From an uncultured Gemmatimonadales bacterium (lineage in GTDB: Bacteria > Gemmatimonadota > Gemmatimonadetes > Gemmatimonadales > Gemmatimonadaceae), in NCBI GenBank assembly GCA_963793305.1, contig CAWBZV010000002.1:352001-416000 (forward strand): a stretch of DNA of 64,000 nt. The letters are read 5' to 3'. The position numbers were made by a program, and so were the translations under genes. The notes under the pieces were generated by a model, which saw only the letters and a list, made by a program, of their open reading frames with translations, searched no databases and was not told where the DNA came from. Shown one piece after another: positions 1 through 64,000 of the stretch (position 1 is its first letter; the number at the start of each line of letters is the position of its first letter).

Positions 1-1
1 G

Positions 2-958
2 ATCGGCAATGTCATCGCGCAATTCAGCGGCTCGACGGTCGAGCAGTCATTGACGTACGATCCCTGGGGCGCGGCGCGGGTCCAACAGACCACCGGCGAT
101 ACGACCCAACTCCGGTGGAAGGGTCTCTTGTACGAGGACGGCGTCACCTCGCTGTATTACATGCGGGCACGGTGGTACGATCCGGTCACCCGGCGGTTCA
201 TTTCTCCGGATCCATTGAATTTGTCCTCCGGCAAGAATCAATTCTCGTTCGCTGGTGGCGATCCGGTGAATGGATCGGACGCGAGCGGCATGGAATGCGC
301 GGATCCCGAGTCTGGCGATGACTGCGGTGGCGGCGGCGGTGGTGGCGACGGGTCGGATGATGGCGGCGGCGCCTCGACCAGTGACGGCGGTGGTGACGAT
401 TCGGGGACCGCGACGGATGACGGTGGGCAGCAAGGGCCCGACGACTCACAAGACGCGTCGCAAGATAATTCGCAGGACAACACGAACGATGCGTGTCACG
501 GGTTCAGCCCCGATCAATGCGCGGCCATACAGACCGCCATTCAAGAGCTGCAGGACACCAACGATCCAACCTGCCAGGCGCTGGGGAATGATGCCGCACA
601 GCGCTGGAACAACAGTTACATCGTATACGGCGGAGCCGTCGCTGTCTCCGGCCCCACAACCGCGGCGGACACCCCGGTTGGCGGCTTGTATCTCGAAGGT
701 GTGTTCTTTCGCGATCCCACGGTGACGCCCAAGACTCTCGTATACAACTATGGTTTCACGGGTAGCACGGACCCGAATGCTGCGATCGACCCGCAACAGA
801 TTTACACTACCGTAGCACACGAAGAAACCCACGCGACTCCGCCATACTACTATGCGCACGGAATGACGGAACCTCCTGCGGATGATCCCTCGAATCTCTC
901 AGAGCGGCAAGCCCAGAAATGCGCGAGTATCTACTCGTCAACCGGTGCGACCTTCTGA
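2..958 (+). CDS. RHS repeat-associated core protein, 3' part (begins upstream of window), with HExxH C-terminal toxin domain
   Basis: Frame open from base 2 (IGNVIAQFSG...TYDPWG); LYYMRARWYDP..RFISPDP..DPVNGSDASG RHS-core signature; Gly/Asp linker; C-terminal TVAHEETH. Confidence 0.9.
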   Translation: MGNVIAQFSGSTVEQSLTYDPWGAARVQQTTGDTTQLRWKGLLYEDGVTSLYYMRARWYDPVTRRFISPDPLNLSSGKNQFSFAGGDPVNGSDASGMECADPESGDDCGGGGGGGDGSDDGGGASTSDGGGDDSGTATDDGGQQGPDDSQDASQDNSQDNTNDACHGFSPDQCAAIQTAIQELQDTNDPTCQALGNDAAQRWNNSYIVYGGAVAVSGPTTAADTPVGGLYLEGVFFRDPTVTPKTLVYNYGFTGSTDPNAAIDPQQIYTTVAHEETHATPPYYYAHGMTEPPADDPSNLSERQAQKCASIYSSTGATF

Positions 959-959
959 C

Positions 960-1866
960 ATGTGGACCGCGATAGCATTGAGCGTCATGCTCAGCGTGCC
1001 GGGCCTCGCACAGGTTCCGGCCGGTTCGCGCGACAGCATCTCGATCAGCATCGAGATGCAACGGGACATGCGCGCGCTGGCCGGCAGCGCGGACAGCCTG
1101 GTCTGCGAAGGACCTTCAGAACAGGCTGGGGCGGGCGGGCGAATCTGCACCAAGCCCGGTCGCAACAGCGTGCTGGCCGTCGTGCGTTCGGATCGGGAGT
1201 TCGCGTTCGTGACCCGATGGCTCGAGTTGAAGAGTGAGACAGAAGTACCAGCGACCGATTCGACGCTGGCCTTGCTCGAGGTCGCCTACGGATCCCCGAC
1301 GATGTGCGCGCGCGACGCGTTCCGATTTCCGGCGTATCCGCAACACTACCTCTGGCATTCGGGGCGACTTCACGATTCAACTGGTGAGCACGGCGCCGTC
1401 GAGTCCCCGGCACCCGATCCTGTCGGTACAAATCGCGCGGGGACCGCTGTCGTGCTCAGACTGGGCTCGACCTCCGACGCGGCACGGTATCCAGTACGTG
1501 GACGTTGACACCATGAAGGCGGTCGGTCGGCAGCTCGAGAGTTGGGCAGCGCGAGCAGGGACCCGGGTGGGAGATACGGCATGGGAGGCGGCCGGCGCCG
1601 CGGGTCATTGGGTCGTCGCCCGCCGTGTGACTGTACCCGGTTCACGGCTCGTCGGCGTGTCGGATTCCACCGAGTCGGCGCTCGATCGCCGGTTAGGAGT
1701 TGGTGGCGACTGTTTCCCGGATCCATACCGACGCGTACCTCCGCGGTTGTATCGCCAGTGGAACTTCGGTGACTACACGATTCGACTCCAGCGCGACACC
1801 GTGCATCCGGCGATCGTCGAGCAGATCATTGACGGCCCACAGCCGTGCGGGTCATCCGAGCCATGA
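960..1866 (+). CDS. Exported hypothetical protein with internal duplication, candidate immunity protein (frameshift at 1361-1364)
   Basis: ATG 1 nt after the RHS stop; signal peptide MWTAIALSVMLSVPGLAQ; removing one G from GGGG joins the 882 and 1234 frames. Confidence 0.6.
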
Positions 1867-2420
1867 GGTGGCGTTCCGTGTTGACGTGCGCGTGCGTCAC
1901 GGTCACTGTGCCGGCGTTCGCGCAAGAAGCCGTTCGGTGGGACCTTCCGGCGTCAGTATCAGGATATCGGCGCGCGGACCAAGCGTCCGACGCGACGATG
2001 GCGGGCGCCATCGGCGCGCGATACGGAAAGCGTCGGGGACCCTTGATCCATGTCCAGATTATTCCCGATACACTAAGCGCCGACGTAGCCGATCACGCCG
2101 GCGCCGAGATACGATCCGAAATCCAAGCGCTCGACGCCGGCAAGCGGCTTGGCGCGATCACCGACTATCGGATCGCCGTGCTCGACCATGACGACATCAG
2201 CACCGCATCGGGTCGAGTACGCGGCTATGCCCTCGTGGCGCCCACGAAGCGCGCGACTACGGTCGTCGTTTCGCTCGTACTGGTGTACGTGTTGCGAGCA
2301 TCTCTCGTGCGTGTCCAGAGCGAGGTGCCGCTGTCGGAGTGGCGAAAGACTGACATTCCGGTCTTTGCCCATGCGCTGGTTGCGCTCCTGGCGACCCACG
2401 TTCGACAGGCCCGCGCATGA
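1863..2420 (+). CDS. Exported hypothetical protein, possible second immunity protein
   Basis: ATGA overlap with upstream stop; signal peptide MRWRSVLTCACVTVTVPAFAQ. Confidence 0.65.
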   Translation: MRWRSVLTCACVTVTVPAFAQEAVRWDLPASVSGYRRADQASDATMAGAIGARYGKRRGPLIHVQIIPDTLSADVADHAGAEIRSEIQALDAGKRLGAITDYRIAVLDHDDISTASGRVRGYALVAPTKRATTVVVSLVLVYVLRASLVRVQSEVPLSEWRKTDIPVFAHALVALLATHVRQARA

Positions 2421-2429
2421 GCGAAGGTC

Positions 2430-2918
2430 TCACATGCTATAGCTCGGCGCCTGCGCCACAGCGACGACGAAATTGATCCACATGCCGCTCGGCGCGTGAC
2501 CGGGGACGCCGCAGGCGATCAGATACTTTCCGGGCGTGGTGGGCGCCACGAAATTCATCGTGTCCTCGCCGTTCTGCGCCGGGAGCCCATTGGTCAGGTG
2601 GGCGGTGTAGGCGCGCTCGATCGCCGGCTTGTCGGGCGCATTCGGAATGGGACGTGTGTCGGCGATGATGATCGCGGAGTGCGGGATCGCGTCCTTGTTG
2701 ACGACGTTGATGTTGACGTTCCACCCGGTCGGCACCGTGATCGTCTGACTGCCGGCCGAGCCGCCGTTGAAGTTGAACCCGCCCTGCACGCTGTTGAACG
2801 CGGCGAACACCTTGAGATTCACGGTCTTCGTGCCCGCGTTGTACGACATGAACTGATTGACCTTGGTGTCGGGCGCGCCGAGCGCCAGGAGGGCAACGAG
2901 CAGAGCGAGTGCACGCAT
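2430..2918 (-). CDS. Sulfocyanin-like blue copper protein
   Basis: Signal peptide; FNFNG motif; type-1 Cu ligands PHS...CGVPGHAPSGM. Confidence 0.85.
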   Translation of the reverse strand: MRALALLVALLALGAPDTKVNQFMSYNAGTKTVNLKVFAAFNSVQGGFNFNGGSAGSQTITVPTGWNVNINVVNKDAIPHSAIIIADTRPIPNAPDKPAIERAYTAHLTNGLPAQNGEDTMNFVAPTTPGKYLIACGVPGHAPSGMWINFVVAVAQAPSYSM

Positions 2919-2923
2919 GTGGG

Positions 2924-4522
<1,599 letters not shown>

Positions 4523-4559
4523 TTCGATCCTCTATCAGGCATAGACCTCAAATCTAATA

Positions 4560-7500
4560 TCAGACCGCCAAGTGGTCCCCTGGCCGCGCCGCGGCCTCAT
4601 AGAGTACCGGCATGAGGTATACCGAGATCAACAGCCGGGAAAATAGGCCGCCAACGATAACGAGAGCGAAGGGCCGCTGCGAGTCCGTCCCGATACCATG
4701 CGCCAGCGCTGCCGGGAGCAGCCCCAGTGCCGCGACGAGCGCGGTCATCATGATCGGCCGGAGCCGGAGCAGCGCGGCCTGCCGGGCGGCCTCCGGGATA
4801 TCCATGCCCCCCAGACGCAGCTCATTCGCGTACGAAATGTATACAACGGCGGTCTGCACGGAGACGCCGAACAGCGCCAGGAATCCAATGCCCGACGACA
4901 CGGAGAATGGCGTCCCGGTGATCGCCAGCGCCAGCACGCCACCGATGGGATCGGACAGCACGACACCGAGCAATGTGATCAACGGGAACTTGAAGTTGCG
5001 ATAGAGCGCGAACAGCACCGCGATAATAAGAATAAACGTGACGGGCAACACGATCTGCAGCTGCGCCCGCGACGCCGTGTACTCCCGGTATTCACCACCC
5101 CACACGACGTTATAGCCTGACGGCAGGCTGACGTGCTTCGCCACGCGCTGCTGCGCCTCCTCGACGGCGCTCGCCAGATCGCGTCCTTCGACGGAGTACT
5201 GCACGCCGATGTAGCGCGCGTTGTTCTCCCGGTAGATGAATGCCGCGCCGTTCGACACCTGGATATTCGCCAGCTCGCGAATCGGAATCTGCTCGCCCGC
5301 CGGCGTGGCCACGAGGATGTTGCCGATCGCCTCGGGTGTCTCGCGATACTGCGGTGAGAGGCGCACCACGAGATCGAACAGCTTCTCGCCCTGCACGACC
5401 TGCGTGGCCGCACTGCCACCGACCGCGGCCTCGATCAGTCCATTGATATCCGCGACGTTGACACCGTAGCGCGCGATCTTGTCGCGGTCGATATCGACCG
5501 TCAACGCCGGTTGGCCGAGCTCCTGCACGAGCGTCAGATCCGTGATGCCGCGCACCTGCTCCATCTCTTTCTTGATCGCCCGACCCTGCGTTTCGAGTGT
5601 CGTCAGATCGGTCCCGAACACTTTGACGTCCAGAGAGCTCTTGAGCCCCGTCTCAGCCTCATCCACCGCATCCTCGGCGGGCTGCGTGTAGTTGAACGTG
5701 ATGCCGGGAAACGCCGAGAGTTTCTTATTGACGGCCGCGATGAACTCCGGCTTCGTCCGATACGCCCCGTGCCATGTCCCATACGGCGTCAGGCCAACGT
5801 AAAACTCGGCGTTGAAAAATCCCGTTGGGTCCGTCCCGTCATCCGGTCGCCCATGTTCGCAAGCGACAAAGGTGACTTCAGGAAACGATCTCAGGACCGC
5901 CCGGATCTGGGGCACCAGTCGCGACGACTCGTCGAACGAGATCGTATACGGCATCGTCGCCCGCACCCACAACGCTCCTTCGTCCAGCTTCGGCATGAAC
6001 TCGGCGCCAAGGCCGAGCCACAGGGGAATGGTCAACAGAAAGACCAGCACCGACGTGCCGATCGTGATGGCTTTGTGTTGCAGACACCAACCAAGGCCAC
6101 GGTTGTAATGCTTCAGGATCCACTCGAAGACCGGATTCTTGCGATCGCGCACGCCACGTCCCAAGAAGAGCAGGCAGAGTAGCGGAATCAATGTGAGCGT
6201 GACGATCAGCGCGCCGATCAACGCATAGATCGTGGTATCAGCCATCGGGGTGAACAGTCGACCGGAAGGGCCGGACAAGACATAGATCGGCAAGAACCCG
6301 GTGACGATGACCGCCACGGCGTACACGATGGGTCGATCGACTTGGGCGGCGGCGCCGATGATGACCTCGCGCGCGTTGTACGATGTCCCATGCCGCTGCG
6401 CCAACTCTCGATGGATATTCTCCACCATGACCACGGTCGCGTCGACGAGGATGCCGAAGTCGATCGCGCCGATCGAGAGCAGATTCGCCGGAATGTGTCG
6501 CAGATCGAGGCAGATGAACGCGAACAGCAGCGACAGTGGGATCGTGACCGCGACGATGAGCCCGGACCGCACGCTGTAGAGGAAGAATACGAGCACGACG
6601 ACGACGAGCACGATGCCGCGCAGCAGATTGTCCTCGACGATCCGCGTCGTGAAATGAATCAGATCGCTCCGATCGTAGAACGGCTCGATGTGCACGTCGT
6701 GCGGGAGCGTGCGATTGAGCTCGGCGGTCTTCGCCTCGACCGCCTTGAGCACGGTCTGCGCCTGCTCCCCCGTGCGCATCAGCACGACGCCTTCGACCGC
6801 GTCGTTCACCGTGTCGTAGCTGAACTGCCCGAGCCTGGGCGCGTATCCGATGACCACCTGCGCCACGTTCTTCACGAGCACGGGAATCCCGTCCTTCACC
6901 GCGAGGACGATGTTCCCGATGTCCTGGGGCGTCACCACGCGGCCCAGTCCGCGCACGTAGTAGAAGCTGCCGCCTTCGGAATAGAAACCGCCGCCCGAAT
7001 TGTCGTTGTTCGCCGAGAGCGCATTGGCCACGATCGGAACGGTCAGGCCGGCGCCGGCGAGCTTCGTCGGGTCGATGACGACCTGATATTGCATGGTCGG
7101 CCCGCCCAGCGGGGACAGGTCGGCGACGCCAGGCACGGACTTGTACGCCTTCACGATGTCCCAGTCGTCGATCGTCTTGAGCTGCATGGGCGACCGGTCC
7201 GGGCTCTCCAGCACGTACCGATACACGAGCCCGGACGGAGCGGACAGCGGCGACATCGACGGCGAGACGCCGCTCGGCAGCGTCGCGTCTCCGATGCGCT
7301 CGAAGGCCTGCTCGCGCGCGAAATAGTTGTCGGTCCCATCGTCGAACGTCATGATGACGTTCCGAGAGCCCATAGAGCGAGATCGACCGCACGATCTTGA
7401 GGTGCGGGATCCCATTCATCGCCACTTCGACCGGCACCGTGATCAGCCGCTCGACTTCCTCCGTCGCGCGTCCCGGCCACTGCGTGATGATCTCGACCAT

Positions 7501-7635
7501 GGGCGGCGAGAGGTCGGGATACGCGTCCACGGGCAGGCGCGTGAACGACCACACGCCAACCCCGGCCAGGGCGGCGAAGATGATGAGCGTGAGCAGCGGT
7601 TCGGCGAGCGCGGCGCGGACGAGCCGATTGATCAT
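4560..7635 (-). CDS. CusA/CzcA family heavy-metal efflux RND transporter (frameshift at ~7360)
   Basis: N-terminus LPVDAYPDLS..EEVERLITVPVE in the 7635 frame; GAIDFGILVD, EFMPKLDEG, RLRPIMMTA in the 7415 frame. Confidence 0.92.
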
Positions 7636-8783
7636 TATTGACTCTGGGCAAACTGGATGAACAACCCGCCTTCCGTCACGACCTGATCGTTCGGCGCGAG
7701 CCCGCTCAGGATCTCATACTGATCGCCCACCCTGGCACCCAGCGTAATCGAGCGTCGATTGAAGCCACCGTCAGGCTCGGCGACAAAGACGAAGGGGAGG
7801 TTCTCTTCGTCGCGCAGCACGGCCGATACCGGAACCAGCACGCCCGCCCTCGGTCGGTCGGCATGGATCGCGACGCGCACATAGAGATCGCGCTTGAGCA
7901 TCTGCCGATGATTCTCGACGAGGATGCGAACCGCCGTCGCGCGGGTCGACGTATCGACGATCGCGGCGACGTAGTCCACGCGTCCTGGGAACGAGTCCGT
8001 TGACGCGTCGGTCGTGATCACCGCGGACTCGCCGCGATCGACGGAGCTCAGCTGCGATTCGAATACGTTCGCCATCACCCAGACCGTCGAGAGATCGGCG
8101 ATCGTGAAGCACTGCGTCTGGCCGGCCTGAATCACCTGCCCGGGATTGATGAGCTTCTCGACGACGACGCCCTCGATGGGCGCGCGAATGATGCCGCCGA
8201 CGACCGCGGTCGGCTTCCCCTCCTGGATGTCGCGGATCGTCGTGCTGTCGACACCGAACGCGCGCATCTGCTCGATCGCCGCGTCCCGATCGGCCGCGGC
8301 CGACGCCGAGTCGGCGATGGATTGATCGAGGTCGCTCTTCGCGATCGCGCCCGCATCAAACAACTTGCGGTTGAGGGTCGCGATACGGGCCGTGTTCCGC
8401 AGCGCCGTCTGGGCCTTCTGGTACGTGGCGAACCCCTCGGCGAAATCAGGCGAGGTCACACTGGCCAACGGCGTCCCGACGTGCACGTACGTCCCGGTGT
8501 TGACCAGGATACGCGTCACCGGCCCCGAGATCTGCGACAGCACCGGCGTCGACCGGTCACCATTGAAGGCGACGGTTCCGGTCGTGATCACGGTGGGCCG
8601 GAACGTCGTTGGCGCGACCGGTAGTGTGTGAATACGCGCCTTTTGGTCCTCGGTCAGCATGAACGCCGAGGAGGGTTTCTTGGGCGTCGTTGTCGCGGCG
8701 TCCGCCGGCGGCGATCCTTTGCACGCCGTCACGGCCAGGACGGCGAGCAGCGCGAGATGTCTCGCGAGATGTCTATTGTCCAT
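7635..8783 (-). CDS. RND efflux periplasmic adaptor (membrane fusion lipoprotein)
   Basis: Lipobox-like AVTAC; IRAPIEGVV, IADLSTVWV; lies between TolC and RND genes. Confidence 0.9.
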   Translation of the reverse strand: MDNRHLARHLALLAVLAVTACKGSPPADAATTTPKKPSSAFMLTEDQKARIHTLPVAPTTFRPTVITTGTVAFNGDRSTPVLSQISGPVTRILVNTGTYVHVGTPLASVTSPDFAEGFATYQKAQTALRNTARIATLNRKLFDAGAIAKSDLDQSIADSASAAADRDAAIEQMRAFGVDSTTIRDIQEGKPTAVVGGIIRAPIEGVVVEKLINPGQVIQAGQTQCFTIADLSTVWVMANVFESQLSSVDRGESAVITTDASTDSFPGRVDYVAAIVDTSTRATAVRILVENHRQMLKRDLYVRVAIHADRPRAGVLVPVSAVLRDEENLPFVFVAEPDGGFNRRSITLGARVGDQYEILSGLAPNDQVVTEGGLFIQFAQSQ

Positions 8784-10050
8784 GGAATTGAGAGAGAGGG
8801 GCGGCCGCCGCGCGTTCCAGGTTCGCTTCTGCTTGGTTCGCCGCGGCTAACGCGTCAGTGTATTGGCTCTCGGCGGACACGAGATCGCGCCGCGCATCGA
8901 GGACGTTGAGTGCGGATGACCCGCCGAGCCCGTAGCTCGTGGACGCCACCTGGTAGGCGGCGCGCGCCGACGGAAGCAGTTGATCCCGGATATAGATGGC
9001 TTGCTCGAGGGCCGTCGCGGCCGTCGCGTACGACAACCGGACGTCCTGGTCGATCGAGGCGATGAGATCTTTGTACGACGCTTCGAGCTCGCGCTCGTGG
9101 TGGCGCGAATTGCGAATGTCACCGCCCGTGTGCTGCCAGAAGAAGATCGGGACGGGAAACGAGAGCCCGTAGGTCCAAATCGGGAATCGGCTCGGAAACG
9201 CCGCGTCCGGGGCGCCTTGGTCCCACTCGATGCCGCCGACAATGTCCGGCAGCCAAAACTCCTCGGCGAGCGTGGTGGTGGCCTTCGCGCCGGAGATCTG
9301 CGCGCGGAGGCCGGCCAACTCCGGCCGCGCGTCGAGCGCGCTGGCTTCGACCGGCGCGAGCGGCGGCAGCGGCGCGGGCACCGCGAGCGAGTCCGCCGGC
9401 GCAACCCCCAGACCGAGTGGCCGGCCCAGCAATCGGTTGAGCGATGCGCGGGCCGTGAGAATATCGCGGTCGTTGGCGATGAGGGCGTTCTGCGTGCCGG
9501 CCAGGTCGACCTGGGCCCGAATCACGTCGAGCTTCGGAGCCGTGCCCGCGTCGAATCGGGCTTGGGTCTTCTTCAGGAAATCGGCCGACAGATCGCGCGA
9601 TTCCGTGAGGTCCGTATGATGGCGGAGCGCGACGCGCAGCGAGTCGTACGTCTGCGCGGTCTGGGACGCAATCTGCTGCTTGAGCGCCGTGTAGTTCGCC
9701 TGCGCGGTCCCCACGAGCGAGCTGCCGATCGCGTAGTTCAGGCGGAACTTGTCCGGAAACGGAATGCCGATGCTCGCGATGAGTGGCCGCTGCGTGGGCT
9801 GACCGCCCTGCACGATCCAGCTGGCCGAGCCCGTCGGGTCCGGAATCGCCCACTGCGAGACTTTCTGCGCGCGCGCTTCGTCGACTTGCTCGCGTGCGAC
9901 GACGATCTGCGGATTCCGCTTGAGCGCCGTGTCGACCGCTTGGGCGCGCGTCAGCCGCAGTGTGTCTGTCTTACTCGTGTCCGTGAATTGCGCCGATGCG
10001 GTCCGCGCGATGAGCGCAAGGCCGCACCACAACCAAAGTGTCCGTGCCAA
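8773..10050 (-). CDS. TolC/CzcC family outer-membrane efflux protein
   Basis: AVDTALKRNPQI, RFDAGTAPKLDVIRAQ, LNVLDARR; TTG at 10050 chosen for upstream GGGGA and signal peptide (ORF is open to 10158). Confidence 0.88.
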   Translation of the reverse strand: MARTLWLWCGLALIARTASAQFTDTSKTDTLRLTRAQAVDTALKRNPQIVVAREQVDEARAQKVSQWAIPDPTGSASWIVQGGQPTQRPLIASIGIPFPDKFRLNYAIGSSLVGTAQANYTALKQQIASQTAQTYDSLRVALRHHTDLTESRDLSADFLKKTQARFDAGTAPKLDVIRAQVDLAGTQNALIANDRDILTARASLNRLLGRPLGLGVAPADSLAVPAPLPPLAPVEASALDARPELAGLRAQISGAKATTTLAEEFWLPDIVGGIEWDQGAPDAAFPSRFPIWTYGLSFPVPIFFWQHTGGDIRNSRHHERELEASYKDLIASIDQDVRLSYATAATALEQAIYIRDQLLPSARAAYQVASTSYGLGGSSALNVLDARRDLVSAESQYTDALAAANQAEANLERAAAAPLSQFHGQ

Positions 10051-10059
10051 TGGTCCCCC

Positions 10060-10138
10060 GAATGACGGTTTGCGGAGCTCGGCGCAGCCGAGATCATTCC
10101 AACCGACCCGTCGAGCGGCGTAGTGTGCCGCATCGACG
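10060..10138 (-). promoter_or_regulatory. Structured intercistronic RNA between leader ORF and tolC
   Basis: Stem CGTCGA-GCGGC/GCCGC-A-TCGACG (10109-10138); stem GAATGA/TCATTC (10060-10099) enclosing CTCGGC/GCCGAG and abutting the putative RBS. Confidence 0.55.
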
Positions 10139-10164
10139 AGCGGCGGAGCCGCGTTCAAATCCTG

Positions 10165-10476
10165 TCAGACGGGCGGGGCGCGTGAGGTGTAGGTGGGAGC
10201 CGCGACGGTCGGAACCGACCACATCGCGGTGGCGCTGGGAAGAACGATCAGCCGCCGACTGGGCGGCAGCACGGAGGCGCGTTCCGGACGCGCGTGCAGC
10301 GACTGCACGATGCACGCGGGACACGTCGCTTCGTCGTGCGCGTGATGCAACTGCGTGCCGCGCGTCTCGACGTGCGCCGACGCGTCGGGCCCCCGCCACG
10401 ATTCGATCGTGCCGGCGAGTACCATCACCAGTTGGCCGAGCCCGGCCAAAAGAGCGAGGAGTCTCACGCGTCTCAT
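10165..10476 (-). CDS. DUF2946-like (CruR/CutF-type) leader ORF with His/CxxC and C-terminal RAPP motif
   Basis: N-terminal hydrophobic helix; HHAHDEATCPAC; ends PTYTSRAPPV*. Confidence 0.8.
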   Translation of the reverse strand: MRRVRLLALLAGLGQLVMVLAGTIESWRGPDASAHVETRGTQLHHAHDEATCPACIVQSLHARPERASVLPPSRRLIVLPSATAMWSVPTVAAPTYTSRAPPV

Positions 10477-10515
10477 ACCCACCTTACGCTATTGATGACG
10501 ACACGTTGGCGCCAG

Positions 10516-10734
10516 TTACGCCTCGAAATCGCCCGGTCGTCCTCGAACAACCTGACCGCATCTGGGGCAAAAGAGATCGCCGTCGTCCGCCATAGCATAG
10601 TCGAACGGCCGCCCACAGGCGCAGCGATCGCGTAACCCGTCATTGCCGCACAGGAGGCAAAATCGGTCGTCGGACTCGTAGACGCGGAACCGGCCGCAGG
10701 CCTCGCACCGCTTCGTCACCCGCGGCGCAGTCAT
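10516..10734 (-). CDS. Small double zinc-ribbon protein
   Basis: CEAC, CLLC, CAC, CPRC; overlaps the envC stop by 4 nt. Confidence 0.75.
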   Translation of the reverse strand: MTAPRVTKRCEACGRFRVYESDDRFCLLCGNDGLRDRCACGRPFDYAMADDGDLFCPRCGQVVRGRPGDFEA

Positions 10735-11930
10735 TTGGATTTTCCGCCCCGAAGCCAGTCGAGCGGGTCGACGGCGGCACCCTGGCCGCGCCGGATCTCG
10801 AAATGCAGATGCGAGGGGAGATCCGGGTCCGAACGGCCCACCGCTCCGATCTGGTCGCCCTTCTCGACCCGCTGGCCCTTCTTGACATCGGCACGGCTCA
10901 ACGAGCCATACACGGAGTAGTCGCCGCCGCCGTGCTGCACGATCACCGTCAAGCCGTACGTGCCGATCACCTGGGCGACGACCACTTTCCCCCCGGCTAC
11001 CGCCCGCACCGTCGCTCCGGCGTTGGCGCCGATCCCTATCCCGTTCCAGCGCGTCGTGGTGTTATTGGGATTCACGACGCGGCCGAATCGGTATAAAATG
11101 CGACCCTCCACGGGCCAATCGAGCCTCCCCAAATCCCGTGTCGAGATCGTGCTCGCGGAGGCCGCGGCCTTGGATGAGGCACTCGACCCACGACTCGCCT
11201 CGGCTTTTCGGAGCGCTTCAATCGAAGAGATCACCGAGCCCAGTCGGGCCTCAGACTTCGCGATCTCGGCCAGTCGGGCCTCGGTCTCGGACGCCGCCCG
11301 CTTTGTCGCGGCGAGACGGCTCGCGCGCTCGGACTCGAGATCGCGCAGTCTTGCTTCTTCGTTGGCCTTCTCGCCGCGGGTCTCCTCGACCGTCTTCTGG
11401 AGCGAGACCAGTGAGAGACGCTGCGTCCCGATGCGACCCCTGAGCGTCTCGACCCGCGCGACGAGCGCCCGGTCGCGCAGCGCCAGCAGGTGCAAATATT
11501 TGTACCGCGCGATGAGCTGCGCGAACGATTCGGCCTGAAAGAGCACTTGGGTCGTATACTGCGGACCCTGCTTGTAGATCTCGACCAGCCGATGCCGGAG
11601 CATGGCGCGCTTGATCGCCAGCTCATCCTCAGCCCGTACGAGATTGCCCGTGACCTCCTCGACATCCGCCTGGATGCCGGCGAGCTGTTTGTCGAGCGCC
11701 CGCACCGCGCGCGCGGTCACGGACGCCTGCCGGTCCAGGTTCTCGACCTCGTCCGCCAGGTCGTGCACGGTGCTTTTGAGCTCGTTCATGCGCCGCTCGA
11801 GATCGGCGCGCTCCTCGTGGAGCGAGTCGAGCACGGCGCGGTCCGCGCGAAGTCGTTGTTCCGGTGTCGGCTGCTGAGCCGCCGCCACGCTCGATACGAG
11901 CATCAGCGCTCCGGCGGCCAGGCGACGCAT
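10731..11930 (-). CDS. envC: Murein hydrolase activator EnvC / M23 peptidase family
   Basis: Signal peptide, coiled coil, LDWPVEG...HLHFEIR; follows ftsEX. Confidence 0.88.
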   Translation of the reverse strand: MRRLAAGALMLVSSVAAAQQPTPEQRLRADRAVLDSLHEERADLERRMNELKSTVHDLADEVENLDRQASVTARAVRALDKQLAGIQADVEEVTGNLVRAEDELAIKRAMLRHRLVEIYKQGPQYTTQVLFQAESFAQLIARYKYLHLLALRDRALVARVETLRGRIGTQRLSLVSLQKTVEETRGEKANEEARLRDLESERASRLAATKRAASETEARLAEIAKSEARLGSVISSIEALRKAEASRGSSASSKAAASASTISTRDLGRLDWPVEGRILYRFGRVVNPNNTTTRWNGIGIGANAGATVRAVAGGKVVVAQVIGTYGLTVIVQHGGGDYSVYGSLSRADVKKGQRVEKGDQIGAVGRSDPDLPSHLHFEIRRGQGAAVDPLDWLRGGKSK

Positions 11931-12778
11931 CAGATCCGTCGGAGGTGTCGACCGACCGACAAGGCGGATCCCACGAGCCCCAACAACGCGCCGGACAACA
12001 CGCCGAGGGTCGCGAGCCCCGGACCAAAAAACGAGGCCTGCACGAAGTACCGGCTGATCAGCGCCGCGGCGAGCCACGTGAGCAAGAGGGCCAGGGCGCC
12101 GCCGAAGATGCCCTTCACAAACCCCTCGATCAGGAAGGGCGCCCGCACGAAGGCGTCGGTCGCGCCGACGAGCCGCATGATGGCGATTTCGCGTCCGCGC
12201 GCGAGGACCGCCATGCGAATCGTCGCGCCGATGATGATCACCGCGACGGCGGCGAATGCCAATCCCAGCACCAGTCCCACCACGGTGGCCACCGTTCTGA
12301 TCTGATACAGCTTGACCACCCAATCCTCAGCGTATCGTACGTCATCGATGAACGTGTAGGTGCCGATGCGATCCGCCACGCGCTTGACCGACTGCGGGTC
12401 ACGCGCGTTCGGTTTGAGGCGCACCTCGACCGACGCCGGCAGCACGCCGCTCTCGAACACGTCGCCGAACTCGCCGAGCTCACTCTTGGCCCGCGCCAGC
12501 GCCGAGTCCTGGGAGATGAAATCGACGTGCGCGACCTCCGGGAATGCCGCGATATCGCCCATGGCCGCGGCGACCGCTTCCGGGGCCGTCCCATCGGCAA
12601 TGTACCCCGCGATCTCGACGCGCTCCTCGGTCCGTCTCAGCGCATCGCGCAAGTTGAGCGCGACGAGGCCGAACAGGCCGAACGCAAACAACGAAAACGC
12701 GATCGTCACGATGCCGAGGACGCTCAACAGGGGCGCCCGTCGGAATGCAATCAGCGACTCGCGGATCGCCAGTCTCAC
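11930..12778 (-). CDS. ftsX: Cell division permease FtsX
   Basis: REIAIMRLVGATDAFVRAPFLIEG; GTG at 12778 overlaps the corrected ftsE stop (GTGA). Confidence 0.92.
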   Translation of the reverse strand: MRLAIRESLIAFRRAPLLSVLGIVTIAFSLFAFGLFGLVALNLRDALRRTEERVEIAGYIADGTAPEAVAAAMGDIAAFPEVAHVDFISQDSALARAKSELGEFGDVFESGVLPASVEVRLKPNARDPQSVKRVADRIGTYTFIDDVRYAEDWVVKLYQIRTVATVVGLVLGLAFAAVAVIIIGATIRMAVLARGREIAIMRLVGATDAFVRAPFLIEGFVKGIFGGALALLLTWLAAALISRYFVQASFFGPGLATLGVLSGALLGLVGSALSVGRHLRRI

Positions 12779-13459
12779 GAGGCCGCGACCTCGGGATGCG
12801 CCGAGTCGGCCACGACACGTCCTTGCAGCATTCTCAACACTTCTGTAATCGGATCGCCGCATCAGTTCGAGATCGTGGGTCGCCATGACCACCGCCGTTC
12901 CAGCCGCATTGATCTCGCGCAGCAACTGAAACACGCCGCGCGTGGCGCGATCATCCAAATTTCCCGTGGGTTCGTCCGCGATCAATACAAATGGGTCGTT
13001 GACCAATGCCCGCGCGATGGCGACACGCTGTTGCTCGCCACCGGATAGCTCTTTTGGATACGCGTTGCCTTTCGACGCCAACCCAACTTGGGTCAACAAT
13101 CGATTGACCTTGGCTGGGATGCCTTCGCGTGGAGCTCCGGTCACTTCGAGTGCAAAGGCGACGTTGGCGTGTGCGGTCCGGTCGTCGAGCAAGCGAAAAT
13201 CCTGAAAGACCACGCCGAGATGACGGCGAAGGCGAGCGATGTCCGCGCGCTTGGCCTCACTGGAGTTCGTCCCGCTCACGCGGACCTCGCCACTGGTCGG
13301 CCGCTCCTCCATATAGATCAGGCGCAGCATCGTGCTTTTTCCGGACCCGCTGGGACCGGTGAGAAACGCGAACTCGCCTTTCGCGATGTGCAGCGTCACG
13401 TCGTTCAGCGCGAGCCCGGTGCGCGGATACTCCTTGGAGACCTTCACCAGGCGAATCAT
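12775..13459 (-). CDS. ftsE: Cell division ATP-binding protein FtsE (frameshift at ~12831)
   Basis: [40 protein letters not shown]; removing one base gives ...[20 protein letters not shown]. Confidence 0.93.
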
Positions 13460-14523
13460 TTCAGCGCCTGCTCCAAATCGGCGATGAGATCGTCGGCTTC
13501 TTCGAGCCCGGTCGAGAGTCGGACGAGCCCGTCGGGACTGCCGTGCTTCGTCACCACAGAATCGACGCCGCCGACGTTCGCCGCGTACGTCCAGAGCGAC
13601 AATCGTCGGACGAACCGGTCGGCCGCCCGCGCGCCGCCCGCGAGCTCGATCCCCAGCACGGCGCCATAGCCGTCCAGATGATGCGTCGCCGTCGCATGAT
13701 CCTCATGCGACGCGAGCCCGGGGTAGTGCACGCGCTTGATCTCCTTTCGCTCCGCGGCCCACTGGGCGATCCGCATGGCGCTCTCGTTCTGACGCGAGAC
13801 GCGTACCGCCAATGTCTTGAGCCCCCGCTCCAGCAACCAGCACGCGAACGGATCGGGAGTCTGTCCCCATAACGCCATCTTGTCGCGCGCCTCGTCAATG
13901 ACCGGCGCCGAGCCGAGGATGACGCCACCCGCCGCGTCGTGATGGCCGTTCAGCAGCTCGGTCGTCGACTGGATCACGACATCCGCCCCGTGCTCGATCG
14001 GCCGGAAGTTGATCGGGCCGGCGAACGTCGAGTCGACGACGAGCGCGAGCCCCAATTCCTTCGTGAGCAAGCTCACCGGTCGGAGGTCGAGGACCCGGCA
14101 CGTCGGATTCACGGGCGACTCGAGGAAGATCGCGCGCGTCTCCTTGCGCAAGCGCTTCCGCCACCCGCGGCTCTCCAACGGGTCGACCAACGTGACCGCG
14201 ATCCCGACCCGGTCGAATTCCTGCGTCAGCAGCTTGTGGACACCGCCAGAGATCCACGCGCTCGCCAGCAGGTGATCTCCAGGGCGCAACAAGGCCAGGA
14301 GGGCAAGCGCGGTCGCCCCCGTGCCGCTCGCTGTCAGGACCGCGGCCTCGGCACCTTCCATAGCCGCTAGCCGACGCTCGACGAGCGTGGCGTTCTGCGC
14401 GACGCCGACCGCTTGGTAGATCGGCGTGGCGACCGGCGGCGCGTCGTCGCCGCCTTCCACTCCGCCATGGATGGCGAGCGTGGAGAGCCCTAGCGCACGT
14501 CGAGATTTCGAAGAAGGTGTCAT
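13456..14523 (-). CDS. Cys/Met metabolism PLP-fold (transsulfuration family) protein with degenerate active site
   Basis: FLESPVNP, VVDSTFA, RGLKTL, VHYPGL, LVRLSTGLE; PLP lysine position reads STTELLNGH. Confidence 0.85.
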   Translation of the reverse strand: MTPSSKSRRALGLSTLAIHGGVEGGDDAPPVATPIYQAVGVAQNATLVERRLAAMEGAEAAVLTASGTGATALALLALLRPGDHLLASAWISGGVHKLLTQEFDRVGIAVTLVDPLESRGWRKRLRKETRAIFLESPVNPTCRVLDLRPVSLLTKELGLALVVDSTFAGPINFRPIEHGADVVIQSTTELLNGHHDAAGGVILGSAPVIDEARDKMALWGQTPDPFACWLLERGLKTLAVRVSRQNESAMRIAQWAAERKEIKRVHYPGLASHEDHATATHHLDGYGAVLGIELAGGARAADRFVRRLSLWTYAANVGGVDSVVTKHGSPDGLVRLSTGLEEADDLIADLEQALK

Positions 14524-14793
14524 TCAGTCGACTTTCATGAGACTAATAATTTCGGACGGCGCTGCGCCGAGGACGTCCTGGAGAACCGCCATGCCGCGCT
14601 CCAGACTGTCGTCGACGCGAACGGTCGCGATCTCCTTGCGCCGTGGGCCGATCACCCAGGCGAGCCCTCCATCTTTGACTTGCCGGAGCCGCGCTTCGTT
14701 GCTATTCAGCCGGACTTCGGGACCGCGGTGGGGGTCACCACGCTTCGTGGCGATGAGCTCGACGACCTGGAGTGGCGGGTTGTACTCGGCCAC
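14524..14793 (-). CDS. Small protein resembling a stand-alone molybdopterin-dinucleotide-binding (double-psi barrel) domain
   Basis: VRLNSNEARLRQVKDGGLAWVIGPRR..ATVRVDDSLERG pattern. Confidence 0.6.
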   Translation of the reverse strand: MAEYNPPLQVVELIATKRGDPHRGPEVRLNSNEARLRQVKDGGLAWVIGPRRKEIATVRVDDSLERGMAVLQDVLGAAPSEIISLMKVD

Positions 14794-14797
14794 GATC

Positions 14798-15325
14798 TTA
14801 CGGAAACCGCAAATAGTGCGGTCCGGCGCGCATCACGACCCGCCGACTGGCCAGCGTCTCCAGGAGCCCCCCAGCATACGCCGGCTCCAGCGCCAACTCG
14901 CCGGCCACCGTGTGGGCATCCGCCCGTCCCAGTTTGCCGATCGCCTCCCACGCCAGTCTCTCCTCCCGAGCCAGCGGGCCCAGGAGACACCGCGCTCCGT
15001 CGGCCGTCTCGACGACGAGCGCCAATTCGTACCGTGATAAGGCCGTCTCGATCGCGTCGACGTGCGCCTCGTGCAGGCCACGACAGATAAAAAACCCATT
15101 CGTCGCCCTGAGCAGGAGCTTCGCGACGACTTCATCGGCGCACGAATAATCGAGGAGTCCCACGTGCGTGAAATCAATCATGGTGAGCGCCACGCCCGAG
15201 CGCTCGGACACTAGCAGCTCGATCTCGGTCCGCACCGCAACACCCGTCGGCCGTGTGACGAGGTTCGAGTACAACTCGCACACCGACCGCCGAAGGACAG
15301 AGCTCAGATCAATGGTCTGGATCAT
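14798..15325 (-). CDS. STAS-like (DUF4325-type) domain plus C-terminal winged HTH
   Basis: LVTRPTG..IDFTHVGLLDYSCADE; C-terminal AHTVAGELALEPAYAGGLLETLASRRVV. Confidence 0.65.
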   Translation of the reverse strand: MIQTIDLSSVLRRSVCELYSNLVTRPTGVAVRTEIELLVSERSGVALTMIDFTHVGLLDYSCADEVVAKLLLRATNGFFICRGLHEAHVDAIETALSRYELALVVETADGARCLLGPLAREERLAWEAIGKLGRADAHTVAGELALEPAYAGGLLETLASRRVVMRAGPHYLRFP

Positions 15326-16212
15326 TGAGCGATCCGCTCGGGGATGGTGATAAGAACCTGAGCGCCAGGAAAATACGGCAGTCCCAGGCACAGGGGGGTG
15401 TCCTCGTCCCACGACGGCACGATGGCGATCCGGGCGGTCCCGCTCCGAATGGACAGCTTGCCGGACCATTTGCCGAGAAAGTTGCGGGCGCCGGCCAATC
15501 CTTGCCCGCGCCCGCGGTCCCGAAAGCGGCTCACGCCCTGAATGACGGCCTCCTCGAGCGCCATCCCATCATCCCAACGGTCGCCGGGAGCAAGAGCCTG
15601 GCGGCCAGGCAGGCTCTCGAGCGATCGCCGGAATCCGAGACCGCCGTCCGACACGGCGATCTGCACGACTCGACGACCGAGCCGCTTTTTCCATTGATAC
15701 GTCTGGACCGCGACCCAGCCACTGGTCCCCGCGTGTTCGACGACGTTCTGGCAGACCTCGGAGAGCGTCACGACAAACCGCATCGTCGCGGAACTATCGA
15801 TGTTCAGCTCCGCCAGAATCTTTTGAGCCCGCTCCTTGATGCGCTCGACGACGTCGTGCACGTCACCGCTCTTCGAGACTTCGGTGATTTCCAGCAGCAC
15901 GTTCGACTCGCCACCCGGCCGCAGCTTGGGAAACGCCCCGCGGATGTCATACAGCGACTCCGCGTGGGAGAAGAAGCCGGTGCGAGCCCAGTATGACAGG
16001 GTATCGTCGGCCTCTGGTGGTACGAACGCGGGCGTTGTGGTCCGGGTTTGGGCCACCGTCAGCAGCGCCGTGAGCCCAAAGGGGGTCGCCCAGCGCGTAT
16101 GGCGGGCGTCGAGGAGAACCTTGTCGTCGGGCGCAATCTGGGAAAGCGCCTGAAATACTTGCTCGAAAGACGCGTCGTCGAGGGAGAGCGGCAACGAAAT
16201 GATCTGCGTCAC
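15322..16212 (-). CDS. HATPase_c (anti-sigma kinase-like) protein with STAS-like N-terminus
   Basis: SEVCQNVVEHA (N box), VSDGGLG (G1), GRGQGL (G2); no HisKA H-box. Confidence 0.78.
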   Translation of the reverse strand: MTQIISLPLSLDDASFEQVFQALSQIAPDDKVLLDARHTRWATPFGLTALLTVAQTRTTTPAFVPPEADDTLSYWARTGFFSHAESLYDIRGAFPKLRPGGESNVLLEITEVSKSGDVHDVVERIKERAQKILAELNIDSSATMRFVVTLSEVCQNVVEHAGTSGWVAVQTYQWKKRLGRRVVQIAVSDGGLGFRRSLESLPGRQALAPGDRWDDGMALEEAVIQGVSRFRDRGRGQGLAGARNFLGKWSGKLSIRSGTARIAIVPSWDEDTPLCLGLPYFPGAQVLITIPERIAQ

Positions 16213-17165
16213 GTCGGGCTCAGCTCTCCTCGTAAGTGGTGGGCAAGACCCGCGGCACCCCGATGACCAACATTGCGCGCCGCGGCCACGTGCGCTGCGC
16301 GCATGGCGTCGCCAAACTTATCACCGGCGAGCAGCCGCGAGAAATAGGTGGCGCCCCAGACGTCGCCGCATCCGGTCGGATCGCCGTCCGGATGGGCCGG
16401 CACGGCTGGGACGAGCGCCGTGCGTGCCTGTCCGAGCCGGGGCTCCTGTCCGACCCAGTCGATTCCGCCCTCGAACCCCGGCGCCGAGAAATACACCGCG
16501 CCCCGGCTCCCGAGCGTGACCACCAGGCACCGGACACTCTCGGCGAGCGCCGTCGCGGCGAGCGCCATGGGGTCGGGCGCCATCAGCGCCATCTCATCTT
16601 CGTTCACCTGCAACAGGTCCGCGCAGCGGCACCACGCCGCGACGTTCGCGAGTGGTCGCGGCACTCTCAGCCCGGTGGGCTCAATGCCGAGAAGCAACGA
16701 GTGCAGATCGAGATAAATGGGCCCGTGATAATGCTGTCGGATGAGCTGCGCCGTCTCGAGATCGAGCTCGTTGCCGGCAATCATATTGATGTACAGTGCA
16801 TCCAGCCCGTGGAGGAGGGGCTTGAGCCCCAGCCAAGACCACCCGGGGATGCCCCCGGTGAGTCTCTCACTCCGCCGCTCGGCGCTCGAATAACGCAATT
16901 CGACCCGATTATTTGGATACGGCACTTCTATTGGCGCCGATGCTGGTGCCAGTCGCCGAAATCCCCGCAAAAACTCCCTCGCCCGGGGCGCGAGATCAGA
17001 CCCGACTCTCACCAGAGGCACGAACTCCCAGTCTGGCGTCAGGGCGGCGTCGAACGCGCCGAGTGCGTAGGTGATGCCACCCCACTCCTCGACGGCCACC
17101 TGTCGAGGATCGCGCCCATAAATGATGTCCCAGACGAACGTCCCGATGACGCCAACCCTGCGCAT
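16209..17165 (-). CDS. PfkB family carbohydrate kinase
   Basis: QVNEDE, VVTLGSRGA, DPTGCGD. Confidence 0.85.
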   Translation of the reverse strand: MRRVGVIGTFVWDIIYGRDPRQVAVEEWGGITYALGAFDAALTPDWEFVPLVRVGSDLAPRAREFLRGFRRLAPASAPIEVPYPNNRVELRYSSAERRSERLTGGIPGWSWLGLKPLLHGLDALYINMIAGNELDLETAQLIRQHYHGPIYLDLHSLLLGIEPTGLRVPRPLANVAAWCRCADLLQVNEDEMALMAPDPMALAATALAESVRCLVVTLGSRGAVYFSAPGFEGGIDWVGQEPRLGQARTALVPAVPAHPDGDPTGCGDVWGATYFSRLLAGDKFGDAMRAAHVAAARNVGHRGAAGLAHHLRGELSPT

Positions 17166-17167
17166 CG

Positions 17168-18151
17168 CTAGATGCCGCCCAGCGCCTGCATCTTGAACGT
17201 CGCGACCGCGCCCACGACCCCGGCCGAGCCGCCGAGTATGCCGGGGAGAATGCGACAGGCATCGACCGCCGGTCTGAACGCTCGTCGCTTGACCTCTGCT
17301 CGCAACGGCTCGAACAACGCGTCGCCGGCCTCGGTCACACCGCCCGCGAGGACGACCACGTCGGGATTGACGATGTTGAGCAGATTCGCCAGCCCGGTAC
17401 CCAGAAACCGCGCGGTGTCGCGTACAACCTGGCGGGCCGTCTCATCGCCGCGCAGCGCCGCATCGTACACGGTCCGCGCGGTGATCTTCTGCAGATCCCC
17501 GCCAACCATGCGCGGCAGCATGGAGTCCTCGTCCCCGTCCAACGCCTCGCGCGCCCGCTCCGCTATGGCGGGTCCCGAAGCGTAGGCCTCGAGACAACCA
17601 TAGTTGCCGCATTTGCAGCGACGCCCGGTCGAATCGATCGTCGTATGCCCGATCTCGCCGGCGACGGACGAGGAGCCGTGATAGAGGTCGCCGTTCAAGA
17701 TCAACCCGCCGCCGATGCCGGTTCCGATGGTGAGCCCGACGACATTGCGACCACCGCGCGCGGCGCCGCACCACCACTCGCCCACGGTGGCGCAGTTCGC
17801 GTCGTTGTCCAACGTCGCTGGCAGATTGACCGCGGTCGCGATGCGGTCGCGAAGCGGGAAGTTGTGCCAGCCGAGGTTGGGAGCGACGATGACAATGCCC
17901 TTCTCGCGGTCGAGCGGCCCGGGCGCGCCCATGCCGACGCCGAGGAAGTCCGACCGCGCGGCGCCGGTATCGCGCATGACTTCGGCGATCACGTCCTCGA
18001 TCGTTTCGACGATGCGGTCGGCGACCGCAACGTCTCCCAAATCGGCGCGCGTGAGCCGCGAGCCGAACGCCAGCACCGCGCTTCCGTCGGTTGGGAGCGC
18101 GCCGGCGGCAATGTTGGTCCCGCCCAGGTCGATTCCAATGATGTATTTCAT
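17168..18151 (-). CDS. ROK family sugar kinase (glucokinase-like)
   Basis: IDLGGTNI, NDANCA, GTGIGGG, GEIGH, CKCGNYGCLE. Confidence 0.93.
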   Translation of the reverse strand: MKYIIGIDLGGTNIAAGALPTDGSAVLAFGSRLTRADLGDVAVADRIVETIEDVIAEVMRDTGAARSDFLGVGMGAPGPLDREKGIVIVAPNLGWHNFPLRDRIATAVNLPATLDNDANCATVGEWWCGAARGGRNVVGLTIGTGIGGGLILNGDLYHGSSSVAGEIGHTTIDSTGRRCKCGNYGCLEAYASGPAIAERAREALDGDEDSMLPRMVGGDLQKITARTVYDAALRGDETARQVVRDTARFLGTGLANLLNIVNPDVVVLAGGVTEAGDALFEPLRAEVKRRAFRPAVDACRILPGILGGSAGVVGAVATFKMQALGGI

Positions 18152-19081
18152 TGATGAATCGCGGCCTCTACGTCATCCACCGTGATCAGGGTCAGACACC
18201 GATTGCGATCAACCGCCAGCGGGCAGTCGTTCTTGGTGCACGGGACGCAGTCGAGCTCCGGATGCCGGAGCATCCGGTGGCTTGCGCCAAGCGGCCCGGT
18301 CACCGCCGGGTCCCCAGCGCCCCAGAGCGACACAGTCGGCGTACCGACCGCGCCCGCCAGGTGGAGAGGGCCCGTGTCGTTCGTCACCAGCAAGTCACAG
18401 GATGCGATGCCAGCCGCGAGCTGCGCCAGGTCGGTTTGGCCGCCAAGGTCGACGGCCACGTCCCCGGCCACCCGAGCGGTGAGCTCCCGCTCGGCCGGAC
18501 CGCCGAACACCACGACCCGGTCGGCCCGCTTCGCCAGCCGGCGGACCAGCTCGGCGAACCGAGCCGGTTCCCAACGGCGGCTCGGCGCATTCCCGCCCGG
18601 GAAAACTCCCACGACTCGGCCCTCGTGCCTCGGCCTCGGGATGTCCAGCCGGGGTATGAGCATAGCGCCTTCGGCGACTGCCGCCCCCACCAGGACCATA
18701 TACTGAGCGGCCCGATGCAGGCCTCGCAGGGAGTCAACGCTGACGGCGTCAGTCAGGAGGCAGGCGGCGCCCATCCGTATCGGTCCCACGCCGCGAGCGG
18801 ACGCCGCCAAGCGCGAAGATGAGCGCAGACGAGAACGACGGTGGCAGCAGGACGCCGCGCTGATAACGCGCAGCGCGAAGCGCGCGCGCGGCCGCGAGAG
18901 CGCCGAAGGCGCCGCGCGTCAGGGGTATTACGCGACCCGGAAGGCCAGCGAGCTGCAGCAGCGGCGCGAGACCCGCGAGCACGAGCACATCCGACGGAGC
19001 GGCGGCACGCAACGCGGGTAATGCCAGAACGACGTCGCCGAGGTGGTTCGGGGCCCGAACAATATCCGGCTTCGCGGTCAT
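18148..19081 (-). CDS. Glycosyltransferase family 9 (LPS heptosyltransferase II-like; frameshift at ~18759)
   Basis: [19 protein letters not shown] in the 19081 frame; [19 protein letters not shown] in the 18810 frame. Confidence 0.88.
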
Positions 19082-20859
19082 TCGACCTGCAGGACGGCGA
19101 GAAACGCCTCCTGCGGGATCTCCACGGTGCCCACCTGCTTCATGCGCTTCTTCCCTTCTTTCTGCTTCTCCAGCAGCTTGCGCTTCCGCGTGATATCCCC
19201 GCCATAGCACTTGGCGAGCACGTTCTTCCGCAGGGCCTTCACCGTCGTCCGCGCGATGATCTTGCTGCCGATCGCGGCTTGAATAATGACTTCGAAGAGC
19301 TGCTGCGGAATGAGCTCTTTGAGCTTGTCCGCGACCTTGCGGCCCCACTCGTACGCCTTGTCCCGGTGAATGATCACCGAGAACGCATCGACCGGATCGC
19401 CGTTGATCAACATGTCGAGCTTGACGAGATGGCTGGCCCGATACTCCAGCATCTCATAATCCAAACTCGCATACCCGCGCGAGATCGTTTTCAGACGATC
19501 GTAAAAGTCCAGAATAATTTCGGCCAGCGGAAACTCGAAGTCGAACTCGACACGCTGCGCATCGATGTACGACATCGTGATGTACACGCCGCGGCGCTCT
19601 TGCCCGAGCGCCATGATCGGCCCGATGTACTCGCTGGGCGCGACGATGCGCGCTTTCACAAAGGGCTCTTCGACCGAGGCGATCTCCGAAGGCGGCGGCA
19701 GCTTCGATGGATTCTCGAGCAGAACCATGTCGCCGTTGCCGAGGTGCACCCGGTACTCGACGCTCGGCACCGTGGTGACGAGATCGAGATCGAACTCCCG
19801 CTCCAGCCGCTCCTGCACGATCTCCATGTGCAAAAGCCCGAGGAACCCGGCGCGAAACCCGAATCCGAGCGCGGTGGACGTCTCCGGCTCATAGTTGAGC
19901 GACGCGTCGTTCAACTGCAGCTTGTCGAGCGCATCGCGCAAGTTCTCGTACTGGGCGGTATCGGTCGGATACAATCCGGCGAAGACCATCGATCGCACTT
20001 CCTGATATCCCGGAAGCTTCTCCACCGCCGGCTGGGTCGCATCAAACACCGTGTCGCCCACACGGGTCTCTTTCACGTGACGCACGTTGGCGACGACATA
20101 CCCCACTTCGCCGAGCGACAGCTGTTCGGCCGGGACCTGTCGCAGCTGGTTATAGCCCACTTCGGTGACGACGTACTTATCCTCGCTTGCGCCAAAGCGA
20201 ATCGTCATGCCCTGACGCACCGCGCCATCGACGACCCGCACGCTCGGAATGGCGCCGCGATACCGGTCGTAGTACGAATCAAAAATCAGCGCCCGCAGCG
20301 GCGCATCCGGATCGCCCTCGGGCGGCGGCACTCTGGCGATCAGCGCGTCGAGCAACTCCGGAATACCAATGCCCTCCTTCGCGCTGACCATCAACACCTC
20401 CTCGGCCGAGACGCCGAGCAGGTCCATGACCTCTTGTCGCCGCCGCTCCGGTTCGGCCGCGGGCAGGTCGATCTTGTTCAGAACGGGAACGATGGTGAGA
20501 CCCGCGTCGAGCGCCAGGAACAGGTTGGACAACGTCTGGGCCTGTATGCCTTGCGATGCGTCCACGACGAGAATGGCGCCCTCGCACGCGGCGAGGGAGC
20601 GGGACACTTCGTACGTGAAGTCGACGTGTCCCGGCGTATCGATCAAGTTCAATTCGTACGACTGATACGTCATCCGCACGGCGTTGAGCTTGATCGTGAT
20701 GCCCCGCTCCCGCTCGAGATCGAGCGTATCGAGCACTTGGTCCTTCATCTCCCGCTTCCCCAACGTGCCCGTGGCCTCGATCAAACGATCGGCAAGGGTC
20801 GACTTGCCATGATCGATATGGGCGACGATGCAGAAGTTCCGGATGTGCTCGAGCTTCAT
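19078..20859 (-). CDS. lepA: Elongation factor 4
   Basis: [48 protein letters not shown]. Confidence 0.98.
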
Positions 20860-21686
20860 GCCGGAAATATACCGGCGTCCAACGCTCCGAAGTGGGTGAG
20901 AGTGAGATCACCTTTCGCCAGGCGAGCCTTCACGCGGGGGCTCACCAACGCGGCGAGCTCGCGTTCGCGCTCCCAGGTGTACGAATCGAGCGCCGCGATC
21001 GCCGGCTCGTCGTACCCCGCGTGCACCATGAACTCCGTCACGCCGGGCTGAATCTGATCGAGTCGCTCCAGCACGCCCTGCTCGTACTCCCGCGCGCCGC
21101 TCATGGCGTAGCCCGTGAAATGATCGGCGAAGCGTGGGTGGTCGGACCGGCGCCAGAGCGAGGCGACACCGAGCAGCGTGAACGGGAACATGGCGCGAAT
21201 GATTTGCTGGCGCCGGGGCACCCTCGGCGAGCGCAGCCACGGAACGCCCTCTGCGCGCGCCACGGCCAGCACGCTTGCCCAGATGCCTGGCAAGGCGTGC
21301 AGGTGCCAATGGCTGTCGATATGCGTCACGGGCCTGCCCGCGGAGCGTAACAGCTCCAGCTGTGCACGGCACTCGGCCGCGACGTCGTCAGGATCGATCC
21401 GAAGGCCGAGCGCCCACAGCGACAGGCCCGCCACGCCGGCGAACTGACCGGTTTTGGGGTTGACCAGCGTGCGCGCGGTCGTCAGCGGTCGCCCCAAGCC
21501 TAAATTCAAGTGCAAACCGATGTCGATCGACGAGTCGCCAAGTCGCGCCCGCGCGTCCTCCCAACCGGGCGTCGTGACCATGACCAACGTCGACGTGATG
21601 ACGCCGGCCGCATGCCCGTCGAGGATGCCACGGCTGACGGCCGGGGTGAGACCGAAGTCGTCAGAGTTGATCACCAGATAGCGCAC
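20856..21686 (-). CDS. ChbG/HpnK (YdjC) family deacetylase
   Basis: [30 protein letters not shown]. Confidence 0.88.
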
Positions 21687-21739
21687 GACAAGAAAAATTG
21701 ACCCCTTTCCGGCGCGCGTCTACCTTTCTCCGACTCGTG

Positions 21740-22643
21740 ATGGAAAGCACGCGATCCGATCGGGCCGATCTGTTCGACCCCGCGGTACTGGCCTCGATGG
21801 GACACATCGAGATCGTGGCGCGTTGGATCGTTGACGGCTTTTTGTCCGGCCTTCATCGCTCGCCGCGGAAGGGATTCTCCGTCGAGTTTGCCGAGTATCG
21901 GCCGTATCAGCCGGGCGATGACCTGCGCTACGTGGACTGGCGGATCGTCGCGCGCGCCGACCGGTGGGTCGTCAAGCAGTTCGAGGAAGAGACCAACCTT
22001 CGCGCCGCACTAGTTCTCGAACGTCAGCCGATCCATGGTCTGGCGCGGCGCGCCGCAGCGCCTCACCAAGCTCGCCTACGCCGAGCGCCTGGTGGCGGCG
22101 CTGTCTTTGTTGTTTCTTCGCCAACGCGACGCGGTCGGGCTGGTGCGGTTCGACGAGGCCGTCCGCACGGCTATCGCCCCTCGCGCGCGCACCACACAGT
22201 GGCGCCGAATCATTGCGGCGCTCGATGGTCCTGGCGCCGGTCGCGCCTCGAATGCCGCCGAGGGACTGGCTCATGCCGCACGGATGGTGCGCCGGCCGGG
22301 CATGATCATTCTCATCTCTGATCTGTTGACGGATCTCGCGCCGGTCGAGAAGGCGATCCGCGCCTTATCCGTCGCCGGACACGACGTCACGGTCCTGCAC
22401 ATCATGGATCCGGCTGAGCGGGAGCTCGCCGCGGCGGGCGATGCCGTCTTCGTGGACCCGGAGACGGACCTGGCCGTGCCGGCGACGGTCGCCGACGTTC
22501 GCGACGCGTACCGCGAGACGGTCGACGCGGCCATCGCCGAATGGCGCGATACCCTCGCGCGTACCGGCACGCGATACGAGACGGTCTTCACCGATAGCCC
22601 ATTTGGCCTCCCGCTGCGGCGCGCATTCGCGGCCCGCCAGTGA
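21740..22643 (+). CDS. DUF58 domain protein (frameshift at ~22020)
   Basis: GLHRSPRKGFSVEFAEYRPYQPGDDLRYVDW; corrected LDVSRSM; IILISD. Confidence 0.9.
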
Positions 22644-24544
22644 GCTTTCTCTCTCCTTTATTGTTGGTTCTCGGCGCGGGCGCGATCGTGCCGCTGCTCC
22701 TGCATCTCATGCGGCGGCGTACGGGCGTTCGCATCGAATTTCCGGCCGCGCGATACCTGGCCCGCGCCGAACAGGAGCATAGCCGCCAGCTCAAGCTGCG
22801 CCATCTCCTGCTGATGCTGCTGCGCGTACTCGCGATCACGTGCATCGCGCTGGCCGCGGCCCGGCCTGTCAGTCGGCTGATTCCCCAGGGCGGCGCGCAC
22901 GCACCCGCCGCCGTCGCGATCGTACTCGACAACTCGCTCAGCGCATCGGCGATCGTCGGTGGTCGGTCGGTGCTGGACGGACTCAAGGACGGCGCCGCCA
23001 CGGCGATCAGTCGACTCTCGGGATCCGACCGGGCCTGGCTCATCACCGCTGACGGTGCAGTGCAGGGAGGCACTCCCGCCTCGGTGCGCGCCGCGCTGGC
23101 GCGAGTCAAACCGCTCGGCGGCGCTGGAGATCCACCGGCCGCGGTTGCTCGGGCGGCATCGCTCGTGAGCAATGCCGCCCGCACCACAGCAGGCGATGCG
23201 GTCGTCGGCGTGTTGACCAATGGCCAGGCAACCACGTGGGGCCAAACCGGCCCAGGCGTCGACGCCGGGGCCGCCCGCGTGATCGTGCTCGTTCCCGCTC
23301 TTCCGCCACCGCCCAATCACGCCGTCACCAATGTCGAGGCACGGCCCACCCGGTGGACGCCTCGCGGCGAGGTCGCGGTGCGATTCAGCGGCGTCGCTGA
23401 CTCCGCGACGTATCGCATCGATCTTGGGACCCGCACGCTGGCGCGAGGCACCGTCTCGTCCGACGCAGCCGTGTCGGTGCACGCGGCGCCGCCCGAGCGG
23501 GGATGGGTAGGTGGGAGTGTCGAGCTCGAGCCCGATGAGTTGCGCGCCGACGATATTCGACACTTCGCCGTCTGGATCGGGCCACCGCCGGCGATCGCGA
23601 TCGACTCCGGCGTCGGTCCATTCGCCACTGGGGCCCTTGCCACGTTGACGTCAACGAGCCGCGCGATTCCAGACAAGAATGGGGTCGCGATCGTGCCCGC
23701 GGACCGCTTGACCACCCTGCCGGCGGTCATCATCGCACCATCTGATCCGGTGCGCCTCGGTGCCGCCAATCGCGCCTTGGAGCGCGCCGGCATACCATGG
23801 CGATTCGGGGCGCTTCGCGTAGGCGCTGCCGAGCGTGTCGATGGCATCGTCGTCGGCGGCGATACCGCGCGCGCGGATGCCAATGTGTCGGTCAGCCAGC
23901 GATATCCGCTCGGCGCGCATGGCGTATCGGCGAGCGATACGCTGGCGCGGGCTGGAGGAGCGCCATGGGTTGTCGCCGGAGCCGGATATGTCCTCATTGC
24001 GTCCGCGCTCGATCCGGCGGCGACCTCATTTCCGGTGCGGGCGTCGTTCGTGCCCTGGCTCGATGCCGTCCTGAGCCAGCGCCTCGGCGCGAGCGCTGGC
24101 GGAGCGATCATTCACGCGGTTCCCGGCGCCACGGTCCCGCGGCCGGACTGGGCCAATGAGTTGGAGGCGCCCGACGGAACGCGTCGTGCGCTCGTGGGAG
24201 CGAAGATCGCGCTACCGGCGACGGCCGGTGTGTACTTCCTGCGGCGCGGCGGCGCGCGTGCTGGTGCCGTCGTCGCGGATGCCGAGGCTCGCGAATCGGA
24301 TCTCCGGCGCCTCTCGGCCGCCGCGTTGTCCGGCCGGTTCAAGGCGACTGGCGGGGCGCGCATGTACACCGACCGCTCGGCGTGGACCGACGCGGTGTTC
24401 GCCGGCAACGGATCGCGCTCGGTTCTGGCGCCCCTCCTCGCGCTCGCGCTGTTGGCGCTCATCACGGAGTCGGCTCTGGCTCGACGGTGGTCGCAACCCG
24501 AACGCGGCGCGGAGGGCCGCCGGGTGGCTCAGCGGGCGGCTTAA
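22640..24544 (+). CDS. BatA N-terminal + VWA domain membrane protein
   Basis: VPLLLHL..FPAARYL..LLMLLR..AAARP; VLDNSLS; C-terminal TM helix. Confidence 0.85.
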   Translation: MSFLSPLLLVLGAGAIVPLLLHLMRRRTGVRIEFPAARYLARAEQEHSRQLKLRHLLLMLLRVLAITCIALAAARPVSRLIPQGGAHAPAAVAIVLDNSLSASAIVGGRSVLDGLKDGAATAISRLSGSDRAWLITADGAVQGGTPASVRAALARVKPLGGAGDPPAAVARAASLVSNAARTTAGDAVVGVLTNGQATTWGQTGPGVDAGAARVIVLVPALPPPPNHAVTNVEARPTRWTPRGEVAVRFSGVADSATYRIDLGTRTLARGTVSSDAAVSVHAAPPERGWVGGSVELEPDELRADDIRHFAVWIGPPPAIAIDSGVGPFATGALATLTSTSRAIPDKNGVAIVPADRLTTLPAVIIAPSDPVRLGAANRALERAGIPWRFGALRVGAAERVDGIVVGGDTARADANVSVSQRYPLGAHGVSASDTLARAGGAPWVVAGAGYVLIASALDPAATSFPVRASFVPWLDAVLSQRLGASAGGAIIHAVPGATVPRPDWANELEAPDGTRRALVGAKIALPATAGVYFLRRGGARAGAVVADAEARESDLRRLSAAALSGRFKATGGARMYTDRSAWTDAVFAGNGSRSVLAPLLALALLALITESALARRWSQPERGAEGRRVAQRAA

Positions 24545-24546
24545 AA

Positions 24547-27500
24547 GTGGCGTTACCGCTTCTGCTCGACGCGGTCGAGCACCTCAGCGCCTTCACGCGG
24601 CTGATCAACACGCTGCCCTCGCCCGCCACGCGCGAGCGGGTTGGCGGGCTCGCGGGGTCGGGCGACGCCGTGCTCGTCGCGGCGCTCGCGCGTCGGCTGC
24701 CCGGCCGGTTCATTACCGTCGTCACCCAAGGGCTGCCGGAGGCCGAGCGCTGGCTGGCCGATCTCCAATCACTGACCGGCGACACGCCAGTTGCCCTGTA
24801 TCCGCCGCGCGAAGGCTTCGGCGAAGCTGAGCCCCACGCGGAGGTCGCCGGCGAGCGCGTCGAAACCCTCGAACGCGTGGGTCACGGCGCCGTCCGCGTC
24901 CTCCTGACGACCGCCCGCGCGATTCTCGAACGCACGCGGTTGCCACGCGCGGTGCAGCAGGCGCGCGTCGAGCTCCGCCAGGGTGACCAACGTCGTCCGG
25001 AAGATCTCGCGGCCCACCTGGATCGCATTGGCTTTGAGCGCGTCCCGATGGTGGAGGATGTCGCCCAGTACTCGATCCGCGGCGGCATCTTCGACATCTA
25101 CTCCTTCGGGATGGCGGACCCGGTTCGCCTCGAGTTCTGGGGCGACGAGATCATCGAGCTCCGCCACTTCGATCTGCTGAGCCAACGCTCGACTCGCGCC
25201 GCCGAGGTTGCGCTCGTGCTCCCCGTCGATGGTCGTGTCTCCGAAGAGACGGGTGAGTTCGATCGCGTGACGCTGGCCGAGCTCTGGCCGCCGGACACGA
25301 TTGTCTTCATCCCGCGCGACACCGCGCTCGAGCCCGAGCTCCGTCGGACGTGGGACGAAGCCCAACACCATATCGACCTCGCCCGCCGCCGCGGGGAAGA
25401 CGTCACATCGCGCGATGAGCTCTATCAATCCCCGGCGGATGCGCTGCATACCCTGGCGCGCTTCGGCACGATCCTCGACGGCGGCACGGCCGATGCCGGC
25501 GCGCTCATGTTCCCGCTCCGACCGCCCGAGGCGATCGATCGCGACATGGGTCGCCTCGTGCGTTTGGTTGGCGATGGCGTCCCGACGTTGATCCTGTGCG
25601 ACAACGCCGGTCAGGCCGAGCGACTCGAAGAGCTGCTGTCCGATGGTCGTTCGGCGGGTACGCCGGCGACGCTGGTCGTTGGCGTATTGGACGGCGGGTT
25701 CTTGATCCCGCCGTCGACGGGCGACGGCCTTCGCCTGCTCACGGATCACGAGATCTTCCGGCGTGAGCGCCGCATCCGTCGCGCGCGCAAGTACGGCAGT
25801 GCGATCTCGCTCGAGACGATCACGGCGCTCAAGCCGGGCGACTACGTCGTGCATCTGGAGCACGGCGTCGGGATCTACCGCGGGATCGAGACGATCTTCG
25901 TCAAGGAGAGCACGGTCGAGGTCGCGGTCGTCGAGTACGAGGGCGGTGATCGACTCAACGTCCCCTTGTATCGGATCGATCAGCTCGAGCGCTATCGCGC
26001 GGCGAACGACGTCTCATCCGAGGCGCCGCCGCCCCGGCTGCACAAGCTCGGCGGCCGGCGCTGGGCGCAGCAACGCGATCGCACCCGCGCCGCGATTCGC
26101 GAGATGACGGCCGAGTTGCTCGATCTATACGCACGGCGGCAGGTGGCCAATCGGCCGCCGCATGCACCCGATGGGGCGTGGCAGCGCCAACTCGAATCGT
26201 CGTTTCTGTTCGAAGACACGCCGGATCAACGCAAAGCCACGACCGACGTCAAAGGCGACATGGAGCGCTCACGCCCCATGGACCGGCTGCTCGTCGGCGA
26301 CGTCGGGTATGGCAAAACAGAAATCGCGGTGCGCGCGGCGTTCAAAGCCGTCCAATCCGGCCGCCAAGTGGCCGTCCTGGTCCCCACGACGATCCTCGCC
26401 GACCAACACCTGCGCACATTCGGCGATCGTCTCGCCGATTTTCCGATTCGGGTCGCCGCGCTGAGTCGCTTTCAGACCCCTCAAGAGCAAGACCAAGCGC
26501 TGGCCGATCTGAAATCCAAGAAGCTCGATATCGTGATCGGCACCCATCGCTTATTGAGCCCGGACGTCACGTTCTCCGATCTGGGGCTCATCGTCGTCGA
26601 CGAGGAACATCGCTTCGGCGTGCGGCACAAGGAGCGGCTGAAGCAACTCCGGCTCGATACGGACGTGTTGACGTTGACCGCGACGCCGATTCCGCGGACG
26701 CTGCACCTGTCGCTCGCCGGCCTCCGCGACATGACGCTGATGCAGACGCCGCCGCGTGACCGCTCGCCGGTGCTCACGTTTGTCGAGCCGTTCGATGATG
26801 GCTTGATCGAAGAGGGCATCGGTCGTGAGCTCGACCGCGGGGGCCAGGTGTTCTTCGTGCACAACCGGATCGAGACGATCACGGGCATGGCCGATCATGT
26901 CCAACGACTCGTGCCACGAGCGCGCGTCGCGATCGGCCACGGCCAGATGCGCGAGAAGGATCTCGAGGACGTCATGCGGCGGTTCGTGAACGGTGAGGTC
27001 GATGTACTGGTCTCCACGATGATCGTGGAGTCGGGCCTCGACGTGCCAAACGCCAACACCATGTTCGTCAATCGCGCCGACCAGTTTGGTCTCGCCCAGT
27101 TGTATCAGTTGCGCGGCCGCGTGGGCCGGTCGCACCGTCGCGCCTATTGCTACTTGATGGTGCCGGATAGTGTCGACCCGGATGCCGAGCGGCGGTTGCA
27201 GGTACTGGAGCACCACACGGAGCTCGGGTCGGGATATCGGGTCGCGCTCAAAGACATGGAGCTCCGAGGAGCGGGCAATATCCTGGGCCCCGAGCAGTCG
27301 GGCTTTGTGCAAGCGGTGGGATTTGACATGTATCTCCGCATGCTCGACGAGCAGGTGCGAAGGCTCCAACGAGGCGACGGTGCGGCCAAGCTGGTGCCGT
27401 CGGATGTCTCGGTGGATATCCCGGCCTATCTCCCGGACACGTACATCCCATCGCAAGACGCGAAGCTCGATGTCTACCGGCGCCTCACCCGCATGGATGA

Positions 27501-27841
27501 TCCGGCGGAGATCGACGCCTTGAAATCCGAGGTCCGCGACCGGTTCGGACCGCTGCCACCGCCGGCCGAGGCGTTTTTTGCGGTCGCCGTATTGAGAATC
27601 GTTGGGGGGATTTTGCGCATCGAAGGGATCCTGGTGCGGGGGGAGGATGCGCGTATTACGTTTCGCGAGGACGCCGTACCCAGGCTCAAGGGGCTATCAG
27701 CCGCCTTCCACGACGTACAATTCCAGACCGAACGTCCGCCGCACGCAGCCGCTGTCACTGAAGCTCACCCGGTTGGGTGGCGTCGAGCTGCTGGACGGTG
27801 TGGTCCGAGCGCTCCGCAGCCTCACATCTTCAATCACTTGA
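24547..27841 (+). CDS. mfd: Transcription-repair coupling factor (frameshift at ~27731)
   Basis: GDYVVHLEHGVG, GDVGYGKTE, DEEHRFGV, TATPIPRTL, QLRGRVGRS. Confidence 0.96.
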
Positions 27842-27845
27842 CACT

Positions 27846-29330
27846 ATGAATCGCCGTTTCGCCCTGTTTCCCTTGAGCGCTCTCATCCTCGCCGCTGGTT
27901 GCGGTGCTTTCAGCGAGGCGATGAGCGCGCACGTCGACGTGGCGGCGCGCGCCGGCTCCCAAGAGCTGTCGGTCGACCGTTTGGCGTCACTGCTGGCGCA
28001 TGCCAAGGCGCCGCTCCAGAAAGAACTGGCGCACCAACTGACCGACCTGTGGGTCGACTATCAGCTGCTGGCGGAAGCCGCCGCGCGCGGCGATTCGCTG
28101 AACAGCGCCAAGGATCAGGATGAGGCGCTCTGGGCGGTGATCGGCTCGGCGCGTGCCAGAAAGTGGCTGGAGATCGTGTCGAAGACGTGGGGCGGTAACG
28201 ATACCGCGCAGTACGCGGCAAAGTACGCGTCCGGCGACCTGCTGTCGGCACGTCACATTCTGATCATGGCGCCGCGCGGCGATACATCGAAGACCGCGCA
28301 GGACTCGGTCCGCCGGAAGGCCGAAGCGATTCGCGCCAAGGTGACGAAGACCAACTTCGCCCAGATGGCGAGTGAGAACAGCCAGGACCCGGGCTCGGCT
28401 CGGCAGGGCGGTGATCTCAAAGTGTTCCAGAAAGGCCAGATGGTGCCGGAGTTCGAGAAGGCCATCGTGGCGACCACGCCGGGTCAGGTCACAGCGGGTG
28501 TCGTGAAGACTCAGTTCGGTTACCACATCATATATCGCCCGACGTTCGACGAAGTGAAGGGTGAGGTCGCCCAGGCGGCGGGCGGTCGCCAGAAGCAGGT
28601 CGCCGAGAGCACGTACCTGGCCAAGCTCGATTCGAATGGCCACATCAACGTCCTGCCGAACGCCGTCACCACGGTCAAGGCCGTCGCCAGCGACATCGAT
28701 GCGCACAAGAGCGACAAGACGGTCGTGGCGACGTTGATCAATGGTGATTTCACGTCGGCCGATCTCGCCCACTGGTTGTCGCTGTTCCCGGCGGCGCAGC
28801 GCTCGCGCCTCACCACCGACGTGCCGGACTCGCAGGTGCCGATGATCGTCAAAGGCTTCATCCGGAATGAGCTCGTCATGCGCCAGGCCGACAGCGCCAA
28901 GGTGACGCTCGACTCGGCCCAGCAGGCAGATATTCACAAGCAATACGAAGGGCTCGTCACGAGCTCGTGGAGCGCGCTTGGCGTGGATCCGAAGGCGCTC
29001 TCCGACAGCGCCAAAGCGGTCCCGGCCAGAGAGCGGATCGCGGCCGCGCACATCGACTCGTACCTGGATAAGCTGCTGTCGCAGACCCCGGGCGTGCGTT
29101 TCGTCGAGGTTCCGACGCCGCTCGAAGACGTGCTGCGGCAGCAATATGAGTTCAAGCTGAACGAGGCGGGTATCGATCGCGCGCTGGCTCGGGCTACGGC
29201 CGAGCGGCATACGACCGATTCCGCGAAGTCGGCGTCGGAGCCGGCGTCAGCGGTCCCACTCCCTGGCATGGTCCCGGCTACCCCAGCACCACAGGGGAGC
29301 CCTAACCCGAACACGCCGCCGAAACACTGA
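27846..29330 (+). CDS. Parvulin-type peptidylprolyl isomerase lipoprotein
   Basis: Lipobox AAGC; ARHILI, SQDPGSARQGGDL, MVPEFE, TQFGYHII. Confidence 0.88.
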   Translation: MNRRFALFPLSALILAAGCGAFSEAMSAHVDVAARAGSQELSVDRLASLLAHAKAPLQKELAHQLTDLWVDYQLLAEAAARGDSLNSAKDQDEALWAVIGSARARKWLEIVSKTWGGNDTAQYAAKYASGDLLSARHILIMAPRGDTSKTAQDSVRRKAEAIRAKVTKTNFAQMASENSQDPGSARQGGDLKVFQKGQMVPEFEKAIVATTPGQVTAGVVKTQFGYHIIYRPTFDEVKGEVAQAAGGRQKQVAESTYLAKLDSNGHINVLPNAVTTVKAVASDIDAHKSDKTVVATLINGDFTSADLAHWLSLFPAAQRSRLTTDVPDSQVPMIVKGFIRNELVMRQADSAKVTLDSAQQADIHKQYEGLVTSSWSALGVDPKALSDSAKAVPARERIAAAHIDSYLDKLLSQTPGVRFVEVPTPLEDVLRQQYEFKLNEAGIDRALARATAERHTTDSAKSASEPASAVPLPGMVPATPAPQGSPNPNTPPKH

Positions 29331-29353
29331 GCCACCCTCGCGGGTATTTGCCA

Positions 29354-30991
29354 ATGATGCATTTGCATTGGCTCGTCCTGTTGGCCCCGGCCGTTTGTCT
29401 GGCCCAACAGTCGCCACCGCCCCCTCCGGATACCACCCACCCGGGGCCGACGGTCATCCAGACCGAGGTCAAGTCGGTCTCGCTGCCGATGAGCGCGACG
29501 GCCCCAGGGTCGGCGGCGACGGCTGCCGCCGCGGCTGCCGTCGTTCCACCGTCGTCCTCGGCTCCGCCGGCGACCTCCGTATCAACTCGACCGGAGACGC
29601 CGGCAGCGTCGGCCGCCGACTCCGCGAGCGCGGCAGCCCCGGCCGGACCGCGGGCGCCCGATCTGCCTGTCGGTACCGTTATTCCGCTGGAACGTGTCGT
29701 CGCCGTCGTGGGCGATCAGGCAGTGCTCTGGAGCAGCGTGCTCGAGAACATCAACGTGAAGAAGGCCGAGGGCATGCCGATCCCTGAGGACTCGGTCGGC
29801 CAGATGACGCTTATCACCCAGGTCGTGAACGATCTCGTCGACCAGGAGCTGCTCGTTCAAAAGGCGAAGGATCTCAAAGTCGACGTTGCCGACGAGGATG
29901 TGGCCGCCGGTGTCGACAACCAGATCAAGCGCGTGCGCAGTCAGTTTGCGAGCGACGCCGAATACAAATCAGAGCTCAAGAAAGCAGGCTTTGGGACACC
30001 CGAGGAGTATCGAAAGGGGCTCCTGGAGCAGGCGAAGCGTAGTGAGCTCCAGCGTCGCGTGGTCCAGAAGCTCAAAGAGGACGGCAAGCTGATTCCGGTG
30101 AACGTATCGGAGAAGGAAGTGTCCGACGCGTTCGACCAGCACCGCAGTAGCCTCCCGCACCGCCCAGCCGCAGTCACGTTCCGTCAGATCGTGATCGCGC
30201 CCAAGCCCTCGGCGGCCGCGAAGGCACTGGCGCACGCCAAGGCCGATACGCTGCTCGCGGATCTCAAACACGGCGCCGACTTCGCCGAGCTGGCAAAGCG
30301 GGCATCCGACGAAGCCTCCACGCGCGAGACCGGCGGCGACCTCGGCTGGAACCGCCGTGGCAACATGGTACCCGAGTTCGACAGGTGGATGTTCGCGCTG
30401 CCGCCGGGACAAATGAGCCCGGTCATCGAGACGACCTTTGGGTTCCACATTATCAAGGTCGATCGCGTGCGCCCGGGCGAGGTCAAGGCCAGCCAGATCC
30501 TGATCAAGTGGAAAATCGACTCGGGCCAGGTGGTCGCCGCGCGCGCCGAGGCGGATAGCGTGCTCCGCCAGTGGCGGAACGGTACGGTCTTCGACACGCT
30601 GGTTGCCAAGTACCACGATCCGAACGAGGAGAAGGGGAGTCTGCAGCCGTTCCCGCGTGACTCCCTGCCGCCCACCTATCAGGCCGCGTTTGCCGGGCAC
30701 GTCAGCCGTGATTTCGTGGGGCCGTTCCCGATCCCCGATCGCGTCACTGGTTCGCAGAAGTTTGTCATCGCCGAGATTCTCGACACGCAGGAAGGCGGCG
30801 ACTATACCGTTGCGGACCTCAAGCAAACGATCCGCGCGCAGCTGCAGGAGGAGCGCTCGTTCCGGCGGCTCCTCGACGGGTTGCGGAAAGACACGTACGT
30901 GTCGATCCGCATCGAGCCACCGACGGCCGAGCCGGCGCCGAAGACGACCAGCCAAAAACCACCAGTTGAAACTGGCGATCACGGTCGGTGA
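29354..30991 (+). CDS. surA: SurA-like chaperone/PPIase
   Basis: ERVVAVVGD SurA N-terminal motif; GGDLGW, TTFGFHII; precedes pdxA. Confidence 0.82.
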   Translation: MMHLHWLVLLAPAVCLAQQSPPPPPDTTHPGPTVIQTEVKSVSLPMSATAPGSAATAAAAAAVVPPSSSAPPATSVSTRPETPAASAADSASAAAPAGPRAPDLPVGTVIPLERVVAVVGDQAVLWSSVLENINVKKAEGMPIPEDSVGQMTLITQVVNDLVDQELLVQKAKDLKVDVADEDVAAGVDNQIKRVRSQFASDAEYKSELKKAGFGTPEEYRKGLLEQAKRSELQRRVVQKLKEDGKLIPVNVSEKEVSDAFDQHRSSLPHRPAAVTFRQIVIAPKPSAAAKALAHAKADTLLADLKHGADFAELAKRASDEASTRETGGDLGWNRRGNMVPEFDRWMFALPPGQMSPVIETTFGFHIIKVDRVRPGEVKASQILIKWKIDSGQVVAARAEADSVLRQWRNGTVFDTLVAKYHDPNEEKGSLQPFPRDSLPPTYQAAFAGHVSRDFVGPFPIPDRVTGSQKFVIAEILDTQEGGDYTVADLKQTIRAQLQEERSFRRLLDGLRKDTYVSIRIEPPTAEPAPKTTSQKPPVETGDHGR

Positions 30992-31817
30992 TCCTCGGGG
31001 CATAGGCCCCGAGGTCGTCGCGGCCGCGCTCGCCGATCCCCGCGTCACGTCGGCCGCGGAGTATGTCGTGATAGGCTCGCATGCGGCCGCGGCCCTCCCA
31101 GCGCCCGATGCCGGTCGTCGCGCTGGCGAGGCCGTGGTGCGAGCGGTCGAGCTGGCGCTCGCCGGCGAAGTAGACGGAATCGTCACCGCGCCTCTGGACA
31201 AGGCCGCGCTCCTCGCCGGCGGCTACGATTTCCCTGGCCACACGGAAATGCTGGCGGCACTGACGGGCTCGCGGGTGGCGATGATGCTGGCGTCCGATCG
31301 CCTGCGCGTGGTTCTCGCCACCACACACATTCCCCTCCGCGAAGTCCCCGACGCCGTGACCCGGTCTGCCATCACCTCGACCGCCGACATCACCCGATCA
31401 GGGCTCCGCGATTGGTTCGGCGTCGCCGAGCCAAGGCTAGCCCTCTGCGCGCTCAACCCTCACGCGGGCGACGGCGGACGCTTCGGCGACGAAGATGATC
31501 GCGTCCTCGCACCAGCGGCGCGGGAAGCCGGTCTGGCGGGCCCATTTCCGGCAGACACAGTATTTGTGCGCGCGATACGTGGCGAATTCGACGCTGTGAT
31601 CGCACCGTATCATGATGTGGGCATGACCGCAATCAAAGTCGCGTCGTTTGGCGAAGCGGTGAACGTCACCCTCGGCCTGCCGTTCCCACGCACGTCGCCA
31701 GATCATGGTACGGCACTGGATATCGCCGGGCGTGGAATCGCGGACCCATTGAGCATGATCGCGGCCGTACTCACGTGTGCCGCCATTGTGAATAGAAGAT
31801 GCGCCGCGCGCTCGTAG
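30966..31817 (+). CDS. pdxA: 4-hydroxythreonine-4-phosphate dehydrogenase
   Basis: AITVGDPRGIGPEV, GHTE, LNPHAG, PADT, YHD, RTSPDHGTA. Confidence 0.94.
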   Translation: MKLAITVGDPRGIGPEVVAAALADPRVTSAAEYVVIGSHAAAALPAPDAGRRAGEAVVRAVELALAGEVDGIVTAPLDKAALLAGGYDFPGHTEMLAALTGSRVAMMLASDRLRVVLATTHIPLREVPDAVTRSAITSTADITRSGLRDWFGVAEPRLALCALNPHAGDGGRFGDEDDRVLAPAAREAGLAGPFPADTVFVRAIRGEFDAVIAPYHDVGMTAIKVASFGEAVNVTLGLPFPRTSPDHGTALDIAGRGIADPLSMIAAVLTCAAIVNRRCAARS

Positions 31818-33307
31818 TTCTTCTCACCGTTGGTTGTATCAGCGTGCGTCCAGAGCCGCGTCCCACACCCGCGGCCACACCTCCGGCGACAGGGCCAGCG
31901 CAGACGGCTGTACAATGGTCGGCAGACAGCGCCGTCGTTCGCGCGCTGATCGCCGAAGGGATGACGCACTCGCACGTGAGCACGGATCTCGCGTACCTGT
32001 CCGACGTTATCGGCCCCCGCCTGACGGGTTCGGCCAGCCTGCGCCAAGCGAACGACTGGACGCGCGACAAATTCCACGAATACGGGGCCGACAGCGAGTG
32101 GACCGAAGCGTGGACGTTCGGCCAAGGCTGGGAACGCGGCCCGATCACGTTGACGATGGTCGCGCCTCACGTGCAGCCGATTTTCGGCGCGTCGTGGGCC
32201 TGGGCTCCGGGCACCGACGGCCCGGTGACCGGCCCGGTGGTGATTGTCGACGCGACATTGCCAGCCGACTTCACGAAGCGGTTCGGCGGCCAGCTCAAAG
32301 GCGCCTGGGTGATGATCCGCCCGCCGGTGCCGCTCACGAACCCGGACGGGCCGACGATGACGCACGCCGACAGCGTGCGCGCCGACTCGGCCCTCAAAGC
32401 GTGGTCGAAGCTGGCCGACGATCAGCGCAGATCTATCGCCCAACTCCCAACGCTTTTGGCCGCCGAACATTGTCTCGGGATACTACAAGATGGTGCAAAA
32501 GATTTCGGGCTCCTGACGATGAGCGGCACGCCTCACGCGCTCGACCCGATCGCGCACGTGGTCATCCCGCACGAGACGTACACGATGTTCTATCGTCTGC
32601 GCCAAGCCGGCCAGCCGGTCAGGCTGCGGGCTGATATCACGAACACGCTGACCGTCGACACGTTGACGGCCTACAACACGGTCGCCGAGATCCGCGGAAC
32701 CGCCCATCCCGACGAAGTCGTCCTGCTCGGCGCCCACCTCGATTCGTGGGACCTCGGTACCGGTACGACCGACAATGGCGCGGGCGCGATCGCCGTCCTG
32801 GAAGCCGCGCGCATTCTTGCCGCCGCGCACGTTCGCCCGGTGCGCACCATTCGATTCGCGCTATTTACCGGCGAGGAACAGGGGCTCCTCGGCTCCACGG
32901 CCTACGTGAGCGACCACGAAGACGAGCTGGCGAAATTCCAAGCCGTTCTCGTGCTCGACAACGGGTCCGGCCGCATCACGGGCGTGGCGCTGCAGGGTCG
33001 CAACGAGCTGCACAACGCGTGGGATGCGTTGTTCGCTCCGGTTGCCTCACTGGGTCCATTCGCGGTGCGCGCGCAGAGTAAGGGTGGCACCGACCATCTG
33101 TCGTTCCTGCCGTACGGCGTGCCGAGCTTCAACTACGATCAGCTGACGCGCGGGTACAATCACACGCACCATTCGCAGGTCGACACGTTCGACCATGCCG
33201 TTCCGGATGATCTCGCGCAAGCGGCGACCGTCATGGCGGTCAATGCATACGAGTTGGCTAACGCGCCGGCGCTTCTGGCTCGTGGTCAGACGGCGGAAGG
33301 TCCGTAG
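31799..33307 (+). CDS. M28 family peptidase (carboxypeptidase Q-like) lipoprotein
   Basis: IGPRLTGS, GAHLDSWD, TDNGAG, GEEQGLLGS, TDHLSF, HHSQVDT. Confidence 0.9.
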   Translation: MRRALVVLLTVGCISVRPEPRPTPAATPPATGPAQTAVQWSADSAVVRALIAEGMTHSHVSTDLAYLSDVIGPRLTGSASLRQANDWTRDKFHEYGADSEWTEAWTFGQGWERGPITLTMVAPHVQPIFGASWAWAPGTDGPVTGPVVIVDATLPADFTKRFGGQLKGAWVMIRPPVPLTNPDGPTMTHADSVRADSALKAWSKLADDQRRSIAQLPTLLAAEHCLGILQDGAKDFGLLTMSGTPHALDPIAHVVIPHETYTMFYRLRQAGQPVRLRADITNTLTVDTLTAYNTVAEIRGTAHPDEVVLLGAHLDSWDLGTGTTDNGAGAIAVLEAARILAAAHVRPVRTIRFALFTGEEQGLLGSTAYVSDHEDELAKFQAVLVLDNGSGRITGVALQGRNELHNAWDALFAPVASLGPFAVRAQSKGGTDHLSFLPYGVPSFNYDQLTRGYNHTHHSQVDTFDHAVPDDLAQAATVMAVNAYELANAPALLARGQTAEGP

Positions 33308-34583
33308 CCAGCAACTCGATGCGTCGGCCGTCCATCTGCCGCACGGTAAAGGTGGCGCCGCCCGCCGAGACGCGGTCACCGATTTGCGGCAGCCGTCCGA
33401 GGGCGCCGAAGACATATCCACCGATCGTGGTGTAGTCGTCATCGGGCACGGTGAGCTCATACTGATCGTTCAGCTCACCGATATTCGTGCTGCCTGGAAT
33501 GACCACCTCGCCCGATCGCGTGGGGCGTGCTTCCGGCTCGGACTCATCGTACTCGTCGAGAATCTCGCCGACGATCTCCTCCAGGAGATCCTCCATGGTC
33601 ACAATGCCCGCCGTACCGCCGTACTCATCGAGCACGATCGCCATGTGCTCTTTCAGTCGCTTGAAGTCGGCCAGGACCTCTTCCACTTCTCTCGACCCTG
33701 GGACCACATGGACGTTGCGGACGATCGTGCGCAGGGAAAAGGTCTCTGGGTCATCCCGATCGACTTTGAGAAGATCCTTCGCCAACACGATCCCGATGAT
33801 ATTATCGATCGTTTCGTCGAAGACGGGATAGCGGGAGAAGCTGGTCTCATTGATGACCGACAGCGTCTCGGTGAACGTCGCATTGACCGGTAGCGCGATC
33901 AATTCGGTCCGCGGCGTCATGACCTCGCGCGCATTCTTCTCCGAGAACTCGAACACGCCTTCAATGAGATCGGCATCGTGCTGCTCCAGCGCTCCGAGCT
34001 CCTGGCTCTGCTCGACGAGGAGCCGGAGCTCCTCGGGCGAGTGCACGTTGTCTTCGGAGGTCGTCTCAGTGCGCGAGCCGAATAACCGCAGCACGATCTC
34101 GGCCGACCGGGTGAGCGCCGCGGTGAACGGTGTGACCACGAGCGCCCAGAGCATGAGCGGCGGCACGAGCCAACGGGCGACGCGCTCGGGATGCCGCAAG
34201 GCGGCCGCTTTCGGGGCCAGTTCCCCGAACACGACGTGCAGATACGTCACGAGCACGAGTGAGATCGTCGCGCCGATCGTGATGCGAACCGATACTTCGA
34301 TCGCGAAGGGCAAGCGGCCGATCGCGGCCGCGAACGGCTCCGTCAGTGTGGATTCGGCGACCCAGCCGAGCCCCAGGCTGGCGAGGGTGACGCCGAGCTG
34401 ACTGGCCGAGAGGAGCGACGGTATGTTAGATGTAGCGCGGAGCGCGAGGCCGGCCAACCGATCTCCGTTCTTCGACATTGCTTCCAGTCGGGTGCGCCGG
34501 GACCGGACGAGCGAGAATTCGGCGCCGACGAAAAACCCGTTCAGGAGCACGAGCATCCCGAGCACCAGCAATCGGTCGAACAC
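33258..34583 (-). CDS. HlyC/CorC (CNNM + CBS) family transporter
   Basis: NGFFVGAEFSL, QLGVTLASLGLG, GELAPK, VMTPR, DEYGGTAGIVTMEDLLEEIVGEI. Confidence 0.92.
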   Translation of the reverse strand: MFDRLLVLGMLVLLNGFFVGAEFSLVRSRRTRLEAMSKNGDRLAGLALRATSNIPSLLSASQLGVTLASLGLGWVAESTLTEPFAAAIGRLPFAIEVSVRITIGATISLVLVTYLHVVFGELAPKAAALRHPERVARWLVPPLMLWALVVTPFTAALTRSAEIVLRLFGSRTETTSEDNVHSPEELRLLVEQSQELGALEQHDADLIEGVFEFSEKNAREVMTPRTELIALPVNATFTETLSVINETSFSRYPVFDETIDNIIGIVLAKDLLKVDRDDPETFSLRTIVRNVHVVPGSREVEEVLADFKRLKEHMAIVLDEYGGTAGIVTMEDLLEEIVGEILDEYDESEPEARPTRSGEVVIPGSTNIGELNDQYELTVPDDDYTTIGGYVFGALGRLPQIGDRVSAGGATFTVRQMDGRRIELLATDLPPSDHEPEAPAR

Positions 34584-34604
34584 CTTGGCAAGGTATCCCG
34601 CATC

Positions 34605-35552
34605 GTGACGCCGCACCACCATCATGACGGTCACGGTCACGGGCACGACCACGCACACGACCATGCGCACGGCCACACGCATGGGACCGACGGTGGCACC
34701 CGGCGCCTCACGTTCGCGCTCGGCCTCACCGCGCTGTTTCTGGTCGTGGAGATCGTGGGCGGCGTGCTCGCCCACTCCCTCACGCTGCTCGCCGACGCCG
34801 GGCACATGTTCACCGACGTTGCCGCGCTCGGCCTGTCGTTATTCGTCGCGTGGTTCAGCCGGCAGCCGGGGACGCCCGAGAAGACCTACGGATACCTCCG
34901 GTGGGAGATTCTCGCGGCGTTCCTGAATGGTTCGACGCTCCTCGCGGTCTCCGCCGGGATCATCTACGAGGCGATCAAGCGGTTGCAGCATCCGAGCGTC
35001 GTCGAAAGTGGGCTCATGCTCGGTGTCGCCGCGGCCAGCGTCGTCACCAATCTCGCCTCGGCCTACGTGCTGCACGGCGGCGCCGGCGAGAGTCTCAACA
35101 TGCGGGGCGCCTACCTCCACGTGCTCGGCGATCTGCTCGGCGGGCTCGGCGCCGTCATCGCCGCGCTCATCATCCGGTTCACCGGGTGGGAACAAGCCGA
35201 TCCCATCGCCTCGATCGTCATGACCATTTTGATCGTTCGCGGGTCCTGGCGCATTGTCCGTGAATCGGTCGACATCCTGCTCGAATCCACGCCCTCCAAC
35301 ATCTCCCTCGGCGCCGTCCGCGCCCAGTTGCTCGCGCTCCCCGGCATCGAGTCCGTGCACGACCTGCACGTCTGGAGCGTCACCTCCGGCGTTGTCGCCA
35401 TGAGCGCGCATGCTTTGGTTCGCGAGCCCGAGCGGCAGCAGCATGCGCTCGAGCACATCATCGACGCCATGCGATTATTCGGCATCGATCACGTCACGGT
35501 GCAGATCGAGAGTCGCGAAATGGCCGAGCGCGAGGCCCACCTACACGCCTAG
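34605..35552 (+). CDS. Cation diffusion facilitator (CzcD/ZitB-like) with His-rich N-terminus
   Basis: SLTLLADAGHMFTD, NMRGAYLHVLGD, VHDLHVW. Confidence 0.92.
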   Translation: MTPHHHHDGHGHGHDHAHDHAHGHTHGTDGGTRRLTFALGLTALFLVVEIVGGVLAHSLTLLADAGHMFTDVAALGLSLFVAWFSRQPGTPEKTYGYLRWEILAAFLNGSTLLAVSAGIIYEAIKRLQHPSVVESGLMLGVAAASVVTNLASAYVLHGGAGESLNMRGAYLHVLGDLLGGLGAVIAALIIRFTGWEQADPIASIVMTILIVRGSWRIVRESVDILLESTPSNISLGAVRAQLLALPGIESVHDLHVWSVTSGVVAMSAHALVREPERQQHALEHIIDAMRLFGIDHVTVQIESREMAEREAHLHA

Positions 35553-35620
35553 CCGTAAACGTGACCCCGGGGGCTTTGGGGCGTCCATTTCCAGACACGG
35601 CACGTCCGTTTTCCGTTCCC

Positions 35621-36082
35621 ATGACGACCGACTTTCGCATAGACAAACTTCGCGTCCCGGTCTCTCTCATAATGCTGGGCGGCGAAGAGTTGAACGGAAA
35701 CATGTTCGTGCAATCAGTTTCCCCGAATCGCGCCGGCCGGGAGGAGATTCCGGACGTGCTGAACGGGGAAGAAGCATTCTTCCCGCTGGCCCAGGAAGGG
35801 GGCACGTTGCTGGTCGCCAAGGATCAGGTCCGCGAGGTTGTCATCCGTGGCGACTTCTCAGCCCAATTTTTGCAGACCGCCGCGCGGCGGGTGCCCGTCG
35901 AGCTCACCCTGACCGATGGCGCGATCCGGACCGGTGAGGTCTACCTGGAGATGCCGGAGCAACGGCCTCGCGTGCTCGACTTCCTGAATCGCTATGCGCA
36001 GCGGTTCGTCGTGCTGTACGCCGCGGGCGGCGTGTGTCTGATCAATCGTTCGCTCATCGAACACGTCAGGCCGGCCGACTGA
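35621..36082 (+). CDS. Hypothetical protein coupled to pilT
   Basis: Clean ORF ending 1 nt before the pilT start; two similar halves (DVLNGEEAFFPL / DFLNRYAQRFVVL). Confidence 0.7.
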   Translation: MTTDFRIDKLRVPVSLIMLGGEELNGNMFVQSVSPNRAGREEIPDVLNGEEAFFPLAQEGGTLLVAKDQVREVVIRGDFSAQFLQTAARRVPVELTLTDGAIRTGEVYLEMPEQRPRVLDFLNRYAQRFVVLYAAGGVCLINRSLIEHVRPAD

Positions 36083-36083
36083 G

Positions 36084-37793
36084 ATGGCACAACTCGACAA
36101 GTTTCTCACCGTCATGGTGACCAACCATGCGGAATCGATCCTGCTGATCGAGGGTGACGTGGCGACGCTCCAGAAGGATGGCGTCCCGCGCCCCATCACG
36201 CGGCAGCCGCTGTCTGGCGCCCAACTCGTGATGCTGCTCAAGGAGATCGCGCCGGCGGCGTCGGCCAAGGATCTCGAGGGTGGCACGCCCGCCTCGTTCC
36301 GGTACGCGAACCCGGATGGCGATTTCTTCGTCAAGAGCGCGCACACGGGTGGTCGCTGGCACGCGTCGATCGCTCTCCACGAGGGGAACGGTGACGGTGC
36401 GGCGGTCGCCGAGGAACCCGCGCCGGAAGCCGCCGAGCCCCCGCCGCTTCCACCGCCTCCGGCCCGGCGCGGCTCGGGCGCGATGAAAAAGAAGGCCGTC
36501 GTCGAGCCCGAGCCCGAGCCGGTCGCGGCAGCGCCGGCGCCAGCCGCCGAACCCGTCGTGACGGTGGGTCAGAACGGGATCGCGCTCCGATTGCCTATTG
36601 CCGAGACCGAAGAAGAGCGAGTGGACGCGGCATTGGCCGACATGAATGCCTTGCTGACCCAGCTCGTGCAGCGCGGAGCGTCCGACTTGCACCTGCGCTG
36701 CGGCGAGCCACCGCTCATGCGCGTGGACGGCGAGATGATTCGGTTGGATGCGTACCCGCAACTCGATAACGGTTCCATGGAGCTCATGATCCGCTCGATC
36801 ATGAGCGGCCGGAACCGCCAGGAGTACGCCGACAAGAACGACGTGGACTTCGCCTACGAGATCGACGGCGTCGCCCGGTTTCGGTGCAATGCGCTCCGTG
36901 AGCGGAAGGGCGCCGCCGGCGTGTTCCGGGTGATTCCCGCCGAGGTCGTGACGGTCGAGCAGCTGGGGATGTCGGCCGAGGTGCAGAACCTCTGCTATCT
37001 CAGCAAGGGCCTGGTCCTGGTCACGGGTCCCACGGGTTCAGGCAAATCCACCACGCTGTGCGCTCTGGTGGACCTGGTCAACCGGATGCGGACGGACCAC
37101 GTGATCACGATCGAAGACCCGATCGAGTTCGTGCATAAGAACAAGAAATGCCTGATCACGCAACGCCAAGTTGGAGTCCACACGCAATCGTTCCGCAGCG
37201 CGCTCCGGGCCGCGCTGCGTGAAGACCCGGATATCATTCTGGTCGGTGAGTTGCGTGACTTGGAGACGGTATCCATCGCGATCGAGACGGCGGAAACCGG
37301 CCACCTCGTCTTCGGCACGCTGCACACCACGACGGCGCCGAGCACGATCGATCGCATCATCGACCAGTTTCCCGCCGATCGGCAGGATCAGATCCGCGTG
37401 ATGCTGTCGGAGTCGCTCAAAGGCGTGATCTGTCAGGTGCTGTGCCCGAAGATCGGCGGCGGCCGTGTCGCGGCCCGCGAGATCCTGCTGACGGTTCCCT
37501 CGGTCTCGAACCTGATCCGCGAAGGAAAAACGTTCCAGATTCCGTCGGTCATGCAGACCTCGCGGAAGCTCGGCATGACGACGCTGAACGACTCGCTGAT
37601 CGATCTCGTCGACCAGCGGCTCGTGGAGTCGAAAGAGGCGTACATCAAGGCCCAGGACAAGACGGGCTTCGCGAATCTGCTGAAAGGCCGGGGCCACGAC
37701 ACGTCCTTTATCGACGGCGAGGAAGGCAGCAGCAAGGGGACGCCCGTCGCCAACTCCAAAGTCCCACCCCGCCCGGCAGCGGCCAAGCGCTAA
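36084..37793 (+). CDS. pilT: Type IV pilus retraction ATPase with N-terminal extension
   Basis: GASDLHL, GPTGSGKSTT, TIEDPIE, LREDPD, ETGHLVFGTLHT, NLIRE. Confidence 0.92.
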   Translation: MAQLDKFLTVMVTNHAESILLIEGDVATLQKDGVPRPITRQPLSGAQLVMLLKEIAPAASAKDLEGGTPASFRYANPDGDFFVKSAHTGGRWHASIALHEGNGDGAAVAEEPAPEAAEPPPLPPPPARRGSGAMKKKAVVEPEPEPVAAAPAPAAEPVVTVGQNGIALRLPIAETEEERVDAALADMNALLTQLVQRGASDLHLRCGEPPLMRVDGEMIRLDAYPQLDNGSMELMIRSIMSGRNRQEYADKNDVDFAYEIDGVARFRCNALRERKGAAGVFRVIPAEVVTVEQLGMSAEVQNLCYLSKGLVLVTGPTGSGKSTTLCALVDLVNRMRTDHVITIEDPIEFVHKNKKCLITQRQVGVHTQSFRSALRAALREDPDIILVGELRDLETVSIAIETAETGHLVFGTLHTTTAPSTIDRIIDQFPADRQDQIRVMLSESLKGVICQVLCPKIGGGRVAAREILLTVPSVSNLIREGKTFQIPSVMQTSRKLGMTTLNDSLIDLVDQRLVESKEAYIKAQDKTGFANLLKGRGHDTSFIDGEEGSSKGTPVANSKVPPRPAAAKR

Positions 37794-37841
37794 CGCCGCG
37801 GATAGGCAGCGACGGCCCGGGTCGGGTATATTACCGGGCTT

Positions 37842-39677
37842 ATGTCGATCCGCAACATTGCCATTATTGCGCACGTCGATCACGGGAAAACGACGCTCGT
37901 GGACAAGATGCTCCGGCAAGGCGGGGCGTTCCGCGAGAATCAGATCGTCGAAGAGCGCGTGATGGACTCCAATCCGCTCGAGCGCGAGCGGGGGATCACG
38001 ATTCTCGCCAAGAACACGTCGGTACATTGGCGAGACACGAAGATCAATATCGTCGATACCCCGGGCCACGCGGATTTCGGCGGTGAGGTCGAGCGGATCC
38101 TGCGGATGGTCGATGGCGTGCTGCTCGTCGTCGACGCGTTCGATGGGCCAATGCCTCAAACCCGTTTCGTTTTGCGTAAGGCCCTCGCGCTGGGTCGCGT
38201 TCCCATCGTCGTCATCAACAAGATCGACCGCCCGGGCGCCGACCCGCTGCGCGTGCACGACGAGGTGCTCGACCTGTTCATCGAGCTCGAAGCGGACGAA
38301 GCCCAACTCGACGCCGCCGTCGTCTACGCCTCGGCCCGTGAGGGTGTCGCGACGCTCGATCTCGATGTCACTCCGGTCGACCTGACACCCCTCTTCGACG
38401 CCATCATCCGGCACGTGCCGGCGCCGCCGAGCGACGCCGAAGGGACGTTCCAGATGCTGATCTCGACGATCGACTACTCCCCGTACTTGGGCCGTCTCGG
38501 CATTGGCCGTATCGAGCGTGGCGCTGTTCGACTTGGCGACACTGTCGCGCTTCTGCCACTCGATCCCAGCCAGCGAACAGAGAGCGCTCGCGTCACCAAG
38601 CTTTTTATCTTCGAGGGCTTGGAGCGGCGAGAGGTCGAGTCGGCGTCGGCGGGCGAGATCGTGGCGCTGGCGGGCCTCGAAGGCGTCGAAATCGGTCTCA
38701 CCGTGACCGACGTCGAACACCAGGAACGCCTCGCGGGTATCGCGGTCGAAGAGCCGACCATCTCCGTCGACTTCCTGGTGAACAATTCACCGTTCGCGGG
38801 ACGCGATGGCAAATTCGTTACCTCGCGCCAGGTCCGCGAGCGACTCTTCAGGGAGCTGGAGCGGAACGTCGCGCTCCGGGTCGAAGATACGGACTCGACC
38901 GACACCTGGACGGTGTCCGGACGCGGTGAGCTCCACCTGTCGATCCTCATGGAGACGATGCGCCGCGAGGGGTATGAGTTCCAGGTCTCCCGTCCCAGAG
39001 TCATCACGCGGATAGGCCTGGACGGCGAGCGCCTGGAGCCCTACGAGGAGCTATCGATCGATGTCCCAGAGGAGTACCTGGGGGCCGTGATCGAGAAGTT
39101 GGGGCCGCGGCGCGGCGAGATGCTGGAGATGAAGAACCCCGGCCAGGGGATGGTCCGCCTCCTGTATCGCATCCCGGCGCGTGGTCTCTTCGGGTACCGT
39201 TCCGAATTCCTCACCGACACGCGGGGAACCGGCATCATCCACCATCGGTTCCTCGAGTACGGTCCGTGGGCTGGACCGCTAGCCGGACGGTCCAGGGGAA
39301 CGTTGATTTCTATGGAAGGTGGCACGGTCGTCGCATTTGCTCTGGCGAATCTGTCCGAGCGGGGGACATTGTTCGTGGGACCCGGTGCGCCGGTCTACGA
39401 AGGCATGATCATTGGCGAGAGTGCTCGGCCGGGCGATATGGATGTCAACCCGACGAAGGAAAAGAAGCTCACCAACATGCGCAGCAAGGCCAGCGACGAG
39501 AACATCCAATTGGAGCCGCCTCGGGAGTTGACGCTGGAGGGCGCCTTGGAGTATATCGAGGACGACGAGCTGATCGAGGTGACCCCCCAGGCGATCCGAC
39601 TACGGAAACGATTCCTGAGCGCGAACGATCGCAAGAAGCTGTCGCGGGACGCGAAGCGAGAGCGCGCTTCGCTGTAA
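37842..39677 (+). CDS. typA: Translational GTPase TypA/BipA
   Basis: [43 protein letters not shown]. Confidence 0.98.
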
Positions 39678-39711
39678 GAAGGCCAACCTTTACACTGCAC
39701 TAATTTTTTCT

Positions 39712-40113
39712 GTGACGGAGAACCGTGGCATGACGCACGCGCATGGTGCGTCGGATCCCGACGAGTGGTGGGGGAGTGGTCTGATCGATCACCTCGGGGC
39801 GAAGCGCGGCGGCGCAGATGATGCCGACCCGGAAGACGAGCCTGAGGATCTCGACGAGGATCTCGACGACGAAGATCTAGACGACGACCTCGACTTCGAT
39901 GACGACGAGGACCTCGATGATGACGAGGACCTCGACGATGACGAAGACGAGGACGATGAGGATGACGACGAGGATCTCGACGACGAGGACGACGAAGACC
40001 TCGACGACGACGATCTCCTCGACGAGCTGGATGACGATGACCTCGTCGATCTCGACGACGAAGACGACGAGGGAGACCGCCCGGACAAAAGTGGCGGAGC
40101 GGAACCCGACTGA
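39712..40113 (+). CDS. Highly acidic low-complexity protein
   Basis: Long Asp/Glu/Leu tract of DDEDL-like units; start uncertain (39712 or 39730). Confidence 0.6.
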   Translation: MTENRGMTHAHGASDPDEWWGSGLIDHLGAKRGGADDADPEDEPEDLDEDLDDEDLDDDLDFDDDEDLDDDEDLDDDEDEDDEDDDEDLDDEDDEDLDDDDLLDELDDDDLVDLDDEDDEGDRPDKSGGAEPD

Positions 40114-40127
40114 GCGGCTAGCGCGCC

Positions 40128-40148
40128 GCACAGTTTCCGCACAAACGG
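40128..40148 (+). promoter_or_regulatory. Putative response-regulator site upstream of the kinase gene
   Basis: GCACAGTTTCCGCACAAACGG; 11-bp-period GCACA direct repeat; 17/21 identical to 42454-42474. Confidence 0.6.
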
Positions 40149-40188
40149 TCGATTGCCGGGGACTCGCCCGGCATGCCATAGTTGAGCC

Positions 40189-41793
40189 GTGATCGCCACG
40201 CGGTATCCGCGCTGGCCGCTCGTCTTGCTGCTGGCCGGCACCGGACTGGCGACCGTCGCGGTGATCGACGCATTGAGCGCCGTGCGCTCCCAGCAACGAG
40301 TCGCCGCCGAAGCCATCGGCGGCTACTCAAATTTTGCCGCGTGGAGCTACCGTGAGCACCTGACGGCACGGATGACCGAGGCCGCTCACGAGGTGCTGGG
40401 CCCCGTCAACCATGGCCAGTATCGCCACGTCAATCCCCAGATCCCCGACGCGAGCGACCTGCACGACTACTTGAAGTGGGATGTGGCGTGCCTCTGCCAT
40501 CGCGTGTTCTTCGGGCCCGACCCACAGGCGTTTTTTGGATTCAACCTGCACGCCGACACGCTGGGCGTGGCTCCCTTTAATGGTCCTGTACACTATTCCC
40601 GACAGGATCGCGCGTGGATTCTCGACACGCTGCGCCGGCAAATCCAATCAGGCTATCGCTCGGACTGGGGCTTCACGTACGTCGTGGCGCGAGGCCGCTA
40701 CTTCGCGTATACGCTGATGCCCACCGTCTGGGGCGATACGATCGTCTACGGTGTCGAGTACCCCGCGCCAGCGTTCACCCAATTCGTCGCCAGCGTGCTC
40801 GATGCCGGCGATCTCCTCCCCTCCACGTTCACGCGACAGCACCCGAACCGGGCGCTGCTCGCCGTCGAGATCTCCGACCCGGCGCACCAGATCGTCTTCG
40901 CATCCGATGCGCACCCCACGTGGCGCTACGATGCGAGAGCGCCGATGCCGACGAGCTATGGCGGGATCGAGATGCGCGCCGAGGTGCGCCCGGAGTACGC
41001 CGGCCTGTTCGTGATCGGCGGCCTGCCGCAGTCCCATCTTCCGTTTCTCCTCACGCTGCTGGCGCTGGCCGCCGCGCTCTCCGTCGTGGCGGTCGCGCAG
41101 CTCCGCCGCGAGGTCGAGCTCGGACGCCTCCGCGCCGATTTCGTCGCGAATGTCTCGCACGAGCTGCGCACGCCCCTGGCCCAAATCCGTCTCGACCTCG
41201 ACACGGTGCGACTCGGCCGTCACCCCAATGATGCCTATCGCACAGCGGCGCTCGACAGGGTAGACCGTGAGACGCGACGGCTCACGTTCCTGGCCGAGAA
41301 CGTGTTGCGATTCTCGCGGCGCGGCCGGACGAACGCGCCGTCGGATCGCCTGCCCACCGATGTCGCCGCCGAAACCGCGCGGATCGTCGAGGAGTTCCGC
41401 CCGCTCGCCACCGCGCGCCGTGCCACGATCGCGCTCGATACGGACGGCGCGCCGGTCGCGATGCTCGACCGCGACGCCCTGCGGCACATCGTGCTCAATT
41501 TGCTCGACAACGCGGCCAAGTACGGTCCGATGGGTCAAACGATCCGCGTCGGCGTGCACAACTCCGGCGGGACCGTGCGCGTGACCGTGACCGATCAGGG
41601 CCCGGGTGTCCCGGATGATGAGCGGGAGATCGTCTGGCAGGCCTTCCGGCGAGGGTCAGGCGCCAGGCATCAAGGGGTCGGTGGCAGCGGGATGGGCCTC
41701 ACGATCGTGCGCGAGATCGTCCAACAGCACGGCGGTCAGGCGCGTGTGCACGGCGCGACCTTCACGATCGAGCTCCCGTGCCACGCATCTTAG
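40189..41793 (+). CDS. Membrane sensor histidine kinase
   Basis: Two TM segments; VSHELRTPL, NLLDNAAKY, DQGPG, GSGMGL. Confidence 0.93.
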   Translation: MIATRYPRWPLVLLLAGTGLATVAVIDALSAVRSQQRVAAEAIGGYSNFAAWSYREHLTARMTEAAHEVLGPVNHGQYRHVNPQIPDASDLHDYLKWDVACLCHRVFFGPDPQAFFGFNLHADTLGVAPFNGPVHYSRQDRAWILDTLRRQIQSGYRSDWGFTYVVARGRYFAYTLMPTVWGDTIVYGVEYPAPAFTQFVASVLDAGDLLPSTFTRQHPNRALLAVEISDPAHQIVFASDAHPTWRYDARAPMPTSYGGIEMRAEVRPEYAGLFVIGGLPQSHLPFLLTLLALAAALSVVAVAQLRREVELGRLRADFVANVSHELRTPLAQIRLDLDTVRLGRHPNDAYRTAALDRVDRETRRLTFLAENVLRFSRRGRTNAPSDRLPTDVAAETARIVEEFRPLATARRATIALDTDGAPVAMLDRDALRHIVLNLLDNAAKYGPMGQTIRVGVHNSGGTVRVTVTDQGPGVPDDEREIVWQAFRRGSGARHQGVGGSGMGLTIVREIVQQHGGQARVHGATFTIELPCHAS

Positions 41794-42455
41794 TCGTGGA
41801 AGACAGCGCCGATCTCGCCGAAGGCGTGGCCGAGAATCTGCGGTTCGAAGGCTACGACGTACAGATCGCCGGCGATGGTCCTCGAGGTCTGGCGCTCGCG
41901 CGCGAGTGGCCGGCGGATCTCATCATCCTGGATCTCATGCTGCCGATCATGGACGGCTACGAGGTGCTGCGCGCGCTGCGGGCCGGCGGCAGCCGGGTGC
42001 CGGTCATCATCCTGTCGGCGCGCGCCGAGGAGGCCGACAAGATCCGGGGATTCCGGCTCGACGCCGACCAGTACGTGACGAAGCCGTTCGGCGTGTTGGA
42101 GCTCCTCGAACGCGTGCGATCGCTGCTGCGCCGCAACACCTCGTCCGAGCTGATCGAGTCGATTCGGTTCGGGGCGATCGAGGTCGATCTCGCGAGCCGT
42201 ATGGTCACGCGCGCTGGCCATCCCTGCGCGCTCTCGCCGAAGGCGTACACCCTGTTGCTCGCGCTCGTGCGGCGTGACGGCGCCGTCGCCTCGCGCGCCG
42301 AGCTCTTGCGCGAGGTCTGGGGCTACGATGAGCAGGTGCTCTCGCGCACCGTCGACTCGCACATCGCCGAGCTGCGGCGCAAGATCGAGGACGATCCCGC
42401 GGCGCCACGCCATATCGTGACGGTCTGGACCATCGGGTATCGGTTCGCGAAGTGA
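41778..42455 (+). CDS. OmpR/PhoB family response regulator
   Basis: ILVVED, ILDLMLP, YVTKPF, RTVDSHIAELRRKIE, TVWTIGY. Confidence 0.95.
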   Translation: MPRILVVEDSADLAEGVAENLRFEGYDVQIAGDGPRGLALAREWPADLIILDLMLPIMDGYEVLRALRAGGSRVPVIILSARAEEADKIRGFRLDADQYVTKPFGVLELLERVRSLLRRNTSSELIESIRFGAIEVDLASRMVTRAGHPCALSPKAYTLLLALVRRDGAVASRAELLREVWGYDEQVLSRTVDSHIAELRRKIEDDPAAPRHIVTVWTIGYRFAK

Positions 42456-42474
42456 ACAGTTTCCTCACATAAGG
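42454..42474 (+). promoter_or_regulatory. Putative response-regulator site upstream of the sulfur-relay operon
   Basis: GAACAGTTTCCTCACATAAGG, near copy of 40128-40148. Confidence 0.6.
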
Positions 42475-42523
42475 CGAACCGTTAGGCCATCAGTTCGGGA
42501 CCGGGCGTGAGTAACGTGGTTCC

Positions 42524-43372
42524 ATGCACCTACTCCTCGCCGCCCTCCTCGTCACGGGCCCACGACTGGTCACGACCTCGTGGCTCGCCGATCACCTGCA
42601 CGACCCCGATCTGGTGATCCTGCACGTCGGTTCGCCGGACAAATACGCCACGCACATCCCTGGCGCCCAACGCACCGATCTCTCGATCCTGTCCGAGAAC
42701 GCGTGGCCGAACATGGACACGACGAAGCTTGCCACCGAGATGCTCCCGCCGGATGTCCTGCGCGCGCGCCTGGAATCCTATGGTATCTCGGATCACTCGA
42801 CGGTCGTAGTCTACCCAGCCTCCGACCGCGACATAACGTCGGCCACCCGAGTCGTGTTCACGTTGCGCTTCGCCGGCCTTGGGCAGAATGCGGCGCTCCT
42901 CGATGGCGGAATGGCCGCATGGAGCGCGGAACACCGGCCGCTCACGGCGGAGGTCCCACATCCGGCGCCAGGCCATATCGCGGCGACACCGGTGCCATCA
43001 CTGGTGGTCGATGCCGGGTACGTACAATCGCACCTCAAGCGACCCGGTTTCGTCGTGATCGACGCCCGTGACAAGGTCTTCTACGATGGCACCGAGCAGG
43101 GAGAGGCGCGCCGCGGTCATATTCCCGGTGCGAAGAACCTCCCATACACGGCCATGTTCGACGATGCGGACAAATTGAAGTCGTCGGCCGCTCTGCAAGC
43201 GCTCTTTCACGGCGTTGGCGCCGCGCCCGGCGACACCGTCGTCGCGTACTGCCATATCGGGATGCAGGCCACGGCCGTCCTGTTCGCCGCCGACCACATC
43301 GGCTATCCGGTCAAGCTGTACGACGGATCGTTCCAGGATTGGGCGAACCGGAAAGACCTGCCCGTGCAATGA
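42524..43372 (+). CDS. Tandem-domain rhodanese sulfurtransferase, probably exported
   Basis: Short hydrophobic N-terminus; HIPGA twice, LLDGG, active loop YCHIGMQA, LYDGSFQDW. Confidence 0.92.
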   Translation: MHLLLAALLVTGPRLVTTSWLADHLHDPDLVILHVGSPDKYATHIPGAQRTDLSILSENAWPNMDTTKLATEMLPPDVLRARLESYGISDHSTVVVYPASDRDITSATRVVFTLRFAGLGQNAALLDGGMAAWSAEHRPLTAEVPHPAPGHIAATPVPSLVVDAGYVQSHLKRPGFVVIDARDKVFYDGTEQGEARRGHIPGAKNLPYTAMFDDADKLKSSAALQALFHGVGAAPGDTVVAYCHIGMQATAVLFAADHIGYPVKLYDGSFQDWANRKDLPVQ

Positions 43373-43797
43373 AGTACGCCAACGCCTACGTGGCCGGCGT
43401 CGGCGTCGGCCTGGTGCTGCTCGCGACGTTCGTGCTCACCGGCCACGGGCTGGGCGCCATCGGCGCATACTCGCGACTCGTCGATCCCAGCCACGAGGAT
43501 TGGACCCTCTTTGAGCTCCTCGGCGTCGCCATCGGTGGCGCGCTCTCCGCGCTCCTTGCCGGGCGCCTTCGACTCGCGATCGAGCGCGGGCCGCACGCCA
43601 CGCCCGCCGCACGATTGGCGACTGCCGGCGCGGGTGGGGTTGCCATGGGCATTGGGGCGAAGGTGGCGGGCGGGTGCACGAGCGGCCTCGCGCTGAGCGG
43701 CGGCGCTGTCTTAAGCGTCGGGGCCTGGGTCTTCATCGCCTGCGCATTCGCGGCGGGCTACGCGATCATGTTGGTCGTCAAGCGCCTATGGATCTGA
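43369..43797 (+). CDS. YeeE/YedE sulfur transporter half (PmpA/B-like)
   Basis: Hydrophobic; GAKVAGGCTSG. Confidence 0.85.
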   Translation: MKYANAYVAGVGVGLVLLATFVLTGHGLGAIGAYSRLVDPSHEDWTLFELLGVAIGGALSALLAGRLRLAIERGPHATPAARLATAGAGGVAMGIGAKVAGGCTSGLALSGGAVLSVGAWVFIACAFAAGYAIMLVVKRLWI

Positions 43798-44309
43798 TCG
43801 CGATTGCGCTCGGCGTCGCCTTCGGATTTTGCCTGGAGCGCGGAGGCATGGCATACGCCCCGAAGCTGGCCGGTCAATTTACCGGCGCCGACTTCACCGT
43901 GCTGCGCGTGATGTTCAGCGCCATCATCACGGCGATGCTCGGTCTCTTCTGGCTCGACCGCCTCGGGTTGCGGGACCTCGCGAGCGTCTACGTACCGAAC
44001 ACCCATCTGCCCGCGCAAATCATCGGTGGCGTGATATTCGGCGCCGGTTTCGCGACCGCCGGTCTCTGTCCGGGAACATCCTGTGTCGCGGCAGCCACCG
44101 GACGCCTCGACGGTCTGGCGGTGATGGTTGGACTCATACTCGGCGTGATCGCCTTCAATATGGCTCATCCTCTGTCCGACGCCGCGACGCTCGGTCCGCA
44201 GACGTTGCCCTCGGCACTGGGCATACCGTACGGCGTCGTCGTGTGCCTCGTCGTGCTGCTGGCGCTCGTGGTATTCGGCGTCTCCCGCACGCTCGAACGC
44301 CAGCCATGA
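43788..44309 (+). CDS. YeeE/YedE sulfur transporter half (PmpA/B-like)
   Basis: GVAFGFCLERGG, GGVIFGAG, GLCPGT. Confidence 0.85.
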   Translation: MDLIAIALGVAFGFCLERGGMAYAPKLAGQFTGADFTVLRVMFSAIITAMLGLFWLDRLGLRDLASVYVPNTHLPAQIIGGVIFGAGFATAGLCPGTSCVAAATGRLDGLAVMVGLILGVIAFNMAHPLSDAATLGPQTLPSALGIPYGVVVCLVVLLALVVFGVSRTLERQP

Positions 44310-44728
44310 CCCGCGTGCTCCTCGGCCTCGCGATCATTCTCGGACTCGCGGCCGCTCTCGTCAGACGCCCGACCACGGTCGACCTCGATGCCTTGGCGCG
44401 CGACGTAGACCTCGAGAACGATCACATCACGGCCACACAGCTCGCCACGTGGATCCACGATCGCCATCCGGGGCTCCGGATCATCGATCTTCGCTCGGAC
44501 AGCGAGTACACCGCGGGACATATTCCCGGCGCCGAGCACATGTCGCTCTCCGCGCTGCGACACGCCGGGTTTCGGCGCGATGAGACGATCGTGCTCTACT
44601 CGGCCGGCGGCGGCCACGCGGCCCAGGGTTGGTTCTTTCTGCGGGCATCGGGACTCCAGCACGTGTACTCGCTGCGGGGCGGCGCCGACGAGTGGGCGGC
44701 CAAACGGGCGTGGCGCGGCCAGTGCTGA
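44306..44728 (+). CDS. Membrane-anchored single rhodanese domain, active-loop Cys replaced by Ser
   Basis: IDLR..EYTAGHIPGA, IVLYSAGGGHA, LRGG; C-terminal Cys. Confidence 0.8.
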   Translation: MTRVLLGLAIILGLAAALVRRPTTVDLDALARDVDLENDHITATQLATWIHDRHPGLRIIDLRSDSEYTAGHIPGAEHMSLSALRHAGFRRDETIVLYSAGGGHAAQGWFFLRASGLQHVYSLRGGADEWAAKRAWRGQC

Positions 44729-45886
44729 CCGACGACGCGACGTATTTCGCCAACCTGCGCGCGCGGGAATTCAGCCGGCTCAATGCGGCGGGGTGCGCGT
44801 ATCTCGACTATACGGGCAGCGGCCTCTACGCCGAGTCGCTGATCCGCGCCGACACGCATCGCCTGCTGCACTCGGTTGCCGGTAATCCGCACTCGGATCC
44901 GTGCATGGCCGAGTGCATTCGAACGCACTCGCGCCAACGTCCTCGCATGGCTCGACGCGGACCCTCGCGACTATACGGTCATTTTTACCGCGAATGCCAC
45001 CGCGGCCTTACGCCTCGTCGGCGAGAGCTATCCGTTCACGTCGCTCACTCTATCAGCGGATAATCACAATTCAGTCAATGGGCTGCGTAGGTTCGCACGC
45101 CGGCGTGGGGCATCGGTTCGGTATCTCCCGCTCAATGACCAGCTCCGCCTCGACGACGAGCCGACAGGGCAGGGTCTCTTCGCGTATCCCGCTCAATCGA
45201 ATTTCTCTGGCGTGCAGCATCCACTCACATGGCCGCGCGACGGTGATGTGCTGCTTGATGCTGCCGCATTCGTGTCCACCAACGCACTCTCGCTGCGGTC
45301 CTGCATGGCGACGTTCGTGGTCGTCTCGTTCTACAAAGTGTTCGGGTATCCAACGGGAGTCGGCGCCCTCATCGTCCGGCACGACGCGCTGAAGCGTCTC
45401 AAGCGTCCCTGGTTCTCCGGCGGCACGGTCGAGCGGGTATGGGTGAGTCAACGACGGCACAAGCTCAAAGCCGGCGCCGAGGGGTTCGAAGACGGTACGC
45501 CGAACTTTCTCGCCCTGGCTGCGCTCGGGTCCGGGCTGGCATTCATGCGCGAAGTCGGCATCGAACGGCTGCATCGGCGCGTGATGCACCTGGCGACCCT
45601 GCTCCGACAACGCCTGACCGACCATCCGCGCATCCGCGTGTACGGGCCGGCCGAAACCAATAGCGGCGTCGTCACGTTCAATGTCGAGGGCGTGAGTTTC
45701 GAGAGCGTCGAGCGCGCCGCGCGAGACGCCAATATTGCCATACGAAGTGGTTGTTTTTGTAACCCTGGAGCAGCCGAGCGAGCATTCGCGTCAGACGGAC
45801 AGATGGGAGCGGTGAGGGCGTCGTTCGGGGTAGCAAGCAACGAGCGAGACGTGATGAGATTGGTTTCTGTTCTCGGAGAGCTATAA
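44722..45886 (+). CDS. Class V aminotransferase, Moco-sulfurase-type cysteine desulfurase domain (frameshift at ~44918)
   Basis: YLDYTG, GNPHS, NHNSV, PAQSNFSG, DAAAF, SFYKVFGYPTG, FEDGT, RSGCFCNPG. Confidence 0.88.
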
Positions 45887-45891
45887 CAATC

Positions 45892-48267
45892 ATGAAAGTC
45901 CTGCGCACGCTGCGCCTGCACAAAGCCTATTGCGCCCTCGTAATCTTCACGCTGTCCCTCGGCATCGGCGCCAACACCGCGATCTTCAGCGTGATCAACG
46001 GCGTGCTCCTGCGCCCGCTGCCATACGCCAACGGCGCCCGCATGGTGCTCGTGCGGCAGCCCGCGCTGCGCCTCGGTCAACCGGACTACGGGTTCTCCAT
46101 GCTCGAAGTCCAAGACTATCGCAGCGGGATGCGCTCGTTCGACGCTGTCGACGCCTATCACAGCATGACGTTCACGGTGTACGGACACGGCGAGCCCCTG
46201 CGCGTCACCAGTGGCGTGGTCTCCTCGGGCTTCTTCGACGACCTCGGCGTGCGTCCGATCCTCGGCCGGACGTTCCGAGCTGGCGAAGACGCGATTGGGC
46301 AACCGGCGATCGCGCTTCTGAGCTACGAGTTCTGGAAGGATCGCTTCAACGCCGACCCGAACGTCGTGGGTCAGACGTTCACGATGAACGACAAGGTACA
46401 CACGGTCGTCGGCGTGCTCCCGCCGCTGCCGAAGTTTCCGAACGCGAACGATATCTACATCCCGAACGGCAGCTGCCCGTTCCTCTCGCAGCCGGCGATG
46501 ATGAACGATCGCGGGATGCGCATGGTCGCGATGCTCGCCCGACTCAACCCTGGCGTCAGCGAAGCGCGTGCCGCGGCGGACGTGAACGCGATGTCCCGGC
46601 GCGCGCACCAGGATTACGCCTCGGTGTACCCACCCGATCTCGGTCTCTCGGTGCAGATCGTCGGCCTGCGCGAGGCACTCACGCGCGACGGTCGGCCGAC
46701 GTTCGTGGCGCTACTCGCCATGACGGTATTTCTGCTCGCGGTCTCCGGCGCCAATGTCGCGAACCTCGCGCTGGCCCGCCAGCTTCGCCGAACGCGCGAG
46801 CTCGCGATCCGCGTCGCGCTCGGCGCCGACCGTCTGCGTCTGCTGCGCGAGCTCATGACCGAAAGCACCGTGCTCGCCGTCATCGGCGGCGCCGTTGGCG
46901 TTGTCCTCGCTTGGGGTGGACTCGGACTCCTCCGCGACTTCGCGAGCCGCTACACGCCGAACACCGCCGGCATCCGGATCGACGCGGCCGTGCTGCTGTT
47001 CACGTTGATCGTCTCGGTGGTCACGGGCCTTCTATTCGGCGCCCTGCCCGTGCTGCCGGCGCGCCGGAGCCTGTCCGACATCCTGCGCGACGGCGGCGCG
47101 ACGTCGCCGGGCGCGAGCCGTGGACGCTTACGGGCGACCCTCGTCGTGTGCCAAGTCGCCATCGCATTCGTGCTGCTGGCCGGGGCAGGGCTCCTGGCCC
47201 GCACGCTGGTGAACTTGCGGCGTGTCGACCCGGGATACGACGCGTCACATGTGACGACCGCGCTCGTATCGCTCAACTGGACCAAGTACGCCGACACGCT
47301 CTCGCAACAGCGCGCCGGAGCGGACCTCGTGCGCGCCCTTCGTTCGGCGCCCGGTGTGATAGCGGTCGGCATTGCCGGCGCGCTCCCGCTCGACGGCCAA
47401 CCCGCCGGTCGGTTTCCGCTCCAGACTGCTCAGCGAAAAGTCCAGGCCGAGTTCATCACGGTCGGTGGCGACTATTTCCGAGCAACCGGAACCCCCGTCC
47501 TCGGCGGTCGAGAGTTCGCCGACGCCGATCGCGACCAACAGGTCGTGGTCGTCAATCAGACCGCGGCGCGCACGTTCTGGCGCGGCGATCCGCTCGGCCA
47601 GCGGATCTCGGCGGATACTGGAAAGCACTGGTTCACGGTTGTCGGTGTCGTCCGCGACGTCCGCCAACACGATCTCACGAGTGAGGTGGGACCGGTCGTG
47701 TACGTGCCGTTCGAGCGGTCGCCCCAACCGTCCATCCGCGTGCTGCTCCGCGGCGCCGGATCGTTCGCCACGACGGCGGACCAGATCCGGGACGCGGCCC
47801 ACGGGCTGGATCCGCTGACGCCCGTGTCCGAAGTCCAGACGCTGGAGGCGCTCCGGACGACCACACTTGCGTCGCCGCTGCTCACGACGGTGCTGAGTCT
47901 GGGGCTCGCACTCGTGGCCTTGCTCCTCACGGCTGCCGGGCTCGGTGGCGTCATGGCTTTTGCGGTGGCGGAGCGTACGCAGGAGCTCGGTATTCGTCTG
48001 GCGCTTGGCGCTGGCCGCGGCGCGGTACTGACAATGGTCGTGCGCCAGGGCATGATGCTCGTAGCCATCGGACTCGTGGCCGGATTTGCGGTCGCGCTCG
48101 CCATCACGCGGGGGCTCAGTGGCTTGCTCTTCGGCGTCGGGCCGACCGACATCATTACGTACGCCTCGGTGTTCTCTGGCATTGTGACCGTCACGCTCGT
48201 CGCGTGCTTGGTGCCCGCTCGCCGGGCCGTGAGCATCGATCCTTTACGAGCCTTGCGCGGGACCTAG
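45892..48267 (+). CDS. MacB-like duplicated ABC transporter permease
   Basis: LGIGANTAIFSVINGVLLRPLPY, RELAIRVALGA, ELGIRLALGA, PARRAVSIDP. Confidence 0.9.
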   Translation: MKVLRTLRLHKAYCALVIFTLSLGIGANTAIFSVINGVLLRPLPYANGARMVLVRQPALRLGQPDYGFSMLEVQDYRSGMRSFDAVDAYHSMTFTVYGHGEPLRVTSGVVSSGFFDDLGVRPILGRTFRAGEDAIGQPAIALLSYEFWKDRFNADPNVVGQTFTMNDKVHTVVGVLPPLPKFPNANDIYIPNGSCPFLSQPAMMNDRGMRMVAMLARLNPGVSEARAAADVNAMSRRAHQDYASVYPPDLGLSVQIVGLREALTRDGRPTFVALLAMTVFLLAVSGANVANLALARQLRRTRELAIRVALGADRLRLLRELMTESTVLAVIGGAVGVVLAWGGLGLLRDFASRYTPNTAGIRIDAAVLLFTLIVSVVTGLLFGALPVLPARRSLSDILRDGGATSPGASRGRLRATLVVCQVAIAFVLLAGAGLLARTLVNLRRVDPGYDASHVTTALVSLNWTKYADTLSQQRAGADLVRALRSAPGVIAVGIAGALPLDGQPAGRFPLQTAQRKVQAEFITVGGDYFRATGTPVLGGREFADADRDQQVVVVNQTAARTFWRGDPLGQRISADTGKHWFTVVGVVRDVRQHDLTSEVGPVVYVPFERSPQPSIRVLLRGAGSFATTADQIRDAAHGLDPLTPVSEVQTLEALRTTTLASPLLTTVLSLGLALVALLLTAAGLGGVMAFAVAERTQELGIRLALGAGRGAVLTMVVRQGMMLVAIGLVAGFAVALAITRGLSGLLFGVGPTDIITYASVFSGIVTVTLVACLVPARRAVSIDPLRALRGT

Positions 48268-48293
48268 GCACGGACCTGGCATAATGGGGGTGC

Positions 48294-49589
48294 ATGAACG
48301 TTCTTCTCGTGCACCCCAGTGCCCTGAGATACGCCGAGCCGTATCTCCGTCTCGAGCCCCTGGGTTTGGAGTGTGTCGCCCAGGCGCTGGCGCGCGACAG
48401 CCACATCGTTCACGTACTCGACCTCCAAGTTTCGACGCATTGGCAGTTACGAAAAGAGCTGAATGGTTTTCGGCCGGAGGCGGTCGGGCTGTCGTTGAAC
48501 CACCTCGCCAACGTCCCTGAGGTGATCGAGCTCGCGAAGCTCGTCAAGCGTCGGCTTCCGGACGCGTTTGTCTTTATCGAAGGACAGGCCGCCTCTCTCA
48601 TTGCGGACGATATCCAGGCCCATGGGGACAGTGCCATCGATTCGGTCGTGATCGGCGAGGCCGAAGCCGCCGTGCCGGCCCTGCTCGCTGCTCCGTCCAA
48701 CCCGTGCAAAGTCGTCCGAGCGGCCCCAATCGCCGACATATCCCGTGTCCGCCCGGCCCGCGACCTCACCCGGCGCCGGAAGCGGTATTTCATTGGCGAC
48801 CTGACGCCGTGCGCGAGCATCGAGATCTCACGCGGTCGTCGATTGGCATCGGCCGAGGTCGTCGCGAACGAGCTGTTGGACATTCAGGAGCCGAATGTCT
48901 TCATCGGTGATGATGTGTCGTTCGCGTTTACCGATCACGTGATGGCGGTCGCCGAGGAGATCGAGCTGCGGCGGCTTCGTCAGCGCTACGCGGTCGCGAC
49001 GCGCGCGGAGATTGTGCTGACCAACGAGGAAGTCTTCGACCGCTGGGTCGACATTGGCCTCACCTCACTCTTCTTCCGCCTCGCGTCACTCGACGATGAG
49101 CCGCGGGCGCTGACCAATCGCGCCCTCGAGATCGCGCAGCGATTCGATCTGAGCTCGACGATCGATCTTGCGGTCGATCCCTCGTGGGATCGCGCTGACT
49201 TCGCTCGCGCGCGGGAGTGGGCCTCGACCGTTCCCGCGACGGTGCATCTCACGGTGACGACACCCGCTCCCGGCGATCCCCGTATCACGTCGACGGACTA
49301 TCGGTTGTACGATGGCCGCCACGCCGTGATGGCGACGCGACTGTCGCTGGCCGATTTCTACGATGAGCTGGTGAACACGCAGACCATCATCCAGCGGCAA
49401 CGCATGGGATGGCGCGCGGTGTTCGCATCGCGATTGGCGAACAACGCACCGCGCCGTCTCGCCGATCATCGGCGCCCGGCAACGTATGCACTGCGCCGGT
49501 CAGTGGAGCACAAGCGCAGTGAACGGCGCGACGTAAGCTTCGAGCGTCACCAGCAGACCTACCAGCCCGGCCAACGCCAGACTGTGTAG
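48294..49589 (+). CDS. HpnR-like (hopanoid C-3 methylase) B12-binding radical SAM homolog lacking CxxxCxxC
   Basis: VHPS..YLRLEPLGLE, LDLQV, LANVPEVI, YFIGDLTPCASIEISRG, ADHRRP resemble HpnR as recalled; Cys triad absent. Confidence 0.78.
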   Translation: MNVLLVHPSALRYAEPYLRLEPLGLECVAQALARDSHIVHVLDLQVSTHWQLRKELNGFRPEAVGLSLNHLANVPEVIELAKLVKRRLPDAFVFIEGQAASLIADDIQAHGDSAIDSVVIGEAEAAVPALLAAPSNPCKVVRAAPIADISRVRPARDLTRRRKRYFIGDLTPCASIEISRGRRLASAEVVANELLDIQEPNVFIGDDVSFAFTDHVMAVAEEIELRRLRQRYAVATRAEIVLTNEEVFDRWVDIGLTSLFFRLASLDDEPRALTNRALEIAQRFDLSSTIDLAVDPSWDRADFARAREWASTVPATVHLTVTTPAPGDPRITSTDYRLYDGRHAVMATRLSLADFYDELVNTQTIIQRQRMGWRAVFASRLANNAPRRLADHRRPATYALRRSVEHKRSERRDVSFERHQQTYQPGQRQTV

Positions 49590-51119
49590 GAACACGAACC
49601 GCAGGATCGCCCACTCGTGGCCGTACCACCGCGTCGTGGTGCTGGCCACGACGATGCTCTGCATGTCGATCATCTTGCCCATGACGCCGCCGGAGCTGTT
49701 CGCGGCCGACATGAGCGTGGGGCTCAATCCGAGTTGATGGGACGTGATCGTCTGGAGGCTCCCAAACAGCACGTTCGATGCGGTATCCGACCCGGTCAGC
49801 GCCACGCCGAGCCATCCGAGGAGGGTCCCGAAGAACGGGTACCATACGCCGGTACTGGCGAACGCGAGCCCGAGGATGGCATCCATCCCGGAATAGCGGG
49901 CCAGGTACCCGATGCCGAGCATGGCGGCGATCGTGATCAGGGAGAGGCGCACGGTCACCAGCGACCGCCAATACACTTTGACGATCTCCGCGGGCCGATA
50001 CCCCATGACCGCGGCCGCAATCAACGCCGCGACCAGGATCCCGGTACCACTCGCCGACAGCCAGTTGAGCAAGAACACAGCCGTTTCCGGCTTGGCCTTG
50101 GCGACAACCGGCGGCACCCGCTGAACGACGCCGTCCAGGCCCGCAATCGGAAATTTCGGCGCCGAGATTCCGTCCAAGAATGCCTTGGTCTGTGGCAGTC
50201 CCCACAGGAAGACCACGACGCTGAGAATGATCCAAGGCGTCCAAGCCCGTATAACGTCGCCTCGATCGTGCTGCTCCTGGACCGGTTCCCGAGGCACGTC
50301 CCGAGGGTGCCAGACGCGCAGCAAGATGGTCAGGCCGGCTAACGAGACGAGGGCCGAGACGACATCGACCAGCCATGGTCCGTGGTAGTTCGACACCAGC
50401 CATTGCGGAATTGCAAACCCGACCCCGGCGACGACCAACGCCGGCCATACCGCTGCTGCTTTCTTCCAGCCGGCATACGCGATCACGAGCCAAAAGGGAA
50501 TCAGCACCGAGAAAAACGGCAGCTGTCGTCCGACCATGGCCGACAGGGTCCTCAGATCGATATCCGTGACCCCATGGAGGGCCACGAGCGGCGTCCCTAG
50601 CGCCCCAAACGCCACGGGGGCGGTATTGGCCAAGAGCGACAGGCCAGACGCCTCGAGCGGCGGGAATCCCAGGCCCAGGAGCAGCGCACCTGTCACGGCG
50701 ACCGGTGTGCCGAATCCGGCAGCGCCCTCGAAGAACGCTCCGAAGCTGAAGGCAATCAGCACCAGCTGCAGGCGGCGGTCAGAAGTGACGCGCCCCAAGC
50801 TGCGTTGGAGCACGACAAATAGTCCGCGCTCCTCCGTGAGCTGATAGAGAAATATCACGTTCAGGATGATCCAGCCGATCGGCAGGAGGCCGTACGCGAC
50901 GCCGAGGAGCGAGGCCCGGAGGGCGAGCCCCGCTGGCATGCCGAGCGCGCAGACGGCGACGACGAGGGCCGCGGCCAGCCCCAGAAGAGCAGCGCGGTGC
51001 GCGCGGATTCGCCCCACCGCGATCACTCCCAGAAGGGTCACGATGGGAACCGCCGCCACGAGCGTCGACAGGACGCGGTTGTGGAAGGGATCGTACGTTT
51101 GCGGCCAGGGCGCGATCAT
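49500..51119 (-). CDS. lctP: L-lactate permease
   Basis: FFEGAAGFGTP, ANTAPVAFGALG, LTGSDTASN, GGVMGKMI. Confidence 0.93.
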   Translation of the reverse strand: MIAPWPQTYDPFHNRVLSTLVAAVPIVTLLGVIAVGRIRAHRAALLGLAAALVVAVCALGMPAGLALRASLLGVAYGLLPIGWIILNVIFLYQLTEERGLFVVLQRSLGRVTSDRRLQLVLIAFSFGAFFEGAAGFGTPVAVTGALLLGLGFPPLEASGLSLLANTAPVAFGALGTPLVALHGVTDIDLRTLSAMVGRQLPFFSVLIPFWLVIAYAGWKKAAAVWPALVVAGVGFAIPQWLVSNYHGPWLVDVVSALVSLAGLTILLRVWHPRDVPREPVQEQHDRGDVIRAWTPWIILSVVVFLWGLPQTKAFLDGISAPKFPIAGLDGVVQRVPPVVAKAKPETAVFLLNWLSASGTGILVAALIAAAVMGYRPAEIVKVYWRSLVTVRLSLITIAAMLGIGYLARYSGMDAILGLAFASTGVWYPFFGTLLGWLGVALTGSDTASNVLFGSLQTITSHQLGLSPTLMSAANSSGGVMGKMIDMQSIVVASTTTRWYGHEWAILRFVFLHSLALAGLVGLLVTLEAYVAPFTALVLH

Positions 51120-51132
51120 GACCGCGAAGTAT

Positions 51133-51149
51133 GCTCGACGAAGTCGAGC
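51133..51149. other. Perfect inverted repeat in the divergent lctP/MCP intergenic region
   Basis: GCTCGAC-GAA-GTCGAGC. Confidence 0.45.
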
Positions 51150-51246
51150 GTGGCCAACCGACCAGTCGAGCAGCGCGCAGCGCTGCATCGACGCGCCGCG
51201 GAGCGGCGTCCAGTGACGCTAAACGGTGCAAGCTGTCATACATGAG

Positions 51247-52972
51247 ATGAGAACGCGCAACGTTACAATCGCCGCGAAGCTCTACCTCCTGCTCGGCGCC
51301 AGCTTATGCGCGGGCGTCATCGTGAGCACGGTGCTCTGGATGGAGCTTCGCCACGTAACGCGTGCGTACGCGGCGGTGTTCACGACCGAGGTGAAGGCGC
51401 GTTCCGAAGCCCGCAAGATCGAAGTCGCCGAGAAGATGCAGGTTCAGGAATGGAGCAACTTGTTGCTCCGCGGGACCGACTCGACCGACCGGTCGGGCTA
51501 TGTCCGGACGTTCCGCGATCGGGGCCTGGAAGTCCGAGACCACTTGTCGACGGTTCGCGGGCTCCTGACGACGGTGTTGCACGATTCGATCTCGCTCGAT
51601 GAGGCGAATCGCTTCGGCGCGGCCTACGACAGCATGGCCACGCGATACGATGCCGCGCTCGGGGTGTACGAAGCGCGCCGCAACGCCGCACAGGTCGATC
51701 GCATGGTCCGGGATCAGGACAAGATGCCGACCGAGCTGCTGTCGCACCTGTTGCTGCGCCTCGACTCGCTCGCCCAGATTCGCCTCGCGGCGACCGATCA
51801 CCAGGCCACGCGTGCCGTCGAGCTGAGCGCGCTCGGCGGAGGCGTCGTCTTCGTGGGCCTGACCATTGTGCTCGTGCTGTTGGTCCGCTGGCTGCTCCAG
51901 AGCCTTGGCCGCCTACGCGACGCCGCCCAGCGGATCGCCAGCGGCGATCTGACACACGTGCTGGGCTATCGCGCGAACGACGAAATCGGCGCGTTGGCCG
52001 CGGCATTCGGTCACATGACCGACACGCTCCGTTTGTTGCTCGGTGAGACCGCCAGCGTCGCCGCGGAAGTCGAGGCGACCGCGACCACCCTGCGGGCCGA
52101 GGCCGACCAAATGGTGCAGTCGGCCGAGCAAGTCGCGTCGGCCGCGCAGCAGATCGCCGCGTCGACCGCCGAGCAGACGAACGGTGTCACGACGGCCGGT
52201 GCATCAGCGGGCCGCGTCGCCGCCAGCGCCGCGGGGCTCACGACGCACGCCGAGACGGCGGCAGCGCTCGCATCGACCGTCAGCCAGTCCGCTGGTGCGA
52301 GCGCCAAGGCCGCGCGCGCGGCGCGCGACGCAATGTCGGCGATCAGCAACGTGACCCGGGAGGCCGTGCCGATCGTGACGGAGCTCGCCAGCAAGGCGGC
52401 CGAGATCGATCAGGTCACGCAAACCATCGAAGGCATCGCGCGCCAAACGAATCTCCTCGCGCTCAACGCGGCGATCGAGGCGGCCCGTGCTGGTGACAGT
52501 GGCCGCGGGTTCGCCGTCGTGGCCGAGCACGTCAAGCAACTGGCCGCACAGAGCGCCGGTGCTTTGGAAACCGTCCGTCGTCTCGCGGGCGAGTTGAGCA
52601 CCGCCGCCACGCGCACGGCCGGCTCCATCGGCACGGTCGAGGAGCGCGTGCGCGAAGGGCAGGTCGTGATCGACGCTTCGCAGGAAGGGCTCACGGCGAT
52701 CGTTCGTGACATTCGAGGCGAACCGCGGCGCGGTGGCCAGCATTACCACGGCCGCGGCGGTTCAGCGCGCGGACGCCGACGCATTGGCGCGCGAGGTGAC
52801 ATCGGTCGCGGTCTCCGCCGAGGAGAATGCCGCGACAGCACAAGAAGTCAGCGCGCTGGCCGAGGAGCAGACGGCATCCATGGGTCATGTCGCGCAATCC
52901 AGCGATCGCCTCGCCGCGATCGCCGGACGCCTCACGGAGTCCATGCGGCGATTCACGCTCGCTTCGTCATAA
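51247..52972 (+). CDS. Methyl-accepting chemotaxis protein (frameshift at ~52712)
   Basis: Two TM segments, HAMP (DEIGALA), [26 protein letters not shown]; tail continues in the 52706 frame. Confidence 0.93.
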
Positions 52973-53148
52973 TCCAACCACTCGGTCTGCCGCGGCCACC
53001 AATGGCAAACAGGAGCACGTTGCCCGGCAGTTTTCTCACCATGGCACATGCGTGATGACGCCCAGCCGTACCAATAACGCAGCGGCGAGGCGGCGATAAC
53101 GGCCGTATAGGCAGCGTTCGGGTGAGGGGCAAGGGTAAATTGGAGCCC

Positions 53149-53703
53149 ATGCTGCCACAAAAATATTTACTCGGGGTACGGTCCGTCCCCTTCGAGATGT
53201 TCCCGGGCATGTTCGCCGTCACGCATCATCGCGACGCGAACTCGAGCCGGTTCATCAGCTCGTACGCCGACGGGAAAACGCAGAAGGGTGGGCTATTCGC
53301 TTTTCTCGCGCGTACGGGCCAGATCGAATCACGCCGCCAATGGGATCTGCATCACATTGTCGAGGGTCAACACTTCGCCGACATCGATTTCGGCGGCCGA
53401 CTCCAGGCGATGTACCAGAACGAGCTGCCGGTCGTGCTGATTCAGAAGGACGAGCACGTCGCCTACAACATGCTCCTGCACATCTCGGCCACGGATGAGA
53501 TGTTCCGCGATACGTTGCCGGCGGATCTCATCGCGCGCTCACGCGCCGCCATGGCGGCGGCCGCGCAGCCGGCGCAGCGCCCGGCGCTCCGGGCGCGCGT
53601 CGACAAGCTCATCGAGCTATACGATGGGGCGTACATGAGCGATCCGGTGCTGACACAGATCGCTCGAAACGTCCTTACTGACGCGAAGTCGCTGTTGCGG
53701 TAG
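53149..53703 (+). CDS. Hypothetical protein with HNH-like motif
   Basis: WDLHHIVE...LPVVLIQKDEH; start uncertain (53122 or 53149). Confidence 0.6.
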   Translation: MLPQKYLLGVRSVPFEMFPGMFAVTHHRDANSSRFISSYADGKTQKGGLFAFLARTGQIESRRQWDLHHIVEGQHFADIDFGGRLQAMYQNELPVVLIQKDEHVAYNMLLHISATDEMFRDTLPADLIARSRAAMAAAAQPAQRPALRARVDKLIELYDGAYMSDPVLTQIARNVLTDAKSLLR

Positions 53704-54370
53704 GGTAGTCTTTGTACAGCGCCGGCCAATCGGACTTCAAGTGCTCGACCTTCGGGCGATCGTTGATCACGATGTACGGGTAATTCGGGTTGTGCACGTA
53801 GAAATCCTGGTGGTACGCCTCGGCCTGATAGAACGCCGGTAGCTGAACCACCTGCGTCACTATTGGCCGCTTGAAGACCTTCGCCTGGCCGAGCTGCGCA
53901 ATGTATGCGTTGGCAATGCGCTGCTGATCCGGTGTCGTGAAGAAGATCACTCCCCGGTAACTCGGGCCATTATCAGGACCCTGCCGGTTGAGCTCCGTCG
54001 GATCGGTCGCGTCGGAGAAATACACTTTCAAGAGCTGTCCGTACGAGATCTGCGATGGATCGTACGTGATCTCGACCGACTCCGCGTGGCCCGTGGTCTC
54101 GGTGCCAACTTGCTCGTACGTGGCCGTGTTGGCCTGGCCACCCGCGTAACCAGAGACGACCTTCGTCACGCCTTTGACGTGCTCGAATACAGCCTGAACT
54201 CCCCAGAAGCATCCACCCGCGAGAACAGCCTTCGCCTCTCCGGGCTGGCTGGCCAAGGGCTCGTCCACCGCCGGCTCGGGTACCTTCACCGCAGCCGTGC
54301 TGTGCGGGACGCCGCGCAAAGCAGTCAGTGCCGCCAGTGTTATGGCGGTTGCAACGACGTATCTCATCAT
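53675..54370 (-). CDS. msrA: Peptide methionine sulfoxide reductase A, exported
   Basis: AGGCFWG, SGYAGG, TGHAE, AEAYHQ; signal peptide. Confidence 0.95.
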   Translation of the reverse strand: MMRYVVATAITLAALTALRGVPHSTAAVKVPEPAVDEPLASQPGEAKAVLAGGCFWGVQAVFEHVKGVTKVVSGYAGGQANTATYEQVGTETTGHAESVEITYDPSQISYGQLLKVYFSDATDPTELNRQGPDNGPSYRGVIFFTTPDQQRIANAYIAQLGQAKVFKRPIVTQVVQLPAFYQAEAYHQDFYVHNPNYPYIVINDRPKVEHLKSDWPALYKDYPTATATSRQ

Positions 54371-54384
54371 GGTTGAAAGATAAC

Positions 54385-55821
54385 CTATTGAGGCAGGTTG
54401 CAGAGTTCGATCTCACCGACCTCGCCAATGCAACGCGCATGCCTCGCAACTTCTGCTCGCATGGCAGAATCGCGGCCGGCGACGATCACATAGTCATTCT
54501 CGGCGACAATTCGCTGCCAATTGAGCGGGCGGAGCGCGGCGCCGCCGCCGAACCAACCGACCGGTGGCGCATACCGGTGGGCCGTGTCGTCGAAGTATGG
54601 CATAAACCAGTTCGACTCCATGCCGTCGCCGCTGTAGTCGAAGAGGGATGGAACGTTCCCATGGAACCGGATCGTGTACCAGAAGGCGAAATGGCGATAC
54701 GGAACGACCCGTTTGCCGAATCGTGCGCCGTCCCCTATGACCGGAAATACGCTCTTCCCGGGAGGCACCTGGCTCAGCAGCTCGCTGTAATCACTCAAGT
54801 ATCGATCGATGCGCCAGATGGTCGGCGTGAGTACCACGCTCGACAGGATGCTACCCGCCAGAAGCCATTGCACTCCGAGTCTCGCGGGCCCCCGTGATGG
54901 CGCCGCGGCACAAAAGACGAGCAGGTAAGCGGGTATGAGCCACCGCATGTCGACGTACCCGCCGCCGGTGCCGATCTGCGGGAAGATCGCGTACAGCACA
55001 AAGAACGCGGCGGCCGAAAGTCCCAGTGTCGTACGCCAATTTCTCACGGGGTTCGCCCGTGCATACAGCACCATCGCAACGACGTACGTCGCAATCATTG
55101 GCAGTGCCTGCGCCGCTGAGTAGACGTAAAACGGCGCAAAAATATTCTTGGCCTTCCACCAGAATGTGCCGAGGGTGAGCCTGGCGGGTGGTGCAGGTGG
55201 CAGGGGTGGTGCGCCGATAGTCGTCCACAAATACATGGCGCCCACGGTCGCGGTCAGCAGCAGCACGAGCCAGACGCGCCGGTCTCTCGCGACAATGGCA
55301 TCGACCCAGATGACGACCAAGACCATGAGCGCCGAAGCCAGGTGCATCAAGTAGCAGAGGGCAATGCCGGCGATGAGCCCGACGATACGCATCGGGGTAG
55401 GCGTTCGTCGGTGGGGCCACCACGCCGCGAGAAACGCGAACGCTACGCCGACGCCCACGACGTAACTCAGAAATCCGGCGTGGGTGAAGAACCCGAATCC
55501 AAACGGAACCCCAACGATCGCCCACCGTCGCGCCTCGCCGCCCATGGCGTTCAGCAACAAGGCGAAGCCAAGCGGAATCGCGGCGACGGCGAGAGCGGCA
55601 ATGACATGCGCGCCAATCGCCGGCCCAGCCAGGTGAACGATCAGCGCGCCGATAGCGTCGAGCGCGAAATACGGCCCGGGTTGCGCGCGGACGACGATGG
55701 TGGACGGCAGGCCTATCCCATGGGCGAACCAGGCGCGCTCCAGCAGGACATAGCGCGCCAAGTGGTTCGTCGTGTCCTCGAACGGGAAGTATCGCGCGGT
55801 CACCGCGATCGCGACGTTCAC
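54385..55821 (-). CDS. Polytopic membrane protein, possibly GT-C-like
   Basis: Many TM segments; PFEDTTNHLAR first loop; start uncertain. Confidence 0.6.
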   Translation of the reverse strand: MNVAIAVTARYFPFEDTTNHLARYVLLERAWFAHGIGLPSTIVVRAQPGPYFALDAIGALIVHLAGPAIGAHVIAALAVAAIPLGFALLLNAMGGEARRWAIVGVPFGFGFFTHAGFLSYVVGVGVAFAFLAAWWPHRRTPTPMRIVGLIAGIALCYLMHLASALMVLVVIWVDAIVARDRRVWLVLLLTATVGAMYLWTTIGAPPLPPAPPARLTLGTFWWKAKNIFAPFYVYSAAQALPMIATYVVAMVLYARANPVRNWRTTLGLSAAAFFVLYAIFPQIGTGGGYVDMRWLIPAYLLVFCAAAPSRGPARLGVQWLLAGSILSSVVLTPTIWRIDRYLSDYSELLSQVPPGKSVFPVIGDGARFGKRVVPYRHFAFWYTIRFHGNVPSLFDYSGDGMESNWFMPYFDDTAHRYAPPVGWFGGGAALRPLNWQRIVAENDYVIVAGRDSAMRAEVARHARCIGEVGEIELCNLPQ

Positions 55822-55850
55822 CGCGAGCGCGATCCAAAACGCGCCCCGCT

Positions 55851-57180
55851 CTAGCCGGCTCGTGACTCGATCGGGATGACGATGGCTTCGGTATCGCCCC
55901 CAGCGCGCTGCGCTTGGCGTATCTCGGCGAGGCCGAACTGGATATAGCTGAGGACGGCTATCCAGGTGATGAACCCGATGGCGATGAATTTAAGCTCGAG
56001 TGGCAGATCAAACGGCGAATTCCAGAGCATATGTAAGGCCACGCAGAGGGCGAACACGCGAAGAAATGCGGGCTCGCGGAGCATGTCCCACTTGAACTCG
56101 CGCTGACCGCGCACACGCCACAACGCGCCACCGACGAGCGCCGTCCACAGCGCGTGTCCACCGAGAACGCTCAATGCGCCGCGCTCATCAGATGGTCTGG
56201 AACAACGAGGCCATGCCGCTGTTGAGCCCACTGGTGAGGGCGTACCCCAACGTCTCGAACACCGCGAATCCGGTGCCGACCGTGGCGCCAAACAGCATCC
56301 CGTTGAGCGTCCACGGATACCGGCGTTTGCGCACCACGAGCAAAAGGGTCAGGGCTTTTCCCGACTCCTCGACGATCCCCGCGCTCATGGCGCCGAGCCA
56401 GTTGTCGAGCGATGTCCATTCGAAGAAGAGCAGTGACACACACAACGAGACGATCCCACCCAGCAGCAGCAGTTTCAAGATTTGATAGAGCGATACGTTC
56501 CGTGGAACGTTCATCTCGAAAAAGAACACGAGAATGGAACAGGGAATCGCAAACGACCCGACGAGAATCAACCCGGGAATGAGATATGGATTACTGAACC
56601 GATTCCAGGCCCAAGCAAAAAGCGCAAATACCGCCGACGAGAGAATAAGAAATCGAACAAAGGCCCAGGGCTTTGGCCATCCGCCAGCCTGGATCGCCTC
56701 GAGCGGCGGCGTTGTCGTCCGCGTCCCGACGTTGAAGTACTCTTCCTGCTCCTCGTCCGTCCGCTTCTTGAAGACGTCCGAGAACATCTCCCCGGCGCTC
56801 CACCCTTGGAGCTTGTCGACGCCGGCGACCGCCGCGACCTGGGCGCGGACCTTCCCGAAGATCCCGGTCTGCGGAACGTGGGCGGCGTCGACGATCGCCA
56901 CTTCCCACAGCGATCGTCCCACGCGGACCTGCTGGCCGATCGCCAGCGTTGCGGTCCGCACGAGTTGTCCGTCCACGTAGATGGCGGCGCCGGCGACTGC
57001 CTCCACCGTCACACGTTGCCCGTCTCGCGTCAGCACGATATGCCGGTCGGCGACATCGGGGTCGTCCGAGAGGACGTTACATTCGGCCGCTCGGCCGACA
57101 CGGACATACCCGTCGTTGAGTGCGAGGCGCTTGCCCGAGTCCGGGCCGGCCACGCAGCGGAACAGCAGTGGCGATATCAT
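55851..57180 (-). CDS. FHA-like domain + PrsW family intramembrane metalloprotease (frameshift at ~56190)
   Basis: VGR..DRH FHA-like N-terminus; EESGK, FAVFE, GHALW, HMLWN. Confidence 0.85.
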
Positions 57181-57227
57181 TGCGGTTGTAAACCTAGGGA
57201 TCGACCTCACCCGAGACTACACGATGT

Positions 57228-58307
57228 ATGGATCACCCTTTCCGTGTTGGGAGCCCTGAGGCCGATCAAGCGACGCTGCAAGCCTTGCAGCGCGCCGGTA
57301 CGGATCTGACGAAGGAAACGGAAGTCATTTTCTATCTGTACTTTCCGACCAGCGAGCTCGCCGCGCGCGCCGCCGAGTCGATTCGGAACCCAACGTTTGT
57401 CCCAGAGATCAAGGACAAGCTGTGTCAGGTCAACGCTCGCATCGTGCCGAGCCTGAACACGATCCGCGATGCGTCCGTCCGTTTCCATGCGGTCGCGGCC
57501 ACGTTACACGGCACGTACGACGGCTGGGTCGCGCAGGGCCAACCCCTCAAGCCGATCGCGCCCCCCCGGGTCAACGCATTGATCAAACAATGGGTTGCGT
57601 TCCGGATGTATTTCATAGGACCGGGGCGCCTCTACCACACCCACCGGGTCGCACCCGTCGAAAGCCGCGCCCTGCTCACCGCCGACGATGAACAGGCGAT
57701 GCCGGCCGCGATTCGCACGTACATGAACGAGACCGAGCGGGCACTCGGCGCCCTCGGCTTCACGACCGTGGCCCGGACGATCGCCCGCCGACCAACGGCT
57801 GGCGGCATCACGTCATACGCGACGTTGCTCGAGCACCCCGAGCGCCACACGATGGCGACAATTGTCGCGACGCAGGCGCAGCGCGGGCGGGCGGCGGCGA
57901 GCCTGGGGTTGAAGACCACACTCACGGATGGCCGCGTGATCCAGACCTCGAATTCGAGTACCCCACGACGGTTCCCACGTCGGCCCAAGTACGATACGGT
58001 CTACTTTCCCGATGTCACCGAAGCGGTCGCGCTCGATCGACTCCATCGGTTTCGCGTCGGCAATGCGCCAGTTGCCACGATCACCGCCGCTGGCGACGCG
58101 CTCGCGTATTTCGCCGCCGACGAAACCGAGTCTCGCGACGCGTGGCTCCGCGCCGGATACTATCGCCGCATGAATGACGGCGTGCTCCGCCCGACGCGCC
58201 GTGGCGCGCTCTGCATGGTGTGGCGCACCAAATTTCCGTGGGCGCAGCTCACGCGGTGGCGCGACGAGCGCCAACGCGCGGCCGTTTACTCCAAGCTCGG
58301 CTCGTAA
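57228..58307 (+). CDS. RraB-like N-terminal domain fused to an unknown domain
   Basis: DQATLQAL..GTDL..FYLYF..GTYDGW. Confidence 0.62.
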   Translation: MDHPFRVGSPEADQATLQALQRAGTDLTKETEVIFYLYFPTSELAARAAESIRNPTFVPEIKDKLCQVNARIVPSLNTIRDASVRFHAVAATLHGTYDGWVAQGQPLKPIAPPRVNALIKQWVAFRMYFIGPGRLYHTHRVAPVESRALLTADDEQAMPAAIRTYMNETERALGALGFTTVARTIARRPTAGGITSYATLLEHPERHTMATIVATQAQRGRAAASLGLKTTLTDGRVIQTSNSSTPRRFPRRPKYDTVYFPDVTEAVALDRLHRFRVGNAPVATITAAGDALAYFAADETESRDAWLRAGYYRRMNDGVLRPTRRGALCMVWRTKFPWAQLTRWRDERQRAAVYSKLGS

Positions 58308-58786
58308 TCCTGCACGACGGGCGGATGCAACCGCTCGTTGCGATCCAAAATCCGCGCGCAGGTATTCCAGCGCAGGATCGCCCCGTCATCCCCTGCCGGC
58401 CGGTTTTTCTCGGCCCGTTCGTAGTGCTCCATCGCTTCGCGCAGCCACTCCAATGAGATCTCGTGGCATCGCGGCCCACCACGCTTGAGTTGCGCCTTGG
58501 CCCGACGTTCGCAGATGATGCCGGAATAGTACTGGCGCCGGTACTCGTCGGTGATCTTCGGCAACACCTCGCGGGCGCGCATCACGCCCTCAGCGAGACC
58601 GTCGTCCATCTGATCCGTGATCGCGAGCAGCAGGGTCGACACCGCTTGCTGATTCGACGGATCGACCGCCAACACATCGAGACAAATACTCTCGGCGCCC
58701 GAGGGGTCTCCAATCAAGCGATACCGCTCGGCCTTGACGAGCGCCGCCGGCACCGCATCGATGGTGATCGGTTTGAGCTTATGCAC
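58286..58786 (-). CDS. Hypothetical helical (TPR-like) protein, last gene of the sdh operon
   Basis: Overlaps the sdhB stop; KAERYRL..AESICLDVL..ILRWNTCAR. Confidence 0.7.
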   Translation of the reverse strand: MHKLKPITIDAVPAALVKAERYRLIGDPSGAESICLDVLAVDPSNQQAVSTLLLAITDQMDDGLAEGVMRAREVLPKITDEYRRQYYSGIICERRAKAQLKRGGPRCHEISLEWLREAMEHYERAEKNRPAGDDGAILRWNTCARILDRNERLHPPVVQDYEPSLE

Positions 58787-59531
58787 GCGTTCGACGCGAG
58801 AAGATCTTCACGAGCCGCCCCAGAGGATCGTAGAACGCATCGACGACGCGCTCCTTCAACGGAATAATAGCATTGTCGGTGATCGTGATACCCTCGGGGC
58901 AGACCGCGGTGCAACACTTCGTGATGTTACAGTAACCGATGCCGAATTCGCGCTTGAGATCGGGGACGCGATCCGCGACATCCAACGGATGCATCTCCAA
59001 TGCCGCGGTGTGCACAAAGAATCGCGGTCCAATGAACTCCTTCTCCTCATGGTGCTCGCGAATCACGTGGCAGACATTCTGGCAGAGGTAACATTCGATA
59101 CACTTCCGGAACTCTTGCACCCGTTCGACATTGGACTGCTGCATGCGCCAGGTCCCGTCCGGGGCATTGGGCGGGCGCGGCGTAAACTCTTTGATCCGCT
59201 TCTTGACCTCGAAATTCCACGAGACGTCAGTCACGAGGTCCTTGATGCGCGGAAATGCGCGCATCGGCTCGACCGTGACCGGCGTGGTCAGATCGAGATC
59301 ACTCAATCGCGTCATGCACAACAGCCGCGGCTTGCCGTTCACCTCGGCCGAGCAGGAGCCGCATTTGCCGGCTTTGCAGTTCCAGCGCACCGCCAGATCA
59401 TTCGCCTGGTCTGCCTGGATCTGGTGGATCGCGTCGAGCACCACCATGCCAGGCGAAACCTCGGTCGTGTACGACTGAAACGCTCCGCCCTGGGCGTCGC
59501 CACGCCACACTTTGAACGTCGCCTCGCTCAT
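58779..59531 (-). CDS. sdhB: Succinate dehydrogenase/fumarate reductase Fe-S subunit
   Basis: CKAGKCGSC, CIECYLCQNVC, CNITKCCTAVCP. Confidence 0.95.
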   Translation of the reverse strand: MSEATFKVWRGDAQGGAFQSYTTEVSPGMVVLDAIHQIQADQANDLAVRWNCKAGKCGSCSAEVNGKPRLLCMTRLSDLDLTTPVTVEPMRAFPRIKDLVTDVSWNFEVKKRIKEFTPRPPNAPDGTWRMQQSNVERVQEFRKCIECYLCQNVCHVIREHHEEKEFIGPRFFVHTAALEMHPLDVADRVPDLKREFGIGYCNITKCCTAVCPEGITITDNAIIPLKERVVDAFYDPLGRLVKIFSRRTRA

Positions 59532-61339
59532 CCCATTTCCTTGATAACCGCGGCCAGCTCCGCTGGCATCGGCGGGATTGGCACCCGGCTCAACACCATG
59601 CTCCCATCTGGTCCGGCCCGTATGACGAGATTGACCTTGCCAAATTCGGGATCTTTGTTCGGGTAGTCGTCGCGAAAATGCCCGCCACGACTCTCTTTTC
59701 GTTCGATAGCAGTCAATGCGATCGCTCGAGAAATCGTCAGCAGGTTGCCCAGGTCGAGCGCGGTGTGCCAACCGGGATTGTACTCGCGATTCCCGGTCAC
59801 CGTGACATTCTGGGCTCTCTTGGTCAGCAAATCGATCTCAGCGAGCGCTCTCAGCATCTCGGGCTCGCGTCGCACGATGCCGACATTCTCTTGCATGACG
59901 TTCTGCAACGCCTGCTGAATCTGATAAGGCCCTTCGCCGTCCTTTCTCTCAAACGGCTCCAACGCCCGTCGCTCCGCCCGGGTCGCCTGTGCTACGTCCA
60001 CGCGGATATCGTTATTCGCGCGAGCGAAGCGAGCGGCGTATTCCCCGGCGCGCTTGCCGAACACGAGGAGATCCGATAGAGAATTGCCACCGAGCCGGTT
60101 GGCGCCATGGAGCCCGGCCGCACACTCCCCGGCGGCGAACAACCCGGGCACGTTCGTCATCTGCGTGTCTCCGTCGACGCGAATGCCGCCCATGACATAA
60201 TGCGTCGTCGGCCCAACTTCCATCGGCTCCTTGGTAATATCGATATCAGCCAGCGTCTTGAACTGGTGATACATGCTGGGGAGCTTCTTCTTGATGTGCT
60301 CGGCGGCATGGGGAATGCGATCCTTGATCCACGCAATATCGAGGAACACGCCACCATGTGGGCTCCCACGGCCCTCACGAACTTCGCGAACGATCGCCCG
60401 TGCCACGTGATCTCGCGTGAGCAGCTCAGGCGGACGGCGCGCTGACTTGTCGCCCTGGGTATAGCGCCATCCCTCTTCAGGATCAGTCGCGGTCTGCGCC
60501 CGATAATTCTCGGGAATGTCGTCAAACATGAATCGCCGACCTTGCGAGTTGGTCAGCACCCCACCTTCCCCCCGGACGCCCTCAGTCACGAGGATGCCGC
60601 GCACGCTCGGCGGCCATACCATCCCAGTCGGATGGAACTGCACGAACTCCATGTCCTGCAGCGCCGCACCGGCGTCATAGGCCAGCGCCTGTCCGTCGCC
60701 GGTGTACTCCCAACTATTGGATGTGATCTTGAATGCCCGCCCGATGCCGCCGGTGGCCAACACTACCGCGCGACTGTGGAAGAGCTTGAACCGCCCGCGC
60801 TCGCGATCGTATGCCAGCGCTCCAGCGACGCGGTCCCCATCCTTGAGCAACGTCAGGACGGTGTACTCCATGTGCACGTCGATGCCCTGATGGATGCCGT
60901 GATCCTGCAATGTGCGGATCATCTCGAGGCCGGTGCGGTCACCGACGTGCGCGAGGCGCGGGTATTTGTGGCCGCCGAAGTTGCGCTGCAGGATCCGGCC
61001 GTCCGGCGTGCGGTCGAACAGCGCTCCCCACGCCTCCAGCTCGCGCACGCGATCCGGCGCCTCCTTCGCGTGCAGCTCGGCCATGCGCCAGTTGTTGAGA
61101 TATTGCCCACCGCGCATGGTGTCGGAGAAGTGCACGCGCCAGTTATCGCGGTCATCGACGTTCGCCATCGCGGCGGCGACGCCGCCCTCGGCCATCACCG
61201 TGTGGGCTTTGCCGAGCAGGGACTTGCACACGAGCGCAACCGACACGCCCTCGGCCGCGGCCGCGATGGCCGCGCGCAATCCGGCGCCACCAGCGCCGAT
61301 CACCAGCACGTCGTGCGTCAACGTTTCGTAGTCGGCCAT
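59528..61339 (-). CDS. sdhA: Succinate dehydrogenase/fumarate reductase flavoprotein
   Basis: GAGGAG, AHTVMAEGG, QFHPT, HYVMGG, HGANRLGGNSL, RKESRGGH. Confidence 0.96.
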   Translation of the reverse strand: MADYETLTHDVLVIGAGGAGLRAAIAAAAEGVSVALVCKSLLGKAHTVMAEGGVAAAMANVDDRDNWRVHFSDTMRGGQYLNNWRMAELHAKEAPDRVRELEAWGALFDRTPDGRILQRNFGGHKYPRLAHVGDRTGLEMIRTLQDHGIHQGIDVHMEYTVLTLLKDGDRVAGALAYDRERGRFKLFHSRAVVLATGGIGRAFKITSNSWEYTGDGQALAYDAGAALQDMEFVQFHPTGMVWPPSVRGILVTEGVRGEGGVLTNSQGRRFMFDDIPENYRAQTATDPEEGWRYTQGDKSARRPPELLTRDHVARAIVREVREGRGSPHGGVFLDIAWIKDRIPHAAEHIKKKLPSMYHQFKTLADIDITKEPMEVGPTTHYVMGGIRVDGDTQMTNVPGLFAAGECAAGLHGANRLGGNSLSDLLVFGKRAGEYAARFARANNDIRVDVAQATRAERRALEPFERKDGEGPYQIQQALQNVMQENVGIVRREPEMLRALAEIDLLTKRAQNVTVTGNREYNPGWHTALDLGNLLTISRAIALTAIERKESRGGHFRDDYPNKDPEFGKVNLVIRAGPDGSMVLSRVPIPPMPAELAAVIKEMG

Positions 61340-61341
61340 GC

Positions 61342-62097
61342 CTACACGATCCGCCAATCGTGCCAAACGCCCATCGAGCACAGTCGGACGTAGATATCGG
61401 CGAAAGCGACGAAGAAGAGGCTCATCCACGCCCACTTCATGTGCCAGCGATTGAAGCAACTCACGCACGCATACGCGGATCGCTGCACCGGATGCCCGGC
61501 GAGCCTATCCCGATACCCTCCGACGATATGCCGCAGCGAATGGCAGCCGAGCGCATAGCACGACAGCAGGGTCGTATTGACGGCCAGCACGATCGTTCCG
61601 ACGCCGATCCCGAACACGACGCGCCCCGTGGCCGGATCCGCAAACCAGAGTGCGTCCCAGACATCGTGCGCGAGAATCACTAAGAAGATCAGCGCGATGT
61701 ACATGAAGTACCGGTGAATGTTCTGCATGATCAGCGGGAACTTCTGCTCGCCGAGGTAGGTCTTCCGCGGCTCGTGGACCGTGCACGCCGGCGGGTCCGC
61801 CCACAGTGCCTTGTAGTAGGCGCCCCGATAGTAGTAGCAGGTCACCCGGAACAGTCCCGGGAACGGCAGTATCAGCAGGGCGGGCGAAAACGGGAGCCAC
61901 GCTGGCCAGATGCCAGGTTTCCCGAATTCCGGAGAATACAGTGGTGACAGATACGGCCCGAAGCGATAGTGGGCATTCTGGAACGCGGCCCAGGTCGTGT
62001 AGGCGATAAACGCTATGAAGACGATCGCCGTGACCGCCGGCTGCACCCACCACGCGTCGCGTCGCATGGTGAGGACGGGGAGCTCTGCATGCGCCAT
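61342..62097 (-). CDS. Succinate dehydrogenase membrane anchor, mycobacterial Sdh1 (Rv0249c)-like
   Basis: YLSPLYSP, FRVTCYYYR, QNIHRY, GCHSLRH; first gene of the sdh operon. Confidence 0.82.
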   Translation of the reverse strand: MAHAELPVLTMRRDAWWVQPAVTAIVFIAFIAYTTWAAFQNAHYRFGPYLSPLYSPEFGKPGIWPAWLPFSPALLILPFPGLFRVTCYYYRGAYYKALWADPPACTVHEPRKTYLGEQKFPLIMQNIHRYFMYIALIFLVILAHDVWDALWFADPATGRVVFGIGVGTIVLAVNTTLLSCYALGCHSLRHIVGGYRDRLAGHPVQRSAYACVSCFNRWHMKWAWMSLFFVAFADIYVRLCSMGVWHDWRIV

Positions 62098-62114
62098 GGC
62101 GAGGAAGCTCCCAT

Positions 62115-62133
62115 TTGATACGCGAATTATCAA
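62115..62133. promoter_or_regulatory. Palindromic operator candidate upstream of the sdh operon
   Basis: TTGATA-N7-TATCAA, 17 nt upstream of the start codon. Confidence 0.5.
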
Positions 62134-62193
62134 CCCGAACCGCAGGGTCGGCTCGACACGCAACCGCTGGCGCCGCAGGCGCCTTCCGCAGAG

Positions 62194-62928
62194 TCAATGT
62201 CCGTGGAGGACGGTCACGCCTCTTTGCTCAAGAGTTTTGACCCAACCGGGCATGTGGCCGATTTTATTCCATTGCACATTGAGCCGCTGCAGGTTCGGGA
62301 GCTCGGCGAGCAGTGCCGGCAGGGTCACGAAGCGGTTTGCCCTCAGATCGAGATGCCGCAATTGGTGAAGCGCCCCAAGCGTCGCCGGTAGGTCTGTGAG
62401 CGCGTTTCCTCGGAGAAGCAAGTCACGCAGCCCGGTCATCCGGCTCACTGCTTCCGGCAGAGCCGAGAAGCGATTGCCGCCGATGTTCAGGTATTTGAGC
62501 CGCTGCAACTCGGCGAGGGATGCCGGGACCTCCGAGAGCTGATTGTGCTGCAAATAGAGATAGTCGGTGAGGCCAGCGAGACGCCCGATTGCATTGGGGA
62601 CCGTCCCGAGCGCATTGTGCCCCAGATCGAGCATCCGGAGCTTGCCGAGCCGACTGACCCCCGAGGACAGGCGGGACAGATGGTTGTCAGACAGATTGAG
62701 GCTCTCGAGCTGGACCAGCTCCCAGATCGATTCCGGAACCGTTTCCAACTCGTTAAGCCCAAAACTGAGGTGCCGAAGGCTGGTCAATTGCCCGATCCAC
62801 TCCGGCACCTGTACGATCCGATTCGCTCTCAGGGACAGCCGCTCCAACCGCGGGAGATCTCGGAGCGAGTCAGGGACCGTGGTGAGCTCCTGTCCCTCGA
62901 GATCGACGTTTGTCGCGAATTCATTCAT
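62194..62928 (-). CDS. Leucine-rich repeat protein
   Basis: Repeated LxxLxLxxNxLxxVPxxI units over the whole length. Confidence 0.92.
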   Translation of the reverse strand: MNEFATNVDLEGQELTTVPDSLRDLPRLERLSLRANRIVQVPEWIGQLTSLRHLSFGLNELETVPESIWELVQLESLNLSDNHLSRLSSGVSRLGKLRMLDLGHNALGTVPNAIGRLAGLTDYLYLQHNQLSEVPASLAELQRLKYLNIGGNRFSALPEAVSRMTGLRDLLLRGNALTDLPATLGALHQLRHLDLRANRFVTLPALLAELPNLQRLNVQWNKIGHMPGWVKTLEQRGVTVLHGH

Positions 62929-62930
62929 TT

Positions 62931-62989
62931 TTGCGTTTGCATTTCAGAGTGCCATAATATGTGTTCCCTTGAAATTCCATTCGCGGAGG
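62931..62989 (+). promoter_or_regulatory. Putative sigma70 promoter and RBS for the 62994 gene
   Basis: TTGCGT-N16-CATAAT with TG extension; GGAGG at 62985-62989. Confidence 0.45.
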
Positions 62990-62993
62990 CATC

Positions 62994-63626
62994 ATGCAGA
63001 CCGACCGTCGCGAGTTTCTCGAACGGCTTACCGTGGGCGCCGCAGCGCTCGCGCTCCCATTCTCGTTTGGGGAGACCGTACACGGCCCTTGGAGTGAGGC
63101 GTGGCTCGACAAGATCACCGGGAAGCACAAACAGTTCTTCGACGCGGTAGAGCCGAACTCCGGATTCGCGCTCGTGTTCGCCTGGGGTTTCTTGAACTTG
63201 AACAAGGAAACCTACGGACTGACCGACAAGGACCTGACCGCCGTGGTCGGCCTTCGGCACTTCGCGATGCCGTTCGCGCTGTCGGACGCGATGTGGGCGA
63301 AATACAAGATCGGCGAATCCTTCAAGATCGATGACCCGGCGACGAAAGCACCGGCGGTGCGCAATCCGGTCCTGCACGCGGACGGCGTGCCGTTCCCCGG
63401 CGCCGAGCTGCCGACCCTCGTGAGCCGCGGCGTGATCTTCACGGCGTGCAACGTGGCGACGGCGAAGATCAGCGAGAAGCTCTCCGGCAATGCCGGCGTG
63501 ACGCCCGACGCGGCGTACAAGGAATGGGTCGCGGCGCTGCAACCCGGCGTCACGCTGGTGCCGATCGGCGTGCTCGCCGTCAATCGCGCGCAAGAGAAGG
63601 GCTGTACATACTGTTATGGTGGCTAA
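62994..63626 (+). CDS. Tat-exported DsrE-like protein
   Basis: DRREFL twin-arginine signal; RGVIFTACNVA and PGVTLVPIGVLAVNRAQEKG resemble the DsrE core. Confidence 0.65.
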   Translation: MQTDRREFLERLTVGAAALALPFSFGETVHGPWSEAWLDKITGKHKQFFDAVEPNSGFALVFAWGFLNLNKETYGLTDKDLTAVVGLRHFAMPFALSDAMWAKYKIGESFKIDDPATKAPAVRNPVLHADGVPFPGAELPTLVSRGVIFTACNVATAKISEKLSGNAGVTPDAAYKEWVAALQPGVTLVPIGVLAVNRAQEKGCTYCYGG

Positions 63627-64000
63627 TTGACCGTCGCCGGTCTCTTTCTCGCGTTGGCGGTTGGTCTGTCTCTCGGTCTTCTCGGCGGCGGCGGCTCGGT
63701 CCTGACGGTTCCGATCTTCAAGTACGTGCTGGGGTTCGACGCGAAGCAAGCCATCGCGATGAGCCTCGTCGTCGTCGGCGCATTGAGTCTCATCGGCGCG
63801 GTCCGCCACTGGAGGGCGGGCCGCGTCGATGTGCGTGTCGCCGCGATTATGGGCGGGATTGCGATCCCGGCGTCCTACGCGGCCGCTCGCCTCGCCGCCT
63901 ACATCTCCGGCGCCCTCCAACTCTCGATGTTCGCGGTCGTCGTCTGCGTTGCCGCGATCTCGATGCTCCGCCCGCGAAACGATGATGATGAGACCGCGGC
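63627..64000 (+). CDS. TauE/SafE sulfite exporter family protein (runs off window; absent from ORF track)
   Basis: TTG directly after upstream stop; GLSLGLLGGGGSVLTVP..AIAMSL. Confidence 0.85.
   Translation, partial: MTVAGLFLALAVGLSLGLLGGGGSVLTVPIFKYVLGFDAKQAIAMSLVVVGALSLIGAVRHWRAGRVDVRVAAIMGGIAIPASYAAARLAAYISGALQLSMFAVVVCVAAISMLRPRNDDDETA

Follow-up and report, generated by a model that had tools for sequence, protein, structure and literature searches.

One Predicted Leader Peptide Heads Either a ZneA-Like RND Pump or a Putative Zinc-Type Importer Operon in Gemmatimonadota

Introduction

The closest described leader peptides respond to copper. In Bordetella pertussis, CruR (Bp2923) responds to Cu and acts through Rho on a TonB importer, and its CxxC and RAPP motifs are 45 ± 2 residues apart; copper relieves its arrest in vivo (PMC9426467). 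The arrest at RAPP is resistant to EF-P, and CruR stalls at RAPP in vitro (PMC12992588). In Rhodobacter capsulatus, copper induces stalling of CutF, whose target is a multicopper oxidase (PMC9973294; 10.1101/2025.02.05.636593). Related accounts include 10.1101/072470 and PMC10783764.

Such leaders are also known upstream of efflux genes. The outer membrane factor (OEP) of RND systems is the commonest neighbor of CutF-like proteins (PMC9973294, text to Fig. 6), and the EMBO J source data list RAPP upstream ORFs (uORFs) before 530 TolC, 620 RND adaptor, and 50 CusA/CzcA genes (PMC12992588). In the same table, some RAPP uORFs precede genes for a "zinc-regulated TonB-dependent receptor" (a porin); the available main text of that paper does not mention zinc or RND, and two motifs of the leader family described below are not among the listed rows of its table. 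In Caulobacter, the DUF2946 gene CC2720 heads the czrCBA operon, which is zinc-induced through Zur (PMC4176598). Both the gene order leader-tolC-MFP-RND and the placement of RAPP or Pro-rich leaders ahead of RND operons have been published. In Cupriavidus metallidurans, both ZniCBA and ZneCBA rise under EDTA starvation, the Zni protein more than its RNA, and their control has been ascribed to antisense RNA (PMC11647595).

Here, we analyzed a leader-pump locus in a 64,000-nt stretch of DNA (the window) from an uncultured Gemmatimonadales bacterium. What is new is the swap between importer and pump behind one leader cassette. In the literature consulted, we found no paper on this swap or on such leaders in this lineage; individual genes may be listed in subscription papers, in File S1 of PMC9973294, in the protein table of PMC9426467, or in several of the EMBO J files.

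A Conserved Leader Peptide Upstream of the Pump Operon

The leader ORF encodes a DUF2946/CruR-like protein of 103 amino acids (10165..10476, minus strand), starting at an ATG at 10476; an alternative GTG at 10482 would add two residues. A first-pass annotation of the sequence had proposed an ORF of about this length with an N-terminal export helix, which agrees with what we found: the hydrophobic helix is present, and the ORF is the only one in the source genome detected by the family profile (E-value = 2.6e-28; runner-up, 0.22). Its match to Pfam DUF2946 (PF11162; E-value = 8e-4, 20.6 bits) falls below the gathering cut-off of 23.7, and this Pfam model matches 31 of 74 leader-family members at E ≤ 0.05. 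Residues 1–26 (10399..10476, minus strand) form a predicted export signal, which corresponds to helix 2–27 of an AlphaFold model and has AxA-type ends in relatives; a hydrophobic N-terminal stretch was observed in 76/76 leaders. Beyond two helices, the model contains no further folded domain (pTM 0.34), and the fold is uninformative. A polar residue in the middle of the export helix, Gln15, is kept in 48/76 pump leaders and 33/40 porin leaders.

The segment HHAHDEATCPAC and a terminal RAPP, both reported by the first-pass annotation, are present, with RAPP (10171..10182, minus strand) lying one codon ahead of the stop codon. Conservation across 76 leaders suggested a metal-binding motif, H35-x-E37...H47-x4-C52-x2-C55 (10312..10374, minus strand), in which C52 is found in 76/76 sequences, H47 in 75/76, C55 in 56/76, E37 in 55/76, and H35 in 53/76. 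The second Cys is absent in about 19–20 of the 76 leaders, and the near-invariant core is H47 plus C52 rather than CxxC. The CxxC motif reads CPAC in the source leader and is present in 57/76 orthologs; the spacing from CxxC to RAPP is 43 residues in the source leader and 43–46 in 56 of the 57 CxxC orthologs.

The C-terminus, a putative arrest motif, is RAPP in 70 of the 76 loci, RGPP in five, and RSPP in one; thus R-x-PP is invariant. Codon usage at this site is also unusual. The last Pro codon is CCC in 49/76 leaders versus 54/168 other Pro-Pro pairs, the first Pro codon is a rare A/T-ending one in 47/76 versus 32/168, and the Arg and Ala codons (in 10171–10182 and its orthologs) likewise favor rare A/T-ending codons. 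It is likely that RAPP stalls the ribosome that translates it.

Orthologs of tolC were found in 19/61 and 75/401 genomes, and the leader precedes the tolC ortholog in 76 of 80 loci; two of the remaining four lack it, one is a spurious match, and one lies at a contig end. One of the 76 (L019, from the unpublished genome G012) is counted here, and nothing rests on it alone. Conservation upstream of homologous operons and of RAPP in orthologs had been put forward as a check on the metal-sensing arrest leader, and the counts given above agree with it; the arrest-leader proposal is supported by conservation in cis and by the CruR-like spacing, but its emphasis on CxxC as the core is not. Some of the closest RND relatives (80–82% identity) lack a leader (L005 and L023; L170, L195–197, and L199). 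Beyond the phylum, where 20 of 35 loci were examined, Acidobacteriota orthologs (L172–L175, L178, and L189) keep a leader of the CxxC-RAPP type, and further leaders occur at L186, L188, L194, and L201, the last with a ZIP gene after the pump; no leader was found in ten of these 20 loci. In two leaderless gammaproteobacterial loci (L185:1708 and L190:1872), a Zur-like half box lies upstream of the pump operon; a Zur-like box before the leader was rejected as a general feature, as it was detected in 2/76 loci, at three mismatches. These comparisons support the view that the ORF is a real, conserved, and apparently exported leader peptide of the CruR/CutF type located in cis to the pump.

The Pump Operon and Its Neighborhood

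The first-pass annotation placed a CzcCBA-type operon downstream of the leader, and we could confirm its three components, all on the minus strand. A TolC/CzcC-type outer membrane factor of 425 amino acids (8773..10050; TTG start at 10050; Pfam OEP, E-value = 4.8e-50) begins 114 nt after the leader in the source genome. It is followed by a membrane fusion protein (MFP; 7635..8783), whose closest solved structure is ZneB (E-value = 3.8e-33 vs. 4e-9 for CusB), and by a CusA/CzcA-family RND protein (4560..7635; TIGR00914, 805 bits with a cut-off of 701), whose closest solved structure is ZneA (668 bits vs. 462 bits for CusA).

The DFG-D-EN motif of exporters in TM4 is intact in the RND protein, and ZneA Glu136 is replaced by Leu. 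Acidic residues occupy the periplasmic positions equivalent to those of ZneA, which we take to be metal ligands there. The Met573-Met623-Met672 triad of CusA (PMC8092243) is replaced by Arg (35/35), Asn (34/35), and Glu (35/35) in the 35 orthologs with an RND from 40 loci examined. By these residues, the pump appears to be of the divalent-cation CzcA/ZneA type and not of the CusA Cu/Ag type, and a copper/CusA reading was rejected on the replaced triad. The leader of this pump also heads zinc-type importers (see below), which points away from copper detoxification.

A one-base frameshift interrupts the RND gene near 7360. Near-identical contigs from runs X1, X2, and X4 lack the extra base (four runs were checked, and the X3 contig has no coverage of it; X1 and X2 may belong to the source study and X4 to another). 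The frameshift is probably an assembly error, and a real pseudogene is unlikely given three of four runs without the base. A 12-base difference near 8751 was seen in the same runs.

Upstream of the leader are a 72-amino-acid zinc-ribbon gene, an M23 peptidase, and ftsEX, and a PEP carboxykinase-like gene lies downstream of the operon. The 72-amino-acid gene, a double zinc ribbon, occupies 10516–10734 (minus strand) between the M23 peptidase and the leader. As noted in the first pass, none of these neighbors in the window is a metal-responsive regulator, and a conserved neighboring regulator was discarded as a candidate after only one AraC and one CDF gene appeared among 25 upstream ORFs scanned. 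The named relatives at 80–99% RND identity are Gemmatimonadota assemblies.

Promoter and RNA Structure of the Leader Region

The leader likely opens its own transcript, because a TAnnnT hexamer precedes its start by 3–10 nt in 56/76 loci, compared with 4/76 tolC starts and 6/680 shifted positions, in a set where leader starts were partly chosen by the same motif. At the source locus, a likely −10 hexamer (10486..10491, minus strand) lies 9 nt before the ATG, consistent with a leaderless or near-leaderless start, and a likely −35-like hexamer, CTGGCG, is at 10510..10515 (minus strand), with similar hexamers visible by eye upstream of many orthologs. A sigma-70 consensus scan found no promoter at this locus. 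The leaderless start was rejected as a peculiarity of the leader: 174 of the 857 long ORFs of the source genome (about 20%) have TAnnnT 3–10 nt before an early ATG, suggesting that leaderless mRNAs are common there.

Two hairpins had been noted between leader and tolC, the second of which was tied to the tolC ribosome-binding site. Both indeed fold (z = −3.6) within an 80-nt palindromic repeat (10074..10153, minus strand). This repeat is dispersed, with 41 matches in the source genome at E ≤ 1e-3 (self included), and is absent from a sister genome (RND 99% identical; spacer 41 nt) and from the X2 contig. It is polymorphic at the locus among close strains, and it has no Rfam match; the Rfam search gave one chance match (E-value = 0.13). 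The inner hairpins were therefore rejected as a switch, as the repeat is dispersed and missing in close strains.

In the folding ensemble, the tolC Shine-Dalgarno sequence (SD) is paired by the Pro-Pro and stop codons of the leader and not by the second hairpin. The predicted stem has its 5′ arm in the Pro-Pro-Val-stop codons (10164..10177, minus strand) and its 3′ arm at 10054..10066 (minus strand), which includes the SD GGGGGA (10059–10054); the repeat lies inside its loop. In these computations, the energy needed to open the SD falls by over 1 kcal/mol in 50/76 loci when a ribosome-sized block is placed at the Pro codons, versus 11/76 for a control block placed 20 codons upstream; at the source locus it falls from 10.5 to 6.1. 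The SD pairing partners peak at +6 to +22 from the Arg codon. The gain is ≤1 kcal/mol in the other 26/76, and one third of the loci have a weak stem or none. Shuffled spacers (two shuffles each) still gained more than 1 kcal/mol in 29/76, because the Pro codons are rich in C and any G-rich SD pairs with them readily, and the real spacer beats its own shuffles in 52. The conserved RNA element is thus the predicted stem of the tolC SD and the Pro-Pro-stop codons, and stalling is therefore predicted to switch the operon on. The last 120 nt of the leader are C-rich, with C>G skew above 0.15 in 69/76 3′ ends, partly from the Pro codons.

The Same Leader Precedes Importer Operons

The leader profile matches 226/401 genomes of the phylum and 1,882 protein clusters. 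We fetched 60 of 284 profile matches, chosen from 150 listed as those not beside a tolC ortholog, and these loci hold 61 leaders: 40 before a 450-amino-acid porin, 19 before TonB-dependent receptor genes, and two without a readable neighbor. All 59 further downstream genes typed encode one of these two proteins, and none encodes a Sec, Bam, or Dsb protein. The porin (L086:1797–3146, alignment A3) belongs to the "zinc-regulated TonB-dependent receptor" family, which lacks a Pfam match, ends in a His motif, and is modeled as a porin-type barrel. The gene after the porin is of the ZnuA family in 37/37 cases scanned and is followed by an ABC-3 permease in 5/5 scanned. The ZnuA-family protein has AztC as its best NCBIfam match, below the cut-off of that family, and the ZnuA family also includes Mn/Fe binders. 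The porin operons seen contain ZnuA and ZnuB, with no ATPase gene within the stretch read.

Leaders of the porin and TonB receptor genes have the same motif and spacing as pump leaders, and we found no distinguishing motif; about seven start codons in the importer set look mis-called. The predicted sign is also the same, as the stall footprint gives a gain before 27/40 porin genes (control, 4/40) and 11/19 TonB receptor genes (control, 4/19). In a quick tree, with 59 of 132 branches open, pump and importer labels interleave; 20 changes of the pump label are required, and well-supported branches force at least nine of them. Within one genus, a pump locus (G016) and an importer locus (G091) are 73% identical over 504 nt, from the promoter to the end of the signal peptide. 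Among 12 pump/importer pairs, picked as near kin, both flanks are common in seven (four lineages), one is rearranged, and four have nothing in common. From gene content and flanks, the same leader heads what appears to be either a ZneA-like pump or a porin-ZnuA-ZnuB importer, at the same chromosomal site in four lineages.

Other arrangements were also seen. In three tandem cassettes (L125, L131, and L144), the RND gene is immediately followed by another leader, which heads a TonB receptor gene or a porin-ZnuA operon. In L149 (genome G338), an intact porin lies directly upstream of the leader-pump operon and no ZnuA was found in that genome; the slot thus holds porin and pump, and the same slot in a genus mate holds porin and ZnuAB.

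Distribution of the Pump, the Porin, and Zinc-Related Genes

The ZneA-like RND ortholog is present in 73/401 genomes and the porin in at least 173/401, with both in five. Within the order, the porin occurs in 5/72 pump genomes versus 125/194 others. In 16 mixed genera, 15.7 overlaps were expected and five observed; none of 20,000 permutations gave five or fewer, and the permutation P-value is 0.00025 with genus sizes padded, since nonmatching genomes were partly unlisted, and with kin that are not independent. Matches to the ZnuA family occur in 7/74 pump genomes, two of them weak, and none was found in the source genome.

As a control, other CusA/CzcA pumps were counted in 35 genomes of each group, pump and porin; with 55 matches in either group, they display no avoidance, and a habitat explanation (efflux-rich vs. 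uptake-rich genomes) is not supported by these equal counts. Physical replacement at one site can itself give the exclusion. ZIP genes, considered as a discriminating importer, differ little between the pump and porin groups (28/35 and 32/35). The pump is not obliged to supply zinc, since both systems, pump and porin, are missing from 69 of 266 genomes in the order and ZIP importers are found with either. No Fur-family match was found in the source genome (92% complete) or its three genus mates, and the source genome has two DtxR-family genes. Loss of Zur was rejected as a general cause, given a Fur-family match in 58/70 relatives.

A Model for the Leader and Its Alternatives

Our preferred explanation, which we regard as about evenly poised between right and wrong, is that a default RAPP arrest is relieved by zinc, and that scarcity of zinc turns on the ZneA-like pump, as is reported for ZniCBA and ZneCBA of Cupriavidus under EDTA; the importer operon whose place it takes in sister species would behave alike. 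A promoter directly ahead of the leader would produce a single near-leaderless transcript, on which the ribosome would arrest by default, Pro3 occupying the P site as described for CruR. The stalled ribosome would cover the 5′ arm of the stem and leave the tolC SD open (on), an opening computed here from the footprint, and it may also mask a C-rich Rho site, so that stalling would likewise mean on. Zinc, the presumed ligand of the His/Glu/Cys motif, would drive folding some 45 residues from the active site, pull the chain free, and let the stem re-form (off). The same leader fronts a zinc-type importer in sister species, and therefore the pump is predicted to act in zinc scarcity and not in excess; this location of the leader, together with the lack of the Met triad, points to zinc and scarcity and not to copper detoxification. 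By its TM4 motif, the pump may be a normal proton-driven exporter that helps the cell economize on zinc, either by removing competing cations or by recycling zinc in the periplasm, and because that motif is kept, either role is likelier than import. However, few changes could suffice to reverse the response of a cassette.

That possibility leads to the opposite sign, which we consider possible but doubtful. Pulling by Sec would free the arrest by default, and a metal that competes or is in excess (Cd, Co, Ni, Cu, or Zn itself) would bind the motif, hold the stall, and so switch on detoxification by the pump. The importer and the pump would then be two answers to one mis-metallation stress, or the pump cassettes would have inverted their response. 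Such a mechanism, including the SD stem, has been published for CutF (10.1101/2022.11.11.516240; PMC9973294; 10.1101/2025.02.05.636593), the zinc-induced DUF2946-czrCBA operon of Caulobacter (PMC4176598) is a precedent, and the export signal in 76/76 leaders and the intact TM4 motif are consistent with it. The acidic residues at ZneA-equivalent positions, which presumably act as ligands, also fit. On the other hand, the leader motif and spacing are of the CruR type, no sequence difference sets pump leaders apart from importer leaders, each repeated swap would need an inversion, and zinc-induced stalling would switch importers on in zinc excess.

It is improbable that the leader monitors secretion or periplasmic redox, by SecM/ApdP-like pulling or a Cys52-Cys55 disulfide, and not metal. 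Secretion monitors likewise combine an export signal with RAPP, and the first downstream genes (TolC, porin, and TonB receptor) all encode outer-membrane barrels; however, His47 is near-invariant and His35/Glu37 are conserved, the second Cys is missing from 20/76 leaders, and the 59 typed genes include no Sec, Bam, or Dsb gene. We give similarly little credence to a leader that is no switch at all, being a small secreted metal-binding protein active in trans, as CzcI might be, or a constitutive stall that keeps the SD open. CzcI is a CutF-like protein before czcCBA, and close RND relatives do without a leader. Against this, the Pro motif is missing from CzcI but R-x-PP is present in all 76 leaders, the Cys-to-RAPP spacing is fixed, the synonymous codons at RAPP are unusual, and the AlphaFold model offers two helices only (pTM 0.34).

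Returning to zinc-relieved arrest, a stronger version, which we think unlikely, is that this RND subfamily is itself a zinc-acquisition system that has repeatedly replaced porin-ZnuA-ZnuB behind the leader. The pump would then supply zinc, whether it strips and recycles zinc complexes of the periplasm or transports the metal inward, in cells without a ZnuA-family protein and, in the source genus, without Fur/Zur.

Implications

Metal-sensing arrest leaders have been shown experimentally only for copper, and this locus is relevant to the sign of their control before efflux pumps. The natural swaps provide a matched pair of cassettes, importer versus pump, with which the sensed metal and the direction of its effect can be compared. 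They also touch on the puzzle of ZniCBA and ZneCBA in Cupriavidus, namely why some heavy-metal RND pumps appear in starvation. If our preferred explanation is true, CzcA-like genes of this subfamily, usually taken as resistance markers in soil metagenomes, would mark zinc limitation.

Comparison with Known Systems

The first-pass annotation knew of no description of such control in this lineage, on which we found no paper. Leaders of this kind are catalogued before TolC/RND genes (530 RAPP uORFs before TolC). The catalogued CutF-like and RAPP uORFs share the gene order described here, whereas the available parts of those sources give no mechanism or sign for RND targets and mention no swap with importers. 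ZneCBA and ZniCBA include the closest solved RND and MFP structures (PDB 4K0E and 3LNN) and are a known system made under metal starvation; unlike the present locus, no leader peptide is mentioned for them in the available text, and ZneA Glu136 is Leu here.

Like CutF, the leader is exported by prediction, and stalling is computed to melt a stem that hides the SD. Unlike CutF, which has CxxxC, PPP, and a multicopper oxidase target, it has CxxC, RAPP, and an RND target. The similarity to CruR is closer in form: both have an export signal, CxxC, a C-terminal RAPP at a spacing of 43–46 (45 in CruR), a position as the first gene of the operon, a C-rich 3′ half (skew 0.23 vs. 0.06), and a predicted stall that means on. 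In contrast to CruR, the leader described here contains an additional His/Glu cluster, a dispensable second Cys, and a predicted SD stem in which the Pro codons supply the other arm, and its targets are an RND pump or porin-ZnuAB. Just short of the Pfam cut-off, it is predicted to act like CruR with a CutF-type output.
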